This document shows positions 1 through 32,000 of a DNA stretch of 32,000 nucleotides, in pieces. The position numbers and the translations under genes are program-made. Numbering within the stretch: position 1 is the first letter of the stretch; the number at the start of each line of letters is the position of its first letter. The DNA lies in contig JAEOSH010000002.1 of the NCBI GenBank assembly GCA_016840465.1, forward strand, positions 30,001-62,000, read 5' to 3'. The notes beneath the pieces are model-generated. The model was not told where the DNA came from. It saw nothing but the letters and a program-made list of their open reading frames with translations, and did not search any database. Origin of the DNA: Candidatus Baldrarchaeum yapensis. GTDB lineage: Archaea; Asgardarchaeota; Baldrarchaeia; Baldrarchaeales; Baldrarchaeaceae.

Positions 1-2271
1 GACATGTGGTTGTTTTGCCTTATATTCTTTAGGCAGCTTCGAAAGAGATCTTGTTAATATAAGTTTTTCCAGCGGTATCTTGCCCTCCTTTAAGTCTTTA
101 ACTACTGTTCTGAAATAGTTAACAGCCTTTTCGACGTTATTCTCTCTGAGAAGAATGTCAAGTATCGTTTCCATAACTTCACTAACAAGATCACACCATT
201 CTCTCCTTACAGTCTCTATACCCTTCATGTCAATTACGTCCTCATGCCACTTACCATCATCTCCTCTTGTAACCCTTAAGCCGGCATACCGCTTCTTACT
301 CAATATTAGGAACGATTTGTAGATTTTTTCGAACTCTAACAGAAGCGGCTCAGGCAACAATCTGGATATTTCGATCGATATTTTTCTTCCTATTTCCTCA
401 GCTTCGTCGAAATTCCTCGTCTTGATCCTCACCATAATGCTATCAGTATCTCCATATATCACCTCATATCCATAGGTCTCTTCGACTTTCTGCTTCGTAA
501 ACTCAATGGTTTGTCTGCCAAAACCAGTAATCGCATTTGCAACATCCAAGGAATATATACGGGCCTTTAAATACCCCGTATAACCGTAAAAGCTGTTCAT
601 CATTATTTTTATCGCAAGTTGCCGAGCATCGAGTTGCCGATATCTTTCAGGATCCTTCTCCTCCTTCATCATTTTCTTAACCTTAACACGAAACTCCATC
701 AACTCCCTAAGTATTTCGGGCATTAAACCTTCTCTTACCTCCTTAGATACAAACTTTGCCCCTGTTGGTGCAGTTATATGCGATACTTCACTATCTCCAT
801 CTTCTAGTAGCAACGTGGTAAAACAAATATTGTAAGCGATAATTATCGACGGATACAGACTTCTGAAGTCTAAAACAAGAATTTTATCATCGCCAGAATA
901 TATTCCAACCTTTGGTTCAAGTACTGTTGCACCCTTTAGTTCCTTTTTCTCTCGCTCTTTCCTCCGTCTCTCGATCTCCTGATCATCGGGTTTGCACGGA
1001 AGTATTATATCTCTTTTCTTTCCGTAACGAAGAAGTAAACTTTCCACCTTTGCTGATTGCCCGCCATAAATGACATCTTGAGGTAATAATCCGCACACGC
1101 GCGACAATTCCAAATATTTATCAAGTAATCGCTTCTCTAAGAGTATCTTCAGGGGAAGTATAGCATCCTTCCGTGCGTATTCTATTAACTTCTTTATCTC
1201 GTTTGAGTTCCCGTTCCAAAGCTTGGGAATATCCTTATAATCCAACTCGACCTTCTTCTCATTAATTAGCTTCTCGGCAACGTGATCAAGCGTATAGCGC
1301 TTCAAATGGAACTCCGATTTTACAAGTTCCTGAACATCCGCAACTATCCTTCCAGGAATTAAAATTCTCGTTTCCCTTTCACCTTTCTTCAACTGAACTC
1401 CTTTATCCAAAACTCGACCCATCTTTGATGGTATATTATACTCTTTTAACCTCCTCAGCAAATACGGTAGGTCAAAATTCAAAATGTTATACCCTGTTAT
1501 GAGATCCGGATCGTATGCATCAATGATTTCAAGAAACCTCCTTAACATCTCCTCCTCTCCATTAAAACACTCTATGTTGTCTATCTTCGCATTCACTGGC
1601 CTTGATACCAGTACTAGTGTATCCTTCCCATCAAATGAGGGGTAGAAGGCTATGCTTATGATTATTATCGGGTCTTTTGACGGATCCGGTAATAACTTAT
1701 CGTTCGACGGTAAACACTCTATGTCGAAGCTCATCATCTTGAGTTCAACCTTTGGCGCTACCTCATCCTCGACAACACGAACTTCATGTGCTTTCATCTC
1801 CATACTTGTCTTTCCTAGTGAAGTTTTTATGACCTCACCTTTCACTCTGAGCAAAGAATACCCGTAAATTCCATTATCTATCATATACCTGTATCTAAAC
1901 GGTATATCCGCCTCAAAAACCTCAATAACTCCTTCCATTTTCCTAACTTTATCCCTAATCTCCTTAACTTGAGTCGGAACCCTAACCTCGACCCTTAAAA
2001 CTTCTCTCTTTGACCTCTGATACCCCAACGGCAGGAATTTTCTCTCAAACGATACCCCCGTGACTATACCTTGAAACCTCTCAGCTATCCTCTCCGCAAC
2101 CCTCCTCTCATCCCCCTCTCTAGCTAAAACATAAAAGTAAGGCTTAAATCCCTCAACATAAACAGTACACGTCCGTCCGTCAGTCCCCTTCCCTATTAAC
2201 CTGATAACCGGCCTGTTGCTCGAATCCACAATGTAATCGCAGTCCAGTAATATCATTTCCCTCGTTATCAC
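1..2271 (-). CDS. polB: Family B DNA polymerase, partial (3' end runs off the left edge)
   Basis: Not in the ORF track; hand-translated open frame of 757 codons from GTG 2271 (alternative ATG 2256). Motifs: ExoI SFDIE, ExoII GYNILNFD, ExoIII YARKD, LDFRSLYPS, KIMMNSFYGY, YGDTDS, KKRY, KGIETVRR. Uracil-pocket-like PYFY, PTQV and EADIPF are present. No intein. Confidence 0.97.
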   Translation of the reverse strand, partial: MITREMILLDCDYIVDSSNRPVIRLIGKGTDGRTCTVYVEGFKPYFYVLAREGDERRVAERIAERFQGIVTGVSFERKFLPLGYQRSKREVLRVEVRVPTQVKEIRDKVRKMEGVIEVFEADIPFRYRYMIDNGIYGYSLLRVKGEVIKTSLGKTSMEMKAHEVRVVEDEVAPKVELKMMSFDIECLPSNDKLLPDPSKDPIIIISIAFYPSFDGKDTLVLVSRPVNAKIDNIECFNGEEEMLRRFLEIIDAYDPDLITGYNILNFDLPYLLRRLKEYNIPSKMGRVLDKGVQLKKGERETRILIPGRIVADVQELVKSEFHLKRYTLDHVAEKLINEKKVELDYKDIPKLWNGNSNEIKKLIEYARKDAILPLKILLEKRLLDKYLELSRVCGLLPQDVIYGGQSAKVESLLLRYGKKRDIILPCKPDDQEIERRRKEREKKELKGATVLEPKVGIYSGDDKILVLDFRSLYPSIIIAYNICFTTLLLEDGDSEVSHITAPTGAKFVSKEVREGLMPEILRELMEFRVKVKKMMKEEKDPERYRQLDARQLAIKIMMNSFYGYTGYLKARIYSLDVANAITGFGRQTIEFTKQKVEETYGYEVIYGDTDSIMVRIKTRNFDEAEEIGRKISIEISRLLPEPLLLEFEKIYKSFLILSKKRYAGLRVTRGDDGKWHEDVIDMKGIETVRREWCDLVSEVMETILDILLRENNVEKAVNYFRTVVKDLKEGKIPLEKLILTRSLSKLPKEYKAKQPHV

Positions 2272-2443
2272 GCAAGTTCCCCCTTTATACTCACTACCCA
2301 CTCCATCCTTATAAAGATAGACCCACCACAGAAAAAATCAGACATATAACACGCCCTTGCGTCCCTATCAACAAAAAACATCGATGACAGTACCGTACCT
2401 GGTCATCTAGTGACTGATACCTTGGAAAGACAAAAGAAGAAGA

Positions 2444-2531
2444 TGGTAGCCCGGCCGGGATTCGAACCCGGGTCCCCAGCTTTCTTCGGGGCTCCAAAGG
2501 CTGGGAGGCTTGGCCGCTACCCCACCGGGCT
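2444..2531 (-). tRNA. tRNA-Gln (anticodon TTG) with a 12-nt intron and encoded CCA
   Basis: Reverse complement folds as a cloverleaf: acceptor AGCCCGG/CCGGGCT, D arm GGGT/GCCT, anticodon stem CCAGC/GCTGG around CT-TTG-G, T arm CCGGG-TTCGAAT-CCCGG, then ACCA. The 88 nt equal 76 plus 12. Confidence 0.97.
2482..2493 (-). other. tRNA intron at canonical position 37/38 (AGCCCCGAAGAA)
   Basis: Central helix CUUU/GAAG with bulges GG^A and AA^A; removal restores a 7-nt anticodon loop. Confidence 0.9.
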
Positions 2532-2580
2532 TTGACAATGTCCGTATTTGGTTACCTAATGACTGCTAGACTCGAGTTGC

Positions 2581-2595
2581 TAAATAAACCTTTCT
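2581..2595 (-). promoter_or_regulatory. BRE-TATA promoter candidate for tRNA-Gln
   Basis: Minus strand reads AGAAAGG-TTTATTTA about 50 nt upstream of the mature tRNA 5' end. Confidence 0.5.
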
Positions 2596-2711
2596 CTCTG
2601 ATGCAGTATTTTTGGATCTATTAATATGTTATTTCTCACCAATACGGACCCTTTAGGAGAACATTTACTATTTTGTCGGCGTACCTTTCTAGAGATAGAA
2701 TTGAATTTGTG

Positions 2712-4445
2712 TCACTTTGATTCTGCGGGTGCACCTTTCATCATATCACGGAGTTCTTTGAGTATTTGGTCCATGCGAGCATATATTCTTCTCAATCTCT
2801 TTTCATTTTCGCTTTGAAGTTTAAAGAATATGTCACGTGTTACCTTACCTTCTAAGAAGTGCCTTTGGAGCCTGTGAAGACTTGCCTTCAACGTTTCCCT
2901 TTCAGTTTCAAGGATCTCCATTTCAGTGATGAGATCTCTTACTCTCTTAGGTGCCGCCTTAAGACGTGTTTCCAACTTTTTCAGCTTATCATTAATGGAG
3001 GATATCCTGTTTTCTAGAGTTGCCCTTCGTTCTCGGTATCTTTTTCTCTTAATTCTTCGCTCAACAAACGATTTATCCAGATTATCTATCTCCATGTGAG
3101 TTGCGAGGCGTTCTTCAACGAGGTCGCAGTATTTATTGAGGTCATCTATCATTTCGATGGGTATGAGCGCAGGTGGTACCACCTTTACCGCGTAACGTCT
3201 AGAGATTACGTAAATCGCGAGGAGTGATGCGATTACTATCGAAAAGATGTAAGGTCGAAATGGTATTAGAAGATACATGTAAAAGTTTATGTCGGCATAA
3301 ATCGGATCATGTATGCAAGTAAAGTTCGTGAGGGTAATTTTCACCTCAGATCCGCCACTTTTTTCAATAGTTAATGCACGATTATGGAGGCGCACTATGG
3401 AGTGAGCAGTTCCATCGGGGAATTTGAATTTGAGGTCTAGTGCTACGATCGCCATAGAGGTGTTTACGATTAAAGGCATGGAAAGCCTGTAGAGATTATT
3501 TATGCTCCTGAGGTACTCATCGACGGGTATCGTGTAACTAATTATAAACTCATAGCTGGAGTTTTCAGGAATCGCGTACCTTGATTCTTCAATTTTTACA
3601 GTAACTTTAATTCCGCTACTCGTCTCCTCTTTGTCTATTTTGAGTTTACCAACTATGTCTCTAACCTCAACATCCCTGCTGTTCCGATCGATGTATACAT
3701 ATAACTCGCTCACATCTGCTGGACCGTAATTCTCCACTTTAATGGTACTTTTTACCGTAATGAGGCCAATTTCCCGAATTATGATTTCCGAAGATACATT
3801 TGCCTCACAAAGGCGAACCGTGTGAGCGGGGAGAGAAACCTCACGATATGTAATGTTGAAAGGAGAAACGTCGTTGTACGTTTCTTCCACATCATGGAAC
3901 TTGAATGTTGCTCTTTTAATTAGGTAGGGGAGCATAGGATAGGTTGATATGTTGAATGTTATGGATCCGAGGGTCATATTCCCGTAGATGACAATGTATT
4001 TCGGTCTGTATACCGTTTTTATCCGAATTGTGCAATCATCTCCGGGCTTCAAATATTTGTTCAGATAAATTTCGTACATGGTGTAATTTTGATACTCCTC
4101 AAAGTCGTAAGAGAGAGGACCAATATCATCGAAGGCGTAGAATTCTGTGCAGTAATCAGCAAGAGGTTTAGGAATGTAGTATTTAAAAGATGTGACCATG
4201 TGAGTGTCATTGTTCAGTATTGTTAATTCGTCGGTTATTACCATGAGGCCAAAATTATCAAGATCGACTTCTCTGCTGGAAGTTACCAATAGGGAGTAAC
4301 CTCCTCCGTTATCGTTGCTCGTTAAGCATACCGCTGAGTGTATATGAAGAAAGGCAAGTATTACGATTGCGAGGAGTAACAGCGAAGTCAGCATTTGGAT
4401 AAGAGAAGAGTGAGTTGGGGCATTTTCTCGATATGATTTTTTCAT
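2712..4445 (-). CDS. Ribophorin I (OST1/RPN1)-like membrane glycoprotein
   Basis: N-terminal hydrophobic signal, a large extracellular domain with 9 N-x-S/T sequons, one TM helix near residues 410-428 of the ORF, and a helical charged C-tail. Segments RDIVGKL and SRYAIPENSSYEFIISYTIPVDEYL resemble, from memory, RPN1 RDEIGNI and [25 protein letters not shown]. The ORF track starts at 4478; ATG 4445 has a GGAGG SD. Confidence 0.7.
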   Translation of the reverse strand: MKKSYRENAPTHSSLIQMLTSLLLLAIVILAFLHIHSAVCLTSNDNGGGYSLLVTSSREVDLDNFGLMVITDELTILNNDTHMVTSFKYYIPKPLADYCTEFYAFDDIGPLSYDFEEYQNYTMYEIYLNKYLKPGDDCTIRIKTVYRPKYIVIYGNMTLGSITFNISTYPMLPYLIKRATFKFHDVEETYNDVSPFNITYREVSLPAHTVRLCEANVSSEIIIREIGLITVKSTIKVENYGPADVSELYVYIDRNSRDVEVRDIVGKLKIDKEETSSGIKVTVKIEESRYAIPENSSYEFIISYTIPVDEYLRSINNLYRLSMPLIVNTSMAIVALDLKFKFPDGTAHSIVRLHNRALTIEKSGGSEVKITLTNFTCIHDPIYADINFYMYLLIPFRPYIFSIVIASLLAIYVISRRYAVKVVPPALIPIEMIDDLNKYCDLVEERLATHMEIDNLDKSFVERRIKRKRYRERRATLENRISSINDKLKKLETRLKAAPKRVRDLITEMEILETERETLKASLHRLQRHFLEGKVTRDIFFKLQSENEKRLRRIYARMDQILKELRDMMKGAPAESK

Positions 4446-4633
4446 ATGTCGGACGCCTCCATGAGGATAACTTTGCACCTCAAGAAAATTTTGAATACCT
4501 TAATGATCGAACCATTAATAAAAGTACTCCGAGCCCTTAACTTTCAACTTAAAAAGAAGTAGGGTCTCTGGTTCGAAGCACCTAATCGAGATCTTGTTAT
4601 GGTCGATCTGAATACAACATAAGATTGGGGTTG

Positions 4634-5206
4634 ATGAGGGTGAAAAAGATCCTAGTGATTGGGGACTTCCACATTCCAGATCGGGCCAAAAGCATCCCCG
4701 AGCAGATTTCTGCAATAATTAACAGGGAGAACTTCGATCTTGTAATTTCTACTGGCGACTTTACGACAAGAGATACGCTTAAGATGCTGGAAAAAATAGC
4801 CCCCGTGAAATGGGTTATTGGAAACATGGATTATATAACGGGACCGGAGACCGAGAGAGTTGAGATTGATGGAATAAAAATAGGAATCACCCACGGTACA
4901 TACGTATATCCTCGCGGAAATCCGTACCAGCTTAGGCAGATCGCTCTCAAGATGAAAGTTAATGTATTGATATCCGGCCATACACATGCTCTATCGATAC
5001 ACAAATTCGATGATGTTTTGCTTTTGAACCCAGGGAGCGCTACTGGTGTGTGGGGTGGAGGACCCGCGTCTATGAAGCCCAGTTTCATGATCCTCGAAAT
5101 AGAGGGAAACAGCATTAGGGTGAGAGCGTACGAACTCGAGAAATCAGGACTAAAGGAAATAGTAAAAACGTATAGGATTGAGGGCAATAAGATAGTCGAG
5201 GGCTAA
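4634..5206 (+). CDS. Vps29/YfcE-family calcineurin-like metallophosphoesterase
   Basis: Motifs GDFHIP, TGD, GNMD, THG, SGHTH, NPGSATG, PSF. The ORF track starts at TTG 4625. Confidence 0.9.
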   Translation: MRVKKILVIGDFHIPDRAKSIPEQISAIINRENFDLVISTGDFTTRDTLKMLEKIAPVKWVIGNMDYITGPETERVEIDGIKIGITHGTYVYPRGNPYQLRQIALKMKVNVLISGHTHALSIHKFDDVLLLNPGSATGVWGGGPASMKPSFMILEIEGNSIRVRAYELEKSGLKEIVKTYRIEGNKIVEG

Positions 5207-5215
5207 CCGTTCCAG

Positions 5216-7399
5216 TTACGAGGGCGTTTTGAAGAGAGATAATAGCTTTTCGTAGAATGAGCGCTCGCTTTCGTCTTTAGACAACACGTATAATCTTTCT
5301 ATTATCAACTCGGGCGTTGACTTTGCAAGATAATTAAATCTGGGGGATCGATTTACTATTAAGTTGTAGTTTTCATCCAAGCCTTCCGCCTCTATTCCAT
5401 CAACTCTAATCTTTGCTTTCGTAAGTTTTTTGATTTCCTGTGCTAAGTGGCTAACGAACACCGCGCATGCGTTTTTATTTTCCCAGAGCATATCCATGAT
5501 CCCCGCAATTATCCTAGCAGCCGCGGAGGTTTCCGTCATAGCTTCCAACTCGTCGAAGAGTGCAAGCTTCGACTCCTCGGATGAAATTATTTTTGAAAAT
5601 CTTTTTAGGGTTGTTTCTAGAGCACCGGCGTCAACCATTCCTTTTGCCTTTGCGTAAAAGTGTATTTCATCGAAAACACGAAGATGGGCTTTCTCAGCTG
5701 GGACAGGGAACCCCATTTGTGCAAGAATCACAACTTGCGCCAAGGTTTGTAATAGACATGTCTTTCCTCCGCTATTTGCTCCTGAAAGTATTATTATGCG
5801 TTCACCATTTGTGTTAGGTGGTTTAAATGGCGTTTCTCCGACAACATAAGTCACCGGTTCCACTTTTATCTCGCCTTTTAGTTCCTTCTCCTTAAGGAAA
5901 ACATTTTTTGCGTTTATTATTGCTATGCCATTATATTCCATATTTATATCGGGCGGATTAAGTTCATAATCCCGTGCAAACCTCCCTATTGCAAAGAATA
6001 CGTCAAAATCGAGGAATATCTTTATTGCACGCTCTACTACATCTTGGTACCTAAGAAACTCCTTTGCTATGCGTTTGTACAGTTTATATTTTCGTATACT
6101 ATAGCGTTTCCTTAAGAGGTCCTCTAACATTCGAACCTTATTGCGGTCCGCCTGTACCGGTAATGTCGTTTCTTGAGGGAATAATCCCTCGATTACTTGT
6201 AATTCGTCTATCGAGAGATTCAATTCCTTGGAGAGTTTCTCCTCAGCCTCCTTCACGGTGCTTATAAACAGGTCATAAATATCATCAGGTATCCATCTCC
6301 TTATTGCATCAATTGAGGCCTCTGCTTCGGATATTTCCAAAAGCTTAACCAATTGTTCACCACTTATCACAGCCTTTCTTGAAGTGATTTCTCTTCTCAG
6401 CTTATTATTCACCTCGGCCTCTATCTCGCTAATTACAATGTCCAGATTTTTAAGGGCCTGATTTAGCCTATCGTACTCCTCATCAAGACCCTCTAAGAGT
6501 TCTCCATTTTCGTCGATGTGCTCGAGTAATGACTTCACCTTACGTAGTCCCTCTATCTCGATTTCCTGCCTCATGCGATCTATGAACGCTCCTTCGCCGA
6601 TTCCGAGCAACAAATCCGCAAGTTCACATGCTGCAATTATTGTTTGCCTATTAGAGGCAAATACATAAACTATTTTCTCCGGTATTATCTCCTCTTCTGA
6701 CAAGTCCTCCTCGGTTATAACCTCCAGATTTTCCGCGCCTTCAAGTTCCATCGCAATTTCAGGATTCCTAGTTACCAATATAACGTAGTCATTCTCCCTC
6801 AGAAAATCCATTATTTCGGAAGGTGTGTTTACGAGATATACACTACAATAGGCCCCTAATCCGCGCCTCTCGATTTCCTGTAATAATTCTTCGCTATCGA
6901 CCAGTACAATCCTCCCGCTTATATATTTCTTGAAAACTGCCTTCTTTAACGACCTCATCTGAGATAAAAGATTGCTAATCTTTGTAATCACCTGTTCGTC
7001 CAAGGACAACACAAAATTTCGCGCATCTGTAAAGTATTTAAGTCTACTAAGTATTTCATTCACTTTGCTCGACGGAAGAGGGAAATAAAGGAGCAATTTT
7101 TCTTTCCCATAGTCAGTTCTCGCATAGGATCTTATGATTCTCAAAATGTTCTCGTAAATTTCAAAGGCATCCCTTGTTTTTAGCACGGTATCCGGAGATA
7201 CACCTTCACGCATCTCATATGCTTTCATTACTATCTTCACTGCGAGTTTTCTTCCGATACCGGGTATGGACGCTATATCTGCGATTCTTCCATCAAATAT
7301 CGCAGATAAGGCGGACTCTTCTGATCCGAAATGGTCTATTAACTTCTCAGCAACCTTGGGTCCTACACCTGGGATGTCAGTAAGCTTCTTCACTTCCAT
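5216..7399 (-). CDS. Archaeal MutS-family ATPase with N-terminal helix-hairpin-helix (MutS2/MutS5-like)
   Basis: Two HhH motifs (DIPGVGPK, SIPGIGRK), Walker A GANSGGKT, signature GALET, Walker B LFDELE, FVSH. No mismatch-recognition domain is evident. The ORF track starts at 7447; ATG 7399 has a GAGGT SD. Confidence 0.88.
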   Translation of the reverse strand: MEVKKLTDIPGVGPKVAEKLIDHFGSEESALSAIFDGRIADIASIPGIGRKLAVKIVMKAYEMREGVSPDTVLKTRDAFEIYENILRIIRSYARTDYGKEKLLLYFPLPSSKVNEILSRLKYFTDARNFVLSLDEQVITKISNLLSQMRSLKKAVFKKYISGRIVLVDSEELLQEIERRGLGAYCSVYLVNTPSEIMDFLRENDYVILVTRNPEIAMELEGAENLEVITEEDLSEEEIIPEKIVYVFASNRQTIIAACELADLLLGIGEGAFIDRMRQEIEIEGLRKVKSLLEHIDENGELLEGLDEEYDRLNQALKNLDIVISEIEAEVNNKLRREITSRKAVISGEQLVKLLEISEAEASIDAIRRWIPDDIYDLFISTVKEAEEKLSKELNLSIDELQVIEGLFPQETTLPVQADRNKVRMLEDLLRKRYSIRKYKLYKRIAKEFLRYQDVVERAIKIFLDFDVFFAIGRFARDYELNPPDINMEYNGIAIINAKNVFLKEKELKGEIKVEPVTYVVGETPFKPPNTNGERIIILSGANSGGKTCLLQTLAQVVILAQMGFPVPAEKAHLRVFDEIHFYAKAKGMVDAGALETTLKRFSKIISSEESKLALFDELEAMTETSAAARIIAGIMDMLWENKNACAVFVSHLAQEIKKLTKAKIRVDGIEAEGLDENYNLIVNRSPRFNYLAKSTPELIIERLYVLSKDESERSFYEKLLSLFKTPS

Positions 7400-7611
7400 T
7401 CCGATTGTTACCTCGTGTCTCTTTAGATTCTGTGGTTTTTGATTCAAAACCTACTGAGTATTTTATCCAAGTTATTGTTTTAATTATTGTTGCGGCAGTC
7501 ATCTCGAACTATTACCCTTATCGGCTAGGGCTTAAACTTGTGATCTTTGTTCGTAAAATTTTTCTGTAAGCAGATCAAAGAAGATGAGAAAAAGCATTCG
7601 AGGATGAAACT

Positions 7612-8778
7612 ATGCAATCTGGCAGAAAAACTCCATTACTAATGCTACCTGGACCAACAAACGTTCCTGATGAGGTATTAAAGGCAATGCAGATGGGAAT
7701 TATAAACCATAGAGGGGATGACTTCCATAAACTGTATGAGGAGATAACTGAAGGGTTGAAGTATGTTTTTCAAACGGAGCAGGAGGTCTTTACACTCACG
7801 GCCTCAGGAACTGGTGCGGTTGAGACGGCGATCTCCAACGTCATAAAGCCAGGAGATAACGTTTTGGTGTTGGTAAATGGAGAGTTCGGGGAAAGAGCAG
7901 CAAAAATGGCCGAGATATTTGGAGGAAAAGTGTATAAGCTAACCGCTGATTACGGGTACGCCATTCTTCCGGGCATGCTTGAGGATTTTCTAGAGAGAAA
8001 TAAAAACATGGATGTTATGGTATTTGTGTACAACGAGACTTCCACTGGTGTCAGAAATCCAGCAAGAGAGTTAGTTTCTATTGCGAAAGATCATGGATTG
8101 CTGACCATATGCGATGCAATTTCTAACTTGGGCGGAGATTATTTGTATATGGACAAATGGGGCATAGATGTCGTTGTTTCAGGTTCGCAGAAGTGCATAG
8201 CCGCACCTCCTGGGCTTTCATTTATAGCCTTAAGCGATGATGCATGGAAAAAAGTGGAGAGGAACGATTCTCGCAGAAACTACTACTTTGACCTCATAAG
8301 AATAAGAGAATTCCATGAAAGGAGGGAAACTCCTTTTACACCGGCAATCTCATTGTTTTATGCTTTGAAAGTCGCATTAGAATTAATTAGGGAAGAGGGG
8401 CTGGAAAATCGAATAAAAAGACACATCGTATGTTCAAAAGCCCTCAGAGAAGGGTTACGGTCGTTGAATTTGAAACTACTTGTAAAGGACGAAGAATTTG
8501 CATCACGAACAGTAACCGCGGTAATAAATCCCGATAATATTTTAGATTCTGAAATACGCAAACTTATGCTTGACAAATACAACATTGCAATTGCAGGGGG
8601 CATGGGGAAACTTAAAGGGAAAATATTTAGAGTTGGCACAATGGGAATAATCAATAGAGACCTTGTAATTAGGTTTCTCGAGGCACTTGAAAACGTTCTC
8701 AGAGAATTAGGGTATAATATTACTGAGATGGGAAAATCACTTGTGGTGGCAAATAATGTGTTCGAAAGAAACTCCTAG
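7612..8778 (+). CDS. Class V PLP aminotransferase (alanine-glyoxylate/serine-pyruvate family)
   Basis: LMLPGPT, NETSTG, DAIS, SGSQKC (PLP lysine), FRVGTMG. Confidence 0.92.
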   Translation: MQSGRKTPLLMLPGPTNVPDEVLKAMQMGIINHRGDDFHKLYEEITEGLKYVFQTEQEVFTLTASGTGAVETAISNVIKPGDNVLVLVNGEFGERAAKMAEIFGGKVYKLTADYGYAILPGMLEDFLERNKNMDVMVFVYNETSTGVRNPARELVSIAKDHGLLTICDAISNLGGDYLYMDKWGIDVVVSGSQKCIAAPPGLSFIALSDDAWKKVERNDSRRNYYFDLIRIREFHERRETPFTPAISLFYALKVALELIREEGLENRIKRHIVCSKALREGLRSLNLKLLVKDEEFASRTVTAVINPDNILDSEIRKLMLDKYNIAIAGGMGKLKGKIFRVGTMGIINRDLVIRFLEALENVLRELGYNITEMGKSLVVANNVFERNS

Positions 8779-9589
8779 TGTTGAACGACCAATAATAGCA
8801 ATACTTACGGATTTTGGTACCAATACCTGGTATCCAGCTGCAATGAAGGGTGTAATTTTATCAATATGCCCTGATGTTAACATCGTAGATATCTCTCATG
8901 AGGCACCAAGTTACGACGTTATTTCTTCCTCCTTTATATTATTGCAGACGATAAAATATTTTCCTAAGGGAACAATATTTTTAGTCGTTGTAGATCCTGG
9001 TGTCGGAACGAGGAGAAGAAGAATTGCAATAAAGACAAAAAATTACTATTTTGTCGGGCCAGATAATGGCGTGATGATTCCCGCGGCCAGATGGGATGGA
9101 ATTGTGAAAATAGTCGAGATAAGCAACAAGAGGTATATGCTTCCTAAAGTTTCTAAGACTTTTGAAGGACGTGACGTGTTTGCACCCGCGGCAGCATATT
9201 TGGCCCGTGGAGTAAAGATAGAGGATTTTGGGGATGAAATTTCCGATCCGGTCGATTTACACATACCAAGACCTGTGCTTAGGGAAGATGCTATAGAAGC
9301 CGAGGTAATTTACATAGATAAATTTGGAAACATCATAACAAACGTGCATGCTGATCTCTTACAAAAATTAAAGATTAACGTCGGATCTGTATTTACCGTC
9401 GAAATCAAAGGAAGAAGGTACGAAATTCCATTCGCATCCACATATGGTGATGTGAGCAAGGGAGAGCCGTTGTTGTTAATTGATAGCTCTGATTACCTCG
9501 AATTGTCAATAAACATGGGAAACGCCGCTGAAACCTTCGGTTTGAAGCGAGGAGATAAAGTATTATTGAGGGTTGCTGAGAAGAAGTAG
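8756..9589 (+). CDS. SAM hydroxide adenosyltransferase / SAM hydrolase (DUF62, fluorinase-like family)
   Basis: LTDFG, VDISH, VVDPGVG, GPDNG, TFEGRDVFAP, IDKFGN, LELSINMG. The ORF track starts at 8741. Confidence 0.9.
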   Translation: MCSKETPSVERPIIAILTDFGTNTWYPAAMKGVILSICPDVNIVDISHEAPSYDVISSSFILLQTIKYFPKGTIFLVVVDPGVGTRRRRIAIKTKNYYFVGPDNGVMIPAARWDGIVKIVEISNKRYMLPKVSKTFEGRDVFAPAAAYLARGVKIEDFGDEISDPVDLHIPRPVLREDAIEAEVIYIDKFGNIITNVHADLLQKLKINVGSVFTVEIKGRRYEIPFASTYGDVSKGEPLLLIDSSDYLELSINMGNAAETFGLKRGDKVLLRVAEKK

Positions 9590-10270
9590 TAGTTCTTCCG
9601 CTCTAATGATATACTCATTTGGTACGAGCCCCTTCTCACTTATGGGTATACCTTCTCTAGTCAATAGGTTCCACTTGTGCTGTACTCCATAACTATACCC
9701 ACCTAAACTTCTGTCCTTCATGATCACGCGATGGCAGGGAATCACCAACGGCAGCGGGTTCCTAGCCAATATGCGCGCCACTTTTCTTGCATACCTGTTA
9801 GTTCCTGCAATAACCTTAGAAATTTCGCCGTACGTTGTTACAAATCCTCTAGGAATTTTCATAGTTATTGATAACACTTCCTTGTCAAATCGAGGTATCT
9901 TGTCCATAATGTATACCTCTCTTTCGGAAAATTTTACCCCTCCACTTGTCCACGCCGACCATAGTTTGTAAATGTATTTTTCAGATCTTCTACGCAGATT
10001 TCGAGGAAGCTTAGAAATGGGAACAAAGTGTACATCCCTCGAATTTTTTATTGTTTTAAAGTATCTGTCTCTTATGTCTCTAAAGGCCAACATTGAAACA
10101 TTTAGCGGCCTCTGTATTCTGAATTTCTGCAAAACATTGAGAATGCACACGAGAGTGTCTTTTAAATCCAACATTGGTATAGTACTACACACGAGCCTTC
10201 CATCATCCGAGATACAAATTCCAATCCATGAGTTTTCTTTCCTTCCCGCTATGATGAACAGTTCATCCAT
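9563..10270 (-). CDS. ogt: Methylated-DNA--protein-cysteine methyltransferase
   Basis: IPRG-VTTYG HTH and NPLPLVIPCHRV active-site motif in the C-terminal half. Confidence 0.92.
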   Translation of the reverse strand: MDELFIIAGRKENSWIGICISDDGRLVCSTIPMLDLKDTLVCILNVLQKFRIQRPLNVSMLAFRDIRDRYFKTIKNSRDVHFVPISKLPRNLRRRSEKYIYKLWSAWTSGGVKFSEREVYIMDKIPRFDKEVLSITMKIPRGFVTTYGEISKVIAGTNRYARKVARILARNPLPLVIPCHRVIMKDRSLGGYSYGVQHKWNLLTREGIPISEKGLVPNEYIIRAEELLLLLSNPQ

Positions 10271-10335
10271 TTACGTCCCCGACCTTTAAAGAGATAAGTG
10301 TGAACTTGTTAATCATAGGTCGGAGTGTGCATCAA

Positions 10336-11385
10336 ATGATAAAGATAGATGGGAGTCAAAAAGAAGGTGGCGGGCAAATTTTAAGATATAGCTGTGCACT
10401 TTCGGCAATATTAAGTCAGCCAATAGAAGTTTTTAACATAAGGGCCAAGCGTTCAAACCCAGGACTCAGAGCACAGCACATAACTGCGGTTAAACTAATA
10501 GGAGAAATGGTCGATGCACAGATAACGGGACTCAGCGTAGGATCCATGAAAATTCAATTCATACCGCGATCCAAACCTAAGGGAAAAAGTTATTTCTTAG
10601 ATGTTGGAACCGCCGGATCTACAGCATTAGTGTTACAGGCAGCGCTTCCCGTTGCGACATTTGCGGACAATAATGTGAAACTGCGGCTGATTGGGGGCAC
10701 ATCGGTTCGTTGGGCACCCCCGATGCTCTACTTTAAAGAGGTCTTACTTCCTCTTCTGGAGAAATTTGGTGTTAAAGCCGAAATTAATATCGAGCGCGAA
10801 GGGTACTACCCTAAGGGAGGAGGAATTATTGAGGCGCTCATTAGTCCTAGTGATAGGCTGTCTGCGATCTCTTTAGACGAATACAGCGAGGTTATCGCAA
10901 TTAGAGGAGTATCCTATTGTACTAACCTGCCTGCACATGTTGCGGAAAGACAGGCAAGAAGCGCAGAAGAGATTCTAAAATCTTCCGGATTTGAAAATGT
11001 AGAGATAATAGTCGACCCGAGAAGGAGGGGTGTTGGAACGGGTTCAGGTATAGTTCTGTGGGCAGTTACTGACCAGGGCATAGTCGGCGGCGACGCACTT
11101 GGAGAAAAGGGGAAGCGGGCAGAAGTCGTCGGAAGAGAGGCCGCTGAGAAGTTAATAAAAGCTTTAAAGACAAAATCTCCAATAGATGAGCATGCTCTTG
11201 ACAATTTAATAATTTACATGGCACTTGCAGACGGAGAATCTAGAGTTGTTGCGCCCGAGTTGACATTACATGCAGATACCGCAATCGATCTATGTAAAAT
11301 GATAGTAGGCGCGGAATTCAAAGTTATAAAACGCCCCCAAAACGTCGAGGTTGTATGCAAAGGCATAGGCTTCTCACGTGACTAA
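10336..11385 (+). CDS. rtcA: RNA 3'-terminal phosphate cyclase
   Basis: IDGS-EGGGQILR, PGLRAQH, GYYPKGGG, LTLHADT (catalytic His). The ORF track starts at 10300. Confidence 0.95.
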   Translation: MIKIDGSQKEGGGQILRYSCALSAILSQPIEVFNIRAKRSNPGLRAQHITAVKLIGEMVDAQITGLSVGSMKIQFIPRSKPKGKSYFLDVGTAGSTALVLQAALPVATFADNNVKLRLIGGTSVRWAPPMLYFKEVLLPLLEKFGVKAEINIEREGYYPKGGGIIEALISPSDRLSAISLDEYSEVIAIRGVSYCTNLPAHVAERQARSAEEILKSSGFENVEIIVDPRRRGVGTGSGIVLWAVTDQGIVGGDALGEKGKRAEVVGREAAEKLIKALKTKSPIDEHALDNLIIYMALADGESRVVAPELTLHADTAIDLCKMIVGAEFKVIKRPQNVEVVCKGIGFSRD

Positions 11386-12402
11386 TCAGGTAGTCTTTTC
11401 TTTAAAGTAATACGATAATGCTCTATCTAACGCCTCCTTAACGCCTATCCCTTCTATCGCCACCATCTCAATCGCATCTTCTCCAAAGTACTTCTTCGCT
11501 TCCTTCACCTTATCAGGAGGAGAGATGTCGATTTTGTTGATGGCAACGATCTTCGGTATCTCCTTAAATGCTTCGCAGAATTCTTTGAAGAGCGCGACTT
11601 GCTCATCAAGAGTATATCCGCATGATGCAGAGGGATCCACTATGAATATCATCACATTTGCCAAGTGACGCAAAGCCAGTATCGCTTGCATCTCAGCTTT
11701 ATTTCTTTTGGATATAGGCCTATCAAGAACCCCCGGCAAGTCTAAGATCTGGCAACGCTCTTCATTGAGTTCTATGTGCCCAACAATGATATTTTTTGTT
11801 GTAAAGGGATATGGTGCTATTTCCGGCTTTGCTGACGATACTTGCTTCACGAAGGTGCTTTTGCCGACGTTTGGATAACCCGTTACGACAATTGTAAAGA
11901 GGGAGGGGTCTATGGATGGTATCCTCATCATTTTCTCGCGCGCACTCCTAAGAAATTCAAATTTATCATCTAATTCTTTGACAAAACTTGCAATTCTTCC
12001 ATATGCGGCCCTTCTTTCAAACGCTGCCTCTCTAGGTGTTGCGGATAGCCTTATCCTTAAAATGTGTTCTCTTGCTATTTTTTCAACAACCTCTGTTGCT
12101 TTATTTATGGCCCCTAAATATTTCCTGAGCGTATCCACGCCCACAAGAAGGTCTATTAGATCTCTATAAAAGGGATGTAAATCCCTTATAAAGGGAAAAC
12201 TGTCGACAATCTTCTTTAATCTATCTCTTATCACTTGCATAACCGTTCTTACTCTTGCCTCTTCCCGTCTTCTCGCTTTCACTATCGGGGGGAGTTTTTC
12301 CTTAAGCCCTACGGAAACCTTCGATGCCCTCCTGAAAGCCACATCTATTAACTGCGCAGCTGTTGGTATTTCTGGGATTTTGCTGAAGTCGATGACGGTC
12401 AT
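11386..12402 (-). CDS. NOG1-family ribosome-biogenesis GTPase
   Basis: NOG1 N-terminal helical domain, G1 GYPNVGKS, G2 YPFTT, G3 DLPG, G4 NKID. The ORF track starts at 12423. Confidence 0.92.
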   Translation of the reverse strand: MTVIDFSKIPEIPTAAQLIDVAFRRASKVSVGLKEKLPPIVKARRREEARVRTVMQVIRDRLKKIVDSFPFIRDLHPFYRDLIDLLVGVDTLRKYLGAINKATEVVEKIAREHILRIRLSATPREAAFERRAAYGRIASFVKELDDKFEFLRSAREKMMRIPSIDPSLFTIVVTGYPNVGKSTFVKQVSSAKPEIAPYPFTTKNIIVGHIELNEERCQILDLPGVLDRPISKRNKAEMQAILALRHLANVMIFIVDPSASCGYTLDEQVALFKEFCEAFKEIPKIVAINKIDISPPDKVKEAKKYFGEDAIEMVAIEGIGVKEALDRALSYYFKEKTT

Positions 12403-12404
12403 TT

Positions 12405-12659
12405 TTAATACCTCTTTGACCATTTTACCTCTCCAGTGTCTCTCCTTCGTACCTCAAGCACTCTATGTAATGGTATATACACCTCTTCACCCTTTTCATC
12501 GGTGTAAATGAGAAACTGCGCGTCAACTCTCTTAATTAACGATGCTGAAATTATCTTTCTTGCTCGGTATGCTCCCCGATGCAAAATCACAACCTCATAA
12601 TTTTCGGGATCCTCACGCGGATCCCAGAGGATCTTGTTGAGAACATCTCTAATCCACAT
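12405..12659 (-). CDS. DUF504/UPF0248 (MJ1316-like) small protein
   Basis: IRDVLNKILWDP, HRGA, IPLHRVLEVR. The ORF track starts at 12707. Confidence 0.85.
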   Translation of the reverse strand: MWIRDVLNKILWDPREDPENYEVVILHRGAYRARKIISASLIKRVDAQFLIYTDEKGEEVYIPLHRVLEVRRRDTGEVKWSKRY

Positions 12660-13620
12660 ACCTTTTCCTCGCTTGATCATGACCAACAGCTTCCAGTTCG
12701 TAGTCATACTCCGTTTTTATTCCTAACCTATGTAATGCCTCGACTGCCTCCATAAAGGATTCCGTATGCGCCACTGCTTGCGCCAATGGACTTATACTGT
12801 ATAAAACGTTAGGAGATAATAGAAATACCAATGTCGATAAAATGGAAACATGCGCATATCTTCTGCCTCTCCTTATTATTTTAAGTCCTAAGTTGCCATC
12901 AAACACCAATACAGGCAATCTGCTTGCCTCTGTCTCGATAATTGTTAAAGCTTCCTTCATGATGACATACTCGTCGCGCAACATGCCAATCGCACCTAGA
13001 TATCCTCCCATTCGAGCGACCTCCTCTATCCTTGACAATGCCTCATCTACTGTAAGTTCACCATCACATCCCACGCCAAACACACCTATTATTGTCGGGA
13101 CATCCATCTGCGCAAGAGCCGCCAGCATCATCGAATCCGCGAGAGGACTCTGAAGGCCCGGTTCTTTTCCCTCGGCTAATACATCACCGCCCACGTCTAT
13201 ACCTATAATTGCTCCAATATTCACTCGCTTTGCCAGGTCTTTAAGCCCTCTAATTATTCCTTTCACACCCTTGTTTATGTCGACTAAAATGACACCTCTC
13301 CCAAGTATTTTTGAGAGCTTGCTTGCCTGAAAAACCACACCACTTTTCGTTTTTGTTTGCGGACCTGCTAGTGCCACTGTTTCACTAATCCTCACGATGC
13401 CGTCTATTTCATCTAAAGCTCTAGGTCCAGGTTTTCCACTGACCTCTATCCTCTCCCACGTCAATGAACCCAACACGACGGGGACGCCGAGCCTTTCAAG
13501 AAAGAACATCATTGGGAGGCAACCTAAGATGTCACCACCACCTCCAATTCCTATGACTAAGCACATACTTCCCGATTGCTTTAAGTCTGCTAATAATGAC
13601 ATTAACATTTTAGACACCAT
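12649..13620 (-). CDS. DUF1152 family protein
   Basis: GIGGGGD, DVGGDVLA, SPLADS, DGEL. Confidence 0.8.
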   Translation of the reverse strand: MVSKMLMSLLADLKQSGSMCLVIGIGGGGDILGCLPMMFFLERLGVPVVLGSLTWERIEVSGKPGPRALDEIDGIVRISETVALAGPQTKTKSGVVFQASKLSKILGRGVILVDINKGVKGIIRGLKDLAKRVNIGAIIGIDVGGDVLAEGKEPGLQSPLADSMMLAALAQMDVPTIIGVFGVGCDGELTVDEALSRIEEVARMGGYLGAIGMLRDEYVIMKEALTIIETEASRLPVLVFDGNLGLKIIRRGRRYAHVSILSTLVFLLSPNVLYSISPLAQAVAHTESFMEAVEALHRLGIKTEYDYELEAVGHDQARKRYVD

Positions 13621-13644
13621 CTCCTAGGAACTTCAGGGGTCCTT

Positions 13645-15039
13645 ATGCACAAAGACGTAACGATAGATAAACATGCTCATAAAGCTTTAACAATAGTTTT
13701 AGCATTAGATGAGAATTGGTACAGTTTTGCACCGTTACTGGCGTCTCTGGAGAAAAATGCAGACGTACTGAGGTTAACAGACGTTGTTATTTGTAAAACT
13801 CTTAAAGAGTATATGATGGAAATTCGTCGAAGGGGGAATCTCTACGATAAGATTTTAGTGCTACTATCTTTCTTTACAACTCAAATTTCCGAAATTACGC
13901 TCATTTTCAGGGAAACCAACCTCATGAGACGACATTTAAACGAAAATATCCTGCTTATATGTGGAGGGCCTCATCCGAGTGGTGATCCAATAAAAACATT
14001 AAAACTGGGAGCGGATGTTGTTGTAAGGGGAGAAGGAGAGTACATTCTCCCGCCTTTACTTAGGGCTATTATAATAGGAGAGCCATTAAGGGAGAGCCTA
14101 AGGAATATTGCAGAGGTTATTTGCATTGATAACAGTAACAAATTTGTGATATCGCCGAGTGTGATGGTCAACCTTGATGAGGTTTCTCCATATTCCAGCA
14201 AATGGAATCTTCATCCGCCCATAGAGATAAGTAGAGGATGCCCCTTTGGCTGCAAGTACTGCGAAGTTTCATATATTTTTGGAAAGAAAATGCGCCATAG
14301 AAGCGTTGATTCCATAGAAAGGATAGCAAAACATTACATCGCTCGTGGGCTGACAGATCTCAGATTCATATCATCGAACTCGTTTGCTTATGGTTCGAGG
14401 AATGGTGTTCGGCCGAATCCTCAAAAGGTTATAAAGTTGTTGCGACGATTGCATGCGCTTAATGGAGAAAAAAGAATATTTTTTGGAACATTCCCGTCGG
14501 AGGTACGTCCAGACTTTGTAATGCCAGAGCTCGTGGATGCCGTCGTGAAATACTGTAACAATAGAAAAATAGCGGTAGGAGCGCAGTCGGGTAGTGAAAG
14601 AGTGTTAAGGGCTATAGGTAGGGGGCATGATGTGGATTGCGTATATTCGGCCGTTGATATTATCAGGGAGAGAGGACTCATTCCGGTAGTCGACGTAATA
14701 TTTGGGCTTCCACCTGAGAGTCCAGAAGACCAAATGGCCACTCTTGATCTCGTCAAAAACTTAATATCATCAGGAGCGGAGGTTCGTGTTCATTACTTCA
14801 TGCCTCTCGCCGGTACGCCATATGCATATGCCACACCCAAACCTCTATTAGATGCTGTGCGAAAAGAGTTAAGGAGGTTAACTGGATCAGGTAAAGTGAG
14901 AGGTGCCTGGGAATTACAAGAAAGAATTTCCTGGTACTTAGTGCGATGGCGAGAACACACGTCTTCAGAGGGTGTCAACGGTGGAGCGCATACTGAGCAA
15001 GTTACAATTAGTTTTCACGAGAGCAAGAGAAATGCTTGA
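13645..15039 (+). CDS. B12-binding domain / radical SAM protein (MJ1487/TIGR04013-like)
   Basis: GGPHPSG cobalamin-binding region, RGCPFGCKYC (CX3CX2C), FPSEVRPD, GAQSGS, FMPLAGTP. Confidence 0.88.
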   Translation: MHKDVTIDKHAHKALTIVLALDENWYSFAPLLASLEKNADVLRLTDVVICKTLKEYMMEIRRRGNLYDKILVLLSFFTTQISEITLIFRETNLMRRHLNENILLICGGPHPSGDPIKTLKLGADVVVRGEGEYILPPLLRAIIIGEPLRESLRNIAEVICIDNSNKFVISPSVMVNLDEVSPYSSKWNLHPPIEISRGCPFGCKYCEVSYIFGKKMRHRSVDSIERIAKHYIARGLTDLRFISSNSFAYGSRNGVRPNPQKVIKLLRRLHALNGEKRIFFGTFPSEVRPDFVMPELVDAVVKYCNNRKIAVGAQSGSERVLRAIGRGHDVDCVYSAVDIIRERGLIPVVDVIFGLPPESPEDQMATLDLVKNLISSGAEVRVHYFMPLAGTPYAYATPKPLLDAVRKELRRLTGSGKVRGAWELQERISWYLVRWREHTSSEGVNGGAHTEQVTISFHESKRNA

Positions 15040-15625
15040 CGAGAAAGATAAAGTGCGAGAGGAGGCCCTAAGAACGACCAGAGAAATCATTAGATTGTGT
15101 GGAGAGGCTGTGAGAAGGATGCATCGTGGGGAGTTTGACGAGGCTTTCAAGAACGTTACCGATGCATCACGAAAAATGAGAGATCTCGAGCAAATCCTTT
15201 CATCACATAAAGATATCCTTCATGAGGGATATGTGCAGGCAGCATACCAGGAACTAGCTGAGGCATATATACTCTATCACCTCTTGAAAAGTAAGGACCT
15301 GCCATTGCCGGAGGAAATAGGAGTACCCTACGTGCCTTACATATTGGCTTTAGGAGATGTTATAGGCGAGCTTAGGCGGGTTATTTTAGACAGATTGAGA
15401 AGTGGCGACTTTTCATCGAGTGAAACTTACTTCAGGATAATGGAGGAAATTTTCTCTTATCTAATCACGTTAGATTATCCTGATGCGCTAATACCCGGTC
15501 ATAGACGCAAGTGCGATATTGCACGCGGGATTCTTGAAAAGATGCGCGGAGACCTATTTCTTGCTGTACATAGAGAGAAGTCTATAGAACTCATGAAAAG
15601 GCTTTTGGAGAGGTTAAAGAGTTGA
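14972..15625 (+). CDS. Translin/TRAX-family protein (archaeal C3PO-like)
   Basis: All-helical; REEAL..TREIIR, AYQELAEA, YILALGDVIGELRR, RRKCD..R..LE. Confidence 0.85.
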   Translation: MSTVERILSKLQLVFTRAREMLDEKDKVREEALRTTREIIRLCGEAVRRMHRGEFDEAFKNVTDASRKMRDLEQILSSHKDILHEGYVQAAYQELAEAYILYHLLKSKDLPLPEEIGVPYVPYILALGDVIGELRRVILDRLRSGDFSSSETYFRIMEEIFSYLITLDYPDALIPGHRRKCDIARGILEKMRGDLFLAVHREKSIELMKRLLERLKS

Positions 15626-16290
15626 AACGAAATCTACAAACTTATGGCAAAATATCAATCGAAAAAGCTAGAAGAGCACAAAGACTGCTTGCAGAAATGG
15701 TAATCGAGCATGATGATTTCAAGAACCCACCAGATATAATCGGCGGGGTTGATGTTTCCTACCTTGGCAATAGAGCCGTTGGGGTTGCAGTGCTGCTCGA
15801 TTTTAGGACACTTGAACTCGTAGAATATGCAACCGCAGTTGTAGATGTCAAATTCCCATATGTCCCGACATTACTCGCATTTAGAGAATTCTTCCCAATG
15901 GCAAAAGCAATACTGTCTTTAAAACGGAATGCGGACATCTATATGATAGATGCTCAAGGCAGACTTCATCCCTACGGACTGGGAGCCGCATGTCACATTG
16001 GAGTCGTATTAGATATTCCGACCATAGGTGTCGCAAAACGCTTGCTTTGCGGCACGATCGGTGCGCGCTCAGATGATGTCGCCCCCGTTGTTCTAGATGA
16101 TAAAATCATAGGTGCTGCTGTCTGGACCGGACGTTCCAAAAAGCCCATATTTGTTAGTGTTGGACATAAAGTATCGCTGAATACAGCCATTCGTTTAGTT
16201 AAGCAGACCACGAGAAAGGGACGAAAGTTGCCAGAACCTATAAGGTTAGCGCATTCGATTGCCACAAGATATAGGTCGAGAATTCGGTGA
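15622..16290 (+). CDS. nfi: Endonuclease V
   Basis: GVDVSY, YVPTLLAFRE, IDAQGRLHP, GVAK, PIFVSVGH, PEPIRLAH. Confidence 0.95.
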   Translation: MKRNLQTYGKISIEKARRAQRLLAEMVIEHDDFKNPPDIIGGVDVSYLGNRAVGVAVLLDFRTLELVEYATAVVDVKFPYVPTLLAFREFFPMAKAILSLKRNADIYMIDAQGRLHPYGLGAACHIGVVLDIPTIGVAKRLLCGTIGARSDDVAPVVLDDKIIGAAVWTGRSKKPIFVSVGHKVSLNTAIRLVKQTTRKGRKLPEPIRLAHSIATRYRSRIR

Positions 16291-16973
16291 GGTTTATGAT
16301 AAAAGACAGATTATTCACGACATTATATGTACTAGCAAAACTAGGTGCATGCAACAGAGCGGTGGAAATATCTACGGTGAAATTGGGGAAAGAATTGGGA
16401 ATAAGTCAGCAGAGTGCCTCCCGCAGGCTACAAGAACTTGAAAAGTTGGGATTGATAGTGAGAGAAATAAGCAGACGTGGACAACTGGTCAGAATTACCG
16501 AAAGGGGGTTGGATATGCTAAGAGATTTTTATTATGGCTTACGAGAAATCCTAGAGGGCATATCTCCTGTAATAAGGATTAGAGGAAAGCTATTTACCGG
16601 TCTTGGAGAGGGACGCTTTTATGTGTCACTAGAGGGGTATAGGAGGCAATTTATTGAAAAGTTGGGGTTCGATCCGTATCCTGGAACATTAAACCTCAAG
16701 CTTGTGAGCAAGGAGGACGTTGACGCCTACAGGTCACTATTATCCTCGAGGAATGGAATAAGAATAGAGGGATTCAGCGATGAGAAGCGAACCTATGGAG
16801 ATGCTATCTGCTATCCGGTGCTTATAAATGGGAAAATCCACGGCGCTATTGTGAAAGCCAGACGGACTCATTATGGAGACGACGTTGTCGAGGTAATAGC
16901 ACCAGTTTGTTTGCGAGATTACTTAAAACTAAAGGATGGAGATATCATAGAACTTATTTTCGAGAGATATTAG
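16287..16973 (+). CDS. ribK: CTP-dependent riboflavin kinase with N-terminal winged HTH (RbkR-type)
   Basis: N-terminal wHTH (SQQSASRRLQELE), GLGEG, PYPGTLN, LRDYLKLKDGD. Alternative start ATG 16296. Confidence 0.93.
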   Translation: MRFMIKDRLFTTLYVLAKLGACNRAVEISTVKLGKELGISQQSASRRLQELEKLGLIVREISRRGQLVRITERGLDMLRDFYYGLREILEGISPVIRIRGKLFTGLGEGRFYVSLEGYRRQFIEKLGFDPYPGTLNLKLVSKEDVDAYRSLLSSRNGIRIEGFSDEKRTYGDAICYPVLINGKIHGAIVKARRTHYGDDVVEVIAPVCLRDYLKLKDGDIIELIFERY

Positions 16974-17626
16974 GCGTTTTCACGCTCCATAAGTTTGTTT
17001 GCCTTTTCTAATATTTTTGAAGTTTTTGCCAGCGGGGAGTCGTCCCATACATCAAGTCTCACTATTTCTGTGACAATTCCCCGTTTTTTGAGATTCTTTC
17101 TCAGGACTTCTTCGTCAACCTTTTGATCTCTGCCCAACGCTATGATGTCTGGTTTTATTTTCTCGATGGGGGTTAAAATGTCGTCTTCAGATCCGAGTAT
17201 TGCGATATCTACGGGCTTTAGTGATTCGACTACCTGTCTTCTTTGCTCTTCCGGAACCACCGGTGGTCTTGATTTTAAACGTAAAACGTTCTTGTCCCGA
17301 GCGACGATTACGATTAAGACATCGCCTAACTCCTTAGCGGCCTTTAATGTTCTTATATGGCCTGTATGAATTATGTCAAATGTACCTGCAGTCACTATGA
17401 CTTTTATAAGGGAGCGTCCCTTCTCTGTTACTATGAATTCTCGGTTATTGTCGTTAGATACGGGTTTCACGAGTCCGTACTTATATGCTCTTTCCAAGGC
17501 ATTACGTATGCTATTTTCATCGATGTCCATAATCTTTAACAACTCTTCTACCGAAAATCGCCCTTTCTTGAATTGCAACACAAAGGCCCACTTTAGTATT
17601 TTCTTAAGGAGCATATCTGTCCTCAT
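16970..17626 (-). CDS. ribL: FAD synthase (cytidylyltransferase family) with N-terminal winged-HTH-like extension
   Basis: GTFDIIHTGH (HxGH), VIVARD, EEQR, IKPDIIALGRDQ, TSKI, preceded by about 70 aa of wHTH-like sequence. Confidence 0.82.
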   Translation of the reverse strand: MRTDMLLKKILKWAFVLQFKKGRFSVEELLKIMDIDENSIRNALERAYKYGLVKPVSNDNNREFIVTEKGRSLIKVIVTAGTFDIIHTGHIRTLKAAKELGDVLIVIVARDKNVLRLKSRPPVVPEEQRRQVVESLKPVDIAILGSEDDILTPIEKIKPDIIALGRDQKVDEEVLRKNLKKRGIVTEIVRLDVWDDSPLAKTSKILEKANKLMERENA

Positions 17627-17711
17627 TAACCTATCATCTCTTCCTATGCGTACATTATCATATAGATGGCATGCTCTTTATACCTAAGGATCACCATTAA
17701 CACATAGCATA

Positions 17712-18302
17712 TTACTTTATGCCGAGAAACCATCTAGCAAACTTTTCTGCCGCTCTTGCTCTGTGGGAAAGCTTATTCTTTTCATGTAAGATCATTTCTC
17801 CGAAAGTTCGACCATCACCCTCTTCTGGGCAAAAAATGGGATCGTAGCCAAATCCGTGAGATCCTCTAATTTCCTCCGAAATGACTCCGTACACGTACCC
17901 ATCGAATGTGATAGGGTTATTACCTGGCTCGCAATATGCAATCACACTTTTAAAATATGCCCGCCGATTTTTTACTCCCTTTAGGAGTTTTAGTATGCCC
18001 TCATTTCCTATAGTTTTAAATACGTATGAGGAATAAGGACCAGGGAATCCCTTTAATTCCTCTATGAACAGTCCAGCGTCTTCCACTATGACCGGGACAC
18101 CATACTCGTTTGCCGCGACTCTTGCAGAGAAACTTGCAATCGTTTCGAGGTCATCTGCCTGTATTTCAATTATCTTGCTCTTAAGCCACTCGACATTTAT
18201 TCCGAATCTTGATAAAATCTCCCTTAACTCCATAAATTTATGCTTATTTCCGGTGGCAACATGTAATTTCCTTTTATCCTTGTCTTTTGCGTTCTTTAAC
18301 AT
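17712..18302 (-). CDS. rdgB: Non-canonical purine NTP pyrophosphatase (XTP/dITP diphosphatase, Ham1 family)
   Basis: ATGNKHK, EDAGL, GFPGPYS, FGYDPIF, SHRARA. Confidence 0.95.
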   Translation of the reverse strand: MLKNAKDKDKRKLHVATGNKHKFMELREILSRFGINVEWLKSKIIEIQADDLETIASFSARVAANEYGVPVIVEDAGLFIEELKGFPGPYSSYVFKTIGNEGILKLLKGVKNRRAYFKSVIAYCEPGNNPITFDGYVYGVISEEIRGSHGFGYDPIFCPEEGDGRTFGEMILHEKNKLSHRARAAEKFARWFLGIK

Positions 18303-18921
18303 ATCTTCCCCTCCTTCTTATCTCCTCAACCCTTTCTAGAACCTCTTTTCCGGCACTCTCTCCCACAATTTCGAAATATCCTTCCATGATCCACTTAAAG
18401 TACAGATCATCCTTCTCGTAATGGGTACTTTCCAATGCACGGCGCATGAGGTGTATATCCACGGCCCGATCCTCCAGTTCTTTCGAATACTCCGCCAATC
18501 CGAAGTCTATGAACACTATTCTTCCATCAGGGGAGAGTATCATATTAGAGGTTGTTAGATCACCGTGTATTATCCCGTTGTTATGAAGTTTTCCTACAAG
18601 TCTGCCGATTTCCCTGCATATTTCTCGTGCCCTATCTTCTGAAAGTTTATCAAGAATGTCCTTGAGAACTTGACCCTCTATACGTTCCATGATTATAGAT
18701 CCGCTTTCGAGATCTATGAAGTAGAGGGCCGGGGTTGGAACTCCCGCCTTCTTTGCATCAAGGAGTATGCGCGCTTCATGTCGAGTTCTCGACATTCTTA
18801 ATTTCATGTCGAGTTCAGGGATACGATATCTTTTAGGTATGCGCATTTTCCTTATCGCGTCAAATCCGTACCATTCTTCTCTGATAATCCAGGCCTCCGC
18901 GCCCTTCTTTATGATCTCCAT
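18274..18921 (-). CDS. bud32: KEOPS kinase Bud32
   Basis: KGAEA, RT..EAR, HGDLTTSN, IDFGL, DRAVD, RRRGRY. Confidence 0.95.
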   Translation of the reverse strand: MEIIKKGAEAWIIREEWYGFDAIRKMRIPKRYRIPELDMKLRMSRTRHEARILLDAKKAGVPTPALYFIDLESGSIIMERIEGQVLKDILDKLSEDRAREICREIGRLVGKLHNNGIIHGDLTTSNMILSPDGRIVFIDFGLAEYSKELEDRAVDIHLMRRALESTHYEKDDLYFKWIMEGYFEIVGESAGKEVLERVEEIRRRGRYVKERKRQG

Positions 18922-19048
18922 GATGTTTCACTCCATAGAAATCCTTTATAGATCGTATCCTTAAAACCTATAGCAACTGCTTAAGCGTAACTATTCCGGG
19001 TGCTCGAGAAGGTCTTTCATTCCAAAGAAGATAACGGAGGTATAGGAT

Positions 19049-19246
19049 TTGAGTTCAAAGAAAAAGAAGAAGCTAGAGATTGCTATTTACAAATACTATG
19101 AGGTAGTGAACGGAAAACTTGTGAGAAAAAGGAAGTTCTGCCCTAGATGTGGGCCGGGTGTTTACCTTGCGGATCACCCAGACAGATACGCATGTGGAAA
19201 ATGCGGATATACAGAATTCAAAAAGCAGCCAGAAAAACGCAGTTAG
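19049..19246 (+). CDS. rps27ae: 30S ribosomal protein S27ae
   Basis: [20 protein letters not shown] zinc ribbon; TTG start with GGAGGT SD; no ubiquitin fusion. Confidence 0.96.
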
Positions 19247-19248
19247 GA

Positions 19249-19557
19249 TTACTCTTTCTCTTTCGTCTCCTCAGGCAGTTTATTCCTCTCAATTATGTAT
19301 TTTGGCTCTATTGCTAGTGCATCCTCCTTCGTGTTATATATGTGTATGACTCCTCGCGTCCTTGCTATACCAAATTCCGATAGCAAACTCTTGACATAAA
19401 CCCTATCTATATCTGCCGCATACATTGCTGCTATTTTCTTTCTTATTTCTACCCTTCTAGGAGTCCCCTGTCCGGGGTGTTCTATTATTACTTCTATTTC
19501 CTTCCTATGCAATAACGGGTTATCTCTCTCCTTCACAACCTTTATTTCTAAAGACAT
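19249..19557 (-). CDS. rps24e: 30S ribosomal protein S24e
   Basis: NPLLHRKEI, TPRR, FG.....G...IY, EPKYIIERN. Confidence 0.95.
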   Translation of the reverse strand: MSLEIKVVKERDNPLLHRKEIEVIIEHPGQGTPRRVEIRKKIAAMYAADIDRVYVKSLLSEFGIARTRGVIHIYNTKEDALAIEPKYIIERNKLPEETKEKE

Positions 19558-20092
19558 GCGTAGGTCCCTCCATTCGTGATATTATATCTAAAGCCTTCTT
19601 CTTGATATCCTCATTTACCTTTATCACCACGAGACCCTCATTTGGTTGTCCATATATTATAACTGCCCCAAGCGGGGCATGTATTACTGCAGGAAGGGTT
19701 AATAAGTCCTCCTCTCCTTCCACAAATATCCTGATGCGTTGACCGGAGTTAATTGCTCTCTTTATGGCAAGCCACGCATCCAAAGTTATCGTACCCGCTG
19801 GATTTTTTGTCTTTATATCAATGGCATCACATACCCTTGGGCTTTGATATTCCTTTCTAAGAGTCTTCATATCCACTATGGAAACATCCGGAACGAGTCC
19901 CACATCGAGTAATGACTCTGTAACCACATCACCTACGGCTACTATTAGGTTTGGCGAAAAGCTTTTTATTATTTTTACAGCCTCAATTGTCGATTTTGGA
20001 TGTTTGCCACGGATCAGTATTCCGATTGGCTTCTTTAGTTCATCACGCAGAGATTCCGGCAACACTAGGCGTTCGCTTTCTTCACTCATCAT
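19520..20092 (-). CDS. GTP-dependent dephospho-CoA kinase (DUF359)
   Basis: LR.ELKKPIG, VGDVV, NPAGTI, GEEDLL, YGQPNEG. Confidence 0.92.
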   Translation of the reverse strand: MMSEESERLVLPESLRDELKKPIGILIRGKHPKSTIEAVKIIKSFSPNLIVAVGDVVTESLLDVGLVPDVSIVDMKTLRKEYQSPRVCDAIDIKTKNPAGTITLDAWLAIKRAINSGQRIRIFVEGEEDLLTLPAVIHAPLGAVIIYGQPNEGLVVIKVNEDIKKKALDIISRMEGPTHVFRNKGCEGER

Positions 20093-20277
20093 CTTACCCT
20101 CAAGGCATATCTCCCTTCCTTATTTATTTTCAGCCTTTTCGCAATTTCAGAGTTTTCTGGATCGATTATGATAACTATACCTGAGAAATTTGCGGAAAGA
20201 TTTCTGGAGCCGCATTTTGGACAAACATCTTTTCCTCTAACTATAAAGTGGCATTTTTTGCATGCTTTTTCCTTCAA
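20089..20277 (-). CDS. spt4: Transcription elongation factor Spt4 (RpoE2)
   Basis: ACKKCH...CPKCGS, SEIAKRL, GRYALRVR. Confidence 0.95.
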   Translation of the reverse strand: MKEKACKKCHFIVRGKDVCPKCGSRNLSANFSGIVIIIDPENSEIAKRLKINKEGRYALRVR

Positions 20278-20844
20278 TTACTCTCCCTCTTTACGTTCTT
20301 CTATTCTTTTAACTTCCTCTTTTATCCACTCCAGCTTTCCTAGGAAGGGTTGACGCATGGTTAGACCTATTCTCCCACCTTTACCTCCCTTCAGGCTTAT
20401 GGCTGTTATTCTAGCTCTAACTCTATCTCCTTCCGATAGAACTCTCCCGGACTCCTTTCCGAGGAGAGATGAACGTTTCGGATCATATGATATGAAATCA
20501 TCCGTTATTTGGCTGATATGGCATAATCCGTCCATGGGACCTAAGCGCACGAAAACGCCAAAACTGACTACCTCTATGACCTCACCCTCGATAACTTCGT
20601 ACATTTCGGGCTTAAACGTCAAGGCTTCAAATACAACTTCATGGTATGTGGCGCCATCACCCGGAATTATCTTCCCCAGCCCGACCTCGTCAACTTTTAG
20701 AACCATTATGACAAACCCGAGTTCTGAATCTAGGGTTCCCTCGTATTTTTCCTTAAGCGCGGAAAGAGCCGCCTCGTCGATGGGTTTATTGAGAAGGTTC
20801 GGTGGAATCCGCACAATATCTTTAACCTTAACCAATTTGTACAT
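20278..20844 (-). CDS. rpoE1: RNA polymerase subunit Rpo7 (RpoE1)
   Basis: VRIPP, GDGATYH, S1 domain FGVFVRLGPMDGLCHISQI, MRQPFLGK. Confidence 0.96.
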   Translation of the reverse strand: MYKLVKVKDIVRIPPNLLNKPIDEAALSALKEKYEGTLDSELGFVIMVLKVDEVGLGKIIPGDGATYHEVVFEALTFKPEMYEVIEGEVIEVVSFGVFVRLGPMDGLCHISQITDDFISYDPKRSSLLGKESGRVLSEGDRVRARITAISLKGGKGGRIGLTMRQPFLGKLEWIKEEVKRIEERKEGE

Positions 20845-20877
20845 AACCGCACCTCCGGTTTTCTCAATAGAGTCTCT

Positions 20878-21306
20878 CTATATGATGGTTCCCTCCAGTT
20901 CGAAATGCGATAATTGTCTGAGAAAGATTACGGGAACACCATTTTTTCGAAGTTCTCTTCTTAACTTGTTATCGCAGGTCGCAACGCACCATTTATACTT
21001 TTTGGCGGTTTTTAATATTGTCTCATCGACCGTCTTGCCTCGACATTCGTCCGGAACCTTAATAAGCTTGTACTTCCTCGCAAGCGCAAGCGCAAAAGAC
21101 GCCTCTCTTTTTGTTTTAGGAGACGCCGTTTGGCGCAGTTTCTCCAATTCTTCCAGTATGCAGTCCAATATTACAGGTTCAAACGCTCGCTCAACTACAC
21201 GTGCTATTTCATGTTCTAGATTTATGTGCATTTTGGACGGAAGCATTAACATATTCGTATCCAGTATAACACCTACCTTTTGAGACCTTTCACTTGATGA
21301 TCCCAT
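20878..21306 (-). CDS. PIN-domain nuclease (Fcf1/Utp24-like)
   Basis: [30 protein letters not shown]. Confidence 0.9.
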
Positions 21307-22552
21307 ACCCTATTAGCCTCCATCGTCCGCTTATTTGCCTACTTATTGCAACTCTTGCTCCCTCCTCTGCACATACTGGTCTTCTGAGCACCACCTCGAT
21401 TTCATCTCCCCTCACAGAAGTAACAGTACCGACGGTCGCAGCAGTTCCGACGTTAAGCATCAAGTTCTCTCTCACTCTTATTTTCTCAACTTTTTTCATG
21501 TCTGCTGTTCCAACCGCGCGCTCAAGCAGGCGGGCCTCCAATATTAACGTATCCAGAACTGGTGGCAATGTACCCGGTTTTCCAGCAACGTTTCCGACCA
21601 TTCCATCAGCTTTTGTTAATGAGGGATCTAAAGTCGTTTCTATGCCTATTAATCCCCCTGGTCCTGCTTCTTTTAATGGTATATTCCCCCCAGCCATCAA
21701 GTTTACGACTTCCGTAAATATTGGCTCATACACATTCCTCTTCACTGGTAATCCTGGCCTTATCTCAACTTCGTCTCCTAATCTGATTTTTCCTTGAATT
21801 ATCGTTCCGCCCAGAACTCCTCCCTTCAGTTTATCAGGTCTCGTACCGGGCTTATTGATATCGAAAGATCTTGCAACGTAGAATCGTGCTGGTTTTGAGA
21901 AATCGCGTGTTGGCGTTGGTATGAACTCCTCAATTGCCTGTACAACTACATCTATATTGGCACCAAATACTGCCGACGTTGGTATAATGGGAGCGTCTTC
22001 TGCGACGGTTCCCTCAACGAATTTTTTTATTTGCTCATAGTTCTTTATTGCTTCCTCCTTCGACACTAGTTCCACTTTATTTTGAACTATAATTATATTC
22101 TTAACGCCAATTATTTGGAGAGCAACAAAATGTTCCCTTGTTTGCGGTTGGGGACATGGTTCATTTGCCGCAATGACGAGGATGGCTCCATCCATGATAG
22201 CTGCTCCGGATAACATCGTTGCCATTAATATCTCGTGACCTGGACTGTCAACAAACGATATCCTTCGAAGAACCTGAAGTTTTTCACCGCAGTGGGGGCA
22301 TGTGTCTCCCTTTGCCATAAATGTCGTCATATAACATTGAGGTGGGGGACAATTCGGGCATTTCCTTATTGTGGCATCCGCGTATCCAAGTTTTATTGAT
22401 ATTCCACGACGAATTTCCTCACTATGCCTGTCAGTCCATTCACCGGACAAAGCCTGCACTAGGGTTGTCTTCCCGTGATCTACATGCCCTACAACTCCTA
22501 TATTTATTTCACTTTGGCGTTTTTCGTCTTCCAGTATCAATTCACTCCTCAC
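21290..22552 (-). CDS. eif2g: Translation initiation factor aIF2 gamma subunit
   Basis: [17 protein letters not shown], Zn knuckle, DSPGHE, QTREH, NKVE, WRLIGYG. Confidence 0.97.
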
Positions 22553-22949
22553 CCTCCTCCTTTTCTTTTGTCGCGCCCACTAACTCCTCTATGGGCTTAG
22601 GACCTTCTTTTATGACTTTTACGTTTACCTGCACAATGTCCTCTGTAATGGTGTTTCCTCTAACAGTCTTCTTTCTCCGCTCGCCTTTTCTCTTAGGATG
22701 AAAGCCTGGCGGGCCAGAGAGTAATACTCTTCTCCTAACACCACCATGAATATCTGGTCTCATCGGAAAGCCATCTTTGTCCGTGCCACCACGGATCTCA
22801 AACTCGTAACCTGGGAAGCCAAGAGGATCTCCTGGGACGATATCGCCTATCTTCTTGCCTATGAGGACCCGACATTTACTTTCGTCTAGAGTCACTTGGT
22901 AAGCTCTTCCGGTTTTGGGTACTGAAATTACGAGTTTCATTTCCACCAT
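22542..22949 (-). CDS. rps6e: 30S ribosomal protein S6e
   Basis: [26 protein letters not shown]. The ORF track starts at 22958. Confidence 0.96.
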
Positions 22950-22974
22950 TGTGATCACCTTCCTCCATCTGGCG

Positions 22975-24771
22975 TTATTTCCGAGAACTCCTTTTTATTT
23001 TCATTATCTCGTTGAGTAACTCCAGTTCTTCGGATGATAATTCCTCAGAGAACTTTAATTTTAACGTTCTGATGTGTGGCTCCGGCACGTCGACATAAAT
23101 TATATCTCCTTCTTTTATGTGCCTACCGACTATGGCTTCCCTTATAGATATTGCAACTTCCATACCCGCGGTTGCTTCCCGAAGACTCTGACCTGCCTGT
23201 TGAATTTGCATTATTTGACCTATATATTTTCCACTTGATGTCATAAGGGGATACCTAGGTCGTATTCTTCCGACGAGTACCTTAACCCCCACGATTGCCG
23301 GCTTACTTCTCCTAAACACATAACCCGGCAGTATCATTATTTTTGCCGGCATTATTATCTTTTCTAATGTCAATTTCTTTTCTTCTTCTCGCTTCTTCGT
23401 AACCCAATTATCGTAATCCTCAAGTAGTTTGTAGATTATGTTGCTCCAAAATATTGGAATGTCATATTTTTTAGCTTCCTCTTCGGCGTCCGGCAAAATT
23501 TTTACGTTAAAAGCTAGTATTGCTGCTCGATATGGATCCTTTTCCATGACAACTACCGCTTCCATGACATCACGCTTTGATACATCGCCAATACCTGCAA
23601 GTCTTATTGGAACATCATGTCTCCGTAAGTAATTTACTAGCGCTTCTAGAGATCCCAAGGTATCCGCTTTTAAAACAACACCAACCTTATCTGTCGAAAT
23701 TATGATCTTCTTGACTTCCTTCTCAATCTCGTCAACTACGGATTGTAACTCTGATTCATCCCAGACCGCACGCATTGGAGAGCCAGCAACAGCGCCTTCG
23801 AGATTTGGAGCGACAAGTTTTACTCCTGCGGCTGCCACCACTTCATCTACCGGTGTGAACTTCTCACGAGGATCCCTTATTTCATCTAAAGGCTTTGGTA
23901 AAAGTATAGCACGAAGTTTTGTGACAATAGGTCCCTCTATTCCTCCTATTACGATGATATCATCCTTTCTCAGTACTCCATCGTAGATTATCGCATTCAC
24001 TGTTAAACCGAGTCCGAGTTCTTCCTTTACCTCGAGAATAACTCCTTTTGCCGGCCCTTCCTTAAATTCGAGTTGTTTTTTCATGTAGCGCTGAGTCAGA
24101 CCGGCGAGTACAAGTAAAAGTTCAGGTATCCCCTCCCCCGTTTTTGCACTTGTTGGGACGATGGCAACTGTTTTTGAGAAATCAGTAACTCTATCAAACC
24201 TTTCAGCGCTGAACCCGACGGCACTCAAGGACCCGACTATTTGGTATATTTTTTCGTCTAAGTACCTCCTGACGGCTGGATCTTGCAGTTTTATTGATTC
24301 TGTAAAGTATTGTGTGGGTCCGGGTCTCCACCCGGGGATCCTGTCTATTTTGTTTGCGGCAACTAAAAATGGAACTCGCCTTTCCTTCAAGATGTCTATG
24401 CATTCCCATGTTTGAGCTTGGAATCCCTCCATTATATCAACTACTAGTATTGCGAAGTCTGCAGCGGCTCCGCCCCTAACTCTAAGGTTGTAAAATGCCT
24501 CATGCCCTGGAGTATCTATGACTAGGATTCCTGGGATTGTCAACTTCACTTTATACATTTCCATGAGTTTGCCACAAATTTTCTCAATTACGGGGGATGG
24601 AAAGAAGGATGCACCAATGTGCTGGGTCTAGCATCAGGCCGTGGAAAACGGCCTGATTATGCCCCCAGCCTCTCTTTGTTGGACGGCCGTCCCACGGATT
24701 TTATCAAGCAATGAGGTCTTTCCATGATCTATATGTCCCAAAACAACGCATATGGGCTGCCTTAGACGCAT
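22975..24771 (-). CDS. infB: Translation initiation factor aIF5B (IF-2), two exons: 24771-24658 and 24627-22975; 588 aa after splicing
   Basis: Exon 1 (38 codons, SD GGTGAGGTGA) encodes [38 protein letters not shown]. Exon 2 begins [10 protein letters not shown] and carries DTPGHE, NKID and SAKTGEG. The 30 nt between them contain in-frame TGA and TAG. Confidence 0.95.
24628..24657 (-). other. BHB-type mRNA intron in infB (30 nt)
   Basis: GCUGGG/CCCAGC 6-bp exon helix, GGCA/UGCU central helix, bulges UA^A and AG^A, 9-bp intron stem UCAGGCCGU/ACGGCCUGA with loop UUUCC. Confidence 0.92.
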
Positions 24772-24821
24772 AAGATCACCTCACCAATTAGCGTTAAGAA
24801 AACAAAGAGTACTTAGGCAAG

Positions 24822-24835
24822 CAAAAATATTTTTG
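24822..24835. promoter_or_regulatory. Perfect 14-bp AT-rich palindrome CAAAAATATTTTTG upstream of infB (promoter or operator candidate)
   Basis: Lies in the ndk-infB intergenic gap about 50 nt upstream of the infB ATG. Confidence 0.3.
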
Positions 24836-24840
24836 GCTTA

Positions 24841-24856
24841 GGAAAAGAAGAAGAAA
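24841..24856 (-). terminator. Pyrimidine-rich tract after ndk (possible archaeal terminator)
   Basis: Minus strand reads TTTCTTCTTCTTTTCC just after the ndk stop. Confidence 0.3.
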
Positions 24857-24862
24857 TGACGT

Positions 24863-25315
24863 TTAATAAACCATTCTATCACTGCATCTCTCATACTCGT
24901 ATAGTTCATCATCGCTAAAGAATATTGACATTTCGTACTTTGCTCTCTCTACAGAGTCTGCAGCGTGAATTATGTTCTTCGTTAGATTTAGTCCAAAGTC
25001 CCCCCTTATAGTGCCGGGGCTTGCCTCTCTAGGATTTGTCGCTCCAATAAGTCTTCTAACGACCGATACTGCCTCCTCGCCTTCTATGACCATCGCAACT
25101 ACGGGACCTGAAGTAACAAATGAAACTAACTCATCGAAGAAATGCTTACCCTTATGTATATCGTAAAGACGTTCGGCTCTCTCTTTATCCAGCCAAACCA
25201 TTTTGAGAGCTACTACCTTAAGACCCTTGCGCTCGATTCTTGAAATTATCTCCCCTATGAGACCTCGTTGTACACCGTCAGGCTTTATCATTACAAAGGT
25301 TCTTTGTATTGCCAT
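24863..25315 (-). CDS. ndk: Nucleoside diphosphate kinase
   Basis: [31 protein letters not shown] (phospho-His). Confidence 0.97.
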
Positions 25316-25319
25316 TTAT

Positions 25320-25526
25320 TCACCCTCGTTTCTTCTCCTGTTCCCTTCCTCTCCAGAACTTCGTCCATTTGAATTTTCTAGGGTCTCTGCCCATCTCTAT
25401 CATGGATATCCTACATTTGCTACTGCAGAACCAGAGAACCCTGCCATCATTTTTTACGTACATCATCCCTGTCCCAGGCTCTATTTCCTTTCCACAGAAT
25501 GAACATTTTTGCCCACGTAACATCAC
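25320..25526 (-). CDS. rpl24e: 50S ribosomal protein L24e
   Basis: CSFCG.EIEPGTG, FCSSKC, PRKFKWT. Confidence 0.97.
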
Positions 25527-25553
25527 GATTACCTCTTAGCCTCGCTACTCAGT

Positions 25554-25769
25554 TCACCTTACTGTGATCTTTCGTGCTTCACGTTCGGTTTCTCTTAACA
25601 TTAATATATCGCCAAGTCTAACCGGACCCTTCACATTCCGGGTGAGAATCCTACCTTTATCCTTTCCTTCTAATATCCTTACACGTACCTGTATGACCTC
25701 ACCAGCAACTCCCGTTCTTCCGATGATTTGTATTACTTCCGCTGGCGTTCCTCTGTCCTCGCTGCTCAT
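25554..25769 (-). CDS. rps28e: 30S ribosomal protein S28e
   Basis: [28 protein letters not shown]. Confidence 0.97.
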
Positions 25770-25788
25770 GAAATACCACCTACTTCTC

Positions 25789-26160
25789 CTACTTCTTCAG
25801 CTCTTTTAATTTTCTTATTATGTCCTCTACGAGTTCTTTCGCATCTCCCGGATCTATTATGCACGCAGATGCTGCCTTTACATCTATGCCCGCAGCGGCA
25901 CCCAGCCTTTCCTTACTTGGCACGTAGATATATGGGATGTTCTTTTCCTCAGCTAGTGGTGGGAGATGCATGACTATTTCAGGAGGATCTACATCCTCCG
26001 CTATCAGTACAAGTTTTGCCTGACCTCTTTCTATAGCTTTTGTTGTCTCATTAGTCCCCTTCTTTATCTTACCCGTGTTTCTTGCTATTTCAAGCGCCTG
26101 ATACGCCTTTTCTGCAAGTTCCTTCGGGACCTCAAATTTTACATATGGGGGTTTTGCCAT
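25789..26160 (-). CDS. rpl7ae: 50S ribosomal protein L7Ae
   Basis: [31 protein letters not shown]. Confidence 0.98.
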
Positions 26161-26184
26161 TTTCTTCCTCCCTCCGGCGCCTTA

Positions 26185-26202
26185 TGCCTTCATGAGTCAG
26201 CA
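26185..26202 (-). promoter_or_regulatory. Putative K-loop (L7Ae-binding) in the rpl7ae 5' leader
   Basis: Leader reads UG-CUGA-CUCA-UGAAG-GCA: a box D-like CUGA, a short loop, then a box C-like UGAAG, about 25 nt upstream of the ATG. Confidence 0.45.
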
Positions 26203-26330
26203 GTGAAAAAAGGTAATCCATTAGTGTTTAAGAAAATTTCGTTGAGTGAACAGAATTTCGCATTTAATAGGTTCAAACTGAGGAAAAACTCTCCCTCTCT
26301 TCTTACCTTCACGTATTTAACTGATAGTTA

Positions 26331-27119
26331 TCAGATGATTATACGTGTGCCTTTAACACTTTCTCCGATCAATGCCTTTCTCAACAGGTCCGGTACGCCT
26401 CCATTTATGATTAACACCTCTTTGCATGATGTTCCTTTCAGTAACATGAGCGATTGTAACTTCCCAATGATCCCACCAGTTGCGTCACTCGGCTCCTGTC
26501 TTAGCAGTTTTACTAGGTCTCTAAGTTCATCAATTGAAATATTATCTATTAAGATCCGGCGCCTCTCGTCTTCCTTATACAAAAATATACCATCAACATC
26601 TGTCACAAAGATCGCTCGCTTGATGTTAAGATCTCTTACCACATTTACTAAGATTTTATCGCCAGATATTATCGAGAAACCATATGATACGTCTAAAACG
26701 ACATCACCAAATAGTACGGGCGTTAGTCCCATCTCTAACACACGCTTAATAACTGTGACATCAAAGTAGGTAACTTCGCCTTTGTCCATTACAACAAACG
26801 ACGATGGTTGCAACGAAAAAACATTAATTCCAGCATTTTCCAACGCTTTGACGACAATATCGTTAAGAATCAGCATCGCCTTACGAACTTCATGAACCAT
26901 GCCACTCCATTCTTTCCCTTTCACTATTTTTTCGGCTAATTGATATTTGATTGCAAGAGGATGACCAAATGATCCTCCGCCATGTATCACAATTACCCTC
27001 TTACCAGATTCTGCAAGTTCGGAACAAAGTCTTTCAAGGACTTCTTTGTTTACGCTCCACGGCTTCCTTTTATTAGTTATTATACTTCCACCGAGTTTTA
27101 CTGCTATGATGTCCTTCAA
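26331..27119 (-). CDS. Isopentenyl phosphate kinase (amino-acid kinase fold)
   Basis: KLGGSIIT.K, IHGGGSFGH, PVLFGD, SGD, TDVDG, DATGGI.GK. Confidence 0.9.
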   Translation of the reverse strand: MKDIIAVKLGGSIITNKRKPWSVNKEVLERLCSELAESGKRVIVIHGGGSFGHPLAIKYQLAEKIVKGKEWSGMVHEVRKAMLILNDIVVKALENAGINVFSLQPSSFVVMDKGEVTYFDVTVIKRVLEMGLTPVLFGDVVLDVSYGFSIISGDKILVNVVRDLNIKRAIFVTDVDGIFLYKEDERRRILIDNISIDELRDLVKLLRQEPSDATGGIIGKLQSLMLLKGTSCKEVLIINGGVPDLLRKALIGESVKGTRIII

Positions 27120-27146
27120 GAAACTTCTCCCTAGTTTTTAGTTCTA

Positions 27147-27773
27147 TTACGTTTGCACAGGCTTTTGAGGTATTATTTTCGTCTCAAATTCCTCTACTGG
27201 GATTGGAAGATCTCCATCGGGTGGTATTGCTCCACGTTCGCGTAGGATTTGTCTCGCAAGTAACCAATAGATGAGAGACAACGCTTTTCTTCCCTTATTA
27301 TTCGTGGGAATCACAAGATCTATGTATGCAGTATTCGCATCCGTGTCGCAGAGGGCAACTATTGGGATTCTGGCATCAACGGCTTCTTGAACTGCTTGCC
27401 TATCTGCTCTCGGATCCGTAATTATTATCACGTCTGCCTCAACGTAATATTTGGAAGACGGGTTTGTTAAAGTCCCCGGAATAAACCTTCCGGGGATGGC
27501 TATTGCCCCGACAACTTCAGCGAACTTTTTAACCGGTCTTTGTCCATACTGCCTTGCAGACACTGCAAGAATCTTTGATGGCTCAAATCTTGATAGGAAT
27601 TTCGCTGCAATACGGATTCTTTCATCGGTTTTTCTGACATCAAGCACATACAGACCGTCTGGACGTGTTCGATATATGTACTGTGCCATATATCCGGTCT
27701 TTATTTTCGTCCCTATGTGGACTCCTGCTGCAAGATATTGATCCAAAGGAACTAACAGAGTATCGCTACTCAT
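27147..27773 (-). CDS. rps2: 30S ribosomal protein S2
   Basis: [37 protein letters not shown]. Confidence 0.97.
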
Positions 27774-28036
27774 ATTCCATCTCCTCTTCAGCTTCTTCCT
27801 CCCTGGCAGGCGGGAAACTGAACTTCAATACTTCATCTATCAACTCCACATGGCTCAATAACATTCTTCTACAACAATATCTTTTTAATCCTAAATCATC
27901 AAGGACTTTTTTCGGGTCTTCACCACTTTCAACTCTTTTCTTGAACTCTTCCCATTTATCAGCAATAACCTTACCACATGTAAAGCTTCCCGCCACCGAC
28001 GGAAATTCGTCGGTGGTATCGGACCGGGATTATCAT
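27766..28036 (-). CDS. rpoN: RNA polymerase subunit Rpo10 (RpoN), two exons: 28036-28018 and 27986-27766; 79 aa after splicing
   Basis: Exon 1 ATG ATA ATC CCG GTC CGA T (SD AGGGTGA) plus exon 2 GC TTT ACA TGT GGT AAG gives MIIPVRCFTCGK. It continues with [17 protein letters not shown] and ends in an acidic tail. Confidence 0.95.
27987..28017 (-). other. BHB-type mRNA intron in rpoN (31 nt)
   Basis: UCCG/CGGG central helix, bulges AU^A and AA^G, 9-bp intron stem CCACCGACG/CGUCGGUGG with loop AAUUUC, and a short 2-bp exon helix (G-C, G.U). Confidence 0.9.
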
Positions 28037-28191
28037 ATCAGAGTCACCCTAACACCGTCGATGCATCTGATTCACCTCGATATTCAGCATTGATGTTTTC
28101 AAAATTCCCTCTTTTAATCTTCCTTTTGAGTTCATGCATCTGGAATACTGATATCAGGTTCGGGAAATTAAATGAGCATGGTGGTGAGTTA

Positions 28192-28800
28192 ATGCAAAGG
28201 GATTTGAGAGCCATAGTTGCACGTGAGGCCGCGCGATTGCTATACTTTGGCGTTGTAGAAGAATATTATGCTGCAAAAAGGTTAGCTGCAGAAAATTTGG
28301 GAGTTAACGTTCTTCCAAGTAATAGAGAAATTGCACTTGCGTTGGACGAGTTTGCAGATTTGATAGAGGGAGAGGATAGAGCCAAGAGACTTGTCAAAAT
28401 GCGAGAAGACGCCCTAGAATTGATGTTAATCCTGAAGGATTATCGTCCAAGGCTGATAGGGAGTGTTTGGAGGGGGACCATTACCAGAAATAGTGACATT
28501 GATATTGAGGTTTTTTCGGAGAATGTGGATGACGTTGTAGAGACGCTGATCAAGAATGGCATAAAGGAAATAAGAGTGGAGGAGGTCAAGAAGCACACAG
28601 ATGATCTGAAGAGAGTATTTATTCATATAAAAACAAAATCTAGAAGGGGATTTGAAGTGGATATAGCCGTTAGGGATTCGAATGACCACGATAAATATGA
28701 AATTTGCGAAATATTTGGAGATCTTAAGAAAGGACTTTCTATAAAGGAGCTTAAAAGGGTTTTAAGGGAAAATCCTGTGCAGAAATTCGTCCCTATATGA
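28192..28800 (+). CDS. Predicted nucleotidyltransferase (Pol beta-like fold)
   Basis: LIGSVWRG...SDIDI motif and a later DIAV strand. ATG 28192 has a GGTGGTGAG SD; the ORF track starts at 28090. Confidence 0.8.
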   Translation: MQRDLRAIVAREAARLLYFGVVEEYYAAKRLAAENLGVNVLPSNREIALALDEFADLIEGEDRAKRLVKMREDALELMLILKDYRPRLIGSVWRGTITRNSDIDIEVFSENVDDVVETLIKNGIKEIRVEEVKKHTDDLKRVFIHIKTKSRRGFEVDIAVRDSNDHDKYEICEIFGDLKKGLSIKELKRVLRENPVQKFVPI

Positions 28801-28809
28801 GGGATTGAT

Positions 28810-30054
28810 ATGTTGGCGGTTGTACTCGCGGCGGGAGAAGGACAGCGCTTACGCCCACTCACCTTCTCGAGACCAAAGCACATGCTACCAGTGGCAGGAA
28901 AACCGCTATTGGAGCACATCATTAGATTTCTTGTTTCTGCAGGACTGAAACGAATAATTTTAGTTGTTAGCTATATGAAGGAAAAAATTCAAAACTTTTT
29001 TGGCGACGGAAGACGTTTTAATGCCAAAATAATGTACGCTTTCCAGGAGAAACCATTGGGAACCGCTCATGCTCTACTTACCGCCGCCGAATACGTAGAT
29101 TCTGACAAATTCCTCTTAATTTATGGAGATGTACTTACAAAAAATGACAACATCATAAATCTATTAAGATTTTACGAAAAAAGTTGTGCAGATGCTGTGA
29201 TTTCGACATATTATGTTCAGGACATCTCAAAATATGGGCTTTTGGAAATAAAAAATGGAAATGTAACAAATATTATCGAGAAACCAGAAAATAAGAGTTC
29301 CGGCTACATAAATGCTGGAATATACGTATTTAACTCTGCAATTTTGGATACTATAGAGAAAGTAAAACTTTCTGTTCGTGGCGAATACGAACTCACAGAC
29401 GCCATTCGGGAAATGATTACACGCGGTTATACGGTTAAAGCGTACGAGTTAAAAGATTGGTGGATTGATGTGGGGTATCCGTGGGATCTCCTGAGAGCAA
29501 ACGAGTTACTGATGCGTGATCTCCAGACTGATATAAGAGGGATTGTAGAGGAATATGCTGTAATAAAGGGTCCTGTTGTGGTGGGGAGGGATGCCGTTAT
29601 TAGGGCAGGAGCTTACATTGAGGGGCCTGTAATAATAGGAGAAGAGAGCGACATTGGGCCAAACTGTTACATACGCCCGTATACGTATATAGGGAGGCGA
29701 TGCCGAATAGGTAACGCGTGTGAGGTGAAAAACAGCATAATAATGGACGGAACACACATTGCTCATCTATCTTACGTGGGTGATAGCATAATTGGCGAGA
29801 ATGTGAATTTCGGTGCCGGCACAATAGTAGCAAATCTTAGATTTGACGATAAACCTGTGAAGGTTACTATTAAAGGTGAGAAAATTAGTAGCGGAAGAAG
29901 GAAACTTGGTGCGATAATTGGAGACAACGTAAAAACTGGTATCGGGTGCACAATAATGCCCGGAGTTACTGTAGGTCCAAACAGCATCCTTGGACCGAAC
30001 GCCCTAATATTACATGATGTCCCACCGAATACTGTTGTTAAGGATAAGTGGTAA
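28810..30054 (+). CDS. glmU: Archaeal GlmU-like bifunctional sugar-1-phosphate nucleotidylyltransferase/acetyltransferase
   Basis: LAAGEG.RLRPLT..RPK, GTAHA, EKP, RGEYELTD, followed by hexapeptide left-handed beta-helix repeats, HLSYVGDS and GAGTI.ANLRFD. Confidence 0.9.
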   Translation: MLAVVLAAGEGQRLRPLTFSRPKHMLPVAGKPLLEHIIRFLVSAGLKRIILVVSYMKEKIQNFFGDGRRFNAKIMYAFQEKPLGTAHALLTAAEYVDSDKFLLIYGDVLTKNDNIINLLRFYEKSCADAVISTYYVQDISKYGLLEIKNGNVTNIIEKPENKSSGYINAGIYVFNSAILDTIEKVKLSVRGEYELTDAIREMITRGYTVKAYELKDWWIDVGYPWDLLRANELLMRDLQTDIRGIVEEYAVIKGPVVVGRDAVIRAGAYIEGPVIIGEESDIGPNCYIRPYTYIGRRCRIGNACEVKNSIIMDGTHIAHLSYVGDSIIGENVNFGAGTIVANLRFDDKPVKVTIKGEKISSGRRKLGAIIGDNVKTGIGCTIMPGVTVGPNSILGPNALILHDVPPNTVVKDKW

Positions 30055-30123
30055 CTTTTCGAAAAACTTTACACATGAATGAGGGTTTGATATTCATAGA
30101 GAGTTGTCGTTGGGATGTGAAGA

Positions 30124-30642
30124 ATGTCCGGTCGCGATGAGAATTATGAGAGGAAAATTCGACGAGAAATAGACAAGATGCTTGCGAAGTTTGCGGGGAG
30201 GATGTTATCCAGAGCATATGATGCGATCTACCATAAATTGCTTAAAGCGATGCAGGATGGAGTGATAAAGGTTGATGAGTATGGTATAGAAATGGATCCA
30301 GAGACTTTTAGAAAGATTTTCCCCGCACTTGCAGAAGAGGTGTTCTCGGGAGTTGCTAAGTGTTCCATTTCTGGTGTTAGAAGTGAAGGAACGAGTTATG
30401 TCGATGAACTTAGAAATCCGGATGTGATAAGCTTTATAAGAAGGGCAAAGAGCGTAGATGAGGCCCTTGAAGTTATAGATTTTCTTGAAAAGCGTGGTGA
30501 AATTTCAAAAGAGTATGCTGATCGTTTACGGAAGCAGTTACGCGAAAAGGGATTAGAAAGTTTCGGTCCTCGAAAAGAACCTGGTTATTACATAAAGAGA
30601 TATTACAAACCACGTTTTTACGATTTTGAGGAGGAAGATTAA
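30124..30642 (+). CDS. DUF2095 family protein
   Basis: C-terminal NPDVISFIRRA..VDEALEVIDFLEKRGEISKEYA..LR..L..KG..SFG. Confidence 0.78.
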   Translation: MSGRDENYERKIRREIDKMLAKFAGRMLSRAYDAIYHKLLKAMQDGVIKVDEYGIEMDPETFRKIFPALAEEVFSGVAKCSISGVRSEGTSYVDELRNPDVISFIRRAKSVDEALEVIDFLEKRGEISKEYADRLRKQLREKGLESFGPRKEPGYYIKRYYKPRFYDFEEED

Positions 30643-30664
30643 AAGATAGTTGCTGGTGAGATGC

Positions 30665-32000
30665 ATGAAGGAGATTCTCATTTCATTGCTAATATCTTTG
30701 TTACCACTATTTGTAGCGCTCACTTTAATGATATGTTTAAAGAAGGCTAAGAGGTCAGAACTTTTAGTGCGCATATGCGCAGCATTTGTTATTTTTTGGA
30801 CAATTTACTGTGTTTTTTCGGCAATGTTCTTTATGTTAATGGGAAGAGAGCCCGAAGTACTAATTACTAGGACAACATTCGATTGGAATGCCGTGTTGTT
30901 GATGTTATCATTGCTGTTAGCCGAGGCTACACATGCCTTCATTGTTGCGGTCGTGTATTATCCGCTCTTCCTTTATCCGTTAATTTACGTTTTAGCGCCG
31001 ATAATTTCCGTCTTAATACTGTGTATTAATGTGGGCACATCACGATTGAAAGAAGTAGATACGTGGATCGACATAAAGTCTTATGAGAGGATGAATTGGA
31101 AGGAAGAAGTGGAATTTCTGAAATTGTCAATTGTAAGCCTTCCAGTATCATTGTACTTCCTAGTAACGATACTGAGACTATTCGGATATGAAGAGAACCC
31201 AATGGCCGTGGGAACTACGGCTCTTGGCTGGATAATTGAAGTGTTCGTAGTAACGCTACTGGCGTTTATTCTCGGAGCGCATATTTTGTATGCGGCAAGA
31301 GTCTATCATCAAGGAGTCTTCTTAGGGGAGGTTTTGAAGGGTAGAATCTTTCGAGGCTTCCTTGTGGTCGGGCTAATAATGTCCATAATGAGCATCTTGA
31401 CGTTTTTGCAGGCACACCCGATCGCCATTTACACGATACTCTACTTTTCCGCATACTACATTATGGTTGTAGGAATATTTCTTCTCTTTTTTAGATTCTT
31501 TGAACCGATCTCGGTCTACATATTTGTGAAATTGATTGCTTTCCTGAAGTCACCACGAGAGCTTAGAATTTCCCCCATCTCTATTGTGATAAGCGTAATG
31601 TGTGCTGTAGTTGCTGTTAGCGTGACATTGCTTTTCATGCGAACATTCCTTATCACTGTTCAACAACCGTTGACATACAGAATATCAGAAGACATTTCTA
31701 AATGCTTGATACGGCAGGTTGCAACGTATAACTCCATATTGAATGTTTGTGCAGTACTAACAATGTCTGCTGTGCAAACTCTCCTAGCTATAGTAGTACT
31801 CTCAGCTACCGCGTTTGTCACGAAGAAGGCCCTCCTGGGACGCGGAATAATCGTTCCGGCAATCTTTACTGGAATCGCCAAGGTTTTCACGGATATCATT
31901 CTTGTCAAGATAGAAAGATCCCTATTCTGGGAAGTGTTTGTATTCTCTGCATTCAAGATCTCTAATGTGATGATCTTTTTGCCACGTTCTGCATTCCTGA
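30665..32000 (+). CDS. Uncharacterised polytopic membrane protein, partial (runs off the right edge)
   Basis: Not in the ORF track; hand-translated stop-free frame of 445 codons from ATG 30665 (SD GGTGAG), MKEILISLLISLLPLFVAL..., with roughly a dozen hydrophobic segments by eye. Confidence 0.85.
   Translation, partial: MKEILISLLISLLPLFVALTLMICLKKAKRSELLVRICAAFVIFWTIYCVFSAMFFMLMGREPEVLITRTTFDWNAVLLMLSLLLAEATHAFIVAVVYYPLFLYPLIYVLAPIISVLILCINVGTSRLKEVDTWIDIKSYERMNWKEEVEFLKLSIVSLPVSLYFLVTILRLFGYEENPMAVGTTALGWIIEVFVVTLLAFILGAHILYAARVYHQGVFLGEVLKGRIFRGFLVVGLIMSIMSILTFLQAHPIAIYTILYFSAYYIMVVGIFLLFFRFFEPISVYIFVKLIAFLKSPRELRISPISIVISVMCAVVAVSVTLLFMRTFLITVQQPLTYRISEDISKCLIRQVATYNSILNVCAVLTMSAVQTLLAIVVLSATAFVTKKALLGRGIIVPAIFTGIAKVFTDIILVKIERSLFWEVFVFSAFKISNVMIFLPRSAFL

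Follow-up and report, generated by a model that had tools for sequence, protein, structure and literature searches.

How can an archaeon make an essential translation factor from a gene whose reading frame is closed by stop codons between the P-loop and the switch-I threonine? This question is raised by the gene for aIF5B (archaeal IF-2) of Candidatus Baldrarchaeum yapensis, an Asgard archaeon. The gene lies on the minus strand of the 32,000-nucleotide stretch of DNA that we analyzed (the window), running from an ATG at position 24771 to a stop codon that ends at 22975. A preliminary description of this DNA proposed that a BHB intron splits the mRNA. Both aIF5B, an essential initiation GTPase, and the RNA polymerase subunit RpoN are predicted to be makeable in this organism only after splicing of the tRNA endonuclease type. 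In the literature searched, splicing of archaeal mRNA by tRNA endonuclease is documented only for cbf5 of Crenarchaeota.

The aIF5B reading frame is interrupted at switch I

The unspliced DNA holds just two ORFs for this protein, of 45 and 529 amino acids (aa), the latter beginning at an internal Met60; the ORF list thus agrees with the earlier claim that only a 45-aa peptide or a 529-aa fragment lacking the P-loop could be made from unspliced RNA. To assign the family, we used the NCBIfam models NF003078 and TIGR00491 with their curated cut-offs, scored on the exon 2 ORF alone. The 529-aa ORF matches positions 68 to 592 of the 598 in NF003078 with 762 bits (cut-off, 468) and TIGR00491 with 712 bits (cut-off, 555). 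The 45-aa ORF matches positions 7 to 45 of NF003078 with an E value of 1.2e-17. Exon 1 (24658 to 24771, minus strand), recognized by its ORF, its translation, and this profile match, encodes Met1 to Ile38 and carries the P-loop GHIDHGKT. Exon 2 (22975 to 24627, minus strand), recognized by the NF003078 match of the 529-aa ORF, runs from Thr39 to the stop and carries the switch-I Thr, DTPGH, NKID, and domains II to IV. The open frame of the 529-aa ORF reaches 21 codons 5′ of Met60, up to the UAG of the insert.

The insert itself occupies 24628 to 24657 on the minus strand, in phase 0, between the Ile38 codon AUA (24658 to 24660) and the Thr39 codon ACC (24625 to 24627), so that the motif is divided as GGI|TQHIG; exon 2 continues straight after it with ACC CAG CAC AUU GGU. 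Sequence, ORFs, and translation all bear out the first reading of 30 nucleotides (nt) with an in-frame UGA and UAG at this place. The G+C content of the insert is 57%, compared with 42% for the window. Without the 30 nt, the frame encodes a 588-aa protein that reads ...REAGGITQHIGAS... and aligns without gaps to intronless relatives; here too the translation and the alignment uphold what had been described. The GTPase motifs G1 to G4 are complete in the spliced reading only: GHIDHGKT comes from exon 1, and the Thr of GGITQH, DTPGH, and NKID come from exon 2. At the DNA level, the predicted intron separates the P-loop from the switch-I threonine.

Is there another source of aIF5B, or is the gene simply broken? 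In this 96%-complete genome (2.27 Mb in 100 contigs) aIF5B is single-copy: a search for a second intact copy returned none, and apart from this gene the query matched only a distant GTPase. We considered that the locus could be a pseudogene, or could encode two polypeptides of 45 and 529 aa. Gene callers do read it so, and in the public protein record the start lies within the 529-aa ORF. However, this is the only copy of the gene, and it has no other lesion over 588 codons. Immediately 5′ of the ATG at 24771 we read a Shine-Dalgarno-like sequence, GGUGAGGUGAUC (24774 to 24785, minus strand), which favors 24771 as the true start and hence exon 1 as coding; a broken gene would not be expected to retain both this element and a perfect P-loop. 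No start codon is found from the insert to Met60, so a second polypeptide would lose the switch-I residues TQHIGA. Finally, as described below, three families have retained the insert and show compensatory changes in it. Taken together, these data make a broken gene very unlikely.

The version of aIF5B in the ESM Atlas begins at residue 3 of the 529-aa ORF (window 22975 to 24564, minus strand). The public gene call is N-terminally truncated and lacks the P-loop because of the predicted intron. Gene callers truncate genes such as this one, and here the public record starts inside exon 2.

The insert and its flanks form a BHB motif

We folded the pre-mRNA with RNAfold, and the result matches the complete hBHBh′ motif given in the preliminary description. 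The motif extends from 24621 to 24669 on the minus strand; we identified it by RNAfold, by pair counts over 8 genomes, and by the published definition, in which the flanking helices h and h′ of a strict hBHBh′ each have more than 2 bp (PMC3978253). It consists of an outer exon-exon helix of 6 bp, GCUGGG/CCCAGC (24664 to 24669 with 24621 to 24626); a central helix of 4 bp with one G.U pair, GGCA/UGCU (24660 to 24663 with 24630 to 24633); two 3-nt bulges on opposite strands, UAA (24657 to 24659) and AGA (24627 to 24629), evident from the sequence and the fold; and an inner intron stem of 9 bp (24648 to 24656 with 24634 to 24642), closed by the loop UUUCC (24643 to 24647). With two 3-nt bulges, a central helix of exactly 4 bp, and flanking helices of 6 and 9 bp, this is a strict motif. 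When each bulge is cut after its second nucleotide, the joined exons read GGC AUA/ACC CAG, with both GGI|TQHIG and the 588-aa frame restored. BHB motifs are reportedly cut at precisely this position.

By folding energy, the region stands out only moderately (z = −2.94, with 2 of 200 shuffled sequences folding equally well). The argument therefore lies not in stability alone but in the geometry and in the fact that the frame is restored exactly. Apart from the tRNA gene described below, Rfam at the gathering threshold gave nothing in the window. A mobile repeat element was ruled out: the 30-nt sequence is unique, with no second copy in the genome within 4 substitutions.

These features suggest how the RNA would be processed. 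On folding of the transcript, the strict hBHBh′ motif would be built jointly by exon sequence (GCUGGG GGCA UA ... A CCCAGC) and the intron. A heteromeric endonuclease, composed of EndA alpha and a beta-like subunit, would then cut after the second nucleotide of each 3-nt bulge, and RtcB would join the exons into GGC AUA|ACC CAG and probably circularize the 30-nt intron. Only the spliced mRNA would encode a complete GTPase. We infer the cleavage, the ligation, and the fate of the intron from the motif and from the genes described below. Overall, the 30-nt insert is very probably a BHB intron in the aIF5B pre-mRNA, spliced by EndA and RtcB.

DNA contigs carry the insert

Since the genome is a metagenome assembly in 100 contigs, the 30 nt might be an artefact of assembly or sequencing. 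We therefore looked at DNA across the insert, a check that had been proposed, and found the 30 nt in contigs of four metagenome runs, some of which may be the source of the assembly itself. Contigs of runs X3, X4, and X5 cover 24450 to 24850 with zero differences and zero gaps, and run X6 contributes a 151-nt contig that spans the insert. In the DNA contigs of these four runs (X3 to X6), we saw no joint without the insert. Homologous inserts occur, moreover, in related genomes and in five JGI metagenome contigs. An artefact is thus extremely unlikely. A low-depth 141-nt contig of run X4, from another organism, matches the start of exon 2 (window 24597 to 24630) and, from the intron boundary on, has a different hairpin rich in G+C; it may be another stem variant of the intron at the aIF5B switch-I site.

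The genome encodes the splicing enzymes

Two EndA paralogues are encoded in the genome, both carrying PF01974 and PF02778. One, of 193 aa, has the Tyr/His/Lys catalytic residues of EndA alpha; the second, of 195 aa, is without the catalytic His and has the features expected of a structural beta subunit. RtcB is present at full length (609 bits). The two paralogues lie at L036:1462-2043 (minus strand) and L037:1195-1782 (plus strand), and RtcB is encoded in L038. An EndA alpha and a beta-like paralogue fit the (alpha-beta)2 splicing endonuclease of broad specificity reported for Asgard archaea (PMC5829648).

This machinery appears to be heavily used, since ARAGORN called introns in 22 of 46 tRNA genes, that is, in about half, as a rough figure. 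The genome also has a gene for a eukaryote-type actin of full length (440 bits) and genes for six or more full-length Ras-family GTPases; such actins and GTPases are typical of Asgard archaea. The tRNA gene in the window (2444 to 2531, minus strand) is 85 to 88 nt long, compared with 71 positions in the Rfam model. ARAGORN reads it as Gly(CCC) with the intron option off; with the option on, it calls a 12-nt intron and a nonsense anticodon. This tRNA gene probably holds one or more non-canonical introns.

Inserts at the same site in other Asgard families

We compared aIF5B across 400 genomes of the phylum. An insert at the exact Ile|Thr site was found in three families, f1, f2, and f32, comprising 8 reference genomes. 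The genome of the window belongs to f1 and has 30 nt at this site. All 4 genomes of f2, which shares an order with f1, have 33 nt with an in-frame UAG, and all 3 genomes of f32 have 29 nt, which shift the frame. The rule of cutting after the second bulge nucleotide also works for the 29- and 33-nt versions. In addition, a pattern scan of JGI metagenomes returned five contigs, all of them aIF5B with f2-like 33-nt inserts and with extra stem variants. A related-locus search of genome contigs returned only distant or unrelated loci.

If the motif matters, its pairing should outlast its sequence. Alignment of related aIF5B genes, which had been suggested as a check, places the insert at the identical site in f2 and f32 and reveals covariation in the stem. 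In the 8-genome alignment of the window's own genome with f2 and f32, 91.9% of cells are paired, compared with 27 to 34% when the partners are slid, and the inner stem has changes on both sides in 7 of 10 aligned pairs. With no more than two or three independent lineages among the 8 genomes, these counts, like the codon counts that follow, overstate independence. In the central helix, pairing is 100% across the 8 genomes and one pair has changes on both sides; the 3-nt bulges are kept in all 8. As judged from these alignments, the stem sequence diverges while pairing is kept, and the compensatory direction is unambiguous.

Codon choice in the exons follows the same pattern. The codons GGG and ACC, which form part of the outer helix, are used together by all 8 intron bearers; among 27 sequences with no intron at the switch-I site, GGG occurs in 1 and ACC in 6. 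Codons build the flanking helices of the aIF5B motif, and constraints from protein coding and from RNA structure therefore overlap here, unlike in tRNA introns. The proposal that aIF5B expression depends on splicing by EndA and RtcB gains support from the single copy, the EndA and RtcB genes, the DNA contigs, the covariation in three families, and the choice of codons.

Could the ribosome instead bypass the 30 nt, or recode the stops, without any cutting of RNA, in the manner of T4 gene 60? The likeness is real: in both cases a short, structured gap containing a stop interrupts an essential coding sequence, and in aIF5B a short stable hairpin stands in an otherwise intact gene. However, the candidate take-off and landing codons are not matched (AUA before the insert and ACC after it), as they are in T4 gene 60, and no stop follows directly after the take-off codon. 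What is conserved is the BHB geometry. Two 3-nt bulges 4 bp apart are kept in the 29-, 30-, and 33-nt versions and in other genes, although bypassing has no need of them. We consider bypassing or recoding highly improbable.

A second site in the P-loop and the history of gain and loss

A different insert, of 29 to 32 nt, lies within the P-loop codons of aIF5B (GHIDHGK|T) in other Asgard families. These P-loop inserts were located at L007:1337-1400 and L008:1334-1400 and in L042, L043, L045, L058, and L059. In family f8, all 4 genomes of genus g8 have the insert and sister genus g41 is without it; in family f9, it is found in G021, G031, and G197, and most genomes are without it. The motif at this site is relaxed, with 3 of the 4 central pairs and an outer helix that is slight or absent. 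The P-loop insert of G197 did not fit the canonical BHB geometry under the criteria used. In another f9 genome, G181 (C92:23916-25431), the aIF5B match falls into two overlapping pieces near query residues 145 to 156; a frameshift, a sequencing error, or a further intron could account for the split.

How often did introns arise at the switch-I site? In the aIF5B tree, f1 groups with f2 (98/96 support), adjoining the intronless family f6, and f32 adjoins the intronless family f3 (99/98). Forcing all bearers of the switch-I-site insert into one clade makes the tree 38 log-likelihood units worse (AU p = 0.038), and on this single-gene tree a single origin of all switch-I-site introns is disfavored. 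This single-gene topology suggests either two gains at the site or one old gain and several losses.

Other predicted introns of this kind in the same genome

We scanned the genome for further BHB hairpins. Two permissive scans were discarded, since their ORF-merging candidates were at chance level (361 versus 318 expected, and 64 versus 69); chance often produces loose BHB geometry in this genome, so that little is proved by geometry when it stands alone. With compact BHB hairpins having stems of at least 8 bp, the genome holds 9, compared with 1 to 4 in five local shuffles. The aIF5B intron has the longest outer helix among them.

Beside aIF5B, a second predicted intron lies in the window, 3.3 kb away, in rpoN/Rpb10. 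Recognized by the BHB scans, Pfam, and the spliced reading, it has 31 nt (27987 to 28017, minus strand) and falls in phase 1 inside the first zinc-ligand Cys codon (MIIPVR/CFTCGK). Its central helix is UCCG/CGGG, its bulges are AUA and AAG, and its stem has 9 bp. The unspliced downstream ORF matches positions 7 to 58 of the 58 in the Pfam RNA_pol_N model; without splicing, therefore, the protein would lack its first six residues.

Beyond aIF5B and rpoN, the genome has at least three more such introns elsewhere, found in the compact-BHB scan in genes whose names are readings of motifs. Removal of the first, in a radical-SAM gene (G000:C66:13809-13837, minus strand), restores CxxxCxxC. A second, in a POR-gamma-like gene (G000:C56:106639-106666, minus strand), gives ...VLNTPMLGAF... 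when removed, and the third, in a UPF0147 gene (G000:C86:12830-12858, plus strand), gives back the C terminus. For all four inserts outside aIF5B, the same cut rule restores conserved motifs. The introns of this class in the genome are 28 to 31 nt long, with G+C-rich stems of 8 to 9 bp and no sequence similarity to one another.

The aIF5B intron is a member of a genome-wide class of hairpin introns of about 28 to 33 nt in Asgard housekeeping genes, and this membership in an apparently widespread class of mRNA micro-introns is its main interest. Its members appear to become established at places where one half of the BHB motif can come from exon codons. We lean toward the view that the class is Asgard-wide, that its members (about 28 to 33 nt, in housekeeping mRNAs) are removed by EndA and RtcB, and that they have been gained repeatedly at "proto-splice" sites, with the aIF5B switch-I site colonized at least twice (by f1 and f2, and by f32) and the P-loop separately. 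If this is true, protein-dependent mRNA splicing would be routine in those archaea that are most closely related to eukaryotes, and the affected Asgard genes would be systematically truncated in current annotations.

Might these hairpins serve mainly for control? The aIF5B hairpin could be an EndA site at which cutting or conditional splicing ties the supply of aIF5B to tRNA-splicing activity. The motif is a perfect EndA substrate, it sits early in the mRNA of a translation factor with a second one at codon 7 of rpoN, and both introns strike invariant residues, so that the unspliced RNA would be dead. Nothing observed supports conditionality, however, and with aIF5B single-copy and essential, efficient splicing would be needed anyway. 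Similar introns are found in metabolic genes without an obvious need for such control, and their sporadic spread among families resembles neutral gain and loss. A mainly regulatory role is therefore improbable.

Relation to known splicing systems

An intron in the cbf5 pre-mRNA is reportedly found in Crenarchaeota, namely, in Aeropyrum, Sulfolobus, and Desulfurococcales. In the literature searched, cbf5 is the only archaeal protein gene with a confirmed BHB intron, as Yokobori 2009 (PMC2738675) also stated. Like aIF5B, it has such an intron in a protein gene, removed by tRNA splicing endonuclease (as predicted for aIF5B), in hosts with a hetero-oligomeric EndA and with a patchy phylogenetic pattern of gain and loss. 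The differences lie in the host gene, here a translational GTPase; in the phylum, here Asgard; and in the number, with several such introns per genome. Furthermore, the splicing of cbf5 has been shown by experiment, whereas that of aIF5B is inferred from sequence. In the full-text literature searched, which covered few subscription journals, we found no report of an aIF5B intron or of an Asgard mRNA BHB intron, in line with the preliminary description, whose author knew of no aIF5B mRNA intron.

The nearest counterpart within the phylum is found in tRNA genes. Asgard tRNA introns have been gained repeatedly and are sited where the splicing motif can form (PMC11291895; bioRxiv 10.64898/2026.10.13.758758). 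They share the motif and the presumed enzymes with the aIF5B intron, and many of them are short and lie at non-canonical places. Both reports cover tRNA genes only, with mRNA unmentioned, whereas the aIF5B intron lies in an mRNA.

In eukaryotes, HAC1/XBP1 is an mRNA with a spliceosome-independent intron: Ire1 cuts paired stem-loop sites, and a tRNA ligase or RtcB joins the ends. As in the splicing predicted for aIF5B, a protein endonuclease cuts and a tRNA ligase seals, and the spliced mRNA encodes something different from the unspliced one. The nuclease, Ire1, and the cleavage motif are different, however, and HAC1/XBP1 splicing is a regulated stress response. RtcB is able to seal splicing of the HAC1/XBP1 type (Tanaka 2011, as cited in PMC5829648).

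As a substrate for Asgard EndA and RtcB, the aIF5B intron is compact and testable. Its recurrent site and matching codon choice also make it a concrete system for studying how introns become established within coding sequence, in the lineage nearest to eukaryotes.

Neighborhood of the aIF5B gene

The region at window 24863 to 26160 (minus strand) holds several genes upstream of aIF5B on the same strand. Nearest is ndk, checked by Pfam; further upstream are three small ORFs that we read by eye as ribosomal proteins L24e, S28e, and L7Ae. An A/T-rich, TATA-like stretch is found about 55 to 65 nt upstream of the aIF5B start.

Follow-up and report, generated by a model that had tools for sequence, protein, structure and literature searches.

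BHB-type micro-introns predicted in the aIF5B and rpoN pre-mRNAs of Candidatus Baldrarchaeum yapensis

Known systems and their likeness to the present introns

The cbf5 pre-mRNA of Aeropyrum and Sulfolobus reportedly carries an intron, which Watanabe in 2002 and Yoshinari in 2006 are said to have described. In Crenarchaeota possessing an (alpha-beta)2 EndA, the cbf5 pre-mRNA is spliced by the tRNA-splicing endonuclease (PMC2738675; PMC10485636). In reviews, the archaeal messages spliced by this enzyme number only two, cbf5 and a haloarchaeal mRNA, and more are expected (PMC10485636). Herein, we report introns of this kind in aIF5B (infB) and rpoN, found in a stretch of 32,000 nucleotides of Candidatus Baldrarchaeum yapensis contig JAEOSH010000002.1 (hereafter, the window). 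Like the cbf5 intron (Yokobori 2009, PMC2738675), they combine a BHB or relaxed BHB motif in coding sequence with a most likely hetero-oligomeric EndA, and introns of this kind were gained and lost among relatives. Unlike the cbf5 system with its single intron, the present one counts at least seven in a genome, hosted by aIF5B, rpoN and five other genes; its cbf5 gene is uninterrupted. It should also be kept in mind that cbf5 splicing was shown experimentally, whereas splicing of aIF5B and rpoN is predicted.

Several other systems invite comparison. The tRNA micro-introns of intron-rich archaea (Thermoproteales-type; Fujishima and Kanai, PMC4033280) share the size class, G+C-rich hairpin, A-rich bulges and enzyme, but here the host is an mRNA, so that splicing must keep the reading frame and codons constrain the exon halves of the helices. 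The HVO_1309 mRNA of Haloferax volcanii (Schwarz 2020, PMC7714728; PMC10485636) is likewise a BHB-motif message and a substrate of the splicing endonuclease; however, that case concerns one gene of a euryarchaeon with an alpha2 enzyme. Homing-endonuclease BHB introns of crenarchaeal rRNA genes, as well as inteins, occupy highly conserved functional sites, as the present micro-introns do. Unlike the homing rRNA introns, those of the window are 30–31 nt long and lack an ORF, while inteins are removed at the protein level. Finally, HAC1/XBP1 splicing (IRE1 plus RtcB or tRNA ligase) resembles our case in having a structure-defined, spliceosome-independent mRNA intron, a tRNA-ligase pathway and an inactive product upon retention, but it is regulated by a stress-sensor nuclease, whereas neither a sensor nor a dependence on conditions is evident in the present case.

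Seven or more such introns in one lineage, with three class-wide and backed by covariation, would mean that the tRNA machinery can splice mRNAs as a matter of routine and not as a curiosity. There is a practical side as well: gene callers truncate or split such genes, including the universal markers aIF5B and RpoN, which distorts annotation, pseudogene counts and marker-based completeness.

Two interrupted genes in the window

The features of both genes are given below; the splice point is marked by ^ throughout.

24771-24658, minus strand: aIF5B exon 1, 38 codons, ATG at 24771-24769, P-loop GHIDHGKT, ending in REAGGI
24657-24628, minus strand: aIF5B BHB intron, 30 nt, phase 0, first base A, last bases AG, in-frame UGA and UAG
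24627-22975, minus strand: aIF5B exon 2, 550 codons plus stop, beginning TQHIGAS
24621-24669, minus strand: complete hBHBh' motif in the pre-mRNA of aIF5B, with GCUGGG/CCCAGC forming the exon helix, GGCA/UGCU the central helix, UA^A and AG^A the bulges, and 8-9 bp in the intron stem
28036-28018, minus strand: rpoN exon 1, 6 codons plus 1 nt (ATG ATA ATC CCG GUC CGA U), encoding MIIPVR and the first base of the Cys codon
28017-27987, minus strand: rpoN BHB intron of 31 nt, splitting the Cys codon in phase 1 (U^GC), first base A, last bases AA, frameshifting
27986-27766, minus strand: rpoN exon 2, GC of the Cys codon, then 10 residues..., stop at 27766-27768
27984-28025, minus strand: relaxed BHB (HBh') in the pre-mRNA of rpoN, with UCCG/CGGG forming the central helix, AU^A and AA^G the bulges, 9 bp in the intron stem and only 2 bp in the exon-exon helix

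The aIF5B gene, preceded by what reads as a Shine-Dalgarno-like GGTGA 7 nt upstream of its ATG, is split between Ile38 and Thr39, and cuts at the canonical BHB positions give back GGI^TQHIGA. The two exons match consecutive stretches of the Pfam GTP_EFTU profile, with exon 1 covering positions 4–30 and exon 2 covering positions 69–184, followed by GTP_EFTU_D2, IF-2 and GTP_EFTU_D4. In rpoN, the insert interrupts the codon of the first zinc cysteine, and canonical cuts give back MIIPVR^CFTCGK. Exon 2 matches positions 7–58 of the 58 positions of RNA_pol_N, the match beginning at its first residue, and uninterrupted orthologs show MIIPVRCFTCGK. Both genes are single-copy. The earlier note had described two BHB introns of 30 and 31 nt lying 3.3 kb apart, and a direct reading of the DNA bears this out. 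Its statement that retention blocks the product is also upheld: translation of unspliced aIF5B would stop after 45 residues, and unspliced rpoN shifts frame and meets a stop 15 codons beyond the splice site. As it had foreseen, such introns are hidden as truncated gene calls, aIF5B being called as 527/529 aa and RpoN as 76 aa from a GTG start; the protein collection has no full-length spliced aIF5B or RpoN on record, a point against splicing.

Both inserts show two 3-nt bulges on opposite strands with a 4-bp helix between them, in a complete motif in aIF5B and in a relaxed one in rpoN, the latter being classed as relaxed because its exon-exon helix h comprises only 2 bp. When each bulge is cut behind its second base and the ends are joined, both genes read in a register identical to that of uninterrupted orthologs. 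The single-sequence MFE fold of aIF5B is exactly the hBHBh' (-32.2 kcal/mol, z = -3.7). In rpoN, the MFE favours a register neighbouring the BHB register UCCG/CGGG, which like the 2-bp helix counts against the intron reading, but covariation backs the BHB register. It is important to note that a BHB-like descriptor taken alone does not rise above chance, with 3029 matches versus 3108 in reversed-sequence controls and 38 versus 36 in the mirror-geometry control. What carries weight is that frame and motif are restored exactly, that relatives have introns at identical positions and that paired bases change in a compensatory way.

Conservation, further introns and splicing enzymes

The uncultured class comprises only five species-level genomes, namely this one and four of a sister genus; the protein clusters nearest to it bear the labels Bathyarchaeota and Thermoproteota. 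Both introns are present at identical sites in all five, with differing lengths and stem sequences: in the four sister-genus genomes, the aIF5B intron is 33 nt long and the rpoN intron 43–46 nt. For aIF5B, 96.9% of cells are paired, against 18–38% in slid controls, with four compensatory pairs; the corresponding values for rpoN are 96%, 34–46% and ten pairs. None of 500 shuffles reached the covariation score, which is indicative given only five related sequences, the slid-partner controls being the stronger ones. The aIF5B intron is also identical in independent assemblies from two different samples. In 36 other genomes of the phylum, the aIF5B ortholog runs through this site as GGITQHIGA, and outside the class rpoN is uninterrupted at its site in 24 of 25 further relatives whose loci were read at the motif.

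A genome scan combined with homology yielded five more mRNA introns of 28–32 nt; either a profile match that continues across the splice or colinearity with orthologs lacking the insert confirmed each of them:

POR-gamma: PF01558 positions 1-123 and 129-173 on either side of the splice
pcm (PCMT): profile positions 2-59 and 61-208 on either side of the splice
UPF0147: profile positions 2-61 and 64-81 on either side of the splice
radical-SAM gene: the join reads CNFTCP^WCQN
GlcD-like oxidase: FAD_binding_4 positions 1-105, then FAD-oxidase_C

Together with the window pair, the protein-coding genes of this genome thus contain at least seven micro-introns of 28–32 nt. This agrees with the expectation that more would be present genome-wide, which extends to relatives as well. 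Three introns are common to the class and the remaining ones are lineage-specific. In pcm, a synonymous exon change GCA>GCG is matched by GGUG>GGCG in the intron. POR-gamma is interrupted at VL^NT in this genome only and at GAE^RRG in the sister genus only, while UPF0147 and the radical-SAM gene are interrupted in this genome only.

As to the enzymes, whose presence the earlier note had wished to see checked, the genome encodes RtcB (a match of 609 bits) and two EndA paralogs. The nearest relative of the catalytic alpha subunit is that of Aeropyrum pernix (3P1Z_B); the second paralog, although complete in both domains, has no catalytic His. The endonuclease is therefore most likely a heterotetramer of the catalytic alpha subunit and the His-less structural paralog, an assembly that we infer from these two proteins and that would be of a type accepting non-canonical sites. 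The tRNA genes of this genome, too, hold inserts of 27–29 nt shaped like the micro-introns, as next to the T-arm.

Overall, we consider it likely that both inserts are genuine archaeal BHB introns in pre-mRNAs, cut by EndA and joined by RtcB, and that they belong to the population of at least seven introns. The pre-mRNA would fold into two 3-nt bulges flanking a 4-bp helix, the tRNA-splicing endonuclease would sever each bulge behind its second base, and RtcB would ligate the exons. This would give back the codon of the first zinc Cys in RpoN and, in aIF5B, the codon context of the switch-I Thr, and would probably release a circle of 30 or 31 nt. Splicing would most likely be constitutive, though a role for the unspliced form is conceivable. 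The introns would persist because only an exact deletion is tolerable at such conserved codons. We place them as new members in the class of cbf5-type pre-mRNA introns, of which this one lineage has an unusually large number.

The architecture shared by the window introns, to which the earlier note gave much weight, is real: besides the common first A and bulges, each has a G+C-rich stem of 9 bp, unrelated in sequence to the other, and UUUCC at the loop. However, this common look, with its leading A, bulges rich in A, a single G+C-rich hairpin and a length of about 30 nt, is that of a minimal EndA substrate and not a dedicated regulatory design. Three of this genome's seven introns contain UUUCC, whereas the sister genus lacks it in every orthologous intron. 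In the same way, the 5'-proximal placement holds for aIF5B and rpoN but does not extend to a general 5' bias among the introns.

Mobile origin, regulation and other explanations

It is possible, and compatible with the present function proposed above, that the micro-introns derive as minimal remnants from mobile elements homing into conserved sites, or travel on such elements as hitch-hikers. A homing-endonuclease ORF would have been lost, or the introns would have spread by reverse splicing and recombination, as proposed for tRNA-intron transposition. The turnover of introns between sister lineages in POR-gamma, UPF0147 and the radical-SAM gene points in this direction. Moreover, true inteins of other genomes lie at or beside two micro-intron sites, both outside the window: the radical-SAM intron is 2 nt from the intein (PF14890) position of a sister genome, and the aIF5B P-loop site K^T, occupied by introns in two other families, is exactly where another archaeon has a LAGLIDADG intein inserted. 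The I^T site of aIF5B is itself occupied in a different class (family f20). Such site sharing, however, may only mirror the best retention of any insertion where imprecise loss is lethal, and the introns have no common sequence beyond structural requirements. The longer, endonuclease-coding alleles anticipated in relatives did not turn up: among the loci read in 40 relatives, no allele at the two window sites exceeds 46 nt or carries an endonuclease ORF, and the same search for aIF5B in a 131-genome phylum sample found no longer insert or such ORF. As far as these relatives show, the introns do not qualify as homing introns with an own or allelic LAGLIDADG ORF; they measure 30–46 nt in all five class genomes. 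What stands of the claim for mobile remnants is thus circumstantial.

Introns interrupt aIF5B in 13 of 126 genomes sampled, recurrently in GTPase motifs and in several lineages. This recurrence across lineages exceeds what a purely neutral model would predict, and we count it against our preferred explanation. Together with the sharing of intein sites, it offers a concrete system for studying the spread of protein-less BHB introns.

It appears unlikely that aIF5B and rpoN splicing is a rate-limiting or condition-dependent step through which EndA and RtcB capacity would gate translation initiation and transcription in a manner similar to HAC1/XBP1. One might cite in favour of such a checkpoint that the three class-wide introns include one translation and one transcription gene, that aIF5B GTPase motifs are interrupted again and again, and that a retained intron abolishes the product. 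The remaining hosts, however, are repair and metabolic genes and others (pcm, POR-gamma, radical-SAM gene, UPF0147, GlcD-like oxidase) that follow no translation or transcription logic, the rpoN-site intron is not kept outside the class in 24 of the 25 loci read, no sensor domain or special nuclease is evident, and UUUCC, a possible binding site, is missing from all orthologous introns. The checkpoint put forward in the earlier note thus gained no positive evidence.

A more speculative and quite improbable idea is that the micro-introns are cheap site occupiers: an insert of about 30 nt, placed inside or a few bases from the conserved target of an intein or intron homing endonuclease (aIF5B P-loop, radical-SAM CxxxCxxC), would break its recognition sequence and immunise the gene against invasion, while the tRNA-splicing enzymes would remove it at little cost. 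If true, this would explain the recurrence at conserved motifs, the sharing of intein sites and the long retention.

It is hardly credible that the inserts are assembly errors, pseudogenes, or sites of programmed frameshifting or stop-codon readthrough, since, although gene callers render both genes N-terminally truncated and the genome is a MAG of 100 contigs, the insert recurs identically in independent assemblies, both genes are single-copy and essential, the inserts are kept in five genomes with compensatory pairs, and neither readthrough nor a simple +1/-1 frameshift can restore proteins from an aIF5B insert with two different switch-I stops and an rpoN insert of 31 nt. The same two in-frame stops and the same length rule out that either insert is an intein.

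A last observation concerns timing. Translation and transcription are coupled in archaea, and a 5'-proximal intron would have to be removed before ribosomes arrive, which we also count against our preferred explanation. The two introns make this long-standing question, the removal of a 5'-end intron under coupled transcription-translation, a testable one.

Interruption of the aIF5B and rpoN genes

On the minus strand, the genes follow one another in the order rpoN, rps2, an amino-acid-kinase-family gene, rpl7ae, rps28e, rpl24e, ndk, aIF5B, rps6e and aIF2-gamma. Both aIF5B and rpoN are single-copy in the source genome, and both are interrupted:

28036-28018, minus strand: rpoN exon 1, ATG at 28036, MIIPVR plus one base
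28017-27987, minus strand: rpoN insert, 31 nt
from 27986, minus strand: rpoN exon 2, GC UUU ACA UGU..., giving C-F-T-C-G-K
24771-24658, minus strand: aIF5B exon 1, ATG at 24771, 38 codons, ending ...REAGGI
24657-24628, minus strand: aIF5B insert, 30 nt, with in-frame UGA and UAG
24627 to 22975, minus strand: aIF5B exon 2, TQHIGAS... onward, 550 codons

Exon 1 of aIF5B matches positions 4-30 of the GTP_EFTU profile and exon 2 positions 69-184; exon 2 of rpoN matches positions 7-58 of 58 in RNA_pol_N, starting from its very first residue. On direct reading, the earlier note proved correct in its coordinates and lengths, the terminal bases, the 9-bp stems and the UUUCC motifs. Its suggestion that such introns are hidden as shortened gene calls also holds: gene callers conceal them, and the database entries are a 527/529-aa aIF5B and a 76-aa RpoN starting at GTG.

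The minimum free energy structure of the aIF5B region is a textbook hBHBh' bulge-helix-bulge (BHB) motif (z = -3.7), composed of an exon-exon helix GCUGGG/CCCAGC, a 4-bp helix GGCA/UGCU, the bulges UA^A and AG^A (^ marks the interruption) and an intron hairpin of 8-9 bp. In rpoN, a 4-bp helix UCCG/CGGG, the bulges AU^A and AA^G and a 9-bp hairpin are accompanied by two exon-exon pairs only. This is a relaxed BHB form, of the sort accepted by broad-specificity endonucleases.

The BHB motif by itself is not above chance. A strict micro-BHB descriptor found 3029 sites genome-wide versus 3108 on the reversed sequence, with nearly identical energy tails that parted (6 versus 1) only at <= -22 kcal/mol, and adding codon-usage frame tests to a relaxed descriptor left 38 loci versus 36 with a mirror-geometry control. 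As the relaxed matches lay mostly at ordinary gene junctions, the descriptor scan without homology was dropped as a census tool. The weight of the evidence therefore rests on residue restoration, copy number, conservation in the class, pairing and independent assemblies. With cleavage at the canonical bonds, both genes regain exactly the residues of uninterrupted orthologs: in 36 other genomes of the phylum GGITQHIGA runs through the aIF5B site without a break, and of 25 loci from other relatives read at the rpoN motif, 24 have an unbroken MIIPVRCFTCGK. The GTDB class of the source genome consists of five species-level genomes only, and all five carry both introns at exactly the same sites with differing stem sequences, those of the sister genus being 33 nt (aIF5B) and 43-46 nt (rpoN) long. 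In the alignments, the named structure is paired at 96.9% (aIF5B) and 96.0% (rpoN), compared with 18-46% when partners are slid, and four (aIF5B) and ten (rpoN) pairs have changed on both sides. An assembly artefact is ruled out, because assemblies of two separate samples contain the identical intron sequence. Searches for spliced products or alleles lacking the intron, made in collections built mostly from DNA assemblies, returned no match to 24-mers spanning the predicted aIF5B and rpoN junctions among metagenome contigs and no full-length product among protein clusters.

Further mRNA introns and the splicing enzymes

The earlier note also expected more mRNA introns elsewhere in the genome. 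Strict-scan hits, ranked by energy, filtered for reading-frame restoration and then checked by homology, add five.

Additional mRNA introns of the source genome
pcm: 32 nt, PCMT profile 2-59 before and 61-208 after the intron
POR gamma subunit: 28 nt, PF01558 1-123 and 129-173
UPF0147: 29 nt, profile 2-61 and 64-81; colinear, once spliced, with uninterrupted orthologs in 4/4 sister genomes
radical-SAM gene: 29 nt, split within CNFTCP^WCQN
GlcD-like oxidase: 30 nt, one mismatch in the central helix

The total thus comes to at least seven introns of 28-32 nt, all starting with A and having A-rich bulges; the figure is a minimum, since without homology imperfect motifs are inseparable from chance. 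The common "architecture" proposed from the two window introns is best explained as that of a minimal substrate. A position close to the 5' end is not general; the other introns fall between roughly codon 58 and codon 150. The UUUCC motif, proposed as a shared feature, does occur in both window introns; UUUCC or UUUUCC stands at the hairpin loop in only three of the seven (two on contig C67, plus C56:106639-106666), which exceeds the few percent expected per 30-mer, but UUUCC is found in none of the orthologous sister-genus introns, and its recurrence may be due to chance. The classic archaeal host of an mRNA intron, cbf5, is uninterrupted in this genome (C67:87090-87431, a 339-aa open frame with TruB_N positions 1-149).

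EndA, the tRNA-splicing endonuclease on which the earlier note made the mechanism depend, is encoded by two paralogs, each with N-terminal and catalytic-type domains; the exon ligase RtcB is encoded as well. For the first paralog, the closest match is 3P1Z_B, the catalytic subunit in the Aeropyrum pernix heterotetramer; the second has no catalytic histidine. Judged by sequence, such a pair matches what is seen in (alpha-beta)2 enzymes, and it is enzymes of this type that cleave non-canonical sites (PMC5829648).

Turnover, recurrence and origin of the introns

Three introns (aIF5B, rpoN and pcm) are common to the source genome and its sister genus. In pcm, a synonymous exon change from GCA to GCG is compensated by an intron change from GGUG to GGCG. 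Other positions vary: POR-gamma is interrupted at VL^NT in the source genome only and at GAE^RRG in the sister genus only, the UPF0147 interruption is confined to the source genome as compared with the four sister genomes, and one sister genome has an uninterrupted radical-SAM gene. The radical-SAM ortholog of a second sister genome, G002 (L078:1-1500, just upstream of 119220 on contig C17), contains an intein (Pfam Intein_splicing), which ends directly before the Cys of CQNW, one codon from the site of the 29-nt BHB intron in the source genome.

A survey of aIF5B in 131 sampled genomes of the phylum, 126 of them with a match, revealed an interrupted G domain in 13. Five of these are the five class genomes, interrupted at I^T, and both genomes of family f20 (2/2) have a 29-nt BHB insert at this very site. 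Five more, from two families, are interrupted between K and T of the P-loop, with inserts of 29 nt in genus g8 (3/3 genomes) and 32-33 nt in genus g16 (2/3). A third position is interrupted in one genome; G058 has a putative insert of ~30 nt near residues 56-62.

Loci of aIF5B interruptions in other families
L013, L014 (around 1340-1370)
L035
L099:60-100
L096:140-180
L097:125-165
L098

In an unrelated, uncultured archaeon (L004:4267-5859, CAYMEG010000014.1), a 531-codon in-frame LAGLIDADG intein follows GHVDHGK in the aIF5B P-loop, at the very K^T position where two further families of the phylum have micro-introns of 29-33 nt.

Such evidence is best accounted for if the inserts are ordinary BHB introns of the cbf5 kind, whose splicing is predicted and whose constitutive splicing is only probable. 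On this reading they are numerous in a lineage with an endonuclease tolerant of many contexts, and they persist because codons of this sort permit no loss other than an exact deletion. In the literature searched, the archaeal mRNAs described as substrates of the splicing endonuclease are cbf5 and HVO_1309 only (PMC2738675, PMC7714728, PMC10485636); the introns are therefore new cases of a known kind, and the set, with splicing predicted, is notable for its number, host genes and conservation. Their origin as remnants of mobile elements, one of two readings in the earlier note, is compatible with the turnover between lineages and with the sites shared with inteins, although an endonuclease-coding allele was not found. 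Its other reading, a splicing checkpoint that would couple EndA/RtcB activity to transcription and translation capacity, is a remote possibility; no positive evidence speaks for it, and it does not suit the genes in which the other introns lie. Readthrough was dropped as an explanation: the Stop or Pyl labels that ARAGORN in intron mode gives to several source-genome tRNAs are miscalls.

Rejected and doubtful candidates

Four candidates in the source genome (C69:14041-14072, C78:17785-17815, C99:4132-4163 and C73:5950-5985) were rejected as introns, their junction peptides being junk. Nor is there an intron at C12 27061-27096, which is ordinary Sir2 coding sequence, or on the plus strand of C60 at 10179-10210, where a surplus G in a G-run within the LSGG signature throws an ABC-transporter ATPase gene out of frame, either through a sequencing error or because it is a pseudogene. 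A weak, G-U-rich BHB-like element of 28 nt (C52:28484-28511) lies between a complete GlcD-like ORF and a GlcF-like (Fer4_8 + CCG) ORF; it could be a candidate intron making a GlcD-GlcF-like fusion, or the motif may have arisen by chance where the two ORFs of an operon meet.

A tRNA-Gly(CCC) of 88 nt was called by ARAGORN in the window at 2444-2531 (minus strand; Rfam match 2447-2531). With the intron option its label changes to 'tRNA-Stop (tta)', apparently an artefact of misplacement. The gene probably contains a short intron, as 88 nt exceeds a standard tRNA.

Follow-up and report, generated by a model that had tools for sequence, protein, structure and literature searches.

A predicted bulge-helix-bulge intron splits the first zinc-ligand codon of the RNA polymerase gene rpoN in an order of Asgard archaea

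Introduction

How can a cell make the zinc-binding RNA polymerase subunit RpoN when the reading frame of its rpoN gene breaks inside the seventh codon? The question is raised by the window analyzed here, i.e., the whole stretch of 32,000 nucleotides from Candidatus Baldrarchaeum yapensis, for which the initial annotation proposed that a 31-nt bulge-helix-bulge (BHB) intron has to be spliced out of the rpoN transcript. The splicing endonuclease EndA is known to splice archaeal cbf5 pre-mRNA via a relaxed BHB motif, and in the literature covered by our search, cbf5 is the only archaeal coding gene for which such splicing has been shown experimentally (PMC2738675, PMC10485636). In the reviewed literature, the endonuclease-processed archaeal mRNAs are those of cbf5 and HVO_1309, and more of them probably remain to be found (PMC10485636). 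The Asgard intron census deals with tRNA genes only (bioRxiv 10.64898/2026.10.13.758758). Our literature search retrieved no report of a BHB intron in rpoN and no paper linking this archaeal class with introns.

Results

Excision of the insert restores a full-length RpoN

The split gene lies on the minus strand, starts with ATG at 28036, and consists of two exons (28036-28018 and 27986-27766) separated by a 31-nt insert (28017-27987). Read 5' to 3' on that strand, its beginning is ATG ATA ATC CCG GTC CGA T / 31-nt insert / GC TTT ACA TGT GGT AAG. Exon 1 (28018..28036) thus provides ATG, codons 2 to 6 (MIIPVR together with the start) and the first base, T, of the Cys7 codon, and exon 2 (27766..27986) extends from the GC of this codon to the stop codon TAG at 27768-27766. 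A Shine-Dalgarno-like GGTGA can be read 7 nt upstream of the ATG (28044..28048, minus strand); the relatives described below have GAGGTG at the same spacing from their rpoN start codon, GTG. At its 3' end, rpoN overlaps the start of rps2 (ATG 27773-27771) by 8 nt. Downstream of rpoN on the minus strand are rps2 and an isopentenyl-phosphate-kinase-like gene, and neither rpoK nor eno was found between rpoN and rps2.

If the insert is kept in, it shifts the frame, and translation from exon 1 ends after 21 residues at a TAA (27971..27973, minus strand). Its removal yields a 240-nt open reading frame (ORF) for a 79-aa protein that starts MIIPVRCFTCGK, with the predicted intron (27987..28017) in phase 1 and a predicted junction, obtained by excision at the canonical cuts, that joins GTCCGAT to GCTTTACA. 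This spliced product matches the Pfam RNA_pol_N profile (PF01194) over positions 1-58/58 with 118.7 bits, as opposed to positions 7-58 only and 97.9 bits for the annotated 76-aa GTG ORF; the full-length match, including C7, C10, C44, and C45, is attained only once the insert is excised. Solved Rpo10/RpoN/Rpb10 chains likewise align to the spliced product from residue 1 (best E value, 1.6e-32). The protein also has an acidic C-terminal tail (window 27766-27800), which is missing from the solved homologues. In Rpb10/RpoN structures, the CxxC residues 7 and 10 and the CC residues 44 and 45 are the four zinc ligands, Cys7 being the first of them. Since the insert splits the Cys7 codon, the break falls inside the codon of the first ligand.

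The genome, which is 96% complete in 100 contigs, has a single copy of rpoN. The 76-aa ORF begins at a GTG (27994..27996) located within the intron stem and lacks Cys7. This truncated RpoN (P0001) is the only form of this organism in a collection of 5.8 billion proteins; a query with the 79-aa spliced product did not find an RpoN of this organism with the spliced N terminus there. The minus-strand sequence confirms each element of the initial annotation, i.e., the 31-nt frameshifting insert at its stated coordinates, the 21-residue unspliced frame, the GTG start of the 76-aa ORF inside the intron, and the phase 1 restoration of the Cys codon.

The insert folds into a relaxed BHB motif

On the minus strand, positions 27984..28025 can form a complete BHB motif, including a 2-bp adjacent outer helix, and this motif is the minimum free energy (MFE) structure in both 44-nt and 91-nt contexts. 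The central 4-bp helix pairs UCCG of exon 1 (28020..28023; codons Val5/Arg6) with CGGG at the 3' end of the intron (27989..27992). As in pre-tRNA, each of the two 3-nt bulges sits 3' of its central-helix strand: AUA on the 5' side (28017..28019), which is invariant in all nine distinct intron-bearing sequences compared below, and AAG on the 3' side (27986..27988), which reads AAG in seven of these sequences and AGG in two. The intron hairpin (27993..28016) has a 9-bp stem (28016-28008/28001-27993), Watson-Crick throughout, and a 6-nt loop (28007-28002), with an A.C mismatch at the top of the stem in the window. From the canonical EndA rule, we infer cuts between 28018 and 28017 (AU^A) and between 27987 and 27986 (AA^G). 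Each cut follows the second base of its bulge, and together they excise precisely these 31 nt and rebuild the Cys7 codon UGC. The UCCG/CGGG helix, the AUA and AAG bulges, and the 9-bp stem are all present as the initial annotation had drawn them. The Rfam search returned no family match for the insert region.

Taken alone, a BHB motif is no rarity in this genome. A strict version (4-bp helix, two 3-nt bulges, stem of at least 9 bp, and outer helix of at least 2 bp, with G-U allowed) occurred about 18 times per 4.5 Mb scanned in shuffled genomes and 37 times in the real one. Its chance frequency is about 4e-6 per position and strand, i.e., 0.26 per window, and evidence must come from position and comparison. 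On both grounds, the motif is not there by chance, as its predicted cuts are exact for the frame and for the Cys codon and eight further distinct sequences have it at this very position.

Two other foldings of the region were considered. In a 62-nt context, the MFE structure of the window prefers a shifted register, UCCCG/CGGGA, which destroys the 5' bulge (z-score, -2.6). This register is conserved in 84% of cells of the nine-sequence alignment, with one pair broken in five of the nine sequences; being less conserved than the BHB register, it was set aside in favor of the latter. A pairing between exon 1 and exon 2 (AUAAUC/GGUUAU) is visible in the window alone and is not retained by relatives.

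Same-site inserts in relatives preserve the fold

The order to which this archaeon belongs comprises five species in two families. All five rpoN genes match the Pfam model only from position 7, and all carry an insert at the identical site, which in the four relatives reads GTCCGAT, A...AA, and GCTTTAC across exon 1, insert, and exon 2. Metagenome contigs added four further sequences, i.e., two distinct variants from JGI and two from ENA. The DNA pattern scan of metagenome contigs was unspecific, with rpoN in only 4 of the 120 stretches returned; from JGI it recovered the two distinct variants plus two identical copies. The ENA contigs (ERZ584659 and ERZ27227321; L252:1-83 and L253:128-210), which came to light through the protein search, encode an rpoN that is 87% identical to that of the window and has its own variant of the 31-nt intron, in which C-G replaces the A.C at the stem top, the helix strand is CGGA, and the 3' bulge is AGG. 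This gene represents a second member of the window's family, which has one species in the genome collection.

Across the nine distinct sequences, the insert measures 31, 31, 31, 42, 41, 41, 43, 41, and 41 nt. These lengths span all three residues modulo 3, and the exon-1 frame runs into a stop codon in every one of the nine. With such varied lengths and in-frame stops, only exact excision yields the conserved protein in all nine sequences. Splicing in silico indeed restores RpoN in the homologues too, despite their differing insert lengths, and exon 1 (MIIPVR plus T) is retained in 9/9, synonymous changes notwithstanding. The comparison among relatives that the initial annotation had suggested thus uncovered a same-site insert in all five species and in four metagenome sequences.

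The pairing is conserved along with the site. In the nine-sequence alignment, 97.5% of cells are paired, versus 38 to 46% in controls with slid partners. In ten pairs, both bases differ between sequences with pairing kept, nine of these pairs being among the 13 aligned pairs of the intron stem, although the nine sequences amount to about three or four clades and independent compensatory events are fewer than the cell counts suggest. The intron-side helix is 9 to 14 bp long and contains these nine covarying pairs. The central helix is paired in 9/9 sequences, with a U-G in the window where the other eight have U-A; as the two bases of a pair are never both exchanged in this helix, the evidence for its register is conservation rather than covariation. 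RNAalifold independently recovers both the central helix and the intron stem.

A side observation concerns gene calling. In L033, L034, L118, and L144, all with 41-nt inserts, the frame of exon 2, when followed backwards, meets no stop codon in the insert or in exon 1 before it reaches a GTG in the Shine-Dalgarno region. In these relatives, gene callers may report an N-terminally extended, wrong RpoN.

Exon pairing around a weak adjacent helix

The exon-side helix that adjoins the bulges is short, with 1 to 2 bp and 89% of cells paired in the nine sequences. In the window, it consists of G28025-C27985 (a G-C pair) and G28024-U27984 (a G-U pair), and in two relatives of 1 bp. On the basis of these sequences, the rpoN motif is a relaxed BHB, as anticipated in the initial annotation from the 2-bp outer helix.

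RNAalifold also predicts a distal helix between the exons, 8 nt outside the adjacent pairs, in which UCCC of exon 1 (28026..28029; Ile3/Pro4 codons) faces GGUA of exon 2 (27972..27975; Gly11/Lys12 codons), both on the minus strand. The helix is 4 bp long, with consensus UYCC/GGRA, and three of its four pairs are dictated by the protein sequence. The one free pair, formed by two synonymous third positions, is C-G in three sequences, U-A in three, and A-U in two, and the window alone among the nine has a mismatch there. Among 97 intronless rpoN genes, only 31% have complementary bases at these two positions. This covariation suggests, without proving it, that the exons help close the 3' bulge, and the distal helix probably offsets the weakness of the adjacent one.

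Among the genomes compared, the insert is confined to one order

Elsewhere, rpoN appears intact at this site. In 56 genomes from 19 other Asgard families, rpoN matches start at model position 1 to 3, and the best 150 of 400 Asgard genome matches start at position 1 or 2. The near-universal N terminus, M[IV]IP[VI]RCFTCG, is uninterrupted in about 100 other archaeal rpoN loci. Three weak rpoN matches (G067, G115, and G264) proved to be genes cut at contig ends and not split genes. Among the genomes and loci compared, the insert, as judged by these matches, is present in every known member of the order and absent elsewhere.

The genome encodes the predicted splicing enzymes

Two ORFs of 193 and 195 aa, at G000 C56:16106-16687 and C53:3852-4439, respectively, have an EndA domain. 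The 193-aa protein aligns without gaps to the catalytic subunit of the Aeropyrum pernix enzyme (3P1Z_B; E value, 1.5e-47), and this alignment covers the loop region and the histidine of GIDHAPF, which the 195-aa paralogue lacks. By sequence, the pair is a predicted (alpha-beta)2 type EndA made of a catalytic and a noncatalytic paralogue. Asgard archaea have (alpha-beta)2 EndA, whose L1 loop confers broad specificity, and this arrangement has been linked to cleavage of relaxed motifs (PMC5829648), as with cbf5 (PMC10485636). The ligase RtcB is encoded as well (E value, 2e-183).

At least four further coding genes appear to be split

A genome scan for compact BHB motifs, combined with reading of the junction peptides and Pfam searches with the separate exon halves, identified at least four further coding genes split by BHB motifs, i.e., infB, pcm, porC, and a radical-SAM gene. 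In infB (aIF5B), a 30-nt intron with a 6-bp outer helix (24628-24657 of the window, minus strand) interrupts a gene whose exon 1 covers positions 4-30 and exon 2 positions 69-184 of the GTP_EFTU profile; its removal restores GGITQHIG within ...REAGGI/TQHIG.... The 32-nt intron of pcm has an 11-bp stem (G000 C78:18122-18153, L249:1123-1154, plus strand), the exons match positions 2-59 and 61-208 of the PCMT profile, and the codon at the junction encodes the His of QTISAPHMVA. In porC, for pyruvate:ferredoxin oxidoreductase gamma, a 28-nt intron (G000 C56:106639-106666, L251, minus strand) separates matches to positions 1-123 and 129-173 of the POR profile. The radical-SAM intron, of 29 nt (G000 C66:13809-13837, L250, minus strand), is located inside the CNFTCPWC cluster motif; exon 2 begins at position 14 of the Radical_SAM profile, and exon 1 alone gave no Pfam match.

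These four introns resemble that of rpoN in having 28 to 32 nt, a GC-rich perfect stem of 8 to 11 bp, and A-rich 3-nt bulges, and in each case a conserved motif is restored exactly, as in rpoN. The five introns show no mutual sequence similarity, and their adjacent outer helices differ, with 2 bp in rpoN, 3 to 6 bp in infB, porC, and the radical-SAM gene, and 1 bp in pcm. On this evidence, at least five coding genes of the genome, rpoN among them, are predicted to need the same operation. A mobile-element origin of the rpoN intron was discarded, since the genome contains no further copy of it.

An ORF-only census of 3,030 compact BHB hits found that long ORFs are restored at the exact cut no more often than with the 3' cut shifted by 1 to 2 nt, nor more often than with random deletions. 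The ORF criterion cannot separate real from chance motifs, so real cases were recognized by homology of the exon halves.

Two more observations were made along the way. A BHB-like element (helix CGCG/UGUG, 8-bp stem GCCGAAGU...) occurs three times, at G000 C86:17148-17175, C94:15856-15883, and C1:82585-82612, with near-identical flanks in the three copies. The window also contains a tRNA-Gly(CCC) gene (2444-2531, minus strand) with an encoded CCA end, whose length of 88 nt marks it as intron bearing.

Discussion

Our analysis supports the reading of the rpoN insert as a BHB intron by four lines of evidence, namely sequence, homology, comparative covariation, and the presence of the splicing enzymes. 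Very probably, then, rpoN/rpo10, a single-copy gene, has a genuine archaeal BHB (tRNA-type) intron in its pre-mRNA, which EndA would cut and RtcB would join so that only the spliced mRNA gives zinc-binding RpoN. The predicted pathway would start with EndA cleavage two bases into each bulge (AU^A and AA^G) and continue with ligation of the exons by RtcB and release of the 31-nt intron, probably as a circle. Translation of the spliced mRNA would be the only source of zinc-binding RpoN.

Other readings of the locus have to be weighed against this one. The insert might be retained, with exon 1 as a relic and a truncated RpoN without Cys7 as the functional product, translated from a start inside the insert such as the GTG at 27996. 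The 76-aa ORF does exist, still scores 97.9 bits against PF01194, and is the form found in public protein collections, and every relative has an in-frame ATG, GTG, or TTG within its insert. However, these internal starts vary in codon and position from lineage to lineage, fall within the stem of the hairpin, and lack a Shine-Dalgarno sequence, while the start codon of exon 1, its Shine-Dalgarno sequence, and its coding capacity for MIIPVR plus T are kept in 9/9 sequences. The truncated product would furthermore lack one of four invariant zinc ligands in a family in which the CxxC is near-universal, and a relic would not be expected to keep its BHB through nine compensatory changes of the stem. 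We therefore regard a functional truncated RpoN as very unlikely. Slightly less credit still is given to the possibility that EndA cleaves the transcript with no or rare religation, so that the site would mainly act as a cleavage/decay switch limiting rpoN-rps2 expression. Yeast TSEN does cleave some mRNAs for decay rather than splicing (PMC10485636), and proximity to the start codon would be fitting for a control element. Yet the cell needs RpoN and has no other intact copy of the gene, RtcB is present, and ligation at the predicted cuts restores both the frame and the Cys codon in all lineages, a precision that decay does not need; a pure decay switch is thus very unlikely.

Bypassing of the insert during translation, either by ribosome hopping or by programmed frameshifting over the hairpin, has a superficial likeness to phage T4 gene 60 in its favor, as a stable hairpin comes right after the break and a stop codon is nearby. 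The Cys codon, however, is split U/GC and could not be read by any hop, matched take-off and landing codons are absent, and no single frameshift rule fits inserts of 31, 41, 42, and 43 nt, which cover all three frames. What is conserved are the features proper to a BHB, i.e., the 3-nt bulges and the 4-bp helix, and we consider recoding extremely improbable. An assembly or sequencing artifact, or a decaying pseudogene, has hardly any likelihood either. The genome is indeed a metagenome-assembled draft of 100 contigs, but two assemblies built from other data sets contain the same DNA (0 mismatches in 295 nt), and four further genomes as well as four further metagenome contigs have homologous inserts. 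The gene is moreover the sole rpoN copy, both of its exons are under clear purifying selection, and it overlaps rps2 as expected of a translated gene.

If, as we favor, the insert is a BHB intron that is spliced, the consequences would reach the transcription machinery. The role of RpoN in the D-L-N-P assembly platform of RNA polymerase is well established. Given this role, the sole rpoN copy, and the lack of an alternative translation product with Cys7, we infer that assembly of RNA polymerase depends on mRNA splicing, and polymerase biogenesis in this lineage would rely on the tRNA splicing machinery. Timing may matter too. The 5' strand of the central helix occupies positions +14 to +17 from the AUG, inside the footprint of the initiating ribosome, and for this reason an initiating ribosome and the BHB should exclude each other. 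Folding and cleavage of the BHB would probably precede translation initiation on the same transcript.

A broader and much more tentative view, which we hold to be possible but doubtful, is that this deep-branching Asgard order keeps a population of tRNA-type micro-introns in essential mRNAs, with at least five cases here in functions as diverse as RNA polymerase, translation initiation, protein repair, and central metabolism, and that rpoN transcripts are spliced before they are translated. Either transcription and translation would then be kinetically or spatially separated, or a checkpoint would link the biogenesis of the polymerase to EndA/RtcB activity. If true, such a micro-intron population and such splicing ahead of translation would concern a close prokaryotic relative of eukaryotes.

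Judging from the comparisons above, the rpoN intron is a real BHB mRNA intron whose predicted mechanism is already known and whose host gene is new. With it, mRNA processing by the tRNA endonuclease would come to include a core subunit of RNA polymerase and the Asgard phylum. The case also has a bearing on annotation, as pipelines call either a truncated RpoN without the zinc ligand or, in some relatives, an extended ORF, and similar errors probably hide other split genes. As a compact 31-nt element near a start codon, this intron offers a testable substrate for the order of splicing and coupled translation in archaea.

The closest known counterpart is the cbf5 intron of Crenarchaeota (Aeropyrum, Sulfolobus, and Desulfurococcales; Yokobori et al. 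2009, PMC2738675). Both are short relaxed BHB introns in information-processing coding genes, both occur in hosts with (alpha-beta)2 EndA, both are clade restricted and look like lineage-specific gains, and in both cases annotation pipelines mis-call the gene. The cbf5 host belongs to the Thermoproteota, whereas that of rpoN is an Asgard archaeon, and splicing of cbf5 was demonstrated by RT-PCR and in vitro cleavage, whereas the rpoN case is known from DNA sequence. Unlike the cbf5 intron, that of rpoN lies in codon 7, 19 nt after the AUG, splits a zinc-ligand codon, and is flanked by a predicted distal exon-exon helix. HVO_1309 of Haloferax volcanii (Schwarz et al. 2020, PMC7714728; PMC10485636) shares with rpoN the status of an mRNA substrate recognized by the splicing endonuclease through a BHB, predicted in the case of rpoN. 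It differs in that it was found experimentally, in a host with alpha2 EndA, and nor is it described as interrupting a conserved codon in the gene for an essential subunit of the polymerase. In structure, the rpoN intron is akin to the tRNA introns at noncanonical positions in archaea with broad-specificity EndA, which combine a 4-bp helix and 3-nt bulges with a short hairpin intron of 11 to 45 nt (PMC5829648; bioRxiv 10.64898/2026.10.13.758758); the same enzymes are predicted to process both, and the Asgard phylum is rich in such tRNA introns. What sets the rpoN intron apart from them is its host, a translated mRNA, in which excision has to be exact to the base for the frame to be kept and would compete with ribosomes.
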